DNA of 64,000 nt, taken from assembly GCA_964523905.1 (NCBI GenBank), contig CAZFYQ010000001.1, positions 40,718 through 104,717 on the forward strand, in the 5' to 3' direction. Every line of letters starts with the position of its first letter. Positions within the stretch are counted from its first letter, which is position 1. A program made the position numbers and the translations under genes. The notes under the pieces are model-generated. The model worked only from the letters and a program-made list of their open reading frames with translations, did no database searches and had not been told where the DNA came from. Below are positions 1-64,000 of the stretch, piece by piece. The DNA is from an uncultured Gammaproteobacteria bacterium (GTDB taxonomy: Bacteria; Patescibacteriota; Microgenomatia; Daviesbacterales; UBA10151).

Positions 1-313
1 ATTGCGGCTTTTTCTAATTGTCCCGATGATGCTATTGTTCCAGTAGCTACGACGGCAGCGCTGCCCTGTAAGAATCGTCTACGATTGAATCTTGATTGCT
101 TGTATGGTTTCAAAGAATCGGTTTGATTTGTTGAATCAGGCTCTTGGATATTTGTTGTAGGAGTTTCTCTACGGAATTTTGCCTTGATATTATTTAAAAA
201 TCCCCAACGGTCTGGTTTAGAAGTTGGATTATTTGTTGAAGTAACTTCTGGCCTAGGAGCATCAACTTGTATTGAATCAGCCACTTAAATATTATATCAT
301 TTTTACTCAGATC

Positions 314-1060
314 TTAAACCTGGATTTTGGAGAAGAGATAGCTGCCGATGGAAAGGGTAAGAACTGTTAATGCTCCCAAGATTGTTATGTCGGTTAGCAT
401 TCCAAAATGCGTAGTACCTATCAAGACCTCTCTTAAAGCATCAACCCCGTAAGATAGTGGGTCGGCTTCAGAAATAATTTTTAATATCCCCGGAGCTGAG
501 TTTAAAGGAAATAAAGAGCCGGATAAGAAAAAGAGTGGCATTACCAAAAAATTCATAATCAGTTGAAAGCCCTGAAAATCTTCTAAAGTAGAAGCAATAG
601 CGGTGCCAAGAGCGGTAAATAGAAGTGCCAGCAAAAACATGATCAGTAATGCTGGGATTAAGGCAATCCAACTATATGGCCGAAATCCGACCAGTAATGT
701 CAAGACAAAAACAATCACTCCCTGAAGCGTGGCAATAGTGGCGCCTCCCAAAGTTCTACCCAGCATAATTTCAAATCTACTAACAGGAGCTACCAAAGTT
801 TCTTTCAAAAAGCCAAATTGCCTATCCCAAATAAGTTCAATGCCGGAAAAAATGGCTGTAAACAAAATGCCTTGAGCAATTACCCCCGGCGCCAGAAAGT
901 CAATGTAATTTCCGCCACCGGCTTTTTGAAAAATCGGTCCAAAACCGAACCCTAAGGCTACTAAAAACAAAGCTGGTTGACCCAAAGAGCCAACAATTCT
1001 TGACCTGGATCTAATGTATCTTTTAAGTTGTCTAAGCCATAAAATATATACTGTACTCAT
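314..1060 (-). CDS. ABC-2 type transporter permease
   Basis: 248 aa with six predicted TM helices in the ABC-2 permease pattern; overlaps the upstream ATPase gene by 4 bp (ATGA). Confidence 0.75.
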   Translation of the reverse strand: MSTVYILWLRQLKRYIRSRSRIVGSLGQPALFLVALGFGFGPIFQKAGGGNYIDFLAPGVIAQGILFTAIFSGIELIWDRQFGFLKETLVAPVSRFEIMLGRTLGGATIATLQGVIVFVLTLLVGFRPYSWIALIPALLIMFLLALLFTALGTAIASTLEDFQGFQLIMNFLVMPLFFLSGSLFPLNSAPGILKIISEADPLSYGVDALREVLIGTTHFGMLTDITILGALTVLTLSIGSYLFSKIQV

Positions 1061-1860
1061 CTTCTCCCTCCTCTAAACATTTTTGCATGTCTTCTCAGAT
1101 TGTCAGCTCCGCTGGCTTCTTCTTCACGAATTTGGCGGCCGGTTAAGTTTAAGAAAGCATCTTCAAGTGATGTGGTTTTTGTTTTGGTTTTTAATTCCTT
1201 GGGAGTACCCTGGGCAATAATTTTGCCATGATCAATTACTGCTACTTGCTCGGCTACCCGGTCTGCCTCTTCCATATAATGGGTGGTGAAAAAAACCGTA
1301 ATATCCTCTTTTTTATTTAAATCCAAAATATAATTCCAGATCTGGTTTCTAGTTTGTGGATCCAGCCCAATGGTTGGTTCATCCAGGAAAAAGATTTTCG
1401 GATGATGCAAAAGACCCCTGGCAATCTCCAGTCTTCTTTGCATACCACCGGAAAAAGTTTTGACTAAAGAATCTTTACGGTCCCACAGCTCCACGATTCT
1501 CAGTAGTTCCTCTATACGGTTTTTTCTGGTGGGTTGGGGGACTTTATAAAGTACGCCGTGGAATTCCATATTTTCGTAAGCAGTTAATTCAGCATCAAGG
1601 GAGGGATCCTGAAACACAATGCCAAAGGATTTTCTGGTTTGGTCTTGCTGGGTCACCGGATCAAAACCAAACACTTTAATTTCACCAGAAGTTGGATGAA
1701 GCAGGGTAGTTAACATTTTAATGGTGGTAGATTTGCCAGCACCATTAGGTCCCAGAAAAGCAAAGATCTGACCTTTTTGTACCTCAAAGCTAATATCATC
1801 AACAGCGACAAAGTCATTGAATTTTTTAACCAGGTTTTTAACACGTAGCGCTAAATCCAT
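1057..1860 (-). CDS. ABC transporter ATP-binding protein (DrrA-like)
   Basis: Walker A GPNGAGKST, signature LSGGMQRRL, Walker B FLDEPT. Confidence 0.85.
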   Translation of the reverse strand: MDLALRVKNLVKKFNDFVAVDDISFEVQKGQIFAFLGPNGAGKSTTIKMLTTLLHPTSGEIKVFGFDPVTQQDQTRKSFGIVFQDPSLDAELTAYENMEFHGVLYKVPQPTRKNRIEELLRIVELWDRKDSLVKTFSGGMQRRLEIARGLLHHPKIFFLDEPTIGLDPQTRNQIWNYILDLNKKEDITVFFTTHYMEEADRVAEQVAVIDHGKIIAQGTPKELKTKTKTTSLEDAFLNLTGRQIREEEASGADNLRRHAKMFRGGRR

Positions 1861-1933
1861 TAAATTATTTTAGCAGGTTTTTAAAGAAAAATCCGTTCAG
1901 CTTCTTCTCAGATATCTACTATAAAGTACACTG

Positions 1934-3181
1934 ATGATGTGGCTGTTAAAAAATAAATTTAGGCTGGTGATTATTATCATTATCTTGGGTTTAGTAGGTT
2001 TTCTAGGATATAAAAACTATAATAGTGCTACTTCCAAGCCTCAATATCAAACCGAGCAAGCTCAAAAAGGCAGTTTAATCCAATCGGTTTCTGCCTCTGG
2101 TAATATTACGACAGCTAATAATGTTTCTGTTACCATCCAGGCCTCGGGCGCAGTTAATCAAGTATTTGTTAAAAATGGTGATCCAGTAACCCAAGGGCAG
2201 ACTTTAGCGACTTTAACTTTAGACCAGGCGTCCCAGCAAAAACAAGCAGCTGCCTATGCTTCTTACTTATCAGCTAAAAATGCCTTAGATAATGCTAATG
2301 CCAAATATAATTCTTTGCAAAATACTTTATTCGTGGCCAATCAGAAATTAATTAATGATGCAGTGGCCCGTGGTTTAACTACCACTGACCCAACTTATAT
2401 AGAAGAAAATGCTACCTGGTTGCAGTCAGAAGCAGATTATAAAAATCAGGCAACCGCAGTTTCTGCTGCGCAATCTTCTTTGGCAGCGGCCTCCTTAAAT
2501 CTTTCCCAGCTATCAACTACTATTACTGCTCCGGTTTCCGGAATTGTAAAAGGATTAACTATTACACCTGGTGCGATTGTGACTGTCACATCCTCATCTA
2601 ATAATTCTACCTCCACCTCCCAGGTTTTAGGATCGATTTATCAGCAAGGACCGCTGCAAGCTCAGGTTAATATTTCGGAAATTGATTCGGTTAATGTGGC
2701 CGAAGGAGATAAAGTTACCATGACCTTGGATGCTTTTCCAAATAGCACCTTCACTGGAAAAGTGGCCAGTATTAATACTAATGGAGTGGTTTCATCAGGA
2801 GTTACCACTTATCCGGCAGTAATTACTTTTGATGCCGGTAATGATCATATTTATCCGAATATGGCAGTTAGTGCCAAGATTATTACTAAAATTAAAAACG
2901 ACGTAGTTTTGGTGCCATCCGCAGCAGTGCAATCAGGTGCTAATGGTTCAACTGTTAGGGTAATGAAAAATGGCAAGGTTACCAGTGTGCCGGTGACTGT
3001 TGGGGACGCCAATGATACTCAAACTGAAATTACCTCAGGTATTAATGAGGGTGATGTGGTGGTAACTGGTGTTACTCAAACTAGAGCTACATCTTCGCAA
3101 ACTACTTCTCCATTCGGAGCAACCAGAGGTTTTGGTGGATTTGGCGGAGGCGGCGGTGGAGGTCGAGGTGGAGGAGGTTAA
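1934..3181 (+). CDS. HlyD/MacA-family periplasmic adaptor (membrane fusion protein) with Gly-rich C-terminal tail
   Basis: N-terminal TM anchor, long coiled-coil Q/A-rich segment, beta-barrel/lipoyl-like segments typical of MFPs; C-terminus GFGGFGGGGGGGRGGGG. Confidence 0.75.
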   Translation: MMWLLKNKFRLVIIIIILGLVGFLGYKNYNSATSKPQYQTEQAQKGSLIQSVSASGNITTANNVSVTIQASGAVNQVFVKNGDPVTQGQTLATLTLDQASQQKQAAAYASYLSAKNALDNANAKYNSLQNTLFVANQKLINDAVARGLTTTDPTYIEENATWLQSEADYKNQATAVSAAQSSLAAASLNLSQLSTTITAPVSGIVKGLTITPGAIVTVTSSSNNSTSTSQVLGSIYQQGPLQAQVNISEIDSVNVAEGDKVTMTLDAFPNSTFTGKVASINTNGVVSSGVTTYPAVITFDAGNDHIYPNMAVSAKIITKIKNDVVLVPSAAVQSGANGSTVRVMKNGKVTSVPVTVGDANDTQTEITSGINEGDVVVTGVTQTRATSSQTTSPFGATRGFGGFGGGGGGGRGGGG

Positions 3182-3856
3182 GTGAATATTATCCATGTTT
3201 CACACTTATCAAAAATTTATAACACCGGCTCTGTTGAAACAAAAGCCTTAGATAATGTGTCTTTTGATATTAAAAAAGGTGATTTTGTGGCGATTATGGG
3301 TCCTTCCGGATCTGGTAAATCGACCTTAATGCATCTTTTGGGAGCACTTGATACTCCCACCAAAGGGGAATATTTATTAGACGGAGAAGAGGTATCTAAA
3401 TTATCCGATGATCAACTGGCTGATATTAGAAACCGCAAAATTGGTTTTGTATTCCAGGCCTTTAATTTGTTACCGCGGTGCAGCGCTTTGCAAAATGTGA
3501 TGTTGCCAATGGCTTATGCCGGAGTGCCCAAGCTGGAAAGGCAGCAGCAGGCCAAAAAATATCTCACTATGGTGGGACTGGGTGATCGGATGGATCACAC
3601 GTCAAATCAGCTTTCTGGAGGTCAAATGCAAAGAGTGGCCATTGCCCGGGCTTTGGTGATGAACCCGGCGATGATTTTGGCAGATGAACCAACTGGTAAT
3701 ATTGCCTCTATTCAGGCAGAAGAAGTGATGGAGATTTTTCAAAAACTTAATGAAGAAGGACACACTATTGTGATGATTACTCATGAGCCGGATATTGCCG
3801 AACATGCCAAAAGAATTATTCATATTAAGGATGGGAGAATATATGGAATACGCTGA
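3182..3856 (+). CDS. MacB/LolD-type ABC transporter ATP-binding protein
   Basis: GTG start directly after the adaptor stop; Walker A GPSGSGKST, Q-loop, LSGGQMQRVAIARAL, Walker B ILADEPTGN. Confidence 0.85.
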   Translation: MNIIHVSHLSKIYNTGSVETKALDNVSFDIKKGDFVAIMGPSGSGKSTLMHLLGALDTPTKGEYLLDGEEVSKLSDDQLADIRNRKIGFVFQAFNLLPRCSALQNVMLPMAYAGVPKLERQQQAKKYLTMVGLGDRMDHTSNQLSGGQMQRVAIARALVMNPAMILADEPTGNIASIQAEEVMEIFQKLNEEGHTIVMITHEPDIAEHAKRIIHIKDGRIYGIR

Positions 3857-5063
3857 AGTGATTGCAGAAGCTTTTGATAATATGTTTATTAACAAGCTGC
3901 GTACCGGCTTGGCTGCTTTAGGCATTGTTATTGGAATCGGATCAGTGATAGCTTTGATCTCTTTAGGTCAGGCGACGCAGCAATCAGTACAGGATCGGAT
4001 CCAGGCTTTAGGGGCTAATTTATTAACAGTTAATCCGGGGGCACAAAGAACAGGGGCTGTTAGGGGAGCCGCCGGGGGGAACACGACTTTAACTTTGGAT
4101 GATGCAAATGCCATTAAAACCTCACCTACTGTCACTACTGTTTCCAATGTTTCTCCTGAATTTTCCAGAAGAACCCAGGTAGTAACCGGGGGAGCAAACA
4201 CCAATACTCAGGTGATTGGAGTTACTCCAGTTTACACTGAGGTACATAAAGTTACTCTGGACTCCGGTGCTTTTATCACTGACCGCGATGTTTTAGGGGT
4301 ATCCAAAGTAGCAGTGGTTGGTCCGCAGGTGGTAACTGATTTATTTAATGGAGTAAGTCCAATTGGACAAAGTCTTCGAATAACTGGACAAACCTTTACT
4401 ATCATTGGGGTAACTCAGTCAAAAGGAGGAACTGGTTTTGGCAATCAGGATGATGTTATTTATGTGCCTCTATCAACCGCTCAAAAACAATTATTCGGAG
4501 TAGATTATTTATCCTCAATTGCGCTGGAAGCTAAAAGCCCGGACGTGATGACTGATGCCCAAAATCAGGTGGGGTATTTACTACTTGGTCGTCACAAACT
4601 ATCTGATCCATCGCAAGCTGATTTTTCGATTTTTTCCCAACAGGATATTTTAAACACTGCCTCAGCTACCACCGGAACTTTTACGTCACTGTTGTCTGGT
4701 ATTGCCGCAATATCACTTCTGGTTGGAGGAATTGGCATTATGAATATCATGTTGGTAACAGTAACCGAGCGAACCAGAGAGATTGGACTTCGTAAAGCCT
4801 TGGGCGCTAAGAAGAAAATTATTATTACCCAGTTTTTAATTGAGGCGGTGATTTTAACTTTTACAGGCGGAATTGTGGGAATGGTGTTAGGGGTACTAAC
4901 CTCGTATATTATTGCTACTTTGACTCAAGCGCCGTTTATTATCTCTATCCAGGCCATTGTATTAGCCATTGGGGTGTCTGCGGGTATTGGAATTTTATTT
5001 GGTTGGTACCCGGCTAAAAGAGCCTCTGATTTACAACCAATTGAAGCACTGAGATATGAATAA
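3831..5063 (+). CDS. ABC transporter permease, FtsX/MacB-like
   Basis: N-terminal TM, large periplasmic domain, four C-terminal TMs typical of the FtsX fold; start likely M at 3831 or 3843, overlapping the ATPase end. Confidence 0.75.
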   Translation: MGEYMEYAEVIAEAFDNMFINKLRTGLAALGIVIGIGSVIALISLGQATQQSVQDRIQALGANLLTVNPGAQRTGAVRGAAGGNTTLTLDDANAIKTSPTVTTVSNVSPEFSRRTQVVTGGANTNTQVIGVTPVYTEVHKVTLDSGAFITDRDVLGVSKVAVVGPQVVTDLFNGVSPIGQSLRITGQTFTIIGVTQSKGGTGFGNQDDVIYVPLSTAQKQLFGVDYLSSIALEAKSPDVMTDAQNQVGYLLLGRHKLSDPSQADFSIFSQQDILNTASATTGTFTSLLSGIAAISLLVGGIGIMNIMLVTVTERTREIGLRKALGAKKKIIITQFLIEAVILTFTGGIVGMVLGVLTSYIIATLTQAPFIISIQAIVLAIGVSAGIGILFGWYPAKRASDLQPIEALRYE

Positions 5064-5510
5064 GTGTTTAGAAAGGGGGTGACTAAATTGAAAAATAATC
5101 CAATTTTAATAACAGTGGTAGTAGCTGTTATTGTAGGAGCAGTGGCATTTTTTGGCGGTATGCAATATCAAAAAATGCAACGAGCTTACTTGGCTGGCGG
5201 AACCGCTGGTAGAGCCGGTCGTTTTGGCCAAGCCGGAGCTAATGGTAATTTTAGACCAGTCAGAGGAGAAATTATTGCCTCTGATGACAAAAGTATTACT
5301 GTTAAATTAATGGACGGCTCCAGCAAAATAGTATTACTGTCGGGTAATGTAGCTATTACTGAAGCAACCAGTGCTGGGAAGACCGCCTTAGTTAATGGAA
5401 AGCAGGTGATGGTGTTTGGAGCAGCTAATCCAGATGGATCAGTTACCGCCCAAAATATCCAGTTAAACCCAACCATGGGTCGGCCAGGAGCTGGACAAGG
5501 AGGAAACTAG
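5064..5510 (+). CDS. hypothetical membrane-anchored protein, Gly-rich
   Basis: GTG start, single N-terminal TM, G/A-rich segments at both ends; no recognisable domain. Confidence 0.45.
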   Translation: MFRKGVTKLKNNPILITVVVAVIVGAVAFFGGMQYQKMQRAYLAGGTAGRAGRFGQAGANGNFRPVRGEIIASDDKSITVKLMDGSSKIVLLSGNVAITEATSAGKTALVNGKQVMVFGAANPDGSVTAQNIQLNPTMGRPGAGQGGN

Positions 5511-6055
5511 GGTTTTTGATATTCTGGTTTAACATCTGCAGAGAATTCTCTCAAAAGTTTTTGAATTTTGGGATCAATTACCACCGGGCAATATGAATTG
5601 GACTCTTTGTTCCGTTCATAATAGTCCTGGTGGTAACCCTCTGCTTTGTAAAATTTAGTAAAAGGTTCTAGTTTAGTGACAATTTGGCTTTTCAGTTTGC
5701 CCAAGGCTTGTAGATCTTTCATAGATTTCTCGGCAACCTGCTTCTGTTTTTCGTCATGATAAAAAATAGCTGAACGATACTGTGTACCAAAATCATTACC
5801 TTGTTGATTTAAAGTTGTTGGGTCATGAGTAGCCCAAAAAACCTCCAGGATTTTATCAAAGGAGATAACTTTGGGGTTAAATTCAATCTGAATCGCTTCG
5901 GCATGGCCACTGCCTCCGGAACTGACTTCTTCATAAGTGGGATTTTCAGTTAGCCCTCCGGTATATCCCGACATCACTGATTCCACCCCTTTAAGTCTTT
6001 TAAAAATCGCCTCAGTACACCAAAAACATCCTCCAGCCAACGTTGCAGTTTCCAT
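5507..6055 (-). CDS. msrA: peptide-methionine (S)-S-oxide reductase MsrA
   Basis: Active-site motif GGCFWCTEA near N-terminus; length 182 aa. Confidence 0.9.
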   Translation of the reverse strand: METATLAGGCFWCTEAIFKRLKGVESVMSGYTGGLTENPTYEEVSSGGSGHAEAIQIEFNPKVISFDKILEVFWATHDPTTLNQQGNDFGTQYRSAIFYHDEKQKQVAEKSMKDLQALGKLKSQIVTKLEPFTKFYKAEGYHQDYYERNKESNSYCPVVIDPKIQKLLREFSADVKPEYQKP

Positions 6056-6102
6056 TCCTTACCAATTTATCATAGAAATAGTTTAAAATAAAGTTATCAC
6101 TG

Positions 6103-7332
6103 ATGGATATAAAAGATGCGGTTTTACAGTTAATGCAGAAAAATAGAAGAATACATCAGGGATTTCAATACACTGTGCCTTCTCCCCAAACTTATCCTTA
6201 TCAGTGGTTATGGGATAGCTGTTTTCATGCCATTATTTTAACTCATTTTAATATTGAAGATGCTAAAAAAGAATTGCTTTCTGCAGTTTCCAAACAATTT
6301 AATAATGGCATGATTCCGCACATGCTTTATTGGGATAAAAATTCTAAAAATGATTTTCCGGTTATTGAATGGGGTAAACCTGACACCAGTACCATTACCC
6401 AGCCGCCCCTAATTGCTTATGCAGCTTGGCGAATTTACCAAATTGATAAAGACAAAAAGTTTTTGGCTCAAATTTATCCTTTTTTAAAAAAATATCATCA
6501 GTTTTTAATTGCAGAAAGAAGACCAAGACGCAGTTACTTGTACGGAATTATTAATCCGGATGAATCAGGAGAAGACAATTCCCCCCGCTTTGACAGGTTG
6601 CTGGGTTTGTCAGCGGTGCAGTCATTGGATGTAAATTTTAGCAAGAGAATGCTCTTGATAGAAAAACAAAAACAGATTGAATTTGAAGGCCCGGAAAGTA
6701 TGAAAGACTTCTTTTGGATCAAAGACGTGCCGTTTAATGTTATCGCAATTAATGGTTTGGAACATTTAAGTCTGATTGCCAGGGAACTTAGTCTTTTGTC
6801 AGAGTCAGAGTATTTTCAAAATCAGGCTAATTTAACTAAAGTATCAATGAGAGAGTTAATGTTTGAAGATGGAATCTTTTGGTCGGTATATGGTGAAGAT
6901 TACCAAAAAATCAAAGTCAAAACCTGGGCCATATTTGTGCCGATGTTTGCCAAATTATATACAGACAAAGAAGTAAAACATTTGGTAGACAGTTTATTGT
7001 TAAACAAAAATAGTTTTTACCCAAAGTATTTAGTCCCCACAGTGGGGAAGGATGAAGCCTCTTATGATCCTGATGGTCCAATTCGGGGAGTGGCAGCGAT
7101 GCTATCAACACATCTGTCCTGGAGAGGACCGGTATGGATGGGGGTAAATTGGTTTGTTTATCAGGGATTAATTAATTACGGATATCATGATTTGGCCAAG
7201 AAAATTTATCAGGACTCTTTAACTTTAATAGATAGATCAGGATTTAGGGAATTATATAATCCGGAAACCGGGGAAGGGATGGGGGCCCAAGATTTTACCT
7301 GGGGAGGGTTAGTCTTAGATATGGTATCTTAA
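6103..7332 (+). CDS. (alpha/alpha)6-barrel glycoside hydrolase (GH63/GH15-like, glucosyl-/mannosylglycerate-hydrolase-type)
   Basis: Motifs YQWLWDSCFHAI and C-terminal ELYNPETGEG..DFTWGG typical of six-hairpin glycosidases. Confidence 0.55.
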   Translation: MDIKDAVLQLMQKNRRIHQGFQYTVPSPQTYPYQWLWDSCFHAIILTHFNIEDAKKELLSAVSKQFNNGMIPHMLYWDKNSKNDFPVIEWGKPDTSTITQPPLIAYAAWRIYQIDKDKKFLAQIYPFLKKYHQFLIAERRPRRSYLYGIINPDESGEDNSPRFDRLLGLSAVQSLDVNFSKRMLLIEKQKQIEFEGPESMKDFFWIKDVPFNVIAINGLEHLSLIARELSLLSESEYFQNQANLTKVSMRELMFEDGIFWSVYGEDYQKIKVKTWAIFVPMFAKLYTDKEVKHLVDSLLLNKNSFYPKYLVPTVGKDEASYDPDGPIRGVAAMLSTHLSWRGPVWMGVNWFVYQGLINYGYHDLAKKIYQDSLTLIDRSGFRELYNPETGEGMGAQDFTWGGLVLDMVS

Positions 7333-7336
7333 ACTT

Positions 7337-8239
7337 ATGGCAGTATCTGCAAAACAAGTAGTGGTGACATCATTTCTGGTAGATTTGTTAGATTTAACCT
7401 CCAGTGTGGTGGTGGCTTTTATTTCCGGCAGTGTGGTAATGGTAGCGCAAACTTTGGAAGGAGCTGCGGATTTAGTTTCTTCCGGGATGTTAATTTTTGG
7501 ATTAAATCGGTCTTTAAGACATCCAGATAAAAATCATCCCTTTGGACATGGCCGAGAATTGTATTTTTGGACTTTAATTTCAGCTTTATTTACTTTTTCA
7601 GTCAGCGCCACCCTATCCTTTTATTTTGGTTGGCAAAGATTTTTAAATCCCAGTCCGGTTAGTAATATTCTCTGGGCAAATTTGGTACTAATCTTAACTG
7701 TCGCTACTAACGGTTATGCTCTTTTTTTAAGTATGCATCGGCTAGCTAGAAAAAAACACCAGCATTTAGCCCAAGTCTTTTTTAATTCTGATCTAATTGA
7801 AACCCGAGCCACTTTTATGTTGGATTTAATGGGTACTTTTGCTTCAATATTGGGTTTAGTAGCTCTACTCATTTATGCTTTCACAGGAGATATGCGCTTT
7901 GATGGAATTGGAGCCATGGCAATTGGGGTGACTTTGTCTTTAATGGCTTTTTTCTTAATTATTGGGGTCAGGGATTTACTGGTAGGGAAAAGTGCTGCCA
8001 AAGAAACTGAGGATAAAATAAAGCAAGCAGCGTTGTCTATAGAAGCAGTTAAAACTGTGACCAGACTTAGGACTAATCATATTGGGCCGGATCAGTTGCT
8101 GGTGGAACTTAGTATTTCAGTGAGAAGGGATTTAATTACCGGACAGATTGAAAAAATTATCAGTGAGGTAAAGCAAAAAATTAAAAGCCGGGTTAAAGAG
8201 GCCGAATTTATTCAAATTGAACTAAGGCAAAGCGATTGA
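7337..8239 (+). CDS. cation diffusion facilitator (CDF) family transporter
   Basis: Six TMs, HP..GHGR motif region, C-terminal cytoplasmic domain; typical CzcD/FieF architecture. Confidence 0.8.
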   Translation: MAVSAKQVVVTSFLVDLLDLTSSVVVAFISGSVVMVAQTLEGAADLVSSGMLIFGLNRSLRHPDKNHPFGHGRELYFWTLISALFTFSVSATLSFYFGWQRFLNPSPVSNILWANLVLILTVATNGYALFLSMHRLARKKHQHLAQVFFNSDLIETRATFMLDLMGTFASILGLVALLIYAFTGDMRFDGIGAMAIGVTLSLMAFFLIIGVRDLLVGKSAAKETEDKIKQAALSIEAVKTVTRLRTNHIGPDQLLVELSISVRRDLITGQIEKIISEVKQKIKSRVKEAEFIQIELRQSD

Positions 8240-8270
8240 CAGAGGCTGGCAAATTTGCTACTTTAAACTC

Positions 8271-8615
8271 ATGGAAAAATCCGTCCAAAAACTTAATTTT
8301 TTTACCAGCGCATTCTTAGGGATAATGGGATTTTCTTTAATCGGGGAATTGTTTATGGAAGATGACTGGATGGATAAGATTGATGATGGGATGTTTCTAA
8401 TTTTAGGAATTGCCGCGATCTTTTGGTATAAATCCAATGCTCTTAAAAAATCTATGGCGCCAATTATTTTAGTATTAATTGGGGTAGCGATAAAAATCTT
8501 TGCTATTTTTGTAGAAATCAAAGATAAAGAAGCAGTCGGTGATGATTTTGGAATTTTGTCAGCGTTGTTAATTACTTTGGTAGTTGTAATTTATCAATAT
8601 AGAAAACTCAAATAA
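8271..8615 (+). CDS. small hypothetical membrane protein
   Basis: 114 aa, four hydrophobic segments. Confidence 0.5.
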   Translation: MEKSVQKLNFFTSAFLGIMGFSLIGELFMEDDWMDKIDDGMFLILGIAAIFWYKSNALKKSMAPIILVLIGVAIKIFAIFVEIKDKEAVGDDFGILSALLITLVVVIYQYRKLK

Positions 8616-8675
8616 TTTTCCTTTCAGCTTTTTCTCAGACAATAATCGTTAGAATTAAACTATTAGTTTTTCCCC

Positions 8676-8957
8676 ATGACAAACTTACACAAATATATTA
8701 AGATGTTGGGTATGGCAAAAAAGTCTAAGGCAATTGAACTTGTTTTACTAAGCCTAATTTTTAGCTCCTTATTTACTGACAACACCAAGGCCTACCTTGA
8801 TCCCGGATCCAGCAGCTATTTGTTACAAATTTTACTGGCTGGATTTTTTAGTGTCTTACTAGCAATTAAAACCTTTTGGAAAAGGATCACTTTGTTAATG
8901 CAACAATTATTTGGATCTAAGGATAAGGCTAATGATGAAAAATCCAAAGCTCAGTAA
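8676..8957 (+). CDS. small hypothetical membrane protein
   Basis: 93 aa, two hydrophobic segments, K-rich tail. Confidence 0.45.
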   Translation: MTNLHKYIKMLGMAKKSKAIELVLLSLIFSSLFTDNTKAYLDPGSSSYLLQILLAGFFSVLLAIKTFWKRITLLMQQLFGSKDKANDEKSKAQ

Positions 8958-10308
8958 TCTTCACCCAGCTTCTTTTCGTGACAGCGACGGCTTTGTTTTT
9001 ACATCCCTTGGTATAATACTTCGTCAAGTTAATAACTCTTATAAAGAAAACTACGATTTATTAATGTCTTCTGGCTTATACAATAAATTGGTTGATAAGG
9101 GTTTATTAATTGCTCATCAAGAAGTCGGTCTAAACTTGGCTATCGATAAAGATGCATACAAAGTTATCCAGCCTCAGCAATTAGATTTTATTTCTTACCC
9201 CTATGAATGGTGTTTTAGTCAGCTCAAAGAAGCGGCTTTACTGACTTTGAAATTGCAGCTAATTGCTTTGGAGCACGGCATGAGTTTAAAAGATGCCTCA
9301 AGTTTTAATATTCAATTTGTGAATGGAAAACCAATCCTAATTGATTCTTTATCATTTGAGAAATTTGACGAAAAGCCTTGGGTGGCTTACCGCCAATTTT
9401 GTCAGCATTTTTTAAACCCCTTAATATTAATGAGTAAAATTGATCCGGGATTAAACAGATTACTATCAATTTATTTGGATGGAATTCCAGCTGAATTGAC
9501 AGCCAAATTATTACCGTTTTGGTATAAGTTAAATCCCAATATTTTTATCCATGTCCAATTACATTCAAAAGTAAAAAGCAAAGCAACTACTGGAAAAAAA
9601 CCAATTGCTTTTAGCAAAAATTCCTTGATTGGATTAATCGGTAGTTTAGAATCTGCGATTACCGGACTCAAACTAAGGCAGATGAAATCTTTTTGGAGTG
9701 GTTATATACCGGCTGACGATTCTTATACTAAAAGCGCTTTTAAAAATAAAGAGAATTTCGTCAAAAACTTTTTTGAACAAACTAGGGCGAATACAGTTTG
9801 GGATCTTGGTTCTAACACTGGTCATTTCAGTCGGTTGGTTGCAGGTAAAGATTCTAATATCGTGTCCTTTGATTTTGATCCTGTTTCTGTTGAGAGAAAT
9901 TATCAACTTTCAAAAAAATATAGTAATATTTTGCCTTTGGTGATGGACCTGACTAATCCTACCCCGGATTTAGGTTGGGCAAATCAGGAGCGTAGTTCAA
10001 TTTTAAAAAGAGGGCCGGTTGATTTAATTATGGCTTTGGCTTTAATTCATCATCTCTGCATTGGGGCTAATGTGCCGTTGGATAAAGTAGCCAAATTATT
10101 TTCCGATCTGACTCAGTATTTAATAATCGAGTTTGTACCAAAAGATGATCCACAGATCAAAGAAATGTTACTATTAAGAAAGGATAAATTTCTTGATTAT
10201 TCCCAGGTAAATTTTGAAAAAATATTTTCCAAATATTTCAAGATAACTAAAGTTAAAGAAATACCTGGAAGTTTGCGAACGTTATATTTAATGAAAACTC
10301 ATGAGTAA
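8932..10308 (+). CDS. class I SAM-dependent methyltransferase with N-terminal domain of unknown function
   Basis: C-terminal half has the Rossmann MTase motif I VWDLGSNTGHFS, an acidic post-strand-2 residue (SFDFD) and VMDLTNP; start likely at the Met pair 8932/8935. Confidence 0.6.
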   Translation: MMKNPKLSNLHPASFRDSDGFVFTSLGIILRQVNNSYKENYDLLMSSGLYNKLVDKGLLIAHQEVGLNLAIDKDAYKVIQPQQLDFISYPYEWCFSQLKEAALLTLKLQLIALEHGMSLKDASSFNIQFVNGKPILIDSLSFEKFDEKPWVAYRQFCQHFLNPLILMSKIDPGLNRLLSIYLDGIPAELTAKLLPFWYKLNPNIFIHVQLHSKVKSKATTGKKPIAFSKNSLIGLIGSLESAITGLKLRQMKSFWSGYIPADDSYTKSAFKNKENFVKNFFEQTRANTVWDLGSNTGHFSRLVAGKDSNIVSFDFDPVSVERNYQLSKKYSNILPLVMDLTNPTPDLGWANQERSSILKRGPVDLIMALALIHHLCIGANVPLDKVAKLFSDLTQYLIIEFVPKDDPQIKEMLLLRKDKFLDYSQVNFEKIFSKYFKITKVKEIPGSLRTLYLMKTHE

Positions 10309-11899
10309 ACTAAAAAAAATACATTACAAATTTCCATTGTATATTTTCTTTTTTCCCTGGTATTCAATACTTTTTTTATATAACAATAACTTTGTTAAAT
10401 TGCCGCTTAAGGTTGTTATTTTGCCGCTTTTGGTGATCACCATAATCTGTCTAGTATTCTGGTTGATTTTAAACTTATTTTTTAAAGGGTCAATTAAGGC
10501 AGGAATTGTAGTGGGGTTTTTGCTGTTAATTACTTTTATGTATGGGCCGCTGCATCAATTTGCCTATTTTGACGCTTTTAATATTGGGCCTGTTCCGATT
10601 GACTGGAGCTGGTTTTATACGATTCTCTCAGCACTTATAATGATTGGTTTAGTGCTTTTTTTAATCAGAGCCAAAAGAGAATTAGTACGTCTTAACAAAA
10701 TTTTAAACGTTGGAGGAGTGATCTTAATGATTTTGGTGCTGGTGCCATTAATTTACAATTACTCAAAAATTCATCTTAATTTTAACCAAAATTCATCTGA
10801 TCAAAGCGGAGACTCTGAAACAGTTTCCGGAACTAATGTTATAGATAAACCGGATATTTATTACATTATTCCTGATGATTACGGTGCTCCGCAAACAATG
10901 AAGGAAGATTATCAGTATGATGCCAGCAGTTTTACAAAATACTTAACTGATAAAGGTTTTTATATCGCAGATCAAAGTAAAACTAATTATCCCTATTCGA
11001 CTTTTATGATTGCCAGTGCTTTAAGTATGAATTATTTAAACACTCAGACCCAGCCAAAAATTAAAAATCAGCCGGGAGGAACAGTAATCAACAATATTAT
11101 CAATAATTCTAAAGCAGTGCATTTTCTTAAATCACAAGGATATAGTTTTTTTAATGTCGGTAGTTGGTATGATCCTTTAAGAAATAATGATTCAGCGGAT
11201 ATTAATTTTGTATATGATAATAAATTAAGACTGGATGAATTTTCCAATACCTTACTGCATAACACAATTTTTTATCCTTTAGTGCTTCGCTACTTTGGTT
11301 TATCCGGTCGGCCCAACCAAATTGCCAACATTAATTATCAATTTCAAGCTTTACAACAAATGCCCAGTCAAATCAGTCCAAAATTTGTATTTATTGACTT
11401 GTTAGCCCCGCATACTCCATGGATCTTTAACGAAAACTGTGACGTGGTGTATCATTTACAAAAAGATCCAGCGATTGTTAAATTCCTTCCAGAAGTTAAC
11501 TGTGTTAACAAAAGATTAATGACTGCCATAGATGCTATATTAAAAAATTCCAAAACCCCACCAATCATTATCTTGCAAACTGACGAGGGGGCCAAAGATG
11601 GTAATAATCAGGCTATTAAATATCCTAATAAAACTGGAGTAGTAGGTGGATTTAAAGGTTCATCAATAGATACCAATCTGGAAAGAGTAAGGATATTAAA
11701 TGCCTTTTATTTGCCCGGAAGCAGTAAGAATTTATTATATCCGGATATAACACCGGTTAATACATTCAGAGTAATTTTTAATGAATATTTTAATGCTAAT
11801 TTACCACTATTGCCGGATAAAGTTTATACGTTTGATGATTATGATTTGCTTTATAGATTTATATTTAATGATATTACTGACCAAGTTAAAGGTAAATAA
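10301..11899 (+). CDS. membrane protein with C-terminal alkaline-phosphatase-superfamily (sulfatase / LTA-synthase-like) domain
   Basis: Five N-terminal TMs followed by an extracytoplasmic domain beginning DIYYIIPDDYG, reminiscent of sulfatase/phosphoglycerol-transferase cores; 8-bp overlap with the upstream MTase. Confidence 0.4.
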   Translation: MSKLKKIHYKFPLYIFFFPWYSILFLYNNNFVKLPLKVVILPLLVITIICLVFWLILNLFFKGSIKAGIVVGFLLLITFMYGPLHQFAYFDAFNIGPVPIDWSWFYTILSALIMIGLVLFLIRAKRELVRLNKILNVGGVILMILVLVPLIYNYSKIHLNFNQNSSDQSGDSETVSGTNVIDKPDIYYIIPDDYGAPQTMKEDYQYDASSFTKYLTDKGFYIADQSKTNYPYSTFMIASALSMNYLNTQTQPKIKNQPGGTVINNIINNSKAVHFLKSQGYSFFNVGSWYDPLRNNDSADINFVYDNKLRLDEFSNTLLHNTIFYPLVLRYFGLSGRPNQIANINYQFQALQQMPSQISPKFVFIDLLAPHTPWIFNENCDVVYHLQKDPAIVKFLPEVNCVNKRLMTAIDAILKNSKTPPIIILQTDEGAKDGNNQAIKYPNKTGVVGGFKGSSIDTNLERVRILNAFYLPGSSKNLLYPDITPVNTFRVIFNEYFNANLPLLPDKVYTFDDYDLLYRFIFNDITDQVKGK

Positions 11900-11943
11900 C
11901 CTCTTTAAGGTTTTTCTCAGCTAATTTGCAGTATAATTTAGGC

Positions 11944-12621
11944 ATGAGAATACTGGTAGTTGAGGATGAACATAAAATTGCCAACTCAATTAAAAAAGGT
12001 TTAGAACAAGAGACCTATGCAGTGGATGTGGCTTTTACCGGTCAAGACGGATATGACATGTCTGCTAGTGAAGAATATGACTTGATAATTTTAGATGTTT
12101 TACTTCCCGGGATGAGTGGAATTGAAATCTGTCAGAAGCTTAGGCAGGAACAAAACCACACTCCGGTACTAATGTTGACTGCCAAAGGTCAAATAGAAGA
12201 TAAGGTTAGCGGTTTGGATGCCGGTGCAGATGATTATTTAACTAAACCATTTGCTTTTGAAGAATTGTTAGCCAGAATAAGAGCTCTAACCAGGCGTCCC
12301 AAAAATAGTATTGGAACCGTATTAAACTGCGAAGATTTAAGTTTAAATACCACCACCTATGAGGCCACCAGGGATGGGAAAATTATCAGTCTAACCAGCA
12401 AGGAATATGCCTTATTAGAATATTTACTGCGCCACAAAAACCAAGTCTTAACTCGGGATCAGATCATTAATCACATTTGGGATTATGATGCTGACGTGTT
12501 GCCTAATACGGTGGAAGTGTATATTGGTTATTTGCGAAATAAGGTTGACCAGCAATTTCCTGATAAAAAACCTTTAATCAAAACCGTGAGGGGGTTTGGT
12601 TATAAAATTAGTGGAGATTGA
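11944..12621 (+). CDS. OmpR-family response regulator
   Basis: Receiver domain (DD..D..K pattern; ILDVLLPGMSG) plus winged-helix output domain (LTSKEYALLEYLL..VLTRDQI). Confidence 0.9.
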   Translation: MRILVVEDEHKIANSIKKGLEQETYAVDVAFTGQDGYDMSASEEYDLIILDVLLPGMSGIEICQKLRQEQNHTPVLMLTAKGQIEDKVSGLDAGADDYLTKPFAFEELLARIRALTRRPKNSIGTVLNCEDLSLNTTTYEATRDGKIISLTSKEYALLEYLLRHKNQVLTRDQIINHIWDYDADVLPNTVEVYIGYLRNKVDQQFPDKKPLIKTVRGFGYKISGD

Positions 12622-12657
12622 CAACCTTGCCTTTTTGACTTTGTCAAAAACTTAAAA

Positions 12658-13653
12658 TTGATATTTATGTTTACCAAAGCGCGACTTAAATTAACTGCCT
12701 GGTATTTATTAATCATCATGTTGGTTAGTGTGGCTTTTAGCGTGGCAATTTATCAGGTGCTAAGTAGTGAACTAAGTAGAGTTGAAAGAATCCAGCGATT
12801 AAGACAGTTGGAAAGAAGATTTCAGCCAGCCATTGATCCGGAGGTAATGGAGGAAGAAAAAAATAGATTAAAGGTTATCTTGATCTTAATTAACCTGGGA
12901 GTTTTAAGTATTGCCGGTATTGCCGGGTATTTTCTGGCCGGTAGGACTCTTCAGCCGATTAAGCAAATGGTTGAGGAACAAAATCGCTTTATTACCGATG
13001 CCTCTCATGAACTGCGTACCCCAATAACTACGATGAAGACAGAAATAGAGGTTAATCTAAGGGATAAAAAAATCAGCAAGGAGTCAAAAAAACTACTACA
13101 GTCTAATCTGGAGGAAGTTAATCATTTGCAATTATTATCGGACAATTTGATCAGACTGACGCAGTATCAAAAAAGCAATCACAATATTAATTTTGATGAT
13201 GTTTCAATTAAAGAAATTACCAGTGAAGCTATTAAAAAAGTTGCTACTTTGGCTAAACATAAACATATCAAAATCCAAAAATCGGTCAAAGAAGTGGTAT
13301 TTAAAGGAGATAGACAGAGTTTGATCGAAATGCTGGTAATTTTTTTAGACAATGCCATTAAATATACTAAGAAAAATACCACTGTTAGTTTAATTGCTAA
13401 AGCGGTTGATGGTGATTTACTAATTACCATAGGAGACCAGGGGATTGGTATTGAAAGTAGAGACCTGCCTTTTTTGTTTGACCGCTTTTACCGGGTGGAT
13501 AAATCCCGTACGAAATCTGATGTGGAAGGATTTGGCTTGGGTTTATCAATTGCCAAACAAATAATTGAAAAACATGGAGGAAGAATTAATGTAGAAAGCA
13601 CCTTAAATAAAGGTACTACGTTTACCGTCATCTTACCGGTTAAAAACTTCTAA
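12658..13653 (+). CDS. sensor histidine kinase (two TMs, HisKA + HATPase_c)
   Basis: H-box DASHELRTPIT, N-box LDNAIKYT, G-boxes DQGIGI and GFGLGLSIA. Confidence 0.9.
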   Translation: MIFMFTKARLKLTAWYLLIIMLVSVAFSVAIYQVLSSELSRVERIQRLRQLERRFQPAIDPEVMEEEKNRLKVILILINLGVLSIAGIAGYFLAGRTLQPIKQMVEEQNRFITDASHELRTPITTMKTEIEVNLRDKKISKESKKLLQSNLEEVNHLQLLSDNLIRLTQYQKSNHNINFDDVSIKEITSEAIKKVATLAKHKHIKIQKSVKEVVFKGDRQSLIEMLVIFLDNAIKYTKKNTTVSLIAKAVDGDLLITIGDQGIGIESRDLPFLFDRFYRVDKSRTKSDVEGFGLGLSIAKQIIEKHGGRINVESTLNKGTTFTVILPVKNF

Positions 13654-13674
13654 GATTTTTTGGTAAGATAAAAG

Positions 13675-14172
13675 ATGCATATGAAAAAAATTCTGCTATC
13701 GATAACAGTTATTTTTAGTTTTCTATTTTATTCCTGGCACCAACGCACAGAAAGTTCTGATGAAGGCGTAGTTGTGGCTCCACCCCCTTCGGTAACTAGT
13801 ACACCACAGCCAACTAGTGCGCCGGTTTCCAATGGTCCTTTAGTTACCAATACTCCGCCCACATCAACTACAGCTCCAGCAAAAGGGCAATACAGGGACG
13901 GTCAATACACCGGCTCAGTGGAAGATGCTTTTTATGGACCATATCAAGTGAAAGCCATTGTTAGCGGTGGAAAAATTACCGATATCCATTTTTTACAAAC
14001 ACCCAATGATCGTCAGACTTCAATAGAGATTAATTCACAGGCCTCACCTTTGTTAAAACAAGAAGCCATACAAGTTCAAAGCGCCCAGGTGGATATTATT
14101 TCCGGGGCTACTCAGTCCAGCGAAGGTTTCCAAAGGTCGTTACAATCAGCTTTAAATCAGGCCAAAACTTAA
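13675..14172 (+). CDS. secreted/membrane-anchored FMN-binding domain protein (flavinylation substrate)
   Basis: Signal-anchor, P/T-rich linker, then FMN_bind-like domain ending in the ApbE flavinylation motif D-I-I-S-G-A-T (14090-14119). Confidence 0.75.
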   Translation: MHMKKILLSITVIFSFLFYSWHQRTESSDEGVVVAPPPSVTSTPQPTSAPVSNGPLVTNTPPTSTTAPAKGQYRDGQYTGSVEDAFYGPYQVKAIVSGGKITDIHFLQTPNDRQTSIEINSQASPLLKQEAIQVQSAQVDIISGATQSSEGFQRSLQSALNQAKT

Positions 14173-14176
14173 ACCT

Positions 14177-14905
14177 ATGAAACAAACTAAAATTTTAATG
14201 GGCATGCCAATTATTGTAGAGGTGGTTGATAAGCAAGTTAAAAAAGCTGATCTTAATGCGATATATGATTATTTTAAACTGGTTGATGAAAAATTCAGTA
14301 CTTATAAAAGTAGTAGTGAAATTAGCAAGATTAATGATTTAAGATTAATGATTAAAGATAGCAGTAGGGAAATGAGAAAGATATTTAAATTAGCCGAGCA
14401 AACGAAACAGCAGACTAATGGCTTTTTTGATATCCAAAGAAATGGCAGTTTTGATCCTTCCGGCATTGTCAAAGGTTGGGCGATTGATCAGGCGGCTAAA
14501 TTAATTAAGCAAAAAGGTTTTAACAATTTTTATATCAATGCTGGTGGAGATATTCAATCATCCGGGAAAAACAAATCCGGTAAAAACTGGACTGTTGGTA
14601 TTCGTAATCCCTTTAAGACAGCAGAGATTATCAAAGTAGTTACCCCAAGAGGCAAAGGAATTGCAACATCCGGGACTTATGAACGTGGCCGGCACATCTG
14701 GTCTAAGCAGCAGATTGAAGATATTGTTAGCCTGACTGTAATCGGGCCTAATATTTATGAGGCAGACCGTTTTGCGACAGCCGCCTTTGCCATGGGAAAA
14801 TCCGGAATTAATTTTATTGAACAGTTAAGTGGTTTTGAAGGATATATGATTGATAAGGCTGGGATGGCCACTTACACCAGTGGATTTGAAAGGTTTGTGG
14901 CATGA
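14177..14905 (+). CDS. apbE: FAD:protein FMN transferase (ApbE family), short form
   Basis: ApbE-like motifs FDPSGIVKGWA and YINAGGDI..GIRNP; 242 aa. Confidence 0.75.
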   Translation: MKQTKILMGMPIIVEVVDKQVKKADLNAIYDYFKLVDEKFSTYKSSSEISKINDLRLMIKDSSREMRKIFKLAEQTKQQTNGFFDIQRNGSFDPSGIVKGWAIDQAAKLIKQKGFNNFYINAGGDIQSSGKNKSGKNWTVGIRNPFKTAEIIKVVTPRGKGIATSGTYERGRHIWSKQQIEDIVSLTVIGPNIYEADRFATAAFAMGKSGINFIEQLSGFEGYMIDKAGMATYTSGFERFVA

Positions 14906-16389
14906 ATTTAATTGATGATTTTTTAAATGGCATCACCATGTATCGGCTGCTGTTTTATTTTTTGCTGATACTAGTAGCCTGGGCAGCCGGACTGGCTTTT
15001 TTTGGACTGGTACCATTTAATCCGCTGACTTTACTGGCCTCTGTAACTTTTCTGATGCTGGTGGGCTGGGTTACTAACACGATTTTTGCCAAGACTTTTA
15101 AAGCAGTGACTAATCTTGAATCAATTTATATCACCACTTTGATTTTAAGTTTAATTATTACCCTTAGTTTAGACTTACATCATTTAATTTTTATGTTTTG
15201 GGTGGCGGTGTGGGCCTCTGCCTCTAAATTTATCTTTGCTATTAAAAAGAAAGCTATTTTTAATCCGGCTGCTATTGGAGTTTATTTAACCGGCCTGGGA
15301 ATTGTCGGGTCGGCTTCCTGGTGGGTAGGAACTGCTTGGATGATGCCAGCGGTTTTAATTGGCGGGTTTTTAATCGTTAAAAAGATCAAACGCTTTGAGT
15401 TATTTTTTACTTTCATGGCAGTAGCTTTGGTGACGATTATTGGTTTAACCGCCATTAATGGCAATGTTGACTTATCAATTATTAATAAAATCTTTCTCGA
15501 TTCTCCAATATTATTTTTTGGGATGATTATGTTAACTGAGCCTTTAACTACACCGCCAAACAGAAGCTTACGTTTTGTCTACGGCGCATTGGTAGGGTTC
15601 TTATATGCGCCGCAGTTCCATTTGGGTAGTTTTAATACCACTCCGGAGCTGGCTTTAGTAATAGGGAATATTTTTTCTTATCTGGTTTCTCCCAAAGAGC
15701 GTTTGCTACTGAAATTAAAGCAGAAAATTCAACTTAGTCCGGATACTTTTGATTTCGTGTTCGGACTGGATGCGCCGATTAAATATACTGCCGGACAATT
15801 TATGGAATGGACGCTGAGCCAGAAAAACCCGGATACGCGGGGCTCTCGGCGCTATTTTACTTTGGCCTCAAGTCCAACTGAGGATAGTTTACGCATTGGG
15901 GTGAAGTTTTATCCGAATGGAAGCTCTTGGAAAAAGACTTTAATGGAAATGCCAATTGGTGGAGAACTGGTGGCTGCCCAAGTAGCAGGAGAATTTACTT
16001 TACCAAAAGACCCGATTAAAAAGCTGGTATTTGTAGCAGGGGGTATTGGAGTAACCCCTTATCGCTCGATTATCAAATACTTAATGGATAAAAAGGAGCT
16101 TAGGGATATTGTATTAATTTACTCAGTGAAAGCTGATGTTGATGCAGTCTATATGGATTTATTTAATCAGGCTGCCAGTAGCATCGGTCTTAGAAATATC
16201 GTTAATGTTAGTGATAGGACGGGTATGGTTACAGGGGAAATGATTGCCCGGGATATTCCGGATTTTAAAGAGAGGACTTTTTATTTGTCAGGACCTCATG
16301 GAATGGTGGACGGATTTGAGAAAACTCTGGGAGGTCTTGGAGTTCCTGGCGGACAAATTAAAACTGATTATTTCCCCGGTTATGCTTAG
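14902..16389 (+). CDS. membrane oxidoreductase: polytopic N-terminal domain fused to FNR-like FAD/NAD(P)H-binding reductase domain
   Basis: About 270 aa with seven predicted TMs, then FAD motif RRYFTLASSP (RxYS/T), NAD(P) motif GGIGVTP and C-terminal YLSGPHGM. Confidence 0.7.
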   Translation: MNLIDDFLNGITMYRLLFYFLLILVAWAAGLAFFGLVPFNPLTLLASVTFLMLVGWVTNTIFAKTFKAVTNLESIYITTLILSLIITLSLDLHHLIFMFWVAVWASASKFIFAIKKKAIFNPAAIGVYLTGLGIVGSASWWVGTAWMMPAVLIGGFLIVKKIKRFELFFTFMAVALVTIIGLTAINGNVDLSIINKIFLDSPILFFGMIMLTEPLTTPPNRSLRFVYGALVGFLYAPQFHLGSFNTTPELALVIGNIFSYLVSPKERLLLKLKQKIQLSPDTFDFVFGLDAPIKYTAGQFMEWTLSQKNPDTRGSRRYFTLASSPTEDSLRIGVKFYPNGSSWKKTLMEMPIGGELVAAQVAGEFTLPKDPIKKLVFVAGGIGVTPYRSIIKYLMDKKELRDIVLIYSVKADVDAVYMDLFNQAASSIGLRNIVNVSDRTGMVTGEMIARDIPDFKERTFYLSGPHGMVDGFEKTLGGLGVPGGQIKTDYFPGYA

Positions 16390-16649
16390 GGCAGGCTATT
16401 CAAAAGATCCTGCGAACTGCCTGGGTTAAATCTAATATGCGCTGTAGTGGCATTAGTAGTACAGTTCACACCTGAGCAGCTGACCGGTTGATTATTTTGA
16501 TCAGTCACCGTAAAAGACTGGGAAACATCGAATTCCGCCTTCGCTTTATGAGTTTGTTGTTGTCTGACCAGAATTACTGCTGCAACTAGTCCTAACAACA
16601 GTACTAAGATTAATCCTAAGGTCAGAATGTTTTTTCTAGTTAACTGCAT
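16386..16649 (-). CDS. small hypothetical membrane-anchored protein (last gene of giant-protein operon)
   Basis: 87 aa; N-terminal TM (LTLGLILVLLLGLVAAVILV), Cys-containing tail; 19-nt gap to the giant gene. Confidence 0.5.
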   Translation of the reverse strand: MQLTRKNILTLGLILVLLLGLVAAVILVRQQQTHKAKAEFDVSQSFTVTDQNNQPVSCSGVNCTTNATTAHIRFNPGSSQDLLNSLP

Positions 16650-16668
16650 ATTCTTAACTTATCATATT

Positions 16669-19600
16669 TTAAGGTGAAACTACAAACGGTATGCCAGTCC
16701 GATTATTAGCGGGATTATTATCATTGACTTGGTTATAAAAATCAGCGATGACTGCAAAACAATAATTACCTGCCTCAGTTGGAGTCCAGGAATTAGGGTA
16801 AGAGAAATGTTGGCTAGACCCAGGATTTAGCTGGTTGGTTGCCGGTATAGTAGAGATAAAAGTAGTGAAGCTGACCGTAGTATCACAAATATTACTTGGG
16901 TTGGAAGAACGAATTACTCCCAAGGCGGTAGTGGTTGGATTAAGCGCCACCGTACCTAAATTGGCTGTATCAGCCTCAAAACTGACTGGTTGCCCTACGG
17001 TTGGTGATTGTGGCGACAAGCTTAAATTTTCGGCAGCAATATCAGTAATAATAGAGGGTGCCGGATTAATAATAACCGGAGATGGTTCTGGTGTTGAAGT
17101 AGGAGGTGAATAAGGTCTCTGAAAGATTAAAGACCGGGAAATAGTTTGTTGCTGTCCGTTTTGATCAAGGTAAGTAATAGTCATTAAATATGAGGTATTG
17201 GCATTTAAATCAAGATCAAGACCAGAAGAATTGTTTGGATAAATTTCCTGGTCATTAACAGTGATTCTAAGTAATTGTTTTTGGTGGGTGGTAGGAGTGG
17301 TGAGTGTTGGTGTTGGGGTATTAGCACTTGGTGCGGAACCAGTGCAGACTAAGTTGCCACAAGTTAAAGTAACATTGGCATCACAAGTAGAGGTGATCTG
17401 GTTTTGGTAAGTACAACCATCTGTTGGAGCAGGACATGAAATGCTGCGACAATTGGGATGATTGCGAGACGGTGTCGGGGTCGGTGCGGCTTCTTCAATA
17501 ATTGGCGCGTTGGTTGGTACTATATTTCCACCTAACTGGTATTCGCAGCGCTTAAGAATAGTAGGTGCAGGATCACTGCCAAAAGTACCGTTGCCACAAA
17601 CATAAGTACCTTGGGCAAAGACTTTAGTTATAAATTGCCCATTAGCTCCAAAGCGGACTGTTGCATTACCCGGTATACTACAGTTTTCAAATTCATTACT
17701 ACAGAAAGTCCAACCAGTATCAGTTGGACTGGTAGTGGGGCTAACAGCCGGTCTTTGGAAAACTAAAGAGCGGGTGGCGGTTTGTTGATGGCCCTGGGAA
17801 TCAAGATAAGTGATTTCCATTAAATAGGCACTACTGGAATTTAAATTAAGATCAATTCCATTTGGATTTTGTGGATAAATTTGTTGTCCGTTAACAGTAA
17901 TACTAATTAATTGTTTTTGGTGGGTAGTACTGGTAGGACTGATAGTTGATGGTGCATTATTTTTCCAACTTCTCATTTCTTGGAAAGCTGGTTTAGGTGA
18001 GCCATTAGGGCTCATCAGTCCTAAATAGCAATACCAGCCAAATTCTGAACTGATTTGCTGCTGGTTACAGTTAACATCAGCCAATGAGACATAATTAATA
18101 GCGGCGATTGATTTTCCATTATTTTTTGCCTGATCAACCATTTGCCTTAAACGATTGATATAAGCAGATTGAGCATCAGGAGAGGCTGGGAAACTTTGCC
18201 AGGAAGTGCTAATCCACCCGGTCTCTGAGATGAATAAAGGTAGATTAGAACCGGATGAATCAATAATACTACTTAACAGGTTTGTGGGAATATTGTTAAT
18301 ATCACTGCCATAACTAAATTCCGGATACAAAGAGACTGCTAAGACATCCACTTTGTTATTAAAATCAGCCAGTTCCTGTCTTAAATCAGAATTGGCAGTA
18401 AAACTAACAGCCACTTGGGTATTACTGCTTACTGCTTTAATGGCATCATAGGCTTTGGGGTAAAGGGTATGAGCAAAATAATTATAATCAGTCTGGTTAG
18501 CGTTTTTATAAGTATTAACCTCCAGGCCAATCAGGAGATATTTTGGATGGTAAGTCCGAGCAATATCAACCATTGTATTAATAAAGGAGTTATTATCCGG
18601 ATTAGAATACTGGTTTTGGAAAGTCACAGGAGTGGAGTCACTGCAATGATCAGTTCCATCACTGGATGCCACCTTATTTCTGCTATTACAAAGAGGATCA
18701 AAGGCAATATATGTATCAAGTCCAGCATTTTTTGAATCGTTTACATCGGTGCTAATATCCGGATTATGTAAGTCATTCCAACTTCTTTGAATATAAGCCA
18801 AACTAGCAACATCGTTAGCGCTATTCCAGCCGGTTTGACCTGAAACACTAGTTCCGGGAGAAAAAAACTTGACACCTAATTTGAAGTTTACTGGTTGGGG
18901 ATTTGCTGGAGAAGTAGGATTAGGAGTAGGACTTGCAGCAGGAGTGTGAGAAGCTGAATTTGTTGCTGTATTAACCTGGCAGTTGGCAGTAGCAGTTGTT
19001 CCCCCTGATTTTACAGTCACTGTAGCTTGATAAGTACCGGGAATGGCATAGTCAACTTGAGCAGTTTTACCGTCAAGCCCGGAATAATAATGACTGGCAG
19101 GATCGCCGCTCCAGGAGTAATCATAGGTACCATTACCGGCAGTAGCATTGGCAGTCCAGATAACTGTATCAGCAGGAGTACCAAGTGGTCCAGGTTTGGG
19201 ATAGGCAGCAGAGCAAGTCACTTGAACTGGAGTCGTGCAAGCTGGAGTGACAAGTACGTGACTGGTGCCGTCAAATGATCCGGCAGGATTACCAGCCGAC
19301 ATAATATATTGATAACTGGTGCCGGAAACTAGATCCGGTGCTGCTCCGTCAAAACCGGAAAAATCAGCCGGATCGTTTTTGATAATACCGCTGGCAGCAT
19401 TATCAGTTGGCGGAATATTAGCGTAAGCATAATTATGGTCTACCCAGATACTGTCGTGATAACCATCAGGATTTTGTATAAAGCTATATGGTGACAGAGT
19501 TCTGACAATATAGACCGCGTCTCCTGAGGAAGGCCTTAAATTTAAACTAACTTTAGGAGTAGTGCCATCACAACTGACATCAACTGATACAGGAAACCCT

Positions 19601-21771
19601 CCCGGTACTCCACCACTATTAACCGGTGGAGGAATCTGGTTACCGGTAACAGGACTAGTGACAATTAAAGGGAAGTTAGTACAGTTATTTAATATATTAG
19701 GTTCAGAAACAAGATTATGATTGGAATCAGCGCAAACCCGTACTGAATATGCTCCAGGTTGAGAAACTGTCCATTGGCTACCTTCACTAACAGGTATTAC
19801 CTCACCACCATTTTGTCCATTACAAGCTGGAGGCTGAGTTGAAGCAAAGCCGGTAAAGAGCGCTCGTCCGGTTGGTATGGCATCTTTAGGGAAAGTACCC
19901 TTAAATACTGCAAAACTGGTTGTGAAACTATTACCAGAAATATTGGAAGCAATACAACCTGTATGAAGCGCGTTGACAATAGTAGCTGCAAAACTTAAGG
20001 ATTTTCCAGTGGTAATTTGTTTAGGATCTCCCGGAGTAGCAGTAATAACAAAGTCTCTAGGACTGCCGGTGTTTTGAACTGTCAGGTCAGGAAATGGTCC
20101 TTGAATTGGTCCACCGTTGCTGTAATAAACAGTGGGGGTTGGTGTAGTAGAGATGTTAGGATTTGGGGAAGTAATTGGGACTGAAGGGTTACCAGGAGTA
20201 GTAATTGTTTTAGTGACACAATTATCAGACTCATTTGATTCAGGTGATTGATTAGTATAATCAGCACAAGCTCGGACATTATATGTTGAGCCAGGATCTA
20301 ATGCACCAGTGGTTAAAGTATCATCTTTGGATTGTCCGGGTACTATTAGACCAACATTATCTAAAGGTTTAGCAGCTACAACCGTATTATCGCTGGCTTT
20401 ACTAACAGTCAATAATTCTGATGAATTTAATACTGGTTCTGCGTTGGGGGTTAAAGGATCTATAAAATGAGCAGAAAAAACCCATCCTTGATTATTATCT
20501 TCAGTAGGTTGATCAACTTGAGCGGTAAGATTTGGTAGGTTTGCATATTCTGCTCCTGTACACATTCCGATATCCCGATCTGCAAATACCCAGTTAGGGC
20601 TATGAACCCAAGGGTCTGCGGTAGAACCTGATTCAGATATCGTACGATCACCTACATTAAGCCCAACTGTCATATGAAGATGAACAAAGGCCTGTGAAAC
20701 CAGGTTACCTGCAATATGCCAGGATTGCTTGGTATCATTAACATTAATATCCTCATTAGGTGTAGTAATATTTTGATAAACATGAAGATACTGTAAAGTC
20801 CAAACCTGACCGTCTGGCGCATCAACTGAATGATAAACTCGTGCATAACCTGTACCAGCATCAAACCATCCAATGTATTGCCATGTCACTACATGTCCAT
20901 CAATGGTTGGTAAATATACCGGATCGCCGGCATTTTTAGCGATGCCAGATCCCTGATCTGTAATATCAATTGATTTGGCAGTTCGTATCAGGTCTCCGGC
21001 AGCATTTTTTACAGGATTACAAATCCCTTGGTCTGCAATATATTGGGGACTACAATGGCCACCAATACCGGTTCCAGCATTTATTCCGGAAGTTGCTGAA
21101 CACCCTTGACTGGTGAATCCTCCAAAAGTTGTGGGTGGACCATAAGAACCGCAACTTATTTTACCCTCAGGGACTGGACAGCTAAAGACATGACCAGTGT
21201 TTGTAGTTGGATTAGTCGGATTGGCAGGAGTGTTGGGATTAGTTTGAATTGGAATTTGGGTTGCACCACCTGGTTCTGAGTTATTAGCGGTAGTGACATT
21301 ATTGCTTCCTTGAACATTTAAGGGATAATTGGCAATTGTGCCAACCTGACCACTGGTATTTTCCGGTATCACTGCTAAGTTGTAGTTACCGCTACTAACA
21401 GTCTGCGGAATTTGATAAGTCCAAGTGCCAGCGCTATTAACCGGGACTGAGGCAGTTGTACCATTAGGTGCAAGAGTTAGAATTGCTTTACCTCCGGGAG
21501 TGCCGGTGCCTGTAATGCTGTCTGCTTGAGTGATTTGGTTAGGAGCAGTGGCGCTAAAATTACGTACTGAGTAAGTTTGAGGACTATGATGAAGTCGGGG
21601 TAGAATTTGATTCTTATAAACCCAGAAGCCGGCAGGAATAAGTATTACCAAGAGAAGTAAAATGGAAAGTTTAATGATAGTTTTTTTGGGGAGATTTTTA
21701 AACATTAGAAATGGTGAAGGTTCTGGAGGAGTGTAGTTGGGTGATATATAAACTTGCGGGTTAGTATCCAC
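16669..21771 (-). CDS. giant secreted multidomain surface protein (1700 aa)
   Basis: N-terminal signal-anchor and T/N/P/G-rich linkers throughout. Clan GH-A-like TIM-barrel region (LLIGLEVN ... FISETGW, about 17962-18894). PKD-like module (YDYSWSGDP..GTYQATVTV, about 18967-19209). Possible M23-like zinc-peptidase signature (YLHV ... FVHLHM, about 20572-21099). Twice-repeated 58-aa module near the C-terminus and a Cys-rich segment. Confidence 0.8.
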   Translation of the reverse strand: MDTNPQVYISPNYTPPEPSPFLMFKNLPKKTIIKLSILLLLVILIPAGFWVYKNQILPRLHHSPQTYSVRNFSATAPNQITQADSITGTGTPGGKAILTLAPNGTTASVPVNSAGTWTYQIPQTVSSGNYNLAVIPENTSGQVGTIANYPLNVQGSNNVTTANNSEPGGATQIPIQTNPNTPANPTNPTTNTGHVFSCPVPEGKISCGSYGPPTTFGGFTSQGCSATSGINAGTGIGGHCSPQYIADQGICNPVKNAAGDLIRTAKSIDITDQGSGIAKNAGDPVYLPTIDGHVVTWQYIGWFDAGTGYARVYHSVDAPDGQVWTLQYLHVYQNITTPNEDINVNDTKQSWHIAGNLVSQAFVHLHMTVGLNVGDRTISESGSTADPWVHSPNWVFADRDIGMCTGAEYANLPNLTAQVDQPTEDNNQGWVFSAHFIDPLTPNAEPVLNSSELLTVSKASDNTVVAAKPLDNVGLIVPGQSKDDTLTTGALDPGSTYNVRACADYTNQSPESNESDNCVTKTITTPGNPSVPITSPNPNISTTPTPTVYYSNGGPIQGPFPDLTVQNTGSPRDFVITATPGDPKQITTGKSLSFAATIVNALHTGCIASNISGNSFTTSFAVFKGTFPKDAIPTGRALFTGFASTQPPACNGQNGGEVIPVSEGSQWTVSQPGAYSVRVCADSNHNLVSEPNILNNCTNFPLIVTSPVTGNQIPPPVNSGGVPGGFPVSVDVSCDGTTPKVSLNLRPSSGDAVYIVRTLSPYSFIQNPDGYHDSIWVDHNYAYANIPPTDNAASGIIKNDPADFSGFDGAAPDLVSGTSYQYIMSAGNPAGSFDGTSHVLVTPACTTPVQVTCSAAYPKPGPLGTPADTVIWTANATAGNGTYDYSWSGDPASHYYSGLDGKTAQVDYAIPGTYQATVTVKSGGTTATANCQVNTATNSASHTPAASPTPNPTSPANPQPVNFKLGVKFFSPGTSVSGQTGWNSANDVASLAYIQRSWNDLHNPDISTDVNDSKNAGLDTYIAFDPLCNSRNKVASSDGTDHCSDSTPVTFQNQYSNPDNNSFINTMVDIARTYHPKYLLIGLEVNTYKNANQTDYNYFAHTLYPKAYDAIKAVSSNTQVAVSFTANSDLRQELADFNNKVDVLAVSLYPEFSYGSDINNIPTNLLSSIIDSSGSNLPLFISETGWISTSWQSFPASPDAQSAYINRLRQMVDQAKNNGKSIAAINYVSLADVNCNQQQISSEFGWYCYLGLMSPNGSPKPAFQEMRSWKNNAPSTISPTSTTHQKQLISITVNGQQIYPQNPNGIDLNLNSSSAYLMEITYLDSQGHQQTATRSLVFQRPAVSPTTSPTDTGWTFCSNEFENCSIPGNATVRFGANGQFITKVFAQGTYVCGNGTFGSDPAPTILKRCEYQLGGNIVPTNAPIIEEAAPTPTPSRNHPNCRSISCPAPTDGCTYQNQITSTCDANVTLTCGNLVCTGSAPSANTPTPTLTTPTTHQKQLLRITVNDQEIYPNNSSGLDLDLNANTSYLMTITYLDQNGQQQTISRSLIFQRPYSPPTSTPEPSPVIINPAPSIITDIAAENLSLSPQSPTVGQPVSFEADTANLGTVALNPTTTALGVIRSSNPSNICDTTVSFTTFISTIPATNQLNPGSSQHFSYPNSWTPTEAGNYCFAVIADFYNQVNDNNPANNRTGIPFVVSP
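17116..17289 (-). repeat. intragenic repeat copy 2 (58-aa module THQKQLLRITVNDQEIYPNN...LIFQR)
   Basis: Protein-level and DNA-level similarity (about 70%) to copy 1 at 17752-17925; shared DNA stretch attgtttttggtgggt. Confidence 0.8.
17752..17925 (-). repeat. intragenic repeat copy 1 (58-aa module THQKQLISITVNGQQIYPQN...LVFQR)
   Basis: See copy 2; copies lie about 615 bp apart inside the giant ORF. Confidence 0.8.
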
Positions 21772-21807
21772 ACTTCATTTTAAGCATAAACCCGGGAAAA
21801 AGTATAG

Positions 21808-22509
21808 CTACTGGAAGATAACTGAGCCGAAGTTTTGGATTGAATTTGTTTGGCCACTTTGATCTTTGGCAGACATATTAACATTTACAGTCTGAGCTGT
21901 AGTGGAGGTGATTGTAAAGACGACGTTGCCGTTACCGTCAGTAGTACCGGATTGAGGGGTAAAGGTCACATTAGAACTACTGGTGGATAAAGTGACTGTT
22001 TCACCTCCCAGGGCATTACCTCCGGAACTTTTTAAAGTAATAGTAATAGTTGATGAGCTATTGGCTGGTAAAGTACCAGGATTAGCCACGAATTTGGATT
22101 GACCAGAATCAGGTGCCGGTGCAGGAGTGACAGTAGGAGTAATAGTGGGAGTTGGAGTATTAGTGGGACCGGCAGTAGGAGTAATAGTGGGGGTTGGGCT
22201 TTTAGTTGGTATTACCGTCGACTGGTAAGTAGTAGGCTCAGGAGTATCTGTTGGCTCAAGAGTTGGGGTAGGACTACCGTCTGGAAGAGGTTGATAAGAT
22301 GAATAATCAACTGAAGGAATAAAATATTGTTTAATTCCATATAAAACAGCCAGAATTACAATCAAAATAATTGCAGAGTAAAATTTATGAGTCAGAATGT
22401 ACTTTTTAACAGCTGTAATCCGCTGATGTTTAGAAATCTTGTTAAACTGATGAGTCAAATTGTTATCTTCCATGCAAAATAATATTATACACGACTTTTT
22501 ATTTGACAC
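21808..22509 (-). CDS. membrane-anchored surface protein with P/T-rich linker and Ig-like C-terminal domain
   Basis: TM anchor (YSAIILIVILAVLYG), linker PTPTITPTAGPTNTPTPTITPTVTPAP, beta-rich C-terminus. Start is either the GTG at 22509 or the ATG at 22473. Confidence 0.6.
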   Translation of the reverse strand: MSNKKSCIILFCMEDNNLTHQFNKISKHQRITAVKKYILTHKFYSAIILIVILAVLYGIKQYFIPSVDYSSYQPLPDGSPTPTLEPTDTPEPTTYQSTVIPTKSPTPTITPTAGPTNTPTPTITPTVTPAPAPDSGQSKFVANPGTLPANSSSTITITLKSSGGNALGGETVTLSTSSSNVTFTPQSGTTDGNGNVVFTITSTTAQTVNVNMSAKDQSGQTNSIQNFGSVIFQ

Positions 22510-22531
22510 TCACACTAGTAAGTAAGATAAT
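22503..22531 (+). promoter_or_regulatory. sigma70-like promoter, leaderless transcript for ORF 22538
   Basis: TTGACA (22503-22508), 17-nt spacer, GATAAT (22526-22531); the ATG at 22538 is only 6 nt past the -10. Confidence 0.5.
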
Positions 22532-22537
22532 CAACTT

Positions 22538-22843
22538 ATGATTGCAAAACTGGCTAATTTTGATCCAGTTACTTATCTTAATATTGATCAGTCTTCCTAT
22601 TCACCACAGGAGTTGGGACAGCTACGCCAGGATTTGATGGCTAAAATGGGCGAATATGTCTTATTAAAACTTTCCCAAGATTTTACAGATGAGCAAGTCA
22701 ATTATCTAACTCCACTGGATGGTCAAGCAATATTTAATACGTTAGAAACTCATTTACCGGATTTTCAAAATAAATTTATGTTGGAATTAGATAACTTTAA
22801 AAAAGATTATGAAGCAGCAGGAGCAAATGATGCCAGAAATTAG
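22538..22843 (+). CDS. hypothetical protein
   Basis: 101 aa ORF directly downstream of a strong promoter; no recognisable domain. Confidence 0.45.
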   Translation: MIAKLANFDPVTYLNIDQSSYSPQELGQLRQDLMAKMGEYVLLKLSQDFTDEQVNYLTPLDGQAIFNTLETHLPDFQNKFMLELDNFKKDYEAAGANDARN

Positions 22844-23696
22844 TCAGCTGCCAGTAGAACAAGGCCCTGCACCAATAGGTAGAATTGAGAGTTTTTTGAA
22901 TCCCTTGCAAAGCGGTCGTGAGACAATGGCGAAAATCGCAAGCAGCGTGGGTTTAGCTTTAATTTTAAATGCCTGCGGGCCAGTTCAATCAAAAGAATTT
23001 ACCCCGCCGCCACCAGTTGTTGATCAAGGCAGATTAGGTCCGGAAGTAGCCGGGGCAGAGGTTGTTGATGTACCGGCACCAAAAACTGAACAAAGAGTTC
23101 AGCTGGAAAAAGAGGCTGACCAAGTAGTTGATGTAATTGATCAGTTAGTTAAGAAAGATTTTCGAGAAAAATATGGTCTAAATACGAGCGACATCAGAGA
23201 TCAATTAAAGAAAGAGGGTGACGCTAAAATACAAGAGGTAGTGAAAAGAAATCCCGCATATCCCCCAGGAAATACCAGGGAGTATTCAGCATTTGATGGC
23301 ATTACGGTTGATCAAGGACGGAATTCAAGAGGCGAGTCTACCTATACTACAGTGAATGTGGCGACCATTGATGGGCATTATAGTCCAGTGAGGCAGGGTA
23401 GTGGAAACCAGCCAATCACTCTGGAATCCATCGCAAATGCCACTAAAAACGTGGATCAAATATTTAATCTACAACCAGGCTCTAATGGTTTTAATCCACA
23501 GAGTGTAAAGGACCTCGGTCTTTGGAATGCCGAGATGCAAATGGATAAAGATGAATCACTTAGGCCAACAGGAGTAGTATCAGTTAGATACACATTGCCG
23601 GACGGTAAAATTTTTACAGTTGGTGTTTCAACCGGCGCAGGTTATGAATTAAATAGTGCCACTATTTCAGATCCTTCAAAATCAGGGGGAAAATAA
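22809..23696 (+). CDS. hypothetical secreted protein
   Basis: 295 aa; hydrophobic signal-like segment (IASSVGLALILNACG, possible lipobox), acidic coiled region, beta-rich C-terminus. Confidence 0.5.
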   Translation: MKQQEQMMPEISQLPVEQGPAPIGRIESFLNPLQSGRETMAKIASSVGLALILNACGPVQSKEFTPPPPVVDQGRLGPEVAGAEVVDVPAPKTEQRVQLEKEADQVVDVIDQLVKKDFREKYGLNTSDIRDQLKKEGDAKIQEVVKRNPAYPPGNTREYSAFDGITVDQGRNSRGESTYTTVNVATIDGHYSPVRQGSGNQPITLESIANATKNVDQIFNLQPGSNGFNPQSVKDLGLWNAEMQMDKDESLRPTGVVSVRYTLPDGKIFTVGVSTGAGYELNSATISDPSKSGGK

Positions 23697-23698
23697 TA

Positions 23699-23938
23699 AT
23701 GAATAAAGGATTAGTAGTATTGGCATTAATATTGGGAATAATTTTATTAATTGCAGCTGTGGTTTATTTTATTACTCCGGCTAGCGCCCTACCTAGTTTT
23801 ATGCCCGGATATGATGTGACTTTGACTAAAACGCATTTAAAACATGGCATTGGTTCACTATTTTTATCTCTGGCTTTATTTGCTTTTGCCTGGTTTAATT
23901 CCAAAAAGAAATCATCTCCACAAATAGAGGGAAATTAA
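23699..23938 (+). CDS. small two-TM membrane protein
   Basis: 79 aa, two hydrophobic helices. Confidence 0.45.
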   Translation: MNKGLVVLALILGIILLIAAVVYFITPASALPSFMPGYDVTLTKTHLKHGIGSLFLSLALFAFAWFNSKKKSSPQIEGN

Positions 23939-24751
23939 TCCGCCAACCAATAAACAATAAACGGCAAACGGGGTTAAAGTGTTGGTTTGAAAATATTTCA
24001 GCAAAAACTTTACTGCAAAATAAGCACTGATACCGGCACTGAGTGCTCCAAGTAAAGCTGCCAACAGCAGTTGATTATCTCCCAGACTAATTAAATCCGG
24101 TAATTTCAATAAAGCTGCCGCCCCAATAATCGGAGTGGCCAGTAAAAAAGAAAACCGCAAGGAATCTTCGTGAGAAAGTCCCACCAGTAAGCTACCAACT
24201 ATGGTAGCACCGGTCCTGGAAAAGCCGGGGATTAAAGCAATTGCTTGTAAAGTCCCCACCTTAGCTGTCTGGAAAAAAGACAGTTGAGCAATTTTTCCAT
24301 CAGTTTCTTGACTTTTTCTTCTTAAAACTTCTCCGGCAAATAAAAGTAAGCCGTTTAAAAAAAGAAAAGCTGCTGCAGAGGTAGCTGATGCAAAAAAGCC
24401 TCTTAAAGCATCTTCAAATAGCAGACCAAGAATACCAGCAGGAATGGTACCGACTATTAGTAACCAACCTAATTTGGCATCAGTGTCAGTTGATTTAATC
24501 TCGCGTTCTTTTAGTGAGCGAAAAATTCCGGCAATAATTTTGACCCATTCTTTCCGGAAAAAGAAAAACAAAACTGTGGCAGTTGCAAAATGAGTAGCCA
24601 CTAAAAAGTCTAGGAAAAACGGATCATTTTGATGAATATTCCAGCCCAACAGCCTTGGTAAAATTACGCTGTGGCCTAAACTGGAGATTGGGAAAAGCTC
24701 AGAAATCCCTTGCAGGAGTCCCAAGATAATCGCCTGAACAGGAGTAATCAT
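23912..24751 (-). CDS. uppP: undecaprenyl-diphosphatase
   Basis: N-terminal motif GLLQGISELFPISSLGHS and C-terminal SRTGATI typical of BacA/UppP. Confidence 0.9.
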   Translation of the reverse strand: MITPVQAIILGLLQGISELFPISSLGHSVILPRLLGWNIHQNDPFFLDFLVATHFATATVLFFFFRKEWVKIIAGIFRSLKEREIKSTDTDAKLGWLLIVGTIPAGILGLLFEDALRGFFASATSAAAFLFLNGLLLFAGEVLRRKSQETDGKIAQLSFFQTAKVGTLQAIALIPGFSRTGATIVGSLLVGLSHEDSLRFSFLLATPIIGAAALLKLPDLISLGDNQLLLAALLGALSAGISAYFAVKFLLKYFQTNTLTPFAVYCLLVGGLISLYLWR

Positions 24752-24754
24752 TGT

Positions 24755-25246
24755 CTATACCGATGGCTCGGTTGCTTGCCAGTCTTGGGGCGTGCCTTCA
24801 ATAACAGTGCTTTCCAAATCAGTAAAATCAGAGAATTTAAAATAGGTAATGGTAATTTCCCCGAAAACATAACCATTATCAATGGCCAGCTTCATAACCG
24901 GTGGCCAGTTAGGAGTTCTGGTATTAATATTGGCTGTTTCCAGATAACGATGTGACAGTTCATGTTTTTTATCCTCGTCCTCAACCAGCTTAATTGTACC
25001 TTCCACCTGCATCACAATTGGTTCCATTTCCTGGCCAACGACTAAGGCCACTTTATTATTTTGGCTGATATTTTTAATCTTGCGGCTGTCTTTGGCAGTC
25101 ACTATATATAAATGAAAGTTGTCATCAGTTAAGTAGTAAACAAAAGAAGCTTCCGGAGCATTTTCGCTATTAACTGTAGCAATCGCAGCTAAACGATTAC
25201 TTGTTAGAAATTTCCAGGCTTTAAGATGGTCGTTATCAGGATTCAT
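24755..25246 (-). CDS. pyridoxamine 5'-phosphate oxidase-like FMN-binding protein (general stress protein 26 family)
   Basis: Split-barrel PNPOx-like pattern (AIATVNSENAPEASFVYY ... VALVV). Confidence 0.65.
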   Translation of the reverse strand: MNPDNDHLKAWKFLTSNRLAAIATVNSENAPEASFVYYLTDDNFHLYIVTAKDSRKIKNISQNNKVALVVGQEMEPIVMQVEGTIKLVEDEDKKHELSHRYLETANINTRTPNWPPVMKLAIDNGYVFGEITITYFKFSDFTDLESTVIEGTPQDWQATEPSV

Positions 25247-25315
25247 TAGACCCTTTCATTATATGAGGGTTAATAGTAAATTACAATTAGTGAGGTTTTG
25301 GGTTAATATATTAAT

Positions 25316-26242
25316 ATGAAAATTGGAATCTTTAATATCTCTTCTAAGCAACAGCCATTTTTTGAGGAGCAATTACCAGGACACCAGGTTACTTTTGCCG
25401 AGGATCTAACAGCTGGTGGAGATTTTGAGGTGATTTCAATTTTTAAATCAGAGATTACGGAAGATACTGTTAAACTATTTCCCAATCTAAAAATGATTGC
25501 TCTTCGTTCTACAGGTTATGACAATGTGGAAGAAGGATGCGTTAAGCAAAATAACATTGTGGTTTGTAATGTGCCTGCTTACGGTCGGCATACAGTAGCC
25601 GAGTTTACTTTTGGTTTGATTTTGTCTTTAACCCGCCGAATTCCCTGGGCTGTTAATCATCTTAAAACAACCCAGCAATTCGTATACGAGGGTTTTGAAG
25701 GGATGGATTTATTTGGAAAAACGATCGGGGTAGTGGGTACTGGTAAAATCGGGGCTAATGTGATCAAAATCGCCAAGGGTTTTGAGATGAAAGTTTTAGC
25801 ATACGATACTTACCCTAATCAGGAATTATCTAAAAGTTTAGGTTTTGAATATACCAGCCTGGAGAACTTGTTAAAAAATTCCGATATAGTGACTTTACAT
25901 ACTCCTTCAACGCCTGAAACCAAGCACTTAATTAATGAAAGCAATTTAAGTTTAATGAAAAAAACTGCCTACCTGGTTAATACATCACGAGGGGTAGTGG
26001 TAGAAACTGAGGCTTTAATTAAGGCTTTGGAAAATCAGCAAATTAAAGGTGCAGGGATTGATGTGCTGGAAGATGAAACAAATCTAACAGCTGAGGAAGC
26101 AAAGCTGCTGGATTTGGACAGTGTCCTGGCCACACCGCACATGGCTTTTTATACAAAAGAAGCGGAACAGGCTATTTTGCAAACAACTGTAGAAAATATC
26201 CTTAATTTTATTAAAGGAGTTACTACTAACGCAGTAGTTTAA
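25316..26242 (+). CDS. D-isomer-specific 2-hydroxyacid dehydrogenase (D-lactate dehydrogenase-like)
   Basis: NAD-binding GKTIGVVGTGKIGANV, catalytic R/E/H context (NTSRG ... ATPHMAF). Confidence 0.85.
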   Translation: MKIGIFNISSKQQPFFEEQLPGHQVTFAEDLTAGGDFEVISIFKSEITEDTVKLFPNLKMIALRSTGYDNVEEGCVKQNNIVVCNVPAYGRHTVAEFTFGLILSLTRRIPWAVNHLKTTQQFVYEGFEGMDLFGKTIGVVGTGKIGANVIKIAKGFEMKVLAYDTYPNQELSKSLGFEYTSLENLLKNSDIVTLHTPSTPETKHLINESNLSLMKKTAYLVNTSRGVVVETEALIKALENQQIKGAGIDVLEDETNLTAEEAKLLDLDSVLATPHMAFYTKEAEQAILQTTVENILNFIKGVTTNAVV

Positions 26243-26246
26243 TTAT

Positions 26247-26894
26247 ATGGATGCATCGGTTAAACAAAAGCTGGATGATTTTTTTAAAGGCTATAAAAAC
26301 TCAAAATACAAAAAGGGTGAGATTTTAATCAGGGCTGATGACTTTCCTTCAGGGGTATTTTATCTAGTAGATGGGATAGTCAGAAGATATGCAATTTCCG
26401 CAGCTGGGGAAGAGCTAACCATCAATATGTTTAAGCCCATTTCATATTTTCCAATGGACTGGGCAATTAATAACACCATCTCTACACATTACTATGAAGC
26501 GATGACCGCAGTAGAAGTTTACCGGGCTCCCAAAGAAGAGGTCTTAAAGTTTATTAAACAAAATCCCGATGTGATGTTTGATTTAATGTCCAGAATTTAT
26601 TACGGTTTGGAAGGTTATATGCTGCGGATGGAATATTTAATGGGTGGTAATGCCCGGGCTAGGCTAATAACAGAACTGTTAATTTATGCTAAACGGTTTG
26701 GTAAAGAAAATGGCAGTAAAGTGATTGTTGATATGAAAGTAACAGAAAAAGATCTGGCATCTGAGGTGGGGATGACCAGAGAAACAGTGTCTCGGGAAAT
26801 GCAAAAACTTATGAAACTGGGAGTAATTGAATTTAAGAGTAATCAACTAATTGTTAATGATATGAAAAAACTCCAACTTTTGCTTTCTGTGTGA
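26247..26894 (+). CDS. Crp/Fnr-family transcriptional regulator
   Basis: cNMP-binding-like beta-roll plus C-terminal HTH (MTRETVSREMQKLMKLGVIE). Confidence 0.8.
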   Translation: MDASVKQKLDDFFKGYKNSKYKKGEILIRADDFPSGVFYLVDGIVRRYAISAAGEELTINMFKPISYFPMDWAINNTISTHYYEAMTAVEVYRAPKEEVLKFIKQNPDVMFDLMSRIYYGLEGYMLRMEYLMGGNARARLITELLIYAKRFGKENGSKVIVDMKVTEKDLASEVGMTRETVSREMQKLMKLGVIEFKSNQLIVNDMKKLQLLLSV

Positions 26895-26952
26895 TCTCAG
26901 TCACTGCCTGCATATGTATTTAATTAGATAATCCTGATACAGTAAGAATAAG

Positions 26953-27582
26953 ATGGCGTACTTGATTTTAGTCAGACACGGAGTAACCGATTGGAATGTG
27001 GAGGGAAGGTGGCATGGCATGACTGATATTCCGTTAAATCTTGAGGGTAAAAAACAAGCTCGGGAAGCAGCAGGTATATTAAAAGGCACTCAAATTGATG
27101 CAATTTATACATCAGAGCTAAGCCGGGTGACCCAAACTGCTGATGAAATTTGTGATGAACTACAACTATCGTGTAACATTGTTAAACATCCAGCCTTAAA
27201 TGAACGGGATTATGGAATATATACCGGCAAAAATAAATGGGAAGTAGAAAAAGAGTTAGGGCATGAAGCGTTTGTTAATCTGCGCCGCGGTTGGAACCAG
27301 CCGATCCCGGAAGGGGAAGCTTTAAAAGATGTGTATGATAGGGTGGTGCCGTTTTATCAAGAAAAAATCCTGGCTGATTTAAAGTCCGGCAAAAACGTGT
27401 TGGTTGTTTCATCCGGCAATACTCTGCGGGCTTTAATTAAATATCTGGAAAACATTTCTGATGATGAAATTGCTAAAATGGAATTAAACTTCGGGGAAAT
27501 ATTAATGTATCAAATTGATCAAACGGGAAAAATCTTGTCCAAAGCCAGTTTGGCAACTGATTTGTATCAATCTAAACATTAA
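26953..27582 (+). CDS. gpmA: histidine-phosphatase family phosphoglycerate mutase (2,3-BPG-dependent type)
   Basis: LILVRHGVTDWN catalytic RHG motif; immediately upstream of eno. Confidence 0.7.
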   Translation: MAYLILVRHGVTDWNVEGRWHGMTDIPLNLEGKKQAREAAGILKGTQIDAIYTSELSRVTQTADEICDELQLSCNIVKHPALNERDYGIYTGKNKWEVEKELGHEAFVNLRRGWNQPIPEGEALKDVYDRVVPFYQEKILADLKSGKNVLVVSSGNTLRALIKYLENISDDEIAKMELNFGEILMYQIDQTGKILSKASLATDLYQSKH

Positions 27583-28833
27583 ATGAAAATCACCAACATT
27601 ACAGCCAGACAAATATTAGATTCTAAAGCAACCCCTACAGTTGAAGTTGATGTGATTTTGGAAAATGGTATGGTTGCCAGAGCAGCAGTGCCATCAGGTG
27701 CTTCAACTGGTACAACAGAAGCAGTTGAGCTGCGGGATGATGATGCCAGTCACTACGCGGGTAAAGGAGTTTTAAAAGCAGTTACCAATGTTAATGAGAT
27801 CATTGCTAAAGAAATTATTAGTTTAGATGTAGAAAATCAGGACTTAATTGACCAAAAACTAATTGATTTGGATGGAACGGAAAATAAATCTAAACTGGGG
27901 GCCAACGCAATTTTGGGAGTATCAATGGCGGTTTGTAAAGCTGCAGCCAAAGCCTTAAAAAAGCCTCTTTACCAATATATCTCGGAAATCTCCGGTAACT
28001 CAAAAATGAATTTGCCGCGGCCAATGGTGTTACTTTTAGAAGGTGGTAAACATGGTAACTGGTCAACTGATATCCAGGAATTTATGATTATGCCAGGAGT
28101 TGGAAAATTCTATAGCTTTGCTGAGACTTTAGAAGCGGCTGTGAAAGTTTTTACGGCTCTGGAGAAAATATTAGTTAGTAAAAAATATTCAGTGGGTTTG
28201 GGTTTTGAAGGAGCTTTTTGTCCGCAGGAAATATCTTCTAATGAGGAAGCCTTGCAACTGTTAGTAGAAGCAATCAACAATGCGGGTTTTGAGCCAGGGA
28301 AAGATTTTGTTTTGGCAATTGACGGGGCAGCTAGTGAGTTTTTTGAGCAGGGACAGTATCATTTAAAGAGTGAAGATAAAACCTACTCGCCAAAAGAGTG
28401 GAGTGATAAATTGATTGAGCTGACGAAAAACTATCCGATTTTTTCTTTAGAAGATATGCATCAGGAAGAATTGTGGGATGATTGGGCCTATTTATTATCA
28501 AATTTAGGAAACTATCAAATAGTGGGTGATGATTTAGTAACTACTAATCTTGAAAGAATTAAAAAAGCCGCTGATAAAAAAGCGATTAATTCCGTATTAA
28601 TAAAACCAAACCAAATAGGTACTGTCACTGAAACTATCAAGGCAGTTCAGCTAACTCATCAGCTAGGTTGGACTTCGGTAGTTTCTCACCGCGGCGGTGA
28701 AACGAATGATGATTTTATTGCGGATTTTTGTGTAGGAGTAGGCAGTGAGCAATGTAAATTTGGTGGGCCAGTGCGGGGAGAAAGACTGGCAAAATATAAT
28801 CAGTTACTTAGAATTGAAGAAGAGGTTAAATGA
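27583..28833 (+). CDS. eno: enolase (phosphopyruvate hydratase)
   Basis: Motifs SHRGGETNDDFIAD and LLIKPNQIGT; 416 aa. Confidence 0.92.
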   Translation: MKITNITARQILDSKATPTVEVDVILENGMVARAAVPSGASTGTTEAVELRDDDASHYAGKGVLKAVTNVNEIIAKEIISLDVENQDLIDQKLIDLDGTENKSKLGANAILGVSMAVCKAAAKALKKPLYQYISEISGNSKMNLPRPMVLLLEGGKHGNWSTDIQEFMIMPGVGKFYSFAETLEAAVKVFTALEKILVSKKYSVGLGFEGAFCPQEISSNEEALQLLVEAINNAGFEPGKDFVLAIDGAASEFFEQGQYHLKSEDKTYSPKEWSDKLIELTKNYPIFSLEDMHQEELWDDWAYLLSNLGNYQIVGDDLVTTNLERIKKAADKKAINSVLIKPNQIGTVTETIKAVQLTHQLGWTSVVSHRGGETNDDFIADFCVGVGSEQCKFGGPVRGERLAKYNQLLRIEEEVK

Positions 28834-31217
28834 AACCATTTATTATTCCGTTAAAAGATCTAACTATTGAGCAAGTGCCGGAAGTAGGTGGCAAAAATGC
28901 TTCACTTGGTGAAATGATTGGTACTTTATCCAAAAAAGGAGTCAAGATTCCCGGTGGTTTTGCAGTCACTGCCACAGCTTACAGATATTTTTTACAGGAA
29001 ACCAAATTGGATCTATTTATCAAAGAAACTTTAAAAGGTCTGGATACTGGTAACCTAAGGCAACTGGCCCAAAAAGGAAAATTAATTCGGGAGAAAATTT
29101 TACAAACAGATTTCCCCAAAGATTTGGAACAGGCCATTATTGAAGCTCACAAAGATGCGGAAAAACAGTTTGGTAAAGGTAGTGATTTTGCTTGTCGGTC
29201 TTCGGCAACAGCGGAGGATTTACCAGATGCTTCTTTTGCCGGAGAACATGAGACTTTTTTAAATGTCCGGGGTTCTCATGACATTTTGATAGCCATTAAA
29301 AAAGCCATGGCATCGCTTTTTACTAACCGGGCCATTTCTTACCGAGTTGATAAGCATTTTGATCATTTAAAAATTGCTCTTTCTGTGGGAGTGCAGAAAA
29401 TGATTCGCTCTGATCTGGCTTGTTCCGGCATCATGTTTACACTGGATACTGAATCCGGCTTTCCCGGTGTGGTATTAATTAACGGATCTTGGGGTTTGGG
29501 AGAAATGATTGTTGGGGGTGAGGTAACACCGGACGAATTTTTGGTATTTAAAAAGAATTTAGATCAGGAAAAATTATCACCAATTATTGATAAAACACTG
29601 GGTACTAAAGACCGCAAAATGATTTATGGAAAAGATCAGCCCACGGAAATTATTCCTACCACGCAGTTTGAAAGGACTAATTTTATTTTGACGGATGCGG
29701 AAATTTTACAACTGGCCAGATGGGCCACCACAGTGGAAGAACACTACAGTAACAAATACAAAAAATGGACGCCAATGGATTTGGAATGGGCGAAAGATGG
29801 TAATACTGATGAGCTCTATATTATCCAGGCTAGGCCAGAAACTGTGCAGTCTTTAAAAGATCACTCCATCATCAAAGAATACACTAGACAGCAGGATGGA
29901 GAGTTAATTACTAAAGGTGCCTCGGTGGGAAATTCCATTGCCACCGGCATTGCCAGAGTAATTGAGGATCCGGAAGATATTCACGAGTTTAAACCAGGGG
30001 AGATTTTGGTCACCAGGGTGACGGACCCGGACTGGGAGCCGATTATGAAAATAGCCTCAGCTATTATTACCGATCAAGGTGGTCGAACTTCTCATGCGGC
30101 AATTGTCGCCAGGGAACTGGGAATTCCAGCGATTGTGGGAGCAATTAATGCCACTGTCAAAATCAAAAACGGTCGGGAAATTACTGTTGATTGTTCTGGG
30201 CAGTCCGGTCTGGTCTATTCCGGAAAATTAAAGTTTAAAGTTACGGAACATAGCATTAAAAACTTGCCGGAAACTAAAACTCACATTATGGTTAATATTG
30301 CTACCCCGGAAACGGCTTTTGAAAAATCATTTTTACCAAACAAAGGAGTGGGGTTGGCTCGGGAAGAATTTATCATTACATCTAGTATTGGCATCCACCC
30401 ATTGGCTTTAATTAACTATGATAAACAAGACTCAAAGATCAAAGAAAAAATTGATGCCAAAACCATAGGTTACAAAGATAAAAAACAGTTTTACATTGAT
30501 AAATTAGCTTTCGGGATTGCCCGTATTTCTGCCAGCTTTCATCCTAATCCGGTAATTTTAAGGTTTTCTGATTTTAAAACTAATGAATATCGCAGTCTAA
30601 TCGGTGGGGAAGCTTACGAACCAAAAGAGGAAAATCCGATGATTGGCTGGAGAGGAGCATCACGCTATTATCATCCGGAGTTTGCACCGGCTTTTATACT
30701 GGAAGTAGAAGCCATTAAAAAAGTAATTAATCAGATGGGTTTAACTAATACTTGTGTGATGGTGCCGTTTTGTAGGACACCGGAAGAAGGGAAGCAAGTG
30801 ATTAAAATTATGGAGGAAAATGGTTTGTCTAAAAAAACCGTGCCGTCTTTAAAAATCTATGTAATGTGTGAGATTCCGGCTAATGTCATTTTGGCGGATC
30901 AATTTTTGGATGTGTTTGATGGCATGAGTATTGGTTCAAACGATCTGACTCAGCTAACTTTAGGGATTGACCGGGATGGTAATGAAAGAATTAGGGGAAT
31001 TGCTAATGAAAATGACCAATCAGTTAAAGATTTAATTGCCCAGGTGATTAAAAAATGTAAGGCTCGCGGTAAATATATTGGGATTTGTGGTCAGGCACCG
31101 TCTGATTACCCGGATTTTACTAAGTTTTTGGTCAAAGAGGGTATTGAAAGTATTTCTTTAAACCCGGATACTGTGATCAAGATCATACCGGAAGTTTATA
31201 AAGCCGAGCATAATTAG
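28830..31217 (+). CDS. ppsA: phosphoenolpyruvate synthase (pyruvate, water dikinase)
   Basis: Phosphohistidine motif GGRTSHAAIVARELGIPAIVG and PEP-utilising C-terminal TIM domain; 795 aa; ATGA overlap with eno. Confidence 0.9.
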   Translation: MKPFIIPLKDLTIEQVPEVGGKNASLGEMIGTLSKKGVKIPGGFAVTATAYRYFLQETKLDLFIKETLKGLDTGNLRQLAQKGKLIREKILQTDFPKDLEQAIIEAHKDAEKQFGKGSDFACRSSATAEDLPDASFAGEHETFLNVRGSHDILIAIKKAMASLFTNRAISYRVDKHFDHLKIALSVGVQKMIRSDLACSGIMFTLDTESGFPGVVLINGSWGLGEMIVGGEVTPDEFLVFKKNLDQEKLSPIIDKTLGTKDRKMIYGKDQPTEIIPTTQFERTNFILTDAEILQLARWATTVEEHYSNKYKKWTPMDLEWAKDGNTDELYIIQARPETVQSLKDHSIIKEYTRQQDGELITKGASVGNSIATGIARVIEDPEDIHEFKPGEILVTRVTDPDWEPIMKIASAIITDQGGRTSHAAIVARELGIPAIVGAINATVKIKNGREITVDCSGQSGLVYSGKLKFKVTEHSIKNLPETKTHIMVNIATPETAFEKSFLPNKGVGLAREEFIITSSIGIHPLALINYDKQDSKIKEKIDAKTIGYKDKKQFYIDKLAFGIARISASFHPNPVILRFSDFKTNEYRSLIGGEAYEPKEENPMIGWRGASRYYHPEFAPAFILEVEAIKKVINQMGLTNTCVMVPFCRTPEEGKQVIKIMEENGLSKKTVPSLKIYVMCEIPANVILADQFLDVFDGMSIGSNDLTQLTLGIDRDGNERIRGIANENDQSVKDLIAQVIKKCKARGKYIGICGQAPSDYPDFTKFLVKEGIESISLNPDTVIKIIPEVYKAEHN

Positions 31218-31236
31218 CCCCGGAGGTGAGAAATAA

Positions 31237-31479
31237 ATGGCAACAAAAAAAGAAGAATTTAGAATTAATGGTGAAGGATTGGTAGCCAAAATCAAGGAAC
31301 TGATAAAAGAAGGTAATATCCGCAAAATCACCATCAAGGACAAAGAAGGCAAAGAGCTAATTACTTTTCCTTTAACCATTGGAGTGGTGGGAACAGTCTT
31401 AGCACCGGTGTTGGCAGCAATCGGGGCAATGGCAGCATTAATTGGGGAATGTACTATCTCTGTGGAAAGGGAACAATAA
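31237..31479 (+). CDS. DUF4342-like small protein
   Basis: 80 aa; pattern FRINGEGLVAKIKELIKEGNIRKITIKDKEGKELITFPLTIGVVGTVLAPVLAAIGAMAAL matches my recollection of DUF4342; strong RBS GGAGGTGA. Confidence 0.6.
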   Translation: MATKKEEFRINGEGLVAKIKELIKEGNIRKITIKDKEGKELITFPLTIGVVGTVLAPVLAAIGAMAALIGECTISVEREQ

Positions 31480-31494
31480 GGAAAGGAGGTTAAA

Positions 31495-31665
31495 ATGAAA
31501 CATCAAGGAGGCGGTAGCGCCATTTATGGTATCGGAATTTTAGGTGCTTTGGTATATTACCTGCAGCACGCCACAACTTTTTTAATGGGATTAATTGGCA
31601 TTTTTAAGGCCATTTTCTGGCCAGGAGTAATTTTGTACAAAGTACTGGAAGTTTGGCACATGTAG
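31495..31665 (+). CDS. small membrane protein (56 aa), below the ORF-track size cutoff
   Basis: RBS AGGAGGT 7 nt upstream of ATG; translation MKHQGGGSAIYGIGILGALVYYLQHATTFLMGLIGIFKAIFWPGVILYKVLEVWHM has two hydrophobic helices. Confidence 0.45.
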   Translation: MKHQGGGSAIYGIGILGALVYYLQHATTFLMGLIGIFKAIFWPGVILYKVLEVWHM

Positions 31666-31672
31666 GCTTATA

Positions 31673-31987
31673 ATGTCAGCCGACATGGAACAAGAACCAC
31701 TAAAGCCACATATTCCTTTTGAAAATGAAATTAATGCAGTACCTGATGAGATTAAAGATCAAATCAGATGTTTAATAAAGAAACCCTATAAGGTCTTTGA
31801 GGATAAAAAACATCCTGATGGCAGTCTGTTTTCGCTGGAGGAACAAATAGAGGCATCTGCAGAGCATTTATTTATTTTTGTCGGGGAAGAAATACTGGCG
31901 GGTAGTGATCCAAAAGAGGCTTTTGATTTGGTAAAACAAGTTCAGAAAAGGTTTTTGGATAGCCAAGAACCTGAAAAAGAAGTATAA
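31673..31987 (+). CDS. hypothetical acidic protein
   Basis: 104 aa ORF, no recognisable domain. Confidence 0.45.
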   Translation: MSADMEQEPLKPHIPFENEINAVPDEIKDQIRCLIKKPYKVFEDKKHPDGSLFSLEEQIEASAEHLFIFVGEEILAGSDPKEAFDLVKQVQKRFLDSQEPEKEV

Positions 31988-31994
31988 TATACTT

Positions 31995-32225
31995 ATGATT
32001 GCCACAAATGTTGAAACAGGACCTGGGGTACAACAAGTTATAGCTGATAGAATCATTCGTCCAATTGACCCTTTTGGTGAAAGAAAAGGAACAATAGAAG
32101 AGCAAGTTACAGCTGATCAAGCCGAAATGACGAAGTTTGCTGTTGAGAGGTCACTAGAGCCAGCTTCAATTAATAGAATGGCCGATTTATTTGATAGAAT
32201 TCGTGATATTGCTTCTGCAAAATAA
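31995..32225 (+). CDS. hypothetical protein
   Basis: 76 aa ORF; coding-like composition. Confidence 0.4.
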   Translation: MIATNVETGPGVQQVIADRIIRPIDPFGERKGTIEEQVTADQAEMTKFAVERSLEPASINRMADLFDRIRDIASAK

Positions 32226-32282
32226 GTTTTTATTACCTACTTTAAACTAGCAATTTCCTCCCAAAAGGCCTAGAATTTTTCT

Positions 32283-32777
32283 ATGAACGCAGAAGATGTT
32301 TTGGAACTTTATAAATTATTTCAGGATCATGGAATAGAGATCTGGATTGATGGTGGATGGGGAATTGATTCACTATTAGGCCATCAGACAAGATGGCATA
32401 AGGATTTGGATATTGCCTTGGATGATAAATATAAACCAAAATTACTAAAACTGTTAGCTGAAAGAGGATACAAGGAAATCAATCTAGATACTAGACGTGA
32501 CTGGAATTTTGTTATGAGTGATGGGCAAAGAGAAATTGATATTCACACCTTTATTTTTGATGAGCAGGGTAAAAATATCTATGGTACAGGTTATCCGAAG
32601 CCAGCATTATCAGGAACAGGAATAATTAATGGGGTTTCTATTAATTGTATTCCCCCTGAATGGGTGGTTAAACTGCATGCAATGGCCACTTATACTCCCA
32701 AAGAAAAAGACATCCAGGATGTAAATGCGGTCTGTGATAAATTTGGCCTAGAGCCTCCAGAGAATTATAAAAAGTAG
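32283..32777 (+). CDS. ANT(2'')/Lnu-family nucleotidyltransferase
   Basis: IEIWIDGGWGIDSLLG..HKDLDIA resembles the WIGGGWAIDARLG..DDIDL core of aminoglycoside-2''-adenylyltransferase-type minimal NTases. Confidence 0.65.
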   Translation: MNAEDVLELYKLFQDHGIEIWIDGGWGIDSLLGHQTRWHKDLDIALDDKYKPKLLKLLAERGYKEINLDTRRDWNFVMSDGQREIDIHTFIFDEQGKNIYGTGYPKPALSGTGIINGVSINCIPPEWVVKLHAMATYTPKEKDIQDVNAVCDKFGLEPPENYKK

Positions 32778-32791
32778 TAAAATTTGGTTAA

Positions 32792-33418
32792 ATGCTCGTA
32801 TTTATTGATGACTCCGGTGATGCAGGTTTCAAGCTTCAAAAGGGATCAACCTTAATATTTGTAATTGGTTGTGTAATCTTTGATGATGAGTTGGAAGCAG
32901 AGAAAACAGCAATCGCCATTAAAGAATTAAAAAGAAAACTAAAATTTCCTGATGACGTGGAGTTCAAATTTAACAAATCTACTAAAAAAGTAAAAATGGA
33001 GTTTTTGGAAACGATAAAGTTGTTTAAGTTTAAAATCAGATGTTTGGTAGTTCAAAAGGATATGATACGGAGTGATGAGTTTAAGAAGAATAAAAATTCA
33101 TTTTATGGGTATGCTATTAAGATGCTTCTAAAATATAGCGCGGGTTCAATCCTAAATGCCAAGATAAGAATAGATGGAGGTGGAGATAGAATATTTAGAA
33201 GAAATTTTATTTCTTATCTAAGAAAGCAGTTAAATTCTGATCAGAAAAGAATAATGGATGAGTGCAAATTATTGGATTCAAAACAAAATGTTTTGATACA
33301 GCTGGCTGATATGATAGCAGGTAGTATTTATAGAAGTTACCAGACAGAAAAAACAGATAGTCTAGTTTATAAGAAGATTATTCAAAGACATATTGAAGAC
33401 GAGTGGAGGTTCAAATAA
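32792..33418 (+). CDS. DUF3800-family protein
   Basis: N-terminal MLVFIDDSGDAG motif and overall length typical of DUF3800. Confidence 0.6.
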   Translation: MLVFIDDSGDAGFKLQKGSTLIFVIGCVIFDDELEAEKTAIAIKELKRKLKFPDDVEFKFNKSTKKVKMEFLETIKLFKFKIRCLVVQKDMIRSDEFKKNKNSFYGYAIKMLLKYSAGSILNAKIRIDGGGDRIFRRNFISYLRKQLNSDQKRIMDECKLLDSKQNVLIQLADMIAGSIYRSYQTEKTDSLVYKKIIQRHIEDEWRFK

Positions 33419-33445
33419 CAAAAAATGGCTCCTTAAGGAGCCATT
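33417..33445 (-). terminator. intrinsic terminator for minus-strand sRNA
   Basis: Hairpin AATGGCTCC-TTAA-GGAGCCATT (33424-33445); read on the minus strand it is followed by a U6 tract (plus-strand A tract 33417-33423). Confidence 0.55.
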
Positions 33446-33520
33446 CCCAACCACGTTCCTATCCAAACGTTAGCTTGGAACGCGCACCGTCCGGTGACAA
33501 TTCGGAATACAGGTTTCTGT
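33417..33520 (-). ncRNA. candidate ~100-nt small RNA with own promoter and terminator
   Basis: Minus-strand promoter TTGCAT-17 nt-TATACT (plus coordinates 33527-33555) and the terminator above; GC-rich relative to flanks, with internal hairpins (CACCG-GA-CGGTG; GTTCC..GGAAC). Confidence 0.4.
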
Positions 33521-33599
33521 AGTTAAAGTATAGCATATCTTATTAAGCTATGCAAAGATAACCCGAATTTCTAAGTTCAAAGTATACGGTTTGTTACAG

Positions 33600-33630
33600 T
33601 TGACAGATTTGTACCCACAAAAAATATGGT
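33600..33630 (+). promoter_or_regulatory. possible promoter for ORF 33767 (divergent from the sRNA promoter)
   Basis: TTGACA at 33600-33605; weak -10 candidates (AAATAT/TATGGT) 16-19 nt downstream; would give a ~130-nt 5' UTR. Confidence 0.3.
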
Positions 33631-33766
33631 TTCACTGAAACAGATCAGCCCGTCGAAGGCATCTCGCTCGGCAACTCCAAACTAATCCCCAAAATCCTAA
33701 TGGAAAGAACCTAGTCCGCTCCTGGCTCCATGCTGTCTGAGGTGGTAAAATCTGATAAGTAATCAA

Positions 33767-34204
33767 ATGAATATTCTAAAGAAGCATTTAGGTTTAGTTA
33801 TTTTAACTGTTGTTTTGGTTTTACTTGATATTTTGCACAAAGAATTATTTTTTACAGTTCTACTAATTTATGGTCTGTTGATCAAATTTTTATTGACTGA
33901 ATCTATAAGTAAAAAACTTAGAAAGATTTTATCAGTAACAATATGGACTGCTGCCCTAATAATCACTTTTTTACTCTATTATTCAAATCACTATTTTCCT
34001 CGAGGCCCTATGATTGATACTGGAGATGTTCTATGCCAAAACGATGACCGCGGGCCATGTTCAGAGAAATTTATAGAAGATACCAGTAATCTAAATGTCC
34101 CAACATGGGTGAAGTTTTTTAAAGGTTCGGAAGGAGAATTACTATGGTTTGGATTATTGTTTGCTGGAATTGTAATAATTAGAGATAAACTATCTTCTAA
34201 TTAA
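33767..34204 (+). CDS. hypothetical membrane protein
   Basis: 145 aa, 3-4 hydrophobic segments. Confidence 0.5.
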   Translation: MNILKKHLGLVILTVVLVLLDILHKELFFTVLLIYGLLIKFLLTESISKKLRKILSVTIWTAALIITFLLYYSNHYFPRGPMIDTGDVLCQNDDRGPCSEKFIEDTSNLNVPTWVKFFKGSEGELLWFGLLFAGIVIIRDKLSSN

Positions 34205-34539
34205 ATTAATGCAAGCTGCGAGAGCTTTTTCCTTTTGATTGTCTCAAATTCCTCATCTGTTACAATGCCCTTGTTTCTAAGATCGTGAAGCCTTGTAAAA
34301 AAATCCAACTCATGAATGGCTGTAGTGGTTGGTGTCTCCAACTTATAAATTTTTTTGATTATTAATTTAATTTGTTCTGCTTCTTTTGGGGTATAAACTC
34401 TCCAAGCACCGCCAGTATTACTTACTGGAAAGGCATGCTTTTTTTCAAGGCGATAGAAAGTTACCCGGCCTAACGGTATTCCTTCTGATCTAAGTTCATT
34501 TAAAATTTTTCCAACTGTAATGTAAGGGAAAATCCTCAT
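34201..34539 (-). CDS. MerR/excisionase-type HTH protein with C-terminal SHOCT domain
   Basis: N-terminal HTH (ITVGKILNELRSEGIPLGRVTFYRLEKK) and C-terminal LHDLRNKGIVTDEEFETIKRKKL (SHOCT-like). Confidence 0.55.
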   Translation of the reverse strand: MRIFPYITVGKILNELRSEGIPLGRVTFYRLEKKHAFPVSNTGGAWRVYTPKEAEQIKLIIKKIYKLETPTTTAIHELDFFTRLHDLRNKGIVTDEEFETIKRKKLSQLALI

Positions 34540-34782
34540 ATTAACCCATAATATATCATACTAATCTATATTATGCAATATTATATCATTTTCCATCATA
34601 TTTAACATGAATAAATTTGCAGGTTAAGTAAATTTTTAAAGCTAAATTTTGCCTCTTGCGTTTTGAAATATGTTCATGCTAGAATCTGGCTGTTTAATAT
34701 GTATAAGGATACTTTTCTAACCTGTCCTGAGTAAAGTTTCTCAAAAAAATTAAGCAAATAAAAACCTTTTATTAAGGAGAAT

Positions 34783-35019
34783 ATGTCAAAAGGAAAAGAC
34801 CAACACGTTGTTCCAGTAGGATCAGACTGGGGAATTAAAGGAGCCGGCAATAGCCGGTACACTGAGATTTTTGAAAATAAAGCCGACGCGCTTGAAGCCG
34901 GAAGAGAGATTGCAATCAACCAGCAATCAGAGCTGGTTATTCATGGCAGAAATGGTCGAATTCAGGATAAAGATAGCTTCGGAAATGATCCCAGCTCAAT
35001 TAAGGACAGAGTGCATTAA
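34783..35019 (+). CDS. DUF2188-family protein
   Basis: QHVVPVGSDWGIKGAGNSRYTEIFENKADALEAGREIAINQQSELVIHGRNGRIQDKDSFGNDP matches the conserved DUF2188 pattern. Confidence 0.7.
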   Translation: MSKGKDQHVVPVGSDWGIKGAGNSRYTEIFENKADALEAGREIAINQQSELVIHGRNGRIQDKDSFGNDPSSIKDRVH

Positions 35020-35036
35020 AAAATTGAGAGGAGGTG

Positions 35037-35180
35037 AATGATTATGACAATAAACCAATTACTGGAAAAAGCAGTCGAAATTACTAAAGAGTATGCCAGC
35101 AGCGGAGGAGTTGTTCCATTAGATGCTGTATTAGAGCAAGTTTTTAGCAAGCTGAAGCAATTGAATCAAGAAAGCCAATA
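35037..35180 (+). CDS. small ORF (47 aa), below the ORF-track size cutoff
   Basis: RBS GAGGAGGTGA immediately upstream; MIMTINQLLEKAVEITKEYASSGGVVPLDAVLEQVFSKLKQLNQESQ. Confidence 0.35.
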
Positions 35181-35202
35181 AAAACTGCTCTAATTACGCT
35201 TT

Positions 35203-35841
35203 ATGTATACTTTTTACAAATATCTTAATCAAAAATATCTAAAAAGCTTTTTGGGTGGTCAAATTTTAATTAGACCACTTGCTGAATTTAGAAAGGCTGA
35301 AGAGTATGGTGCAGAAATAGGTGATTCAAATGAAGGGAAGGTTAAATTTCTAACAAAGGGGAAATCTTTCGATACAAGTGACCCCAATCATAATAAATCA
35401 CTGGCCCATGCAATTTCGGGTACTATTCAGGCAGGACAAATAGTTATTGAAGCGAGCGAAACAATAAACATTGCAACTAATAATTGTTTCATTTTTTCCG
35501 TATCACAAGTTAAAGCAAGCGCGGTAGCAAATAAAATGAACAGAGATACCTGTGTGGAAATTGCTGAATTCGGGTCCTTTTTTAAAGATCTGACAGATTG
35601 TTTACTAAGAAAAGGCTATAAAGTAAAGCTAGATCAAGCGCTTGTGAAAGATTGTCTATATGTTGATCGGGTGTTTGATCTACAAGATGGGTTACCTGAT
35701 GCACCAGCTTTTTTAAAAGAAAAAAAACATGAGTATCAAAAAGAGGTTAGGTGTGCGTGGATTATCGAGAATACAGTAGAAGGGGCTATTGTAGTAGAAT
35801 GCCCTGAACTTAAGAAATATTTTAAGATAGTAAATCTTTAA
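35203..35841 (+). CDS. hypothetical protein (212 aa)
   Basis: Long ORF without recognisable motifs; no clear SD. Confidence 0.45.
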   Translation: MYTFYKYLNQKYLKSFLGGQILIRPLAEFRKAEEYGAEIGDSNEGKVKFLTKGKSFDTSDPNHNKSLAHAISGTIQAGQIVIEASETINIATNNCFIFSVSQVKASAVANKMNRDTCVEIAEFGSFFKDLTDCLLRKGYKVKLDQALVKDCLYVDRVFDLQDGLPDAPAFLKEKKHEYQKEVRCAWIIENTVEGAIVVECPELKKYFKIVNL

Positions 35842-35867
35842 ATAATAAACAAAGGAGGTGAGCTATA

Positions 35868-36140
35868 TTGGAAGAAAAACCGAAAAGTAGTGATAATGTA
35901 AACGTCAATTTTGATACAACACCTATTTTATATACTGATAATGTCAGTATGACTGTTAATGAAGATGGTGTTGTGCTGGATTTCACACAACGTTTATTAA
36001 CAACAAATCAGGTAAAGATTGTTGCAAGAATAGGAATGAGTAGAGAACATGCGAAGAAATTTGTAGAAGCTTTAGAAACTGGGATCAAAAGTGCAGAAAG
36101 CGCCATGCAATCCGCTGCAAAAAAAGCTAAGTTGAATTGA
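35868..36140 (+). CDS. DUF3467-family protein
   Basis: ILYTDNVSMTVNEDGVVLDFTQ ... VKIVARIGMSREHAKKFVEALETGIKSAE matches the DUF3467 consensus as I recall it; RBS AGGAGGTGA. Confidence 0.6.
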   Translation: MEEKPKSSDNVNVNFDTTPILYTDNVSMTVNEDGVVLDFTQRLLTTNQVKIVARIGMSREHAKKFVEALETGIKSAESAMQSAAKKAKLN

Positions 36141-36235
36141 TATTCTTAGCGACTTAAGGGATTTGGAGATTTCGCTGTAGACACAGAATGTTGATGGATT
36201 TTGATTTCTGTGAGCCATAATATTAGAATGGCTTT

Positions 36236-36577
36236 ATGACTGAAAGGAGAGCTGGGAATGATTTTTTGCAAAGAGTTTTTGAAACTCGTAAAGATAACCC
36301 AGCTGTTTTAAGGTTAATGGTTAGGAGAAGTATATGGATGATAGATAAGGCTGCCAGTGGGCTTAATCGATTTGGTGAGCCAATGCGAAAATCCGAACAG
36401 GATGCTTTAATTGCTGAAGGAATAGATGCTCTTCATGTTTGGTTAGAATATGCCGCGCATGCGCAAATTCCAATTGCTGCAGATTTAGTACTGCAAGCTG
36501 AAGATAGAGTGACGACATTTGGACCCCGTGTTGAAGAGCTTAAACAACTACAAAAAAGGACAATAACAAAAATTTAA
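36236..36577 (+). CDS. hypothetical protein
   Basis: 113 aa, helical, no recognisable domain. Confidence 0.45.
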   Translation: MTERRAGNDFLQRVFETRKDNPAVLRLMVRRSIWMIDKAASGLNRFGEPMRKSEQDALIAEGIDALHVWLEYAAHAQIPIAADLVLQAEDRVTTFGPRVEELKQLQKRTITKI

Positions 36578-36617
36578 AGATATCTAGATAGGGAGTTTTT
36601 GGTGGTATAATTTAAAG

Positions 36618-36827
36618 ATGAGCGGGTATTTTTATCATCAATATAACCTGGGATCTTTTGTTTGGCTAATGCCTTTTATATTTCTTGAACTGATTTTAAA
36701 AGGGATCGCGCTTTGGAAAGCCGGTAGAAATAATCAAAAATATTGGTTTATTGCGCTTTTGATTATTAATTCCGTGGGACTGCTGCCAATAATCTATCTT
36801 TTGTTTTTTCAGGTTAAGCGTAAATGA
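36618..36827 (+). CDS. small two-TM membrane protein (DUF5652-like)
   Basis: ALWKAGRNNQKYWFIALLIINSVGLLPIIYLL pattern. Confidence 0.5.
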   Translation: MSGYFYHQYNLGSFVWLMPFIFLELILKGIALWKAGRNNQKYWFIALLIINSVGLLPIIYLLFFQVKRK

Positions 36828-37016
36828 TCTTCACACTTTTGGCCGCAAAAGTGTGGCAAAACTCCTTGCTTGAAAGTCGGGCTACTCTTCAGATTTTGTC
36901 TAGCGGGGGTTTGCCCCCTCACAAATTCCTCCACTAAAGTGATAGTCAGTTTGTGTTTCCCCCTGCTGCCAAAATCCTCATCTTTTAACGCCCTTTGTTT
37001 CCATAGCAAGACCTTT

Positions 37017-37045
37017 TTGACAATGTAAAAGCGGATTGTTACAAT
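37017..37045 (+). promoter_or_regulatory. sigma70-like promoter, leaderless transcript for ORF 37053
   Basis: TTGACA (37017-22), 17-nt spacer, TACAAT (37040-45); the ATG at 37053 is 7 nt past the -10. Confidence 0.55.
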
Positions 37046-37052
37046 TTTTGCA

Positions 37053-37397
37053 ATGAACGCATATGAAAGATTAGTACAATCCAGAAAGTTAGAGCAGATG
37101 TATGGTCCGGAAAGAATTGCCCGAATGGTGGCTGACAGAGAGGCAACTGACCCGAGTATTACCCGGAAGAAACAAATTTACAAAGAGCAGGCAGTAGACA
37201 TTGCTAATAAATTAGGTGCTATACCCTTAACCCCAATTCAAAGAGAAAGACTGCAGTGGCAATTGGATGTGCTTACTTACAGGGCAGAGCATGGACCAGT
37301 AATACATTCAGGATATTATGACTTTAACTTATTACCGGAAACTTTAGCTGCACGTAATCCCTTAACTGGCGGTAGGGGAATGGAAGGAATTAGTTAA
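37053..37397 (+). CDS. hypothetical protein
   Basis: 114 aa ORF behind a near-consensus promoter. Confidence 0.5.
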   Translation: MNAYERLVQSRKLEQMYGPERIARMVADREATDPSITRKKQIYKEQAVDIANKLGAIPLTPIQRERLQWQLDVLTYRAEHGPVIHSGYYDFNLLPETLAARNPLTGGRGMEGIS

Positions 37398-39183
37398 TTC
37401 TACTAGCGCGAAGAGCATTGATAATCACTGCTACATCAATGCCTTCCTGTAGGATGGCGCCATAAATTGGGGGGATTAGGCCAAAGGAGGCAAAGACCAT
37501 GGCGATCACACTGACCCCAATTCCAGCTAAGATACTTTGAATAGCAATGCCCACAGTTTGTTTGGAAATATTGATGATGTCAGAAACTAACTGAAAATTT
37601 CCTCCCAGGAAAACGATATCCGCTGCTTCTGAGGCGGCTGTTTGTTCTTCATGAGAAAAAACTAGTCCGGCATCTGCCAAAGCCAAAGCTGGAGCATCAT
37701 TTATACCATCTCCAATCATGGCAATGGCCTTGTTTTCCTGTTGCAGTTTACGGATGCCAATTTGTTTATCCTGTGGAGTGCAATTAGCCTGTAAACAAAT
37801 TCGGGAGTCCAGCTGTTCAATGACCTTTTCCGCTGCTCCCAGCTTATCTCCCGTATAGATGAAGATTTCATAACCCTGCGAAAGCAAGTTTTTTATTACC
37901 GCCTGAGAGTCTTCCTTAATTTGATCTTCAAAGTAAAAATTGGCCAGTTGTTTTTGGTCTTTAAACAAAGCAATGGCCATACCAGTATCCAGTGGCAATT
38001 TACTAAGATGATAAACTGTGCCGGAAACTTTACCACTAATTCCTTTGCCCACCTCTTCTTTAATATCCTCAGCCGGCAGCTTCGGGGTTTTGTTTTGCGT
38101 AGCAAAGTCCACTACTGCCTTGGCCAAAGGATGCAAAGAATTTCTTTCAATGGCCTGGGCAATTTCCAGAACTTTTTTCTGAGAATAGTTTTTATCCAAG
38201 ATTTCCAGTTTGGTAACTATTGGTAGACCCAGGGTTATGGTGCCGGTTTTATCAAAAATAATTGCTTTGACTTTAGATAAGGCCTCCAAGGAAGAGAGTC
38301 TTTTGACAATGATACTTTTTTTAGCAGAGGCATTGACGCCACCTAAAAGGGCTATCGGGGTAGCCAAAATTAACGGGCAAGGGGTGGCTACCACCAAAAC
38401 TGCCAATACTGTCACAATATTATGACTATAAAACCAGGCAAACGTAGCAATAAAAATAGTCAGAATGGTAAAAATCGTGCTGTAGCGATTGGCCAAGCGG
38501 ATTAAAGGAGCTTTTTCCTGCTGGGCCTGTTTGACCATTTCAATAATTTTATGATAAGTGGAGTTTAGTTCTGTTTTTGTAACCTCCAACACCATCGGGT
38601 CACCAACATTAACTGTTCCAGATCGTAAAAGATCGCCTTTAATTTTTTCCGAAGTATAAGGTTCTCCGGTTAAAGAGGATTCATCAGCTAAACCAGTGCG
38701 GGATTTTAAAATTCCATCCAAAGGAATCACTTCACCTCTTCGGATCACAATTTCCTGGCCGATTTTGATGTTTTCAATGTGAGCTTTTTCTGCGGGCTGA
38801 TTATTTTGCCAAAGGGTGACAAGACTGGGAATGCGGTCTGCTAATTTGGTTAAATTACTTTTAGCCGAGTTGATACCGTATTCTTCTAAGGTCCTTCCGG
38901 AAGACAGCATTAAGGCAATAATTGAGGCTACTAAGTAATCTCCGGTAATAAAAGCCACTGAAATTGCTAACATTGCTACATAATCCAAGGCAAATTGTTT
39001 TCTTTGAATTTCCTGGTAACTATCTACTACCAGCTGGTAAGAGCCAAGCAAAATAGTAACAATGATTAAAGGCAGGGATAAGGAATTTAGCTTAAAGATG
39101 TTTAAAATCAAATAAACAATGATTCCGGAAAGCACTAGCAGAGGAATTTTAAAAGCTTTAATAAGGGAAAAAGAAATGAGCAT
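37390..39183 (-). CDS. P1B-type heavy-metal ATPase with T-P-C-P membrane motif (P1B-5-like), no N-terminal metal-binding domain
   Basis: DKTGTIT, TGD, GDGINDAPAL and HP loop (NSLHPLA); TM motif VATPCPLILATP (PCP codons at 38374-38382). Confidence 0.75.
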   Translation of the reverse strand: MLISFSLIKAFKIPLLVLSGIIVYLILNIFKLNSLSLPLIIVTILLGSYQLVVDSYQEIQRKQFALDYVAMLAISVAFITGDYLVASIIALMLSSGRTLEEYGINSAKSNLTKLADRIPSLVTLWQNNQPAEKAHIENIKIGQEIVIRRGEVIPLDGILKSRTGLADESSLTGEPYTSEKIKGDLLRSGTVNVGDPMVLEVTKTELNSTYHKIIEMVKQAQQEKAPLIRLANRYSTIFTILTIFIATFAWFYSHNIVTVLAVLVVATPCPLILATPIALLGGVNASAKKSIIVKRLSSLEALSKVKAIIFDKTGTITLGLPIVTKLEILDKNYSQKKVLEIAQAIERNSLHPLAKAVVDFATQNKTPKLPAEDIKEEVGKGISGKVSGTVYHLSKLPLDTGMAIALFKDQKQLANFYFEDQIKEDSQAVIKNLLSQGYEIFIYTGDKLGAAEKVIEQLDSRICLQANCTPQDKQIGIRKLQQENKAIAMIGDGINDAPALALADAGLVFSHEEQTAASEAADIVFLGGNFQLVSDIINISKQTVGIAIQSILAGIGVSVIAMVFASFGLIPPIYGAILQEGIDVAVIINALRASRIN

Positions 39184-39238
39184 AGGTAAATTGTAACTTT
39201 TAATTGAGTTTTAGACAATCTATGCTTAATATATAAGT

Positions 39239-41173
39239 ATGCCCAAAAAGCTGACTGATTATATTAAAAGCTTTTTATTGATGCTGGGTTTGGCAGCAGC
39301 TTATTATTTTTCTGCCAAGCTGGGTTTGAAATTCGCATTTGTTAATGCCTCGACAACGGCGCTTTGGCCGCCCACCGGAATTACTTTGGCGGCTTTTTTA
39401 ATTTTTGGTTTTAGAATATGGCCGGCTATCTTTTTGGGAGCTTTTTTAGCTAATTTAACCACTGCCGGAACTATTGTTACATCTTTAGGAATTGCGGTCG
39501 GTAATACTTTGGAAGGAGTGGTGGGAGCTTATTTGGTAAATAAATATGCCAATGGCAGATATGCCTTTGATGAAATGCTGGATATTTTTAAATTTACCCT
39601 GCTGGCAGCTTTTTTAAGTACTGCAGTAAGCGCCATTATTGGTGTAGCCACTTTGGCTTTGGGTGGATTTGTCAACTGGAATGAATTCGGTTCGGTCTGG
39701 TTAACCTGGTGGTTAGGGGATATGGGTGGAGATTTGGTAATTGCCCCTTTGATTTTGGTGTGGTGGAATAATCCGCGAGTAAGTTGGGATTATTTAAAAC
39801 TGCTCAATCTGGGGCTGTCTTTTTTAACTTTTTTTGCCATTATCGGTATTGTTTTTAGCGGTATCCTGCCCTATGCCTATTTATGTTTGCCAATTGCCGT
39901 GTGGGTGGCTTTTTGGTTTGGTCAAAAAGGGGCCACTGTCTCCACTATTTTAGTGGCGGTCGTTGCAATACTGTTTACTCTGGCACACCTTGGGCCTTTT
40001 GCCAATGCTCCTGATCTTAACCATTCTTTGATTTTAGTGCAGCTTTTTTTGGGAATTTTTTCTTTAACCGGGGTGATTTTTGCCGGCGCGATCTTAAAAA
40101 TTAAAAAAGGTGAAAGTGCCTTAAGTTCTCACGAAGAAAGGTTTAAGGCCTTAATTGAAAATAGTTTTGATGCTGTGGTATTAATTGATCCGGCAGCGAA
40201 AATTTTATATGCCAGCCCTTCAGTTAAACGAATTCTTGGTTACAGTCCGGAAGAAATTGAAGGTACCAATGGGTTTGAATTAGTATTTCCCGAGGACCGT
40301 GGAAGTACCATGAAAGAGTTGGCCAAGTTGCTCCTTAAGCCAGGTGGTAGTATTAGTATCGAGTATCGGACTATTCGTAAAGATCAGCAGGTAATTTGGG
40401 TAGAGGTGACCGGCACTAATCTGTTGCTGGAGCCTAATGTTGGAGCAGTGGTAGTTAATTTCCGTGATGTGACCAAGGAAAAACAAATTGACCAAGCTAA
40501 AACCGAATTTGTCTCTTTGGCTTCTCATCAGCTAAGAACACCTTTGACTACTGTTAAATGGTATGCCGAAATGCTTTTGGGGAACCAAATCGGTTCATTA
40601 ACGCCTAAACAAAAAGAGTATTTAAATGAAGTATACGGTAGTAACCAGAGGATGATTAATCTGGTCAATGATTTGCTGGATGTGTCCCGAATTGATATGG
40701 GAACTTTTTTTGCTGAGTCGGAGCAGATTGATTTAAAAGAGCTGGTGGAAAATATTTTAAAAGACTACAAACCGCAAATTAGCAGTAAAAAATTAGAGAT
40801 TAATAAAACTTTTGATGGGTCGAGTAAGATTAAAATTGATTCGCGAATGTGTCGGATCATTCTACAAAATCTACTATCTAATGCCATTAAATATACCCTT
40901 GCAGGAGGAAAAATAGATTTAAAGCTGAATACCAGCAGTAATAATTTATCTATTAAGATAACTGATAACGGTATGGGTATTCCAGCAGATGCCCAAGGTA
41001 AAATCTTTACAAAATTTTTTAGGGCTGCTAATGTTAAAGAAGTTGATACTAGAGGGACTGGCTTAGGACTTTATCTGGTCAAGTCACTAGTGGAAAAGGC
41101 AGGAGGAAAATTGGAATTTAGGTCAAAGGAAAACCAGGGTACTACTTTTGAGATCACTGTGCCTTTGAAATAA
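39239..41173 (+). CDS. sensor histidine kinase: polytopic (MASE1-like) membrane domain + PAS + HisKA + HATPase_c
   Basis: About eight TMs, PAS-like segment, H-box ASHQLRTPLT, N/G boxes (LSNAIKYT; DNGMGIP; GTGLGL). Confidence 0.85.
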   Translation: MPKKLTDYIKSFLLMLGLAAAYYFSAKLGLKFAFVNASTTALWPPTGITLAAFLIFGFRIWPAIFLGAFLANLTTAGTIVTSLGIAVGNTLEGVVGAYLVNKYANGRYAFDEMLDIFKFTLLAAFLSTAVSAIIGVATLALGGFVNWNEFGSVWLTWWLGDMGGDLVIAPLILVWWNNPRVSWDYLKLLNLGLSFLTFFAIIGIVFSGILPYAYLCLPIAVWVAFWFGQKGATVSTILVAVVAILFTLAHLGPFANAPDLNHSLILVQLFLGIFSLTGVIFAGAILKIKKGESALSSHEERFKALIENSFDAVVLIDPAAKILYASPSVKRILGYSPEEIEGTNGFELVFPEDRGSTMKELAKLLLKPGGSISIEYRTIRKDQQVIWVEVTGTNLLLEPNVGAVVVNFRDVTKEKQIDQAKTEFVSLASHQLRTPLTTVKWYAEMLLGNQIGSLTPKQKEYLNEVYGSNQRMINLVNDLLDVSRIDMGTFFAESEQIDLKELVENILKDYKPQISSKKLEINKTFDGSSKIKIDSRMCRIILQNLLSNAIKYTLAGGKIDLKLNTSSNNLSIKITDNGMGIPADAQGKIFTKFFRAANVKEVDTRGTGLGLYLVKSLVEKAGGKLEFRSKENQGTTFEITVPLK

Positions 41174-41174
41174 T

Positions 41175-41540
41175 ATGAAGAAAATATTAATCGTTGAAGA
41201 TGAACTGCCTTTATTAAGTGTTTTAACAGACCGCTTTACCCAAGCCGAATTTTTGGTTTTACAAGCTAAAGACGGGGCAGAAGGATATAAACAAGCCATG
41301 GAGGCTCAGCCAGACCTCATCTTGCTGGATATATTGTTGCCTTTAATTGATGGTTTAGATGTACTAGAAAAAATTAGAAAAAATCCCAGCACTAAAGATA
41401 TCCCGGTGATTATACTGACTAATATTAATGATCCTGCCACAGTTAATGCGGCCTTGAAAGCTGGGGTGTACGATTTTTTTGTTAAAAGTGATTCTAAGTT
41501 GGATGATTTAGTTAAAAAAGTTAAAGAAAAACTGGGATAA
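41175..41540 (+). CDS. single-domain response regulator (CheY-like receiver)
   Basis: KILIVEDE .. ILLDILLP .. K in a receiver fold; 121 aa. Confidence 0.8.
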   Translation: MKKILIVEDELPLLSVLTDRFTQAEFLVLQAKDGAEGYKQAMEAQPDLILLDILLPLIDGLDVLEKIRKNPSTKDIPVIILTNINDPATVNAALKAGVYDFFVKSDSKLDDLVKKVKEKLG

Positions 41541-41546
41541 ACTTTT

Positions 41547-41927
41547 ATGGATCTGCCAAAAAAGACTGTCTTAATAGTAGAGGATGAGGAAGCCTTACTG
41601 CGGGTTTTAACTGATGGGTTAGAAGCTGCCGGGCTAAATATTTTAACAGCTAAAGATGGTCAGCAAGGACTTAGCGTTGCCTCAGAAGAATCTGTAGATT
41701 TAATTTTACTGGATATTGTAATGCCAAATATGGATGGTATGGAAATGTTAAGAAGATTAAAAAATACAGAAGCGACTAAAAAAATTCCGGTGATATTACT
41801 AACTAATATTGGTGATACTGATAAAATTCTCGAGGCCAAGGAGTTGGAGGCAGAGGATTATTTAATCAAATCCAATTTTAAAATTGATGAGGTCATAAAA
41901 CTTATCAAAGAAAAGCTGGGCTTTTGA
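41547..41927 (+). CDS. single-domain response regulator (CheY-like receiver)
   Basis: TVLIVEDEE .. ILLDIVMPNMDG; 126 aa. Confidence 0.8.
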   Translation: MDLPKKTVLIVEDEEALLRVLTDGLEAAGLNILTAKDGQQGLSVASEESVDLILLDIVMPNMDGMEMLRRLKNTEATKKIPVILLTNIGDTDKILEAKELEAEDYLIKSNFKIDEVIKLIKEKLGF

Positions 41928-41966
41928 TAAGTAGTATGTATAATTAATAAGGAGGTGATTTTTTAA

Positions 41967-42131
41967 AATGATGGGTTATCAATATTGGGGAGGACAGGGT
42001 GCTCCTGTGATGATGAATTCCGGTATGGGTGGATTTGGCGGAGCCTCTGGCTTAGGTACTATAATTGCCTTTGTGGTGTTAATTGATTTGGTGCTGCTGG
42101 CAATTTGGCTGGGACAACAAATTAAAAAATA
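41967..42131 (+). CDS. small Met/Gly-rich membrane peptide (54 aa), below the ORF-track size cutoff
   Basis: RBS AAGGAGGTGA; MMGYQYWGGQGAPVMMNSGMGGFGGASG followed by one TM; its stop codon abuts the ATPase start. Confidence 0.4.
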
Positions 42132-44219
42132 GTGATAATGCATAGTCACGGTAATCACAAAATGTCCTGGTGGGATAAATTTAAGATGAGTATGACCATG
42201 ACTATGGGTATGGATCATACGGGTTTGGCCGGACGTGAGATGGCCAGACTAATGGAAGAAGATATCCGTAATAAGTTTTTCTTTTCTTTAATTTTAACTC
42301 TGCCGATTTTAGCCTATACCATGGGGGAGGCGATTTTTGGCTGGATGTTGCCCAGCCCAATTCCTAAACCCTGGTTGCTGTTTTTATTAACCACTCCGGT
42401 ATTTTTTTACGGCGGCTGGTTGTTTTTATACTCCGCCTTCTTTGAATTAAAAACCAGAAATTTAGGCATGTCGGTTTTGATTGCTGTGGGAATTTCTGCG
42501 GCCTATTTATTTAGTTTAGCGTTAACTTTTTTGGGCAGCCAGGAATCTTTTTATGAAGCCTCGGCGATGTTAATTACCTTTGTATTATTTGGCCATTGGA
42601 TGGAGATGAAATCTCGTCGGGGAACTACTGATGCTTTGCAGGCTTTGTTTAATCTGGTGCCGCCTCAGGCTAGAGTAATCCGCAGTGGTAATGAACAAAT
42701 TATTCCCACGGCAGATGTAAAAGTCGGGGATTTATTACTATTAAAACCCGGAGATAAAGTGCCGGTTGATGGGGAAATTATTAATGGTGAAACTGCCATT
42801 GACGAGTCGCTGGTAACCGGAGAATCAATTCCAGTGGTTAAAAAAATCGGTGATGCGGTGACTGGTGGATCAATTAATATCTCCGGCTCAGTAGAATTTA
42901 AAGCTACCAAAGTGGGCAAAGATACTGCACTGGCCCAAATTGTTAAAATGGTAGAAACTGCTCAGAACTCTAAGGCGCCTGGCCAAAAACTAGCAGATCG
43001 GTTTGCTAAATACCTGGTGATAGTGGCTGTAGGCGGAGGCTTGGTGACTTTTACGGTCTGGTTTTTTGTGCTGGGACAGCCTTTACTGTTTGCCTTAACC
43101 TTTGCCATTTCCGCCGTAGTAATTGCCTGTCCGGATGCTTTGGGTCTGGCCACTCCCACAGCAGTGGCAGTCGGAACCGGATTGGGAGCCAAGCATAATA
43201 TTTTAATAAAAGACGCTCCAACCTTAGAACAGGTTTCCAAAATTCAGGTGGTGGTATTTGATAAAACCGGTACTTTAACCGAGGGTAAGCCAATAGTGAC
43301 AGATATTGTGGCAGCAGCTGGTTATTCGGTAAACGAGGTCCTAAGACTGGTAGCAACTGTGGAGGCTAAATCATCGCATCCCTTAGCCGGTGCAGTGTTG
43401 GAAGAGCTGAAACGAAAAAGGCTGGTGATGGAAACTGGCCTGGAGCTGTTTGAGAATTTATCCGGGCTAGGAGTAAAAGCTGTGATTAATAAGCAAACAG
43501 TGCTAGTTGGTACCATGAAGTTAATGCAGCAAAATAAAATTGGGATTACTAATGCTTTGCAAACTAACATTAATAAATTTTTGGCAAATGGGGATACCAT
43601 CATGATTCTAGCAGTAGATGGAGCAGCTATGGGAGTGATTGGGGCTGCTGATCCAATTAAACCAACAGCGGCAAAAGCAATGGAAAGGTTGAAACAACTG
43701 GAGATAGAAGTGGCGATGATTACCGGTGATAATCAGTCAACCGCAGAGAGTGTAGCAAAAAAACTTGGCATTCAAAGAGTATTTGCTGAAGTAATGCCAG
43801 GAGAAAAATCGCAGTATATAAAAAAGCTACAACAAGAAGGGCAGTTTGTGGCGATGGTGGGAGATGGGGTAAATGATGCTCCGGCTTTGGCTCAGGCAGA
43901 TATTGGTATTGCAATTGGGGCGGGTACTGATGTGGCCATTGAAACAGCGAAAGTAGTGCTAATGAAATCTGATCCGGCTGATGTTTTACGGGCAATTAAA
44001 CTTTCCAAAGCAACTGTGTTAAAGATGAAACAGAATTTATTTTGGGCCTCGATTTATAATTTACTGGCGATTCCGGTGGCGGCCGGTGTATTGTATCCAA
44101 ATTTTGGTATTTTCCTGCGGCCGGAAATCTCAGCACTTTTGATGAGCTTATCCTCCATTATAGTGGCGGTAAATGCAGTGTCCCTGAAGCTAACTGAAAA
44201 GGATTTAGCCAAAATTTAA
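42132..44219 (+). CDS. P1B-type heavy-metal ATPase with His/Met-rich N-terminus and atypical C-P-D membrane motif
   Basis: N-terminus MIMHSHGNHKMSWWDKFKMSMTMTMGMDH; DKTGTLT, SSHPLA, GDGVNDAPAL; TM6 motif IACPDALGLATP (43128-43136). Confidence 0.8.
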   Translation: MIMHSHGNHKMSWWDKFKMSMTMTMGMDHTGLAGREMARLMEEDIRNKFFFSLILTLPILAYTMGEAIFGWMLPSPIPKPWLLFLLTTPVFFYGGWLFLYSAFFELKTRNLGMSVLIAVGISAAYLFSLALTFLGSQESFYEASAMLITFVLFGHWMEMKSRRGTTDALQALFNLVPPQARVIRSGNEQIIPTADVKVGDLLLLKPGDKVPVDGEIINGETAIDESLVTGESIPVVKKIGDAVTGGSINISGSVEFKATKVGKDTALAQIVKMVETAQNSKAPGQKLADRFAKYLVIVAVGGGLVTFTVWFFVLGQPLLFALTFAISAVVIACPDALGLATPTAVAVGTGLGAKHNILIKDAPTLEQVSKIQVVVFDKTGTLTEGKPIVTDIVAAAGYSVNEVLRLVATVEAKSSHPLAGAVLEELKRKRLVMETGLELFENLSGLGVKAVINKQTVLVGTMKLMQQNKIGITNALQTNINKFLANGDTIMILAVDGAAMGVIGAADPIKPTAAKAMERLKQLEIEVAMITGDNQSTAESVAKKLGIQRVFAEVMPGEKSQYIKKLQQEGQFVAMVGDGVNDAPALAQADIGIAIGAGTDVAIETAKVVLMKSDPADVLRAIKLSKATVLKMKQNLFWASIYNLLAIPVAAGVLYPNFGIFLRPEISALLMSLSSIIVAVNAVSLKLTEKDLAKI

Positions 44220-44260
44220 CTCCTTGACAGCAACCATTAATATTTGTAATACTAAAAACA

Positions 44261-44818
44261 ATGTCAAATTTAACTGATGATTTAAAAAATGCCTTGTCCT
44301 CTGTAGTTTCCGGAACCGGTGATGTGGTGGCAGTTACCAGAGATGTAGTTAAAGATAATGTGGTTAATACTCTTAAAGCCGGTGGAGAAGTTGCTAACTC
44401 ATCTGTGGATATTATCGGCAGTGTTGTTTCAGAGGGAGTATCAGTGGCATCTGGTGCCGGAGTGTCTGCAACACAGGCAGTGACAGGCCTAGTAACAGGA
44501 GCAATTGAAGGAGTAAAAGAAGTGGGTGGAGATGTTGGCAAAACTGCTGAAGAGGCAGCGCGTAGTGCAGTTAAAGGGGCTGGAGAAGTTGGTACTGATG
44601 TAGGAGAGGCTGCAGTTTCAGCTGTAGAAGGAGCTATTCATGCTGCCGAGACTATTGGAGGAGATTCTGGTCAGTTAGCTAAAAATGCTGTTATGGGAAC
44701 GCTTAAGGCGGCTGATGAAATTGGATCAGAAGCCGGGTCCCTGGTTAGAAAAGCCTTACTTAATGCAGTATCTTTGCCTCATGATATTATTGATACCCTT
44801 TTAACCGGCAATAGTTAA
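44261..44818 (+). CDS. low-complexity Ala/Gly/Val/Glu-rich repetitive protein
   Basis: 185 aa with degenerate ~20-aa periodicity (V.GAGEVG.DVG.AA.SAV.GA), amphipathic. Confidence 0.5.
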   Translation: MSNLTDDLKNALSSVVSGTGDVVAVTRDVVKDNVVNTLKAGGEVANSSVDIIGSVVSEGVSVASGAGVSATQAVTGLVTGAIEGVKEVGGDVGKTAEEAARSAVKGAGEVGTDVGEAAVSAVEGAIHAAETIGGDSGQLAKNAVMGTLKAADEIGSEAGSLVRKALLNAVSLPHDIIDTLLTGNS

Positions 44819-45216
44819 GGTTGGAGGATGCCGACAATGTTGCCTTCAGTGTCTTTAAAGGAAATATATTTACCAACATTTGGAATATCCATAATTTCGC
44901 CTTTAACTTCACCGCCAGCGGCTTTGACATCTTCAATACTTTTATTTAAATCTTCAACAGAAATTACTAAGTGAGGAGCGTTATATCCTTCTTCATCTTT
45001 GTATTCAAAAAATCCGCCATTAATGTTTCCGGGAGTTTTAACCATGCCCTCAGTATCAGTTTCTGTGGTTTGGGCCATTAAATAATCACCCATTTCCGGT
45101 CCCATTTGTTTCATACCCCAACCAAATACTTTGGAATAGAAATCGCTGGCGCGCTTTCTGTCTTTGGCAGGCATTTCAAAATGAACAACCGGATTTTGCA
45201 TTAATCTTTTATACAA
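44815..45216 (-). CDS. VOC-family (glyoxalase/bleomycin-resistance fold) protein
   Basis: 133 aa with paired beta-alpha-beta-beta-beta modules (VHFEMPAKD...; ...HLVISVEDL). Confidence 0.6.
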   Translation of the reverse strand: MYKRLMQNPVVHFEMPAKDRKRASDFYSKVFGWGMKQMGPEMGDYLMAQTTETDTEGMVKTPGNINGGFFEYKDEEGYNAPHLVISVEDLNKSIEDVKAAGGEVKGEIMDIPNVGKYISFKDTEGNIVGILQP

Positions 45217-45219
45217 TAG

Positions 45220-46251
45220 TTATGAATATTTTTCAAGTAGGGTTAAGACTTTGACTTCACTTTGGGAAAGTAATGGGATGGTTCTGGTAACTCTTTGAAA
45301 ATGGGGGATCAGCAGGTTTTTGGAATAGGTGCTGATAATCGTTGGATGAATATAATATTTCTGGGCAACTGAAGGAGTATTGCGCAAATGTTTGGCCACT
45401 TCTTTGATAGTTTGTTTAATATACTGTTTTTCTTTTTCTGCCTCGGCTTTGCCTAAGGAATTTAAGTTGGAAGCTGCTAAAACTGTGGCGCCCCAGGTGC
45501 GAAATTCCTTGGCAGTGATTTCTTCACCGGAAAGCTCTTGCAAAAATGCATTAACATCCCCGGAATCAATAGTTTCTCTTTGGCCATCCGCATCAATACA
45601 TTTAAATAATTCATAACCCGGTAGTTCAATGCATTGTTTAATGGTTTTGGCCACACTGGGATGGGAAATAGATACCAAATGATTAACTCCGGATTTACCA
45701 ACAAATTCAAATTTAATCTGGCTGCCACGGACACTAACATGACGGTTACGGAGAGTGGTCAGGCCAAAAGACTGATTATCTTTGGCATATTCATCGTTGC
45801 CGATTCTAATAAAAGTATGTTCCAACAGCCAAACAATGGTGGAAAGCACTTTTTCCTTGGATAATTTGGCTTTTTTAAGATTCGACAAATTATTTTGACG
45901 GATTTTGGGCAGCAGTTTGCCAAAATCAACCAGTTTACTAAATTTATCTTCATTACATAAAGCCAACCAGTCAGGATGATATAAATATTGTTTGCGTCCT
46001 TTGTCATCTATTCCAGTGGCCTGCAAATGGGAATTTTCCAAAGGTGAAATCCAAACCTCTTTCCAGGCCGGGGGAATAACCAAAGCTTTAATTCTTTCCA
46101 AGACATTTTGGTTTGCCACCACATGTCCACTATGATCAAGATATTTAAATTCTCTTCCGTGTTTAACCCGTTTAATCCCCGGGCCAGCATCAGAAATATA
46201 GCGCAGGTGAATTTTTTTAGCCTGTTTAATTAAATCTTCATCAGCCAGCAT
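45220..46251 (-). CDS. DNA topoisomerase IB (poxvirus-type, bacterial TopIB)
   Basis: 343 aa; N-terminal LRYISDAGPGIKRVKHG; C-terminal NTPSVAQKYYIHP resembles the NTPAVCRKCYVHP active-site-Tyr motif of bacterial TopIB. Confidence 0.7.
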   Translation of the reverse strand: MLADEDLIKQAKKIHLRYISDAGPGIKRVKHGREFKYLDHSGHVVANQNVLERIKALVIPPAWKEVWISPLENSHLQATGIDDKGRKQYLYHPDWLALCNEDKFSKLVDFGKLLPKIRQNNLSNLKKAKLSKEKVLSTIVWLLEHTFIRIGNDEYAKDNQSFGLTTLRNRHVSVRGSQIKFEFVGKSGVNHLVSISHPSVAKTIKQCIELPGYELFKCIDADGQRETIDSGDVNAFLQELSGEEITAKEFRTWGATVLAASNLNSLGKAEAEKEKQYIKQTIKEVAKHLRNTPSVAQKYYIHPTIISTYSKNLLIPHFQRVTRTIPLLSQSEVKVLTLLEKYS

Positions 46252-46360
46252 AATATAACAATAGCATATTAACTTATCTTCTATTTTTCCAAAAAAAGAC
46301 TAAACTTAAATAGTGATCAGGATCATTGAGTAACGTTAGTAAAGATGCTAATAATTAGCT

Positions 46361-46876
46361 ATGAAAATATTAGTGGTTTACCAAAGCAAATATGGTAGCA
46401 CCAGACAGTATGCCGAGTGGATTGCCCAAAAACTAAAAGCAGACCTGGTTCATTTAAATGATCTTGACCCTAAAACTTTGCCAAATTATGAAACAGTTAT
46501 TTTTGGTACTTATTTGCATATTGGAAAACTGGTCGATGCCATATTTTTAATTCAAAACTGGGAGGTTTTAAAACATAAACAGCTGATTTTATTTACTGTT
46601 TCCGGAGCTAAACCAGGTCTTAGTGAATTAACTAAGTATTATGAAAATAGTGTGCCAGGTTACATTAGGGAAAAGATTAAGTATTTCCAGTTTTGGGGAA
46701 GAGTCAAAAATTTGGACTTCACAGATTCCCTGTTAATCCAGTTTCCTAAATTGGCATTTAAAATTGGGGCTATGAAAGGTAAAAAAGAGGATTTGGAAAG
46801 ATTAAAAACATTCGATGTTGATCATGTCAGTCAGGATTTTATAACCCCGCTGATTAATTTTGTTAATCCGGCCTAA
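46361..46876 (+). CDS. flavodoxin-like domain protein
   Basis: MKILVVYQSKYGSTRQYAEWIA flavodoxin N-terminal signature; 171 aa. Confidence 0.6.
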   Translation: MKILVVYQSKYGSTRQYAEWIAQKLKADLVHLNDLDPKTLPNYETVIFGTYLHIGKLVDAIFLIQNWEVLKHKQLILFTVSGAKPGLSELTKYYENSVPGYIREKIKYFQFWGRVKNLDFTDSLLIQFPKLAFKIGAMKGKKEDLERLKTFDVDHVSQDFITPLINFVNPA

Positions 46877-46966
46877 TTTCCTGCAATATTCTTACAAAAT
46901 ATTTACTTTTAGTTAACTAGCAATTTGTATGGTGGATGAGTATAATTTTTAAAGGAGGTGAAGTAA

Positions 46967-47449
46967 ATGTCAAATAATCAAGTTAAATTAACAGTTGAGA
47001 AGGGTAAACAGGAAACTTTTATTGAGCGGGAATTTGAGGCTCCCAGAGAGGTCTTATTTAAAGCTATGACTGATCCAGAATATGTGGCTCAGTGGTGGAA
47101 TGATACATCTATTGAAAAGCTGGAAGCTAAATCCGGTGGCAGCTGGAGGTTTGTCTCTAAAATGAATGGACAGGAATTTGGGTTTCATGGAGTCTATCAT
47201 GAGGTGCTGGTTCCGTCTCGAGTAATAGAGACTTTTGAGTATGAGGGTTTACCGGAAACCGGGCATGTTATTTTGCAAACTTCTAAATTTGAAGAGCTGC
47301 CAGGTGGTCGGTCTAAACTAACTATTCAACAGGTTTTTCAATCAGTGGCAGATCGTGATGGAATGATCCAAAGCGGCATGGAAAAGGGTATGAGTGAGTC
47401 ATACGGACGTCTGGATAATCTTTTGGAAAAGTTAGCGAAAAAGGATTAG
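46967..47449 (+). CDS. SRPBCC-superfamily protein (AHSA1/START-like)
   Basis: [22 protein letters not shown] and overall helix-grip pattern; RBS AAAGGAGGTGA. Confidence 0.65.
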
Positions 47450-47596
47450 ATGGTGGTACTTTTATCCTATTTCTGGGGCTCACAAGATTGACAAAATTTT
47501 TTCCAGGTATATAATTCTTCTAAACATGGCTGGAATTGAAGAAGGGATGATATTGGAAGAATTATTCATTCTAGGCCAGTTTAAACTTTAATACGG

Positions 47597-47652
47597 TTGA
47601 CAAAGAGGTAAAAGATGTATATAAATAATAATATGTTATAAATTTATAACAT
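47597..47652 (+). promoter_or_regulatory. promoter (TTGACA-17-TATAAA) followed by a perfect 20-bp palindrome operator
   Basis: TTGACA 47597-47602, TATAAA 47620-47625; palindrome ATGTTATAAA|TTTATAACAT at 47633-47652, 6 nt before the ORF start. Confidence 0.5.
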
Positions 47653-47658
47653 GACTTT

Positions 47659-48018
47659 ATGCCTAACATCACTACAAAAGAAACAACAGTAACTAGTGGT
47701 GGAGGGAAAGCAGCCCAATCACAGACTATTGCGTATATTGTTTATTTTCTCTTTGGTGTGATTGAAATATTACTTTTGTTCCGTTTAGTATTTAGACTCT
47801 CAGGGGCTAATCCGGGCAGCAGTTTTGTAAGTTTTATCTATTCACTGACCCAATTATTTATAATGCCTTTTTCAGGGATATTTCCTCAAGCCAGCACCCA
47901 AGGCGTAGTTACAACTGCAGTTTTGGAGCCGGCAACGCTAGTTGCGCTTGTTGTATATGCTGTTTTAGCATGGGGGATTACGCAGTTAGTGGTGATATTG
48001 TCGGGGAGGCAAAAGTGA
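47659..48018 (+). CDS. YggT-family membrane protein
   Basis: Two TM helices with conserved YggT-like pattern (LLFRLVFRL ... IMPFSGIFP). Confidence 0.6.
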   Translation: MPNITTKETTVTSGGGKAAQSQTIAYIVYFLFGVIEILLLFRLVFRLSGANPGSSFVSFIYSLTQLFIMPFSGIFPQASTQGVVTTAVLEPATLVALVVYAVLAWGITQLVVILSGRQK

Positions 48019-48023
48019 AAAGT

Positions 48024-49225
48024 ATGAAAATCTATTACCGCTCTCTACGGGGGGGGTAGGAAAATTTACAGCTTTTGTTTTAGCATTACTACTGGTTTTC
48101 ATCACTGTCGGTTTTACAACTCCATCAAAAGTATTTGCTGCCACTTCACCCACACTAAGTGCGTTAAGTAATTACTCTGTTTTGGGTGGGGCAGCAGTAA
48201 CCTGTACTGGTGCAACTACTACAACAGGTGCTGTGGGGGTTTCTCCCGGCACCTCCATTACCGGTTTTCCCAGTCCGTGTACTGCAGGGGGTGGGACACA
48301 GTCTAATAACGCGAGTGCAATAGCTGCCCAAGCCGAAGCCCTATCTACATTCGCTACTCTTAACCAAACCTGTGATCAGACTTTTGGGGCAGTGGATTTA
48401 ACTGCTACCTTTCCCTCTGGTGTTGGCCCAGGCGTCTATTGTTCCACTAGCAGTTTCACTCTAACGGGAAATCTAAATCTGACCGGCTCAGGGGTTTGGA
48501 TTTTTAAATCTGTATCCACAATTATTACCTCTCCAGGCTCTTCTGTGACCGGAGGGGATGCTTGCAACATCTGGTGGAGGGTGGGTAGCTCTGCTACTCT
48601 TGATACAACAACTTCATTTAAAGGAAATCTTTTTGCTCTTAATGGCACTACCGCCCTGAATGCAGGCGCAACCGTGGACGGTCGGATTGTCGGACTAGCT
48701 GCCAATACCGTGACTTTAAACGCCAACACGATTAGTGGACCTACCTGTGCTGCTGCTGCCTCTAGCTCGTCTTCAGCCTCCGGTTCCAACGGTTCCAGCA
48801 GTTCCAATGGGCCAACTGCTCCATTTTGTCCAACTCTTGCAAGCACAATAATTGCACCCAGTATAATAGAGTCAAGAAGAGTTAGCCCTACCAGTGTCTT
48901 TGTTAGCTGGGGTCCATACTCTGGAGTTAATACATTTAATGTGCAATATGGTCTGACCAACGGGAGCTGGTTGTATAACGTGGATGTTAGTGGATTCTCT
49001 ACTACTATTAATAATCTTCCGGCAAACCAACCAATCTGGGTTAGAGTGGCAGCCAGAAGTGATTGTAGGGTAGGAACGTATGGAGAGTCAAAACTTGTTG
49101 GAGGACCAGGTTTGCCAAATACAGGGCTCGCTCCCCCACAGAGCAACATTCCCTGGTATATTCCAGCTGGTGTTTTGCTGCTTTTGTCCTCTTGTCTAAT
49201 CGGTATCTATGGACGGACAAAATAA
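48024..49225 (+). CDS. LPXTG-anchored surface protein with ice-binding-like (DUF3494-type) beta-helical domain and FN3-like domain; reading frame interrupted by G8 tract
   Basis: ATG at 48024 with RBS GGGGAGG gives MKIYYRSLRGG then stop. Frame +2 continues without a start codon as a canonical signal peptide (KFTAFVLALLLVFITVGFTTPSKVFA|ATSP) into the 48182-49225 ORF. C-terminal LPNTG + TM + RTK sorting signal. Confidence 0.7.
48049..48056 (+). repeat. homopolymeric G8 tract inside the signal-peptide coding region
   Basis: GGGGGGGG at 48049-48056; counted directly; separates the start codon frame from the mature protein frame. Confidence 0.9.
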
Positions 49226-49842
49226 AGCAACTCATGGGTCCCAAGTTCAGAAAAACCTTTTCAATAGCAGTGTTTGTACTACTGTCTATAATCTCGTTTT
49301 CCTATCTAATCTTTATTTTAAACAAACAAAGCGCGGTGGTTTATGCAAGCAGCCCGCTTGTTTTTGAACCAATATTATCAGCCGAAGTTCAAAAAAGGAG
49401 CCAAATATTACCGGTCCGCCTTAGAATTCCCAGTATCAATGTTGATGCTGCTGTTGAAAATGTCGGTCTAACGCCTGCAGGCGCAATGGAAGTACCAAGT
49501 AATATACTTGATGTTGGATGGTATACGCTTGGATCCCTTCCTGGCGCAACAGGCAGCGCTGTTATTTCCGGACATTTTGACGGCAGTACTGGTGAATCAG
49601 GGGTGTTTAATAATTTGGATAAATTAAAGCCGGGAGATAAAATATATGTTGTAAATGATCAAGGAGCAACTATTGTTTTTGTGGTTCGGGAAAGTCGAAC
49701 TTATAATCCGGGATATGCAGATGACGTTTTTTTCCCAAACGACAATGGCACACACCTCAATCTTATTACCTGTGATGGCGTGTGGGATGGAGCAAAAAAG
49801 AGTTATAGTAAACGTCTGGTAGTATTTTCAGATATTCTTTAA
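49192..49842 (+). CDS. sortase (class E/F-like transpeptidase)
   Basis: N-terminal TM, catalytic His (VISGHFD), Cys (LNLITCDG) and Arg; overlaps the LPXTG substrate gene end. Confidence 0.85.
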   Translation: MSNRYLWTDKIKQLMGPKFRKTFSIAVFVLLSIISFSYLIFILNKQSAVVYASSPLVFEPILSAEVQKRSQILPVRLRIPSINVDAAVENVGLTPAGAMEVPSNILDVGWYTLGSLPGATGSAVISGHFDGSTGESGVFNNLDKLKPGDKIYVVNDQGATIVFVVRESRTYNPGYADDVFFPNDNGTHLNLITCDGVWDGAKKSYSKRLVVFSDIL

Positions 49843-49860
49843 AAAAGGAGGTGAACAAAA

Positions 49861-50067
49861 ATGGCAAAAAATGACAAGGGCATGAATCCAGTAGTAGCTG
49901 GAGCAATTGGAGTTGCAGCTGGTGTAGTAGCCGGTGCTGCGACTGTAGCATTAGCTAATGAGAAGAATCGTGAAATGATAGGTGACAAGTTGGAGGAGAT
50001 TAAAGAAGAGGTACAGGATAAGGTTGAAGATGTTAAGCAGGATATTGAAGAAAAGGCTCAAAAGTAG
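49861..50067 (+). CDS. small amphipathic protein (68 aa)
   Basis: RBS AAGGAGGTGA; hydrophobic G/A-rich segment then a charged coiled-coil (EEIKEEVQDKVEDVKQDIEEKAQK). Confidence 0.55.
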   Translation: MAKNDKGMNPVVAGAIGVAAGVVAGAATVALANEKNREMIGDKLEEIKEEVQDKVEDVKQDIEEKAQK

Positions 50068-50089
50068 GAATTGAAGTTTCATAATCGTA

Positions 50090-50218
50090 GCAGGAAACCC
50101 TGCTTTCTTAAAGTAGGGTTGAATGCAAGATTACAGTCTTCCGCGGACACGGAAATGCTGCTACTTCTTGTAAACTTAGGAAGACCGCGGACTTTCAGTC
50201 CGCGGAAGTTTATAAACG
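50090..50218 (+). ncRNA. structured RNA element (3'-UTR structure or independent sRNA)
   Basis: Nested hairpins: AACCCTGCTTT-CTT-AAAGTAGGGTT (50096-50120); long-range CTTCCGCGGA/TCCGCGGAAG pairing (50137-50146 with 50187-50196); CCGCGGAC-TTTCAG-TCCGCGG; ends at the intrinsic terminator. Confidence 0.35.
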
Positions 50219-50255
50219 CCTCAGCTAACGTCGCAAGACCAGCTGAGGTTTTTTT
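50219..50255 (+). terminator. intrinsic (rho-independent) terminator
   Basis: CCTCAGCT...AGCTGAGG stem followed by T7. Confidence 0.7.
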
Positions 50256-50288
50256 GATATAATCTTCCCATGGGGTAAAAAGTAATGC

Positions 50289-50318
50289 TTGACTATTATA
50301 TCAATATTGATATATAAT
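50289..50318 (+). promoter_or_regulatory. promoter of the toxin-antitoxin operon (near-leaderless)
   Basis: TTGACT (50289-94), 17-18 nt spacer, TATAAT (50313-18); ATG at 50323. Confidence 0.45.
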
Positions 50319-50322
50319 AATT

Positions 50323-50679
50323 ATGGATTTTAATATTATCTATTACCAAGAAACCTCAGGAAAGTATCCTGTGGAAGAGTTTCTAATAGAGCTTAAAAGA
50401 ACAAATAGTATTCTTGCTGGGCAAGCTTTTAAAGGAATTGAGAAGCTAAGGAATAGAGCTTACCATAAAGAACCTTTATCAAAACATTTAGAACCAGGAT
50501 TATGGGAACTGAGAATTAAAACTGGAACGGATATATTAAGGATAATTTATACTTTTGAAAGGGGACAAATAATAATTTTATTACATAGTTTTGTAAAAAA
50601 AGATCAAAAAACACCGGTAAGCGAACTTGAAATGGCCAGGAGAAGATTAAAAGAGATAAAAACAAGAAAGGAGAAATAA
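50323..50679 (+). CDS. type II toxin, RelE/ParE superfamily (Gp49/HigB-like)
   Basis: 118 aa; pattern IIYYQETSGKYPVEEFL...LWELRI..GTDILRIIYTF typical of the Gp49-like toxin family; followed by an XRE antitoxin. Confidence 0.65.
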   Translation: MDFNIIYYQETSGKYPVEEFLIELKRTNSILAGQAFKGIEKLRNRAYHKEPLSKHLEPGLWELRIKTGTDILRIIYTFERGQIIILLHSFVKKDQKTPVSELEMARRRLKEIKTRKEK

Positions 50680-50680
50680 T

Positions 50681-51037
50681 ATGAACAGACCAAAAGATGA
50701 TTTAGATAGAACAATAGAACAAATTCTCAAGGAAGATCCTTCCTTTCAACAGGAATTGGATAAGGCCGATCGTGCGTGGGATATTGCTTTCCAAATTCGT
50801 GATCTGAGGGAAAAAGCGGGTTTAACCCAAAAGCGATTGGCGGAACTTGTGGGGACTAAGCAATCCAATATTGCCAGGATTGAAGATGCTGATTATACCA
50901 GCTACACCTTAACTACCTTAGAAAAAGTTACTAAAGCCCTTAAAGCTAAATTGGAAATCAGAATTGTTTCTACTAAATATAGAAATCACGCACATAAAGA
51001 ATCCTACCCGGCCGTTTCCCACAGAATTTCCAAATAA
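50681..51037 (+). CDS. XRE-family HTH antitoxin (HigA-like)
   Basis: HTH LTQKRLAELVGTKQSNIARIE; 2-nt gap after the toxin gene. Confidence 0.7.
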   Translation: MNRPKDDLDRTIEQILKEDPSFQQELDKADRAWDIAFQIRDLREKAGLTQKRLAELVGTKQSNIARIEDADYTSYTLTTLEKVTKALKAKLEIRIVSTKYRNHAHKESYPAVSHRISK

Positions 51038-51079
51038 CCCCGTTTCCTTTTAGCCACAAAAAGAGTAAAATTTCTCCAT

Positions 51080-51676
51080 ATGGAAAATATTATCTCAACA
51101 GAACAAGAATCTCCTACACAAGAAGTCAGAAAAATAGCTGAAGATTATTTGGATGAAAATTACAAATTCATAACTGGGTTAAGAGCCAGAATGCAATTTT
51201 TTATGGCTGGAAATTTGGCATTTCAAGAAATAGGAGCAGAGCTGGTTAGGATGGGGTATCCAGAGGACTCTTGGCCCAAAGCATTCCTTTGTGAAATTTC
51301 GGATACTGAGACTGCTCATGAACATAATATTCATGACTTTAATCCCAAAACTCATGCCAAAGGTTTTTATCTTAATAATACTTTTGCCACTCCAGGAGAT
51401 GAATTAAGATCAAGAGTAGTAAGTATCTCATTTATTGAGTTAGATGCAGGTCTCTCCAGAAAGTTTTACGATGATAAGACGGGTCAAGAAAAAAAAGAAT
51501 TTCTAGCTAAAATTTTGGAAAGACCAATTGTTCAAACACCAGGTGACGATAAAGCAACAACGTATCCACCTCATGCAGTTGTGCTGATGTCTGATAAAGC
51601 CGGGAAATACCAAATTGAGGATTTAGCAGTATCTGATAAATGGTTAGCAAATGCCCCAAATAGCAAAGGTCAATAA
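51080..51676 (+). CDS. hypothetical protein
   Basis: 198 aa ORF immediately upstream of ychF; no recognisable motif. Confidence 0.45.
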   Translation: MENIISTEQESPTQEVRKIAEDYLDENYKFITGLRARMQFFMAGNLAFQEIGAELVRMGYPEDSWPKAFLCEISDTETAHEHNIHDFNPKTHAKGFYLNNTFATPGDELRSRVVSISFIELDAGLSRKFYDDKTGQEKKEFLAKILERPIVQTPGDDKATTYPPHAVVLMSDKAGKYQIEDLAVSDKWLANAPNSKGQ

Positions 51677-52741
51677 ATGAGTCTTAAAGTTGGAATTGTG
51701 GGGTTGCCGAATGTTGGGAAGTCTACTTTATTTAATGCGCTTTTGAAAAAAAGAGTTGCGCTTTCTGCAAATTATCCTTTTGCGACAGTAGAACCTAATG
51801 TTGGAGTGGTGGCTGTACCAGATGACAGATTAAATAAGCTGGCAGAACTGGTAAAAGCAGAGGAAAAGATGGCGAATTTGCCACCTTTAGTTCCGGCAGT
51901 TGTGGAATTTGTCGATATTGCGGGACTGGTTAAAGGAGCTTCTACCGGAGCTGGTTTAGGGAATAAATTTTTGTCCCATATTAGGGAAGTAGATGCCATT
52001 ATTCATGTGCTGCGGGATTTTACAGATCCTAATATTGTTAGAGAAGGTAGTGAAAGCCCGGATGCGGATCGGTTAACCATTGAAACAGAACTGGGGCTGG
52101 CGGATTTACAGGTTCTGGAAAAGCTCGTGTTAGACAAAACTTTAGAAAAAGAACAGTTGGATATTTTAAACAGAATTTCTGAAGAGTTAAATGCCGGGCA
52201 TATTTTAGGCCATTTTGAAGTGGGGGAAAAACTGAAACCGTGGTTTGAGAAGCTGCCGTTGCTAGCCATAAAGCCGGTGCTTTATGTATATAACGTGGCT
52301 GAGGAGGATTTAAGATTTAAGATTAAAGATTTAAGAAATGACAACGAGATCGTCATATCAGCCAAGGTAGAGGAAGAGTTGGTGGATTTAACAGAACCTG
52401 AGCGGCTGGAATATCTCAAGGAAATGGGAGCTGAAGAAACAGGTTTAGAAAAATTAATTAAAGCAGCTTACAAGCTGTTGGGACTGGCTTCATATTTAAC
52501 AGCCGGAAAAAAAGAAGTCCGGGCCTGGACCATTAAAAAAGGCATGAAAGCTCCACAGGCAGCGGGTGTGATCCACACTGATTTTGAAAAAGCATTTATT
52601 AGAGCACAAGTAGTTGAATATCAAAAACTAATCGAAGCCGGAACTATGTCCGCTGCTAAATCCAAAGGTTGGGTGCGTACAGAGGGTAAAGATTATGAAG
52701 TCAAAGACGGAGACGTTATTGAATTCCTAATTGGTAGCTAA
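51677..52741 (+). CDS. ychF: redox-regulated ribosome-binding ATPase YchF
   Basis: G1 GLPNVGKST, NxxE (FNAL) signature of the YchF/Obg-like family, C-terminal TGS domain. Confidence 0.9.
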   Translation: MSLKVGIVGLPNVGKSTLFNALLKKRVALSANYPFATVEPNVGVVAVPDDRLNKLAELVKAEEKMANLPPLVPAVVEFVDIAGLVKGASTGAGLGNKFLSHIREVDAIIHVLRDFTDPNIVREGSESPDADRLTIETELGLADLQVLEKLVLDKTLEKEQLDILNRISEELNAGHILGHFEVGEKLKPWFEKLPLLAIKPVLYVYNVAEEDLRFKIKDLRNDNEIVISAKVEEELVDLTEPERLEYLKEMGAEETGLEKLIKAAYKLLGLASYLTAGKKEVRAWTIKKGMKAPQAAGVIHTDFEKAFIRAQVVEYQKLIEAGTMSAAKSKGWVRTEGKDYEVKDGDVIEFLIGS

Positions 52742-53914
52742 ACTTCTTACTGCTTGTTGTCGGCGGTTTTGTAAATCAAGGATATATTCCAAATGCCGAC
52801 CATACTGGTTGCCAAGCATTGCAATGTCGTGTAATTCTCCAAAAGCAGGTATTCTTAAATAATCACGACCCTCTAATGATAATAGACTTTCATAAATATA
52901 TTGCCCACTACTTTTCAAGGATCTTTCCCAGTCATTAAGCCGTCCTGTCAGATCAATCTGTGATCGAGACAGGTCTGCTTTTAATTCGCCATCATAACGG
53001 GTTTTAGAAATACAATCCACTACCGCGGCTGTAAAGTAAAAAGAGAATATTTGGAAGGGGAGTAACGGGCCCTGTTTATCTGTTTGGCCACGGGTTAAGG
53101 GATCAAGAGCTGCTATTTTATCTTCCAAATTTGGTAATGGGTAACGTCTTTGAAAAGTTTCAAATCCCAGCAGATTAAGTTCACCCGTTAGTACTTGAGC
53201 TGCTCTTTGGACCATGCGTTTCTTAGCATATGGCCCGATATTAGCAAATAGTTCTTTTGTGGAACGGCGTACTGCATATTCATCTAAGCGTTCGCCACTT
53301 AAAAGACGGACATAAATACAGGCAACGTCGCCATTTTCCTTAACTTTTTCTAAATTACTTAAGGCATTATAGCGTTTTTCATCATCTGCAGTTAATCCTA
53401 AGCCCTCATACCATTTTTTAAACTCTTGATGGTCTATTACTAAAATTGCCAACCCGCGTGAAGTCCGGCCAGCTAAAGCAGCTACTTCGTTGCTAATATC
53501 CATATCCATTTGAGCATGTCTCACTCCGAAAAAACCAAGAGGATCATGGCTTGGTTCACCATGAAAATTCGTGGCCCGAAATGACATTCCCGGACCTTTT
53601 GCATTTACTTGATTGAAACAATCTGCCCATTCATCAATCAGACGAGTATGAAATGATAAATTAACGCCTCGATGCATCGTAGGAGCTTGAGTAAAATTTA
53701 TCCGCAGACTGTTTCTACCAACAGCAAAATACCCGGCTCTTTTAATTATTTCATCTTCATTAAATAATCTAGTTAGTTTCGGATCAGTCACTCCGGCCAT
53801 CATTTCCGGGTTAAAATGCACGCTTGCAATCACCTGTCGGGGCAGGGGTTCCCAATAGCCGCCACAAGACAATTCGTTTCTATGGACAGTAGTCATTTCA
53901 GGATTTATATTCAT
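52727..53914 (-). CDS. hypothetical protein (395 aa), compositionally distinct
   Basis: Long ORF with visibly higher GC than its neighbours; no motif recognised. Confidence 0.5.
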   Translation of the reverse strand: MNINPEMTTVHRNELSCGGYWEPLPRQVIASVHFNPEMMAGVTDPKLTRLFNEDEIIKRAGYFAVGRNSLRINFTQAPTMHRGVNLSFHTRLIDEWADCFNQVNAKGPGMSFRATNFHGEPSHDPLGFFGVRHAQMDMDISNEVAALAGRTSRGLAILVIDHQEFKKWYEGLGLTADDEKRYNALSNLEKVKENGDVACIYVRLLSGERLDEYAVRRSTKELFANIGPYAKKRMVQRAAQVLTGELNLLGFETFQRRYPLPNLEDKIAALDPLTRGQTDKQGPLLPFQIFSFYFTAAVVDCISKTRYDGELKADLSRSQIDLTGRLNDWERSLKSSGQYIYESLLSLEGRDYLRIPAFGELHDIAMLGNQYGRHLEYILDLQNRRQQAVRSLATN

Positions 53915-53988
53915 AGCCGATAATATTACCTAATTTGAGCAGATATTTCCACAAGTTAAGTTGATCTTTACTATAGGGTCTAGTATAA

Positions 53989-55872
53989 TTGTCATGTATG
54001 ATGGAATTGGAAATTGAAAATACGTATGCCAGGATTTTCCATGGTGACTTTGACCAACCTGAAGTTAACGGTACAGTATTACCAACTTTTAACCGTGTGG
54101 CAATTATTGGAGCAGGGGGAAAAGTAGGCAGTTTAATTACTGAAAACTTATCTCAGGTTCCAGGATTATCAGTGGATCCAGTTTTTCGAGGCGGAATTGC
54201 CACCGAAATGGCTAAGCATCCGGATTTGGTTATCCTGGCTACACCTAATCCAGCAGATCAACCACTTGAAGAATTAGCTGCTGCCTCCCAGGAGCCTTAT
54301 ATCTTGGTATTGATGCAAAATGGTATTGGAGTTGCGTCTGTAGCAGAAAGAAAGTTTAAGCTGGCTAAATCTAGAGGGAATGTGAGGATAGCCAGAGTTC
54401 TTTTACGTACTACTTTAGCTGAGGATGAGGAAGGCCATTTAATCTATGATCCTAAACAAAAGAAAATTGCATTATCACCCGTATATCATAAAGATGAACC
54501 TGATGCTGAAACTGATTTAGCTGTTGAGCAAACCTCCAGACTATTTGCCGCCACTGGATTTGAAGTAACACCGGTTAATAATTTCCGTACAGCAGAATTA
54601 GGGAAAAATGTGCTTAACTCTTTGGGACTCCTAGCCGCTGTTTTGCCGGGTTATGAAACTTGGCAAGACATTGCTTCGGATCGAAAGTTATTTGGTATAG
54701 CGCATGAGGCTATTTGCGAAAGTATTGATGTTCCAACTGCCGCAGGTAAAAAACCTGCTGAAATCTGGGAAGTAGGTAAGCTTAAGATGCTGGCTCGGGT
54801 ACCAGCACGAGTAATTAATGATCAAGGGGTGTTAGGAAATCAAGTTAGAGAGACTCTTGGTAATAAATTAGCCAAAGCTAGAAATAACCTTTTGCCAGCA
54901 ACGGCCGTAGCCATAAAAAATGGTGCCAAAGAAGTAGAAGCAACTGAAAGTGTACTGGCACCAATAATCCATTTAGCCAGTGGAAACGGTTTGGAAGCAC
55001 CAGTACACAGGGCAATTTATCAATTATTGAAAAGACACGCAAGCTCACGTAATAGTTTTTCCTTAACTGATTTAACACAGGAGGAACAAAGGCAAGAATT
55101 GTTGGACATTGTGGAGTTGGAAAAAGACCCGGTGTTTGTTGAGCAAGCTCAGGTGCGAGGAATTCCATATAAAAAGATACTTCTAGAGGCTCTTTTTAAT
55201 CACTATGCCGATACAGTCACTATTACTGGGGAGGAAAATTTAGCACCGATTACAGAAACTTTAGAGCAAGGTCTAAGTTTTTTGCTACTGTCAAATCACC
55301 GGGGGCATGCTGACCATGCTTTGCATATGATTGCACTCAGGAAAAGCCTACCAGCATCAGTTCGGCATGTTCCAGTTTATATTGTGGCCAATCGAATTTT
55401 TGATATAGAAGATATTTCTAATTGGTTTAGTGCCGCTTATGCTCACCCAATTGTTAGTACTTTAAATCGTGATGATAATGAAGAGACCGAGTGGCGTGCG
55501 CAAATTTTTAATGACCGCGCTCTTAAAAAGATGAGAATTGTGTTAAAAGAACCAGCTATTGTTCTGGTCTATCCAGAAGGAACCAGGAATCGTCATCCGG
55601 ATGATGGTTTGAATCCTCCTGCTTTTCATAGTTCCGACTGGCTTTTTAATGCTAATTTTGGTCGGGTTGGAACCGCGGCAGTGTCAGGTACGGAAAAAAT
55701 GTTGACCCCGGGTGCAGGGTGGCCGCAACATGCGGATTTAACAATCCATTATAATGAGACAGAAGATCCTGCAAGCTTAAGAAAAGAGAGAATATTTATT
55801 CCTAGAGATAAACGGGATGAATATTTCATGGGCCGGTTTATGAAACAAATTGAAGCAGCCTTGGTAGCCTAA
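53989..55872 (+). CDS. fusion protein: N-terminal NAD(P)-binding Rossmann reductase-like domain (ApbA/PanE- or GpsA-like) + C-terminal PlsC-type acyltransferase
   Basis: N-terminus VAIIGAGGKVGSL; C-terminus LLSNHRGHADH (H-x4-D acyltransferase motif I) and YPEGTRN (motif III). Confidence 0.6.
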   Translation: MSCMMELEIENTYARIFHGDFDQPEVNGTVLPTFNRVAIIGAGGKVGSLITENLSQVPGLSVDPVFRGGIATEMAKHPDLVILATPNPADQPLEELAAASQEPYILVLMQNGIGVASVAERKFKLAKSRGNVRIARVLLRTTLAEDEEGHLIYDPKQKKIALSPVYHKDEPDAETDLAVEQTSRLFAATGFEVTPVNNFRTAELGKNVLNSLGLLAAVLPGYETWQDIASDRKLFGIAHEAICESIDVPTAAGKKPAEIWEVGKLKMLARVPARVINDQGVLGNQVRETLGNKLAKARNNLLPATAVAIKNGAKEVEATESVLAPIIHLASGNGLEAPVHRAIYQLLKRHASSRNSFSLTDLTQEEQRQELLDIVELEKDPVFVEQAQVRGIPYKKILLEALFNHYADTVTITGEENLAPITETLEQGLSFLLLSNHRGHADHALHMIALRKSLPASVRHVPVYIVANRIFDIEDISNWFSAAYAHPIVSTLNRDDNEETEWRAQIFNDRALKKMRIVLKEPAIVLVYPEGTRNRHPDDGLNPPAFHSSDWLFNANFGRVGTAAVSGTEKMLTPGAGWPQHADLTIHYNETEDPASLRKERIFIPRDKRDEYFMGRFMKQIEAALVA

Positions 55873-55878
55873 AGAAGA

Positions 55879-56304
55879 TTATTGGCTAGAAGGAGTGTTA
55901 TTGTTTCTCCCTAGAAACTTAGATGCGAGGTAAGTTAGATCAGAGGTTTCAGCTATTGCTGCGGTAGCAAAAAGAAGTCTCATTCCATGATTAAGTGTTT
56001 CTCCTGGGTTGCTGTCACCAACCCCCTTTAAGAATTGCATTGATTCTGGAGCAATAAAGCCACCAGCTATGCTGCCAATAATAACAGCCCCGGTAGCGAC
56101 ACTGGCGATAACAGCTGTTCTTCTTGATATTGGTGTTGCTGATTCGATAGGATAGGTATAGCCGGCGGCTCTCAGTTTTTGAATAGCTTCCTCGCGACCT
56201 AGCAGCTTTTTAGCAGGCGCATTTGCTGGTAGAGAAGGAAAGTTCTCGCTATTAGCCGCTTCCAAAGCTTCTTCTGGGCCTAGCTCTGTTTCAGTTCTGA
56301 TCAT
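55879..56304 (-). CDS. hypothetical membrane protein
   Basis: 141 aa, one or two TMs (TAVIASVATGAVIIGSIAGGFIAP). Confidence 0.45.
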   Translation of the reverse strand: MIRTETELGPEEALEAANSENFPSLPANAPAKKLLGREEAIQKLRAAGYTYPIESATPISRRTAVIASVATGAVIIGSIAGGFIAPESMQFLKGVGDSNPGETLNHGMRLLFATAAIAETSDLTYLASKFLGRNNNTPSSQ

Positions 56305-56328
56305 AAGTTACTCATTCTATCAGAACTA

Positions 56329-56357
56329 TTGAATTTATTCTAGGTTCACTGTACAAT
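56329..56357 (+). promoter_or_regulatory. promoter of the rpsF-ssb-rpsR operon (leaderless, GTG start)
   Basis: TTGAAT (56329-34), 17-nt spacer, TACAAT (56352-57); GTG at 56365. Confidence 0.5.
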
Positions 56358-56364
56358 AGCCCCT

Positions 56365-56643
56365 GTGAACGATTATTTACTGACTTTAGTTTTAAAACCA
56401 GACCTGGATGAAAAGGCTCGCAAAGAGCTGTTGGATGATGTGGAGAAAAGATTAAAATCCGAAGGTGGAAAATTCAAGGCTGATATGTGGGGAGAAAGAG
56501 AACTGGCTTATCCAATCAAAAAGCAAAATAAAGGCTATTTTGTGCACTTGGAAGTGACCACTGAGCCACAAGTGGCCCGTGCTATTGACAAAGATTTGAA
56601 AGTAGAAGACAATCTGCTCAGATATTTATTGGTAAGGAGATAG
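56365..56643 (+). CDS. rpsF: 30S ribosomal protein S6
   Basis: Y(E/L)LTLVLKPDLDE ... VHLEV pattern; 92 aa. Confidence 0.85.
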   Translation: MNDYLLTLVLKPDLDEKARKELLDDVEKRLKSEGGKFKADMWGERELAYPIKKQNKGYFVHLEVTTEPQVARAIDKDLKVEDNLLRYLLVRR

Positions 56644-56739
56644 GAATTTCAAATAAGTACCAATAAACCAATATCAAATGTTTGAATGGATTCCATTTCT
56701 TTCATTTGAAATTTGGCATTTGAAATTGGACATTCATAT

Positions 56740-57294
56740 ATGGCATCAAGATCTTGGAATAGAGTAGAACTAATTGGAAATCTGACCCGCGACCCCGAAC
56801 TTCGGTTTACCCCTAATGGCGCTGCTGTTTGTACTTTTGGACTAGCCACTAACCGCACTTATGTTTCTGAAGGTGAGAAAAAAGAAGAAGTCGATTTTCA
56901 TCGTTTAGTAGCCTGGAATAAGCTGGCAGAACTGTGTAATCAACTGCTTAAAAAAGGCACTAAAGCTTTTATTTCCGGCAGATTACAAACCCGTTCCTGG
57001 GAAGCTCAGGATGGTCAAACCCGTAATGTAACTGAGATTGTAATAGAAGATATGATTGTCTTAACTCCCAAAGCCGGTGGTAGTGATTATACTGCAGCTG
57101 CAACTGAGGCTTTTGGATTGGATGAAATGCCGGTTGTGGAATCTGTAGAGAAAAAGCATGTTGTTGAGGCACCAAAAGAGGCAGAGCCATCCGCCTCCGC
57201 TACTAAAGTAGCTTCGGCGGACAAGGAAAAAGCTGTAGAAGAAAAACCAGAAACCGCACCTCAAGAGGAAATAAAAGACGATCTACCATTCTAA
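56740..57294 (+). CDS. ssb: single-stranded DNA-binding protein
   Basis: OB fold (NRVELIGNLTRDPELRFTPNGAAVC), acidic tail ending DDLPF; ATG at 56740 preferred over the TTG at 56713. Confidence 0.9.
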   Translation: MASRSWNRVELIGNLTRDPELRFTPNGAAVCTFGLATNRTYVSEGEKKEEVDFHRLVAWNKLAELCNQLLKKGTKAFISGRLQTRSWEAQDGQTRNVTEIVIEDMIVLTPKAGGSDYTAAATEAFGLDEMPVVESVEKKHVVEAPKEAEPSASATKVASADKEKAVEEKPETAPQEEIKDDLPF

Positions 57295-57337
57295 CCTTGC
57301 TTTGAGACTCAATTTAAGATACAATTCCTAAAAGATT

Positions 57338-57679
57338 ATGCCAGAAAAAAAGATTACTAGAAAAATAATTACCAAAAGAGCCTCGACTAAAAAAGAGGTG
57401 GCTGCTCCTGCAGAACTTGCTCCTGAAGTAGTGGAAGAAAAAGCTGAAGTTAAATCAGCTCCCCGTGATGAGGTCAGAAAACGCTTCTGTCATTTTTGTA
57501 AAACCAATACAGTTCCATCATATACTGATATTGCTAATTTAAAACGATACCTGACAGAACGTGCCAAAATTCAACCAAAGCAAAGAAGCGGCGCTTGTGC
57601 TAAGCATCAGCGTGGTATTGCCAAGCAGATTAAATATGCTCGTCATTTAGGCCTCCTACCATTTGTCCCCAAAGTCTAA
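57338..57679 (+). CDS. rpsR: 30S ribosomal protein S18
   Basis: CHFCK...DYKNL-like core (RFCHFCKTN..YTDIANLKRYLTERAKI) with K-rich N-terminal extension. Confidence 0.85.
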   Translation: MPEKKITRKIITKRASTKKEVAAPAELAPEVVEEKAEVKSAPRDEVRKRFCHFCKTNTVPSYTDIANLKRYLTERAKIQPKQRSGACAKHQRGIAKQIKYARHLGLLPFVPKV

Positions 57680-57699
57680 AAGCTGTACACTAGATACAT

Positions 57700-58368
57700 A
57701 TGTCTGTTCAACTGCCTGGTCTGTTTGACAGTTTTGATCACTTAGACCTAATTGATATTAATAACCTGTCGGCCTGGCTTAAGCCCTCTCCTCAAGCAAT
57801 TCGTTTAGAAAACTATTTAGCCAACCGAATCTTATATCCCCAAATTTTACCGCTAACAGCTGAGGATATGAAAATTGATTTGGCGATTTTAAGAGAAGCT
57901 TTGCGCTTAAATCGACCACAGCCGACTGATGCATCTAATGGGATGTTAGGGGACAACCCTTTTTTAAATACCGCTCTTCGAAAGATTATTATTCCATCTC
58001 ATTTGCTGCGTTTTGTGCCAGATCTTGGTCAGCTGGCCTGGGCTTTTGTTGATGGATTACTAACTAATCGCAAAAAGAAGGATTATTTTGAAGATCTTTG
58101 GACAGTGGTGTTGGCTGATCAAACTGATGAGATTATTGGATCGGTAATAACTCCGGAGTTTAAAGATAAAGCGGATTATGTTGACATGAATATTTTAGGC
58201 CAAAACTTAAGGATTAAAGCTGGTACTTTAACCGTAATTCCCTGTAACAAAGATCGCTGTGAGATTGCCTACAAATTTTTAAATGGTCAGCTGCTTGGTA
58301 AAAAAGAATCAGCTTTACAAATTTATGGGGGAAGACTCGGTTTTATTGTTGATGGAAGGGGGATTTAA
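57700..58368 (+). CDS. hypothetical protein (222 aa)
   Basis: ORF packed between rpsR and the next ORF; no motif recognised. Confidence 0.5.
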   Translation: MSVQLPGLFDSFDHLDLIDINNLSAWLKPSPQAIRLENYLANRILYPQILPLTAEDMKIDLAILREALRLNRPQPTDASNGMLGDNPFLNTALRKIIIPSHLLRFVPDLGQLAWAFVDGLLTNRKKKDYFEDLWTVVLADQTDEIIGSVITPEFKDKADYVDMNILGQNLRIKAGTLTVIPCNKDRCEIAYKFLNGQLLGKKESALQIYGGRLGFIVDGRGI

Positions 58369-59511
58369 ATGAGTTTATTTGCACCGCGCAGGCTTAGAAT
58401 TGAAAAAGAGATTATTGTTCGTTTAACCAGAAGTTTAAAAGGTAGTGGCAAAATCATTGTTTCAGTGGGTCAGGAAGTAACACCAGCGGATATTTTGGGA
58501 ACTGCTTTTGTTTCGGCTGGTTTTCGCAATATTAATCTGGCGCAACTTTTGGAAGTAGGACCAGATACAGTTACAAAATACCTTAAACGCACAGTGGGCC
58601 AGCGAATTTATAAAGGTGAGCTGCTGGCTGAAAAAAGTGGTTTTCTACAAGGCAAAAGGCAGGTATTGGCACCAACAGATGGAATACTAGATTACCTGGA
58701 TCCAAAAAGCGGTGAGCTCCATCTGAAATTTTTACCAAAAAAAGAAGAATTACCTTCTGGGGTATTTGGTATTGTGGAGGCGGTAGATCCAAATCGGGGA
58801 CAAGTCTTAATCCGGACCCAAGTTAGTTTGGTCTATGGCATGTTTGGCACTGGCAGAATTAGAGATGGGGTACTGCATCTAATTACCAAGCGGGATGATT
58901 TTTTACAAAAAAAAGCCATTTCTGCGGAATCGGCAGACCATATTTTGGTGGCTGGCAGTTTAATTTTTAAAGAGGTAATTAGTAGTGCAATTTCTGCCGG
59001 AGTCAGTGGAATTATCACCGGCGGGATTAATGCCAAAGATTATCAAGGCATGTCTGGTGGCAGGATTAAGTTTCCTAAAAAAACCGAAAATGATGTGGGT
59101 ATTTCTATTGTAGTTTGTGAAGGCTTTGGCTCGATTCCAATCGGTTCTGATATTTATGAAACGCTCAGCGTTTTTAATGACCGTTTTATTTCGATTGATG
59201 GCAATAAAGGCTTAATCTATTTGCCGGCTTATCAGTCGCAAAGTCTAATTAAAATAAGAGCTACTCATCTTCCGCCAATACAGGAAACCACCAACATCCG
59301 TTATGTGGAAGATACTAACCTGGAGGATATAAATCTAGGTCAAATGGTGAGGATTATTGGTAATTCCTATCCAGGTGATCAGGGGAAAATTATTGCTATC
59401 GACCAGGCAGAAACACTGCTTCCTTCTGGTTTGAGGGCCTTTTTGGCAACAGTGGAGACTAAACGGTCTAGACTGAAAGTTCCAGTTGCCAATTTGGAAA
59501 TAATAATGTAA
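58369..59511 (+). CDS. hypothetical protein (380 aa)
   Basis: Start codon overlaps the upstream stop; no motif recognised. Confidence 0.5.
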   Translation: MSLFAPRRLRIEKEIIVRLTRSLKGSGKIIVSVGQEVTPADILGTAFVSAGFRNINLAQLLEVGPDTVTKYLKRTVGQRIYKGELLAEKSGFLQGKRQVLAPTDGILDYLDPKSGELHLKFLPKKEELPSGVFGIVEAVDPNRGQVLIRTQVSLVYGMFGTGRIRDGVLHLITKRDDFLQKKAISAESADHILVAGSLIFKEVISSAISAGVSGIITGGINAKDYQGMSGGRIKFPKKTENDVGISIVVCEGFGSIPIGSDIYETLSVFNDRFISIDGNKGLIYLPAYQSQSLIKIRATHLPPIQETTNIRYVEDTNLEDINLGQMVRIIGNSYPGDQGKIIAIDQAETLLPSGLRAFLATVETKRSRLKVPVANLEIIM

Positions 59512-59524
59512 TGTTAGTCATTAA

Positions 59525-60745
59525 ATGAATGAATTCTTCAAAAAAGTGGACATCCGGTTAGTACTGGTTGCTACACTAACTTTTTTCCTGGGTTGGCAGC
59601 TTGGCCAAAAAAATCTGCAAAATCAGGCCATTATTAACAGTCAAGTTCCAGCCGGAATTAATGTTAATTTTAAATTGTTTTGGGACACCTGGAATCTGCT
59701 TTCTACAACCTATTATGATAAATCTAAATTAGATCCACAAAAAATGTTTTACGGGGCAATTTCCGGAATGGTAGCCTCAATTGGCGATCCATACACAGTC
59801 TTTTTGCCACCGCAACAACAGAAAGCCACACAAGAAGAATTAAGCGGCAGTTTTGAAGGAGTTGGTCTGGAGCTTGGTTTTAATGAAGCAACTGGCTCAT
59901 CAGAACCAAGAGGCTTGGCTGTAATTTCACCTTTATCCGGAACTCCGGCAGAAAAAGCTGGTATTAAACCACAAGATTTAATTGTTAAAATTAATGACAA
60001 AGACGCCATTAATTTAAGCTTACCGGATGCGGTTAATTTAATCCGTGGACCAAAAGGCACGGCTGTTAGTTTAACCATTCTTCGACCAGGTGAAACTGAT
60101 ACCAGAGTTTTTAAATTGACCAGAGAAACCATTATTGTCAAAAGTGTGGAAGTGTCATATCGTCAAACTGATAATGGTAAAAATATTGCTTTAATTAAAT
60201 TGTCCAGATTTGGTGAGAGAACTGAAGATGAATGGAAACAAGCGGTTGATGATATTGTCACCAAAAACCCGGATGGCATAATTTTAGATGTTAGAAATAA
60301 TCCGGGTGGATATTTGGAAGCAGCAGTGTTTATTGGTTCAGAGTTTTTGGACGGCGGAAATGTGGTATTGCAACAAGATAATAAAGGTAATAAGACCCCG
60401 TTTAAAGTAAGCAGAGTAGGCAGAATATTAAAAACTCCGCTGGTGGTTTTAATTAATAAAGGTTCTGCATCAGCCTCAGAAATTGTAGCAGGAGCTTTGC
60501 AAGATCGCGGCAGAGCTAAACTAGTAGGTGAACAATCCTTTGGTAAAGGAACCATTCAGGAAGCGGAAGATTTAAGTTACGGCACTGGAATTCATATTAC
60601 AGTGGCTAAATGGTTAACCCCTAACGGACATTGGGTTAATGCCACACATGGTTTAACTCCGGATGTAGCGGTAGCTGCTGGTGAAAATGCTCAGGATAAA
60701 ACAGATGACCCGCAGTTAAACAAAGCTTTAGAGCTTTTGCAATAA
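59525..60745 (+). CDS. ctpA: carboxyl-terminal processing protease (S41 family, PDZ-containing)
   Basis: N-terminal TM, PDZ (GVGLELG..PAEKAGIKPQDLI), S41 Ser/Lys region (INKGSASASEIVAGAL). Confidence 0.85.
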   Translation: MNEFFKKVDIRLVLVATLTFFLGWQLGQKNLQNQAIINSQVPAGINVNFKLFWDTWNLLSTTYYDKSKLDPQKMFYGAISGMVASIGDPYTVFLPPQQQKATQEELSGSFEGVGLELGFNEATGSSEPRGLAVISPLSGTPAEKAGIKPQDLIVKINDKDAINLSLPDAVNLIRGPKGTAVSLTILRPGETDTRVFKLTRETIIVKSVEVSYRQTDNGKNIALIKLSRFGERTEDEWKQAVDDIVTKNPDGIILDVRNNPGGYLEAAVFIGSEFLDGGNVVLQQDNKGNKTPFKVSRVGRILKTPLVVLINKGSASASEIVAGALQDRGRAKLVGEQSFGKGTIQEAEDLSYGTGIHITVAKWLTPNGHWVNATHGLTPDVAVAAGENAQDKTDDPQLNKALELLQ

Positions 60746-60747
60746 TT

Positions 60748-61440
60748 TTAGAATTTGATTATTAGTATTCGTGGTAAGTGGGCTAAATCTTTTTTCACTT
60801 CTACTTTTGCCTTAGGGAAATATTTTTTGGCTTCATTTAATGCAATTTTTTCCTGGGATTCGTCAATTTCTCCCACAAATAATTTAGGGATTAAATTCTT
60901 TTCTATCATCTGGGCAAATAGTTTTCGGTATAAATCAAATCCATCCGGGCCGCCATCCAATGCAATTAATGGTTCAAAGTCCCGGACCGATGGATCAAGA
61001 AAAGAAATCCTACTGGAGGGAATATAGGGTAAATTAGTGACAATGATATCAGGGGCTGTTGCAAATTTTTCCAGTAAGTCACTGTTAACAAAGAAAATGC
61101 GGTTTTCAACATGATTTTTTTTGGCATTTTCTCTGGCAATATTTAAGGCTGCTGTAGAAATGTCTGCGGCGAATAATCTGGCTTTGGGGGCATTTTTGGC
61201 TATTGATATGGAAATACAGCCGCTTCCTGTTCCAAGATCCAGGATAGTAAGAGATTGTTTCGCTGCGCTCGCAATGACGTAGTCTACCAGTAACTCTGTT
61301 TCCGGCCGGGGAATTAAGACATCAGGAGTAACTTTGAATTTTAATTTGTAAAATTCGACCCAGCCTTGGATGTATTGATAAGGTGTATTTTCCGGAAATT
61401 CCTCACCCGGTCCTATTCTAATAACCGGACCATTTCTCAT
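60748..61440 (-). CDS. prmC: release factor glutamine N5-methyltransferase PrmC/HemK (short form)
   Basis: Motif [13 protein letters not shown] and catalytic IVTNLPYIP (NPPY variant); translationally coupled to prfA. Confidence 0.8.
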
Positions 61441-62381
61441 TCGGCAAAGGCATCCACAATTGACTCTATGTTGCCTTCTAAGATTTTTTCTAAGTTATGC
61501 CAGGATTTTTGTAATCTATGATCAGTGATTCTATTTTGTGGGAAATTGTAGGTGCGGATTTTTTCTGAGCGGTCTCCCATACCAACTTGTGCGGCTCTGG
61601 TATCAGAAATATTACCCACAGTTCTTTGCTGCTCGGCTTCCCAAAGTTTGGCCCGAAGCATTGACATGGCATTTTCCCGGTTTTGCAACTGTGAGCGTTC
61701 AGTTTGCATGGTGACCACAATTCCTGAAGGAATATGTTTAAGTCTTACCGCAGTTGAAACTTTATTCACATTTTGGCCTCCTGCACCGCCAGATCTAAAA
61801 GCTTCAAAGGTAATGTCAGCAGGATTGATGACAAATTCTTTTTCAGTGACCTGGGGTAACACTGCCACTGTGGCAGTGGAAGTATGAATTCTGCCAGAGG
61901 ACTCGGTTACTGGTACTCTTTGGACCCTGTGGACTCCGGATTCATGAGACAAAGCAGTGTATGCACCTTTTCCGGTTATCTTTATTACCACCTGTTTAAT
62001 CTGGCCAATACCGCCCTCAGAGCGATCCAGTTCTTCTATTTTCCATTTATTTTTTTCAGCAAACCTGGTGTACATTCTAAACAAATCTCCGGCAAATAAC
62101 CCGGCTTCATCACCACCGGCAGCGCTTCTGACTTCTAAAATAGCGACGTTAGGATTGATGCCTCCTGGGAGTCCATTGGACTCCCGTCCTTCGGACCCAT
62201 CCGAGGTGCTAGCTTGCATGGGAGTGGCGGCCGAGTTTTCCAAATCAGCTTTTTCCTGTTCCAGTCTTTGAATTTCAGCCATGGCTAAACCTTCCATTTC
62301 TGGATCAGAAAGTAGGGTTTTGTTTTCTTCGATCTTACGATCAATTTCTGCTATTTGCTGCTGTAAGTAATTATTATCCAT
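61437..62381 (-). CDS. prfA: peptide chain release factor 1
   Basis: GGQ motif ([12 protein letters not shown]) and RF1-type tripeptide region [17 protein letters not shown] (P-V-T). Confidence 0.85.
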
Positions 62382-62420
62382 AAGTAAATTATAGCTTGTC
62401 GTAGTGACAAAGGGGAGTAT

Positions 62421-62744
62421 CTAAGAAACGTTTTTGCGGGCTTGCATTAGCAAGTCTTTTAAAGAAGGACGTTCTTTTTTGCGTTCGTCCATTTTGGCTT
62501 TTTTATTAGCCATAATTCTTTGCTGTTCAGCTTGTTTGGATTTGGAAATTTCCATTTTCTTAACAAAACGGTCTACCTGGCCTAAAGTATCAACAAATTT
62601 CTGGGTTCCAGTATAAAACGGGTGACAAGCGCTGCAGATTTCCACTTTAATAGCCGGTATAGTAGAACCAGTAGTAAAAGTGGTTCCACAAGCACAGCTT
62701 ACTTTAGCTTCGGCAAACCACTCAGGATGTATACTTGCTTTCAT
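62421..62744 (-). CDS. rpmE: 50S ribosomal protein L31 with K-rich C-terminal extension
   Basis: [24 protein letters not shown] Zn-ribbon L31 signature. Confidence 0.85.
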
Positions 62745-62786
62745 GATTTAGCTATTATACCAGGCTTGAAGCTGGTTAACAAGTCG

Positions 62787-63725
62787 TCAGACGCGGTGGG
62801 CTTTATGATGCCGACGGTGAATTACTTTGGTTAAGGTGCCTAGGAATACTCCAATGATTATTAAAAATGTGCCTAGTAAAAAAGATGTGGAAATAATTTC
62901 ACCTAAAACTAATACAGCCAAAAAACTGGCAACAAACGGTTCCACATATTGAAATAAATCAGCTGAGGCAATGGTGCTTCTGGCCAGTCCCCATTCAAAT
63001 AAGAAGTAAGCAGAAATAGAAGAAAGCAGTGTCATATAAGTCAGTCCTAGCAAGCCTAAAATAGTAATCTGGCTGGCCCAGCCGGGATTATTTAAATATT
63101 CAATGCCAGCCGGGATCAACATAGCAATTGTGCCTACCATAAAAGCAATGGCAGTTACTGTTAAAGAAGGATATTTACCCAACAGTTTCTTGGAAATCAC
63201 CGCCCCCACTACCCAGGCAATAGAGGACAGTACTATCAAAATATTTCCCAGTAGAATCTGCGGGGAAATCGTGCCGGTAAAAAACTGTGGCAAACCAATT
63301 AAAACAGCAGCCCCTAGAAAACTGGCGATCACACCGATGATATTAACCAGATAAATCTTTTCCTTAAAATAAATCCAGCCAATTAACACTGAAATAATCG
63401 GGATGATTAAAGTGAGAACCGAGGCATCAATGGCCGTGGTACGTTTAATTCCTTCAAAGAAAAAAGCAATGTTTAAAGTAATAATAAATACTCCAACAGC
63501 AACCAGGGAAGGTAAGTCCTTTTTGTCAATCTTTACACTTTTAGTTTGAGCTAGGAAAAAGGGGGATAAGAACAAAGAGGCTAGAGCAAAACGGAGCAAA
63601 GCCAAACTCATTGGAGGAAATTCCTGTAAAGTCACCTTAGCCACCACAAAATTAGCTCCCCATATGACATGAGCCAAAATTAGCGCAATATAAGGCCAGG
63701 GCTTTTTCCAAATCTGTGACGCCAC
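62787..63725 (-). CDS. DMT-superfamily (EamA-like) transporter
   Basis: Ten TMs arranged as two EamA repeats. Confidence 0.75.
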   Translation of the reverse strand: MASQIWKKPWPYIALILAHVIWGANFVVAKVTLQEFPPMSLALLRFALASLFLSPFFLAQTKSVKIDKKDLPSLVAVGVFIITLNIAFFFEGIKRTTAIDASVLTLIIPIISVLIGWIYFKEKIYLVNIIGVIASFLGAAVLIGLPQFFTGTISPQILLGNILIVLSSIAWVVGAVISKKLLGKYPSLTVTAIAFMVGTIAMLIPAGIEYLNNPGWASQITILGLLGLTYMTLLSSISAYFLFEWGLARSTIASADLFQYVEPFVASFLAVLVLGEIISTSFLLGTFLIIIGVFLGTLTKVIHRRHHKAHRV

Positions 63726-63742
63726 ATAATAATTGTAGAATA

Positions 63743-64000
63743 TTAACTAACTGAAGTCGAGGAGGGGGCAAGAGCTTTTCCTGCAAAGCTGGAACGAGAA
63801 GCGTCTAGTAATCCGGAAGAGGCGGGAAAAGAATCCTTCCAATCAACAGCAAAACGATGAGCAGTTCTACGACCAGCAAGATAATCTGCAAAATCCCATT
63901 CAGGTAAGCTGACTCGCAAGCGAGTAGAATCATCAACATGTCTAAACGCCGATCGAATCTCAATTACAAAAGGTTTATGTTGATCTGTTTTCCTAAATGT
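63743..64000 (-). CDS. partial CDS (3' end only), possibly a TrmB-like SAM methyltransferase C-terminus
   Basis: Open frame on the minus strand running off the window edge; hand translation ends ...AHRFAVDWKDSF.. (TrmB-like hh-A-T-D-W motif) then TAA at 63743-45. Hand-translated, low certainty. Confidence 0.3.
   Translation of the reverse strand, partial: TFRKTDQHKPFVIEIRSAFRHVDDSTRLRVSLPEWDFADYLAGRRTAHRFAVDWKDSFPASSGLLDASRSSFAGKALAPSSTSVS

Follow-up and report, generated by a model that had tools for sequence, protein, structure and literature searches.

The window, the whole 64,000-nucleotide stretch of DNA analysed here, contains a putative four-gene operon on the + strand that encodes a YggT-like membrane protein, an ice-binding-like surface protein (IBP), a sortase and a small YtxH-like protein. 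Upstream lies a promoter-like site (TTGACA-16-TATAAT, 47488–47515, a 12/12 match) that is probably the operon promoter; the next strong promoter-like site on this strand is at 50289–50318, and we found no convincing terminator between the two. The yggT-like gene (47659–48018, stop TGA at 48016–48018) matches PF02325 with an E value of 3.6e-5, below the gathering score, and the last gene of the putative operon (49861–50067) was assigned as YtxH-like on a weak Pfam match. The sortase (49234–49842; PF04203, E 2.7e-23) has an N-terminal TM anchor, begins 8 nt past the stop of the surface-protein ORF and carries SGH, LITC and KRLVV motifs corresponding to the catalytic His, Cys and Arg. Its nearest class is F, at 121 bits where the cutoff is 166, and not the pilus-type class C, and it is 66% identical to the sortase adjoining the nearest ortholog of the IBP. 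Adjacency of IBP and sortase is kept in at least seven orthologous loci (L021, L022, L024, L028, L029, L030 and L007). The locus has a single sortase-substrate gene, and the window encodes no other LPXTG-type protein.

The start of this gene is separated from its body by a homopolymer. An SD-like GGGGAGG (48003–48009, + strand) lies 5 nt from a GTG at 48015 and 14 nt from an ATG at 48024, and these open a short ORF (48015–48059), (V/M)KSMKIYYRSLRGG*, which supplies the true start and the n-region of the signal peptide. From ATG 48024 the sequence reads ATG AAA ATC TAT TAC CGC TCT CTA CGG GGG GGG TAG, or MKIYYRSLRGG*, in which a run of eight G (48049–48056, codons 9–11) is directly followed by the TAG at 48057–48059. 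Direct reading confirmed each of these elements as described in the initial annotation, which had not considered the GTG; this in-frame candidate overlaps the stop of the yggT-like gene as GTGA and is no worse a start than the ATG. Since both starts share one frame, the split-gene finding stays as it is. The MKI(F/Y) N-terminus of the short ORF resembles those of orthologs, for example MKIFNKK and MKIFKN. At G8, the start codon is out of frame with the signal-peptide core and translation yields 11 aa; the two are joined only by tract lengths of 6, 9 or 12, and we verified by translation the earlier statement that G9 or G6 restores the frame, giving 400 and 399 aa, respectively. The locus therefore shows two hallmarks of contingency loci, namely a homopolymer of about 7–8 or more units in the 5′ coding region (here G8 at codons 9–11) and a one-unit change in tract length that toggles between full-length protein and truncated peptide with the remainder of the gene intact. 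A fold spanning the tract looks like a hairpin (z = -1.8), but it amounts to CU-rich sequence paired with the run of G.

The body of the gene continues in the -1 frame as a main ORF of 389 codons (48056–49225, + strand, stop at 49223–49225) that has no start of its own. Its frame is open from 47996, after a TGA at 47993–47995, and the ORF listing contains no ATG, GTG or TTG in this frame between 47996 and 48181, in agreement with the earlier claim that no canonical start precedes the signal peptide. The first is TTG 48182, which lies beyond the signal peptide, so that its product would be neither secreted nor anchored. The main ORF encodes the h/c region of the signal peptide (48056–48139, cleavage VFA/ATSP), a DUF3494/IBP beta-helix (~48179–48733), a Ser-rich linker seen in the translation, an FN3 domain (~48854–49072; weak Pfam fn3 match, model TM 0.7–0.8) and an LPNTG sorting motif (49112–49126) followed by a hydrophobic LAPPQSNIPWYIPAGVLLLLSSCLIGIYG TM segment and RTK, an anatomy that matches the one originally proposed, including the signal peptide split by the tract and the adjoining sortase. 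The C-terminal sorting signal is complete (LPXTG-type motif, hydrophobic segment, positive tail), and the repaired N-terminus, with 4 positive charges, a 17-aa hydrophobic core and VFA/A, matches the homolog pattern.

Searching with the DUF3494 HMM, as had been suggested, gave a strong match to PF11999 (Ice_binding; 96.1 bits vs a cutoff of 28.7, E 3e-27) covering profile positions 1–207 of 208. The domain spans residues 53–237, or ~185 aa, about half of the ~350 aa given in the initial annotation. Apart from Ice_binding and the weak fn3 match, Pfam found nothing in the main ORF, and no pilin domains; the score against the NCBIfam IBP equivalog was 35 bits vs a cutoff of 400. The predicted structure has a pLDDT of 82 overall and above 90 in the beta-helix, with an alpha-helix at residues 86–101 flanked by short strands and a C-terminal helix at residues 368–388. 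As modelled, a right-handed beta-helix with an alpha-helix alongside it corresponds to the IBP-1 fold, and in a structure search the top 31 PDB matches were all DUF3494 IBPs, with TM scores of up to 0.85 (0.82–0.85 for 6eio and 7bwy). The anchoring of this DUF3494-FN3 protein suggests an adhesin-like role.

Comparison with homologs shows that the break is confined to this lineage. The main ORF is 76–78% identical to full-length orthologs from end to end and has no second lesion in its 389 codons, indicating that the break is recent or reversible. In ~120 Patescibacteria homologs the signal peptide is uninterrupted, indicating that the break is lineage-specific and recent; among the close homologs it measures 25–40 aa and ends in A/ATSP. 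The comparison of orthologous loci proposed in the initial annotation turned out against a conserved switch: a G/C tract at the N-terminus was found in none of ~20 orthologous loci and none of ~120 homolog N-termini, so any switch would be without evolutionary conservation, and no G/C run of 8 or more occurs across 130 kb of related CPR loci. The only partial parallel to G8 is an A7 frameshift in the N-terminal region of one ortholog lineage (L007/L008/P0118), present in at least three assemblies; in L007 (Ga0163152_10000130) the A7 tract occupies 3991–3997. Two other orthologs have N-terminal defects, L022 lacking a start codon and L028 containing an in-frame TGA. Recurrent homopolymer frameshifts at the N-terminus were not borne out, as 5 of 10 homologs whose genes had been called truncated proved intact (4 gene-caller artefacts and 1 TTG start) and the A7 ortholog was the only case among the ten. 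Because the homolog sample is biased to near-full-length calls, we do not claim an enrichment of N-terminal frameshifts.

We then asked how exceptional the tract is within the window, which has a GC content of 39.2%, is 92% coding and contains ORFs of up to 1700 aa. The earlier description of G8 as compositionally unexpected is true only in a weak sense: no other G/C run in the 64 kb exceeds 6, but between 0.26 (iid) and 0.63 (order-3 Markov; at least one in 45% of simulations) runs of 8 or more are expected per window, against one observed. Glycine is encoded by GGG in 15% of cases and arginine by CGG in 14%. The run itself is within chance for 64 kb; what is unusual is its position, at codons 9–11 of a surface-protein gene, and its effect on the frame. 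Taking A/T runs of 7 or more and G/C runs of 6 or more as long homopolymers, we found 58, including five 8-mers, of which 49 lie deep inside intact ORFs and only G8 breaks a gene. The assembly is not indel-prone. Two ORF pairs that could have been other split genes (8676/8911 and 22538/22809) do not share a split domain, and an A8 at 10312 was rejected as a frameshift junction, the stop of the first ORF coming before the run.

To look for variants in tract length, we searched public sequence collections for the same strain and its relatives. Queries with YggT and YtxH recovered the same strain at 100% identity in Logan runs SRR9179562 and SRR9179560, for which no literature match was found, and all Logan contigs of this strain stop short of the tract, with none spanning G8. 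One of them (L025) ends at 48018; a de Bruijn bubble between G8 and G9 would have ended the contig at 48056, and we therefore regard this end as uninformative. The sortase, YchF and a 347-aa TTG ORF gave no match when used as queries for sibling-strain contigs, and scans of genome and metagenome contigs returned only relatives of at most 77% identity. A pattern scan of viral contigs allowing variable tract length gave 0 matches, and a set of 5.8 billion proteins contained none with the short-ORF N-terminus in any tract state.

We tentatively interpret the locus as a real slippage switch seen in its OFF state, in which a slippage-prone G8 would toggle the gene reversibly by slipped-strand mispairing during replication; we give this reading slightly less than an even chance. 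The phase-variation proposal of the initial annotation is backed by the anatomy, the intact ORF, an assembly free of other homopolymer-linked frame breaks and the same architecture in the proven switch of B. breve (PMC9187656), and is weakened by a tract that is unconserved and not statistically exceptional. Further points against it are that no variant of the tract length was seen, the same-strain contigs stopping short of it, that the window shows a single locus of this type, and that G8 is shorter than the G10–G12 of Bifidobacterium. A somewhat unlikely alternative is that the tract length was miscounted: the genome may really carry G9, or different lengths in a mixed population may have been merged into an incorrect one, in which case the gene would be intact and unregulated. 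The gene is otherwise perfect and one extra base repairs its frame; G tracts trouble Illumina reads, and tract lengths in databases can err (PMC9187656). The Logan assemblies of the same strain are also fragmented around the gene, which suggests modest coverage. However, no other homopolymer-linked frame break accompanies the 58 long runs of the window, and even if the call were wrong, a G9 here would still be prone to slippage. For 8-mer homopolymers, moreover, short-read consensus is normally reliable. We consider it unlikely, and a little more so, that the gene is a young pseudogene, created when a G9 tract that had arisen by chance lost one base, and that it may occasionally revert but is not used as a switch. 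Such an origin fits the lineage-specific, unconserved tract, and the N-terminal lesions in L007/L008/P0118, L022 and L028 suggest that this protein family is often lost or dispensable; in addition, Lys-rich starts are enough to make N-terminal homopolymers common in this genome. Speaking against decay are the lack of a second lesion in 389 codons and the intact SD, start and sortase; CGG-GGG-GGG, too, is atypical coding for an n-region, which is Lys-rich in the homologs.

Recoding would produce the G9-type protein from G8 through programmed -1 frameshifting (PRF) on G_GGG_GGG, by a P-site slip with TAG in the A site, or through transcriptional slippage, and we regard it as very improbable. As in dnaX and IS-element -1 PRF, an X_XXY_YYZ heptamer lies in the 0 frame (48050–48056, formally perfect, with the stop directly after it) and the product continues in the -1 frame, here that of the IBP; the L007 ortholog requires the same -1 shift, on A_AAA_AAA, although a shared direction has a 50% likelihood by chance. 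Unlike those systems, the locus lacks a downstream stimulatory structure (48057–48140 folds at -7.5 kcal/mol, z = +0.99), and no SD lies at the customary distance upstream; nor is the heptamer conserved, the site being absent in homologs. No Rfam element was detected, and we found no bacterial G_GGG_GGG example in the literature. We know of no precedent for -1 PRF at codons 9–11 of a secreted protein, and transcriptional slippage is known mainly at A/T runs of 9 or more. Still more remote is initiation at a non-canonical start downstream of the tract, which would leave the gene uninterrupted and the tract in a 5′ leader or uORF. CTG 48092 and ACG 48047 are in frame and offer the possibility, but neither is preceded by an SD, the frame lacks ATG, GTG and TTG throughout 47996–48181 as described above, and a start at CTG 48092 would cost the signal peptide its charged n-region and half its hydrophobic core.

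In the slippage switch that we favour, the G8 tract sits in what would be the first surface-protein gene of the yggT-IBP-sortase operon. In the OFF state (G8), initiation at GTG 48015 or ATG 48024 would yield a peptide of 11–14 residues ending at TAG 48057, and since the 389-codon body lacks a start, the adhesin-like protein would be absent. Addition of one G (G9, or alternatively G6 or G12) would fuse the start to the signal peptide, and the DUF3494-FN3 protein would then be exported, after which the neighbouring sortase would attach it through LPNTG to the cell wall. Tract length would vary within the population, and switching may be adaptive. In the OFF state 1.17 kb of the message would go untranslated, and the resulting polarity may reduce expression of the sortase too, as has been proposed for B. 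breve; low-level -1 P-site slippage on G_GGG_GGG at a slow TAG codon could make the OFF state slightly leaky.

CPR/Patescibacteria are mostly uncultured, and those that have been cultivated live attached to host cells; among the few known means of surface variation in these bacteria are diversity-generating retroelements. One case of in-frame repeats has also been reported (PMC6851277). We found no literature report of homopolymer phase variation in CPR and none linking DUF3494 with sortase. It is possible, though we hold this with less confidence than the switch itself, that the locus is the first homopolymer contingency locus in Patescibacteria/CPR, with poly-G toggling a sortase-anchored DUF3494-FN3 protein and perhaps, by polarity, the sortase. 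If so, stochastic phase variation would be added to the known mechanisms of CPR surface variation, an ultra-small, probably host-attached bacterium would have population heterogeneity in its attachment surface, and the very common DUF3494-sortase cassette would be marked as a likely host-interaction module. In combination with the ortholog frameshifted at A7, the locus would point to 5′ homopolymers as a recurrent toggle in an abundant CPR surface-protein family. Annotation pipelines may discard such split genes as pseudogenes.

The protein resembles known DUF3494 IBPs (EfcIBP 6eio, AnpIBP 7bwy, FfIBP 4nu2 and SfIBP_1 6bg8) at 33–34% identity and TM scores of 0.82–0.85, but differs from the solved structures in its added FN3 domain and LPXTG anchor, and its ice binding is only putative. 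Poly-G/C tracts are the classical homopolymer contingency loci of Neisseria, Campylobacter and Helicobacter. A poly-C tract plays this part in Gardnerella nanH3 (bioRxiv 10.1101/2020.09.16.300947). Our locus resembles all of these in having a run of G or C early in the coding sequence of a surface or cell-wall-associated protein, where changes in length decide between full-length protein and a truncated peptide; those hosts carry many tract loci per genome with documented length variation, whereas a single tract is visible here. The closest parallel is the G-tract ON/OFF switch in the sortase pilus genes bbr_0113a/b and bbr_1889a/b of B. breve, where heterogeneity was shown experimentally: bbr_0113a is a 24 nt start-bearing ORF, the LPXTG ORF has no initiation of its own, the reference genome was deposited OFF, and in Bifidobacterium ON is reached by a tract-length change of -1+3n or +1 (PMC9187656). 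Our locus likewise has a short start ORF, a G tract, an LPXTG ORF without initiation and a sortase downstream, in the first surface-protein gene of its cluster. It differs in having G8 and a DUF3494/IBP-FN3 monomer in place of G10–G12 and a pilin, and in its host, which is probably a Patescibacterium (window GC 39%), Bifidobacterium being a high-GC actinobacterium; Bifidobacterium species have the tract in common, whereas all orthologs here lack it, and length heterogeneity, measured in Bifidobacterium, contrasts with one assembled tract length here. The initial annotation had suggested that the switch would be a novel regulatory feature for such an organism, but in kind it is not novel: because the layout is the same as that of the proven B. 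breve G-tract switch, the mechanism would be a known one, and new only in its host lineage, Patescibacteria, and in its cargo, a DUF3494 protein.

In the gene for a DUF3494/ice-binding-like, sortase-anchored surface protein (IBP gene), the start and the body are separated by a run of eight G residues (G8, 48049–48056, + strand). Direct reading bore out the initial annotation of this site: an ATG at 48024, preceded by a Shine-Dalgarno-like GGGGAGG (48003–48009, +), opens a short ORF encoding MKIYYRSLRGG (+) that ends at a TAG (48057–48059) abutting the 3' end of G8. The body lies one base back, in a frame open from 47996 to 49225 (+), and, as had been claimed, this frame holds no ATG, GTG or TTG ahead of the signal peptide, its first canonical start being a TTG at 48182, past that peptide. 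Tract-edited translation with one added G (G9) or two fewer (G6) gave one unbroken product, 400 or 399 aa long respectively, rejoining the start to the signal peptide as predicted. A GTG at 48015, in frame with the ATG, 5 nt from the Shine-Dalgarno sequence and overlapping the yggT-like stop as GTGA, may be the true start, three codons ahead of the ATG, and translation of IBP is probably coupled to that of yggT; the choice of start leaves the G8 finding unaffected.

The run had also been called compositionally unexpected. Indeed, no other G or C homopolymer in the 64-kb window exceeds 6 nt, but 0.26 (iid model) or 0.63 (order-3 Markov) such runs are expected per window by chance, and 45% of order-3 Markov simulated windows hold one. 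GGG and CGG each make up about 14–15% of their own codon families. The run by itself is within chance; its site and its effect on the frame are what stand out.

The protein read with G9 or G6 (the repaired protein) has the architecture foreseen for it: a 39-aa Sec-type signal peptide (VFA/ATSP, slash marking cleavage; four positive charges, 17-residue hydrophobic core), an Ice_binding/DUF3494 domain (PF11999, scoring 96 bits where the cutoff is 28.7), a linker rich in Ser, an FN3 domain, weakly matched by Pfam but clear in the structure model, and LPNTG (49112–49126, +) followed by a transmembrane segment and RTK. An AlphaFold2 model of the repaired protein, built with 40 homologs, reached a pLDDT of 82 overall and above 90 along the beta-helix; its top Foldseek matches were 31 solved DUF3494 ice-binding proteins (6eio and 7bwy at TM 0.82–0.85, 33–34% identity), followed by FN3 domains (TM 0.7–0.8). 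The sortase lies 8 nt 3' of the IBP gene (+; PF04203, E = 2.7e-23). Class F is the nearest sortase class, though the score falls under the cutoff of that model; the enzyme shows His, Cys (LITC) and Arg motifs in alignment, and is 66% identical to the sortase adjoining the nearest ortholog. A perfect promoter (TTGACA-16-TATAAT, 47488–47515, +) and the next strong one, at 50289, bracket a probable operon of yggT, IBP, sortase and ytxH. The window encodes no LPXTG-type protein other than IBP.

Between the IBP-sortase operon and ychF, the window carries an insertion relative to the synteny of the nearest ortholog locus (L021): a Gp49-family toxin-like gene and a paired HTH (Xre-type) antitoxin-like gene (50323–51037, 1-nt gap) with their own near-consensus promoter (50289–50318). 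A 1700-aa ORF (16669–21771, − strand) with CARDB, Big_13-like and weak GH53-like matches, in which no sorting signal was detected, probably encodes a large surface or secreted protein.

The IBP family comprises 1242 proteins at E ≤ 1e-10, with named members in Patescibacteria, the Microgenomates group and Saccharibacteria, and the best matches are 76–78% identical over the full length. Pairing with a sortase recurs in relatives (loci L007, L021, L022, L024, L028, L029 and L030). Because close homologs all have an ordinary unbroken signal peptide ending A/A(T or S)SP, and about 20 orthologous loci lack a G/C tract at the IBP N-terminus, the frame break is specific to the lineage of the window. 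No G/C run of 8 or more occurs in 130 kb of related loci; the only ones of at least 7 are a G7 within the IBP gene of L021 (2966–2972) and a C7 in its neighbouring cupin gene (3838–3844), both in frame.

In one ortholog lineage, an A7 in the signal-peptide n-region breaks the reading frame (L007, Ga0163152_10000130, 3979–4010; L008 1177–1208, identical). At least three assemblies show this state, two of JGI (L007, L008) and one of Logan (homolog protein P0118). The L007 ATG at 3979 encodes MDNRLKKYSF and then a stop across A7 (CTA AAA AAA TAT..TGA); A8 would yield a clean signal peptide, MDNRLKKIFVLTVTLFCFFGVTKSNVWA/ATSP. The gene caller chose an internal TTG start for this type, and a sortase follows here too. 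Among eight other homologs whose gene calls miss the n-region, DNA inspection found five intact (four gene-caller artefacts, one TTG start), one without a start codon and one with an in-frame TGA. In L022 (Logan SRR22387960, 536–580), an h-region-like stretch with T7 at 553 has no ATG, GTG or TTG upstream in any frame. In L028 (Logan SRR18595301, 213–218), whose sortase has an IBP gene on each side, a TGA falls exactly at +1 of the cleavage site (VQA*TSP); the codon is either a nonsense mutation or is decoded as Gly (code 25), and AG/TSP is found at this position in some homologs. Runs of 7–8 A or T within the first ~10 codons, all in frame, occur in the window (A7–A8 at 10312, 13684, 31245 and 57345; T7 at 8297 and 26279). 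A7/A8 runs just past starts are common in this genome because its N-termini are Lys-rich, and 5' homopolymers are therefore a general source of potential frameshifts. Since these runs are in frame and most checked homologs are intact, we claim no enrichment of N-terminal frameshifts, and the A7 parallel to G8 is only suggestive.

A slipped-strand ON/OFF tract is the best-supported reading of the locus; that G8 is such a candidate switch, seen in its OFF length, is a tentative proposal, a little short of an even chance. The initial observation is confirmed and its phase-switch interpretation partly supported. A homopolymer miscount, leaving the gene intact and still slippage-prone, seems rather unlikely. 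The window is 92% coding (ORFs of 1700, 795, 695, 644 and 627 aa), 49 of its 58 long homopolymers sit deep inside intact ORFs and, of the rest, only G8 splits a gene, from which we argue that the assembly is not indel-prone. G tracts are, however, a special case for error: Penno et al. (PMC9187656) describe Illumina artefacts at such tracts and one reference genome annotated with a tract length other than the majority one. Proteins of the neighbouring genes are on record (a 189,250-bp NCBI contig and Logan), but the protein database holds none from the IBP gene, possibly owing to pseudogene annotation, and none with its signal peptide in any tract state. The same strain occurs in Logan assemblies SRR9179562 and SRR9179560 (100% identity over 2332 nt), for which raw reads are public. 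Its contigs there (L025, window 45687–48018; L026; L027) end on either side of the IBP gene, none of those retrievable spanning G8; the breaks may stem from k-mers common to many community IBP paralogues rather than from the tract.

With no second lesion in the remaining 389 codons, the break is recent, reversible or artefactual; we judge a young pseudogene without adaptive switching unlikely. Recoding is formally possible, as a −1 ribosomal shift on G_GGG_GGG before the stop would enter the IBP frame, but it is highly improbable given no stimulator structure (z = +0.99), no match to known RNA families and no conservation of the site. A downstream non-canonical start, which would lose the n-region and has no Shine-Dalgarno sequence, is scarcely credible.

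Under the slippage switch, lengths of 6, 9 and 12 would be ON, G8 turning ON by one added G. In OFF, the ribosome would stop after 11–14 codons, and the long untranslated stretch may lower sortase expression through polarity (by analogy with an argument in PMC9187656); −1 frameshifting could at most make OFF leaky.

The proposed novelty holds in part: our literature search turned up no described case of homopolymer switching in Patescibacteria (CPR), the only phase variation found being a hypervariable gene with in-frame 9-mer repeats in a Gracilibacterium (PMC6851277), but the mechanism is already known from Bifidobacterium breve. If real, the switch would be of a known type but in a phylum and on a cargo new for it, and would add modestly yet genuinely to CPR biology. 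The closest known system is that of B. breve UCC2003 (bbr_0113a/b and bbr_1889a/b). There, a 24-nt ORF carries the start and is followed by a G11 tract, a long ORF that encodes the LPXTG motif but lacks its own initiation, and a dedicated downstream sortase; G11/G12 mixtures have been measured and ON lengths were enriched in vivo (PMC9187656). Our locus is built alike and would act in the same manner; it differs in tract (G8 versus G11), cargo (DUF3494-FN3 versus pilin), sortase type and host lineage, and its tract, unlike that of B. breve, is not conserved among relatives. Less close parallels are Gardnerella nanH3 (poly-C) and the classical loci of Neisseria and Campylobacter.
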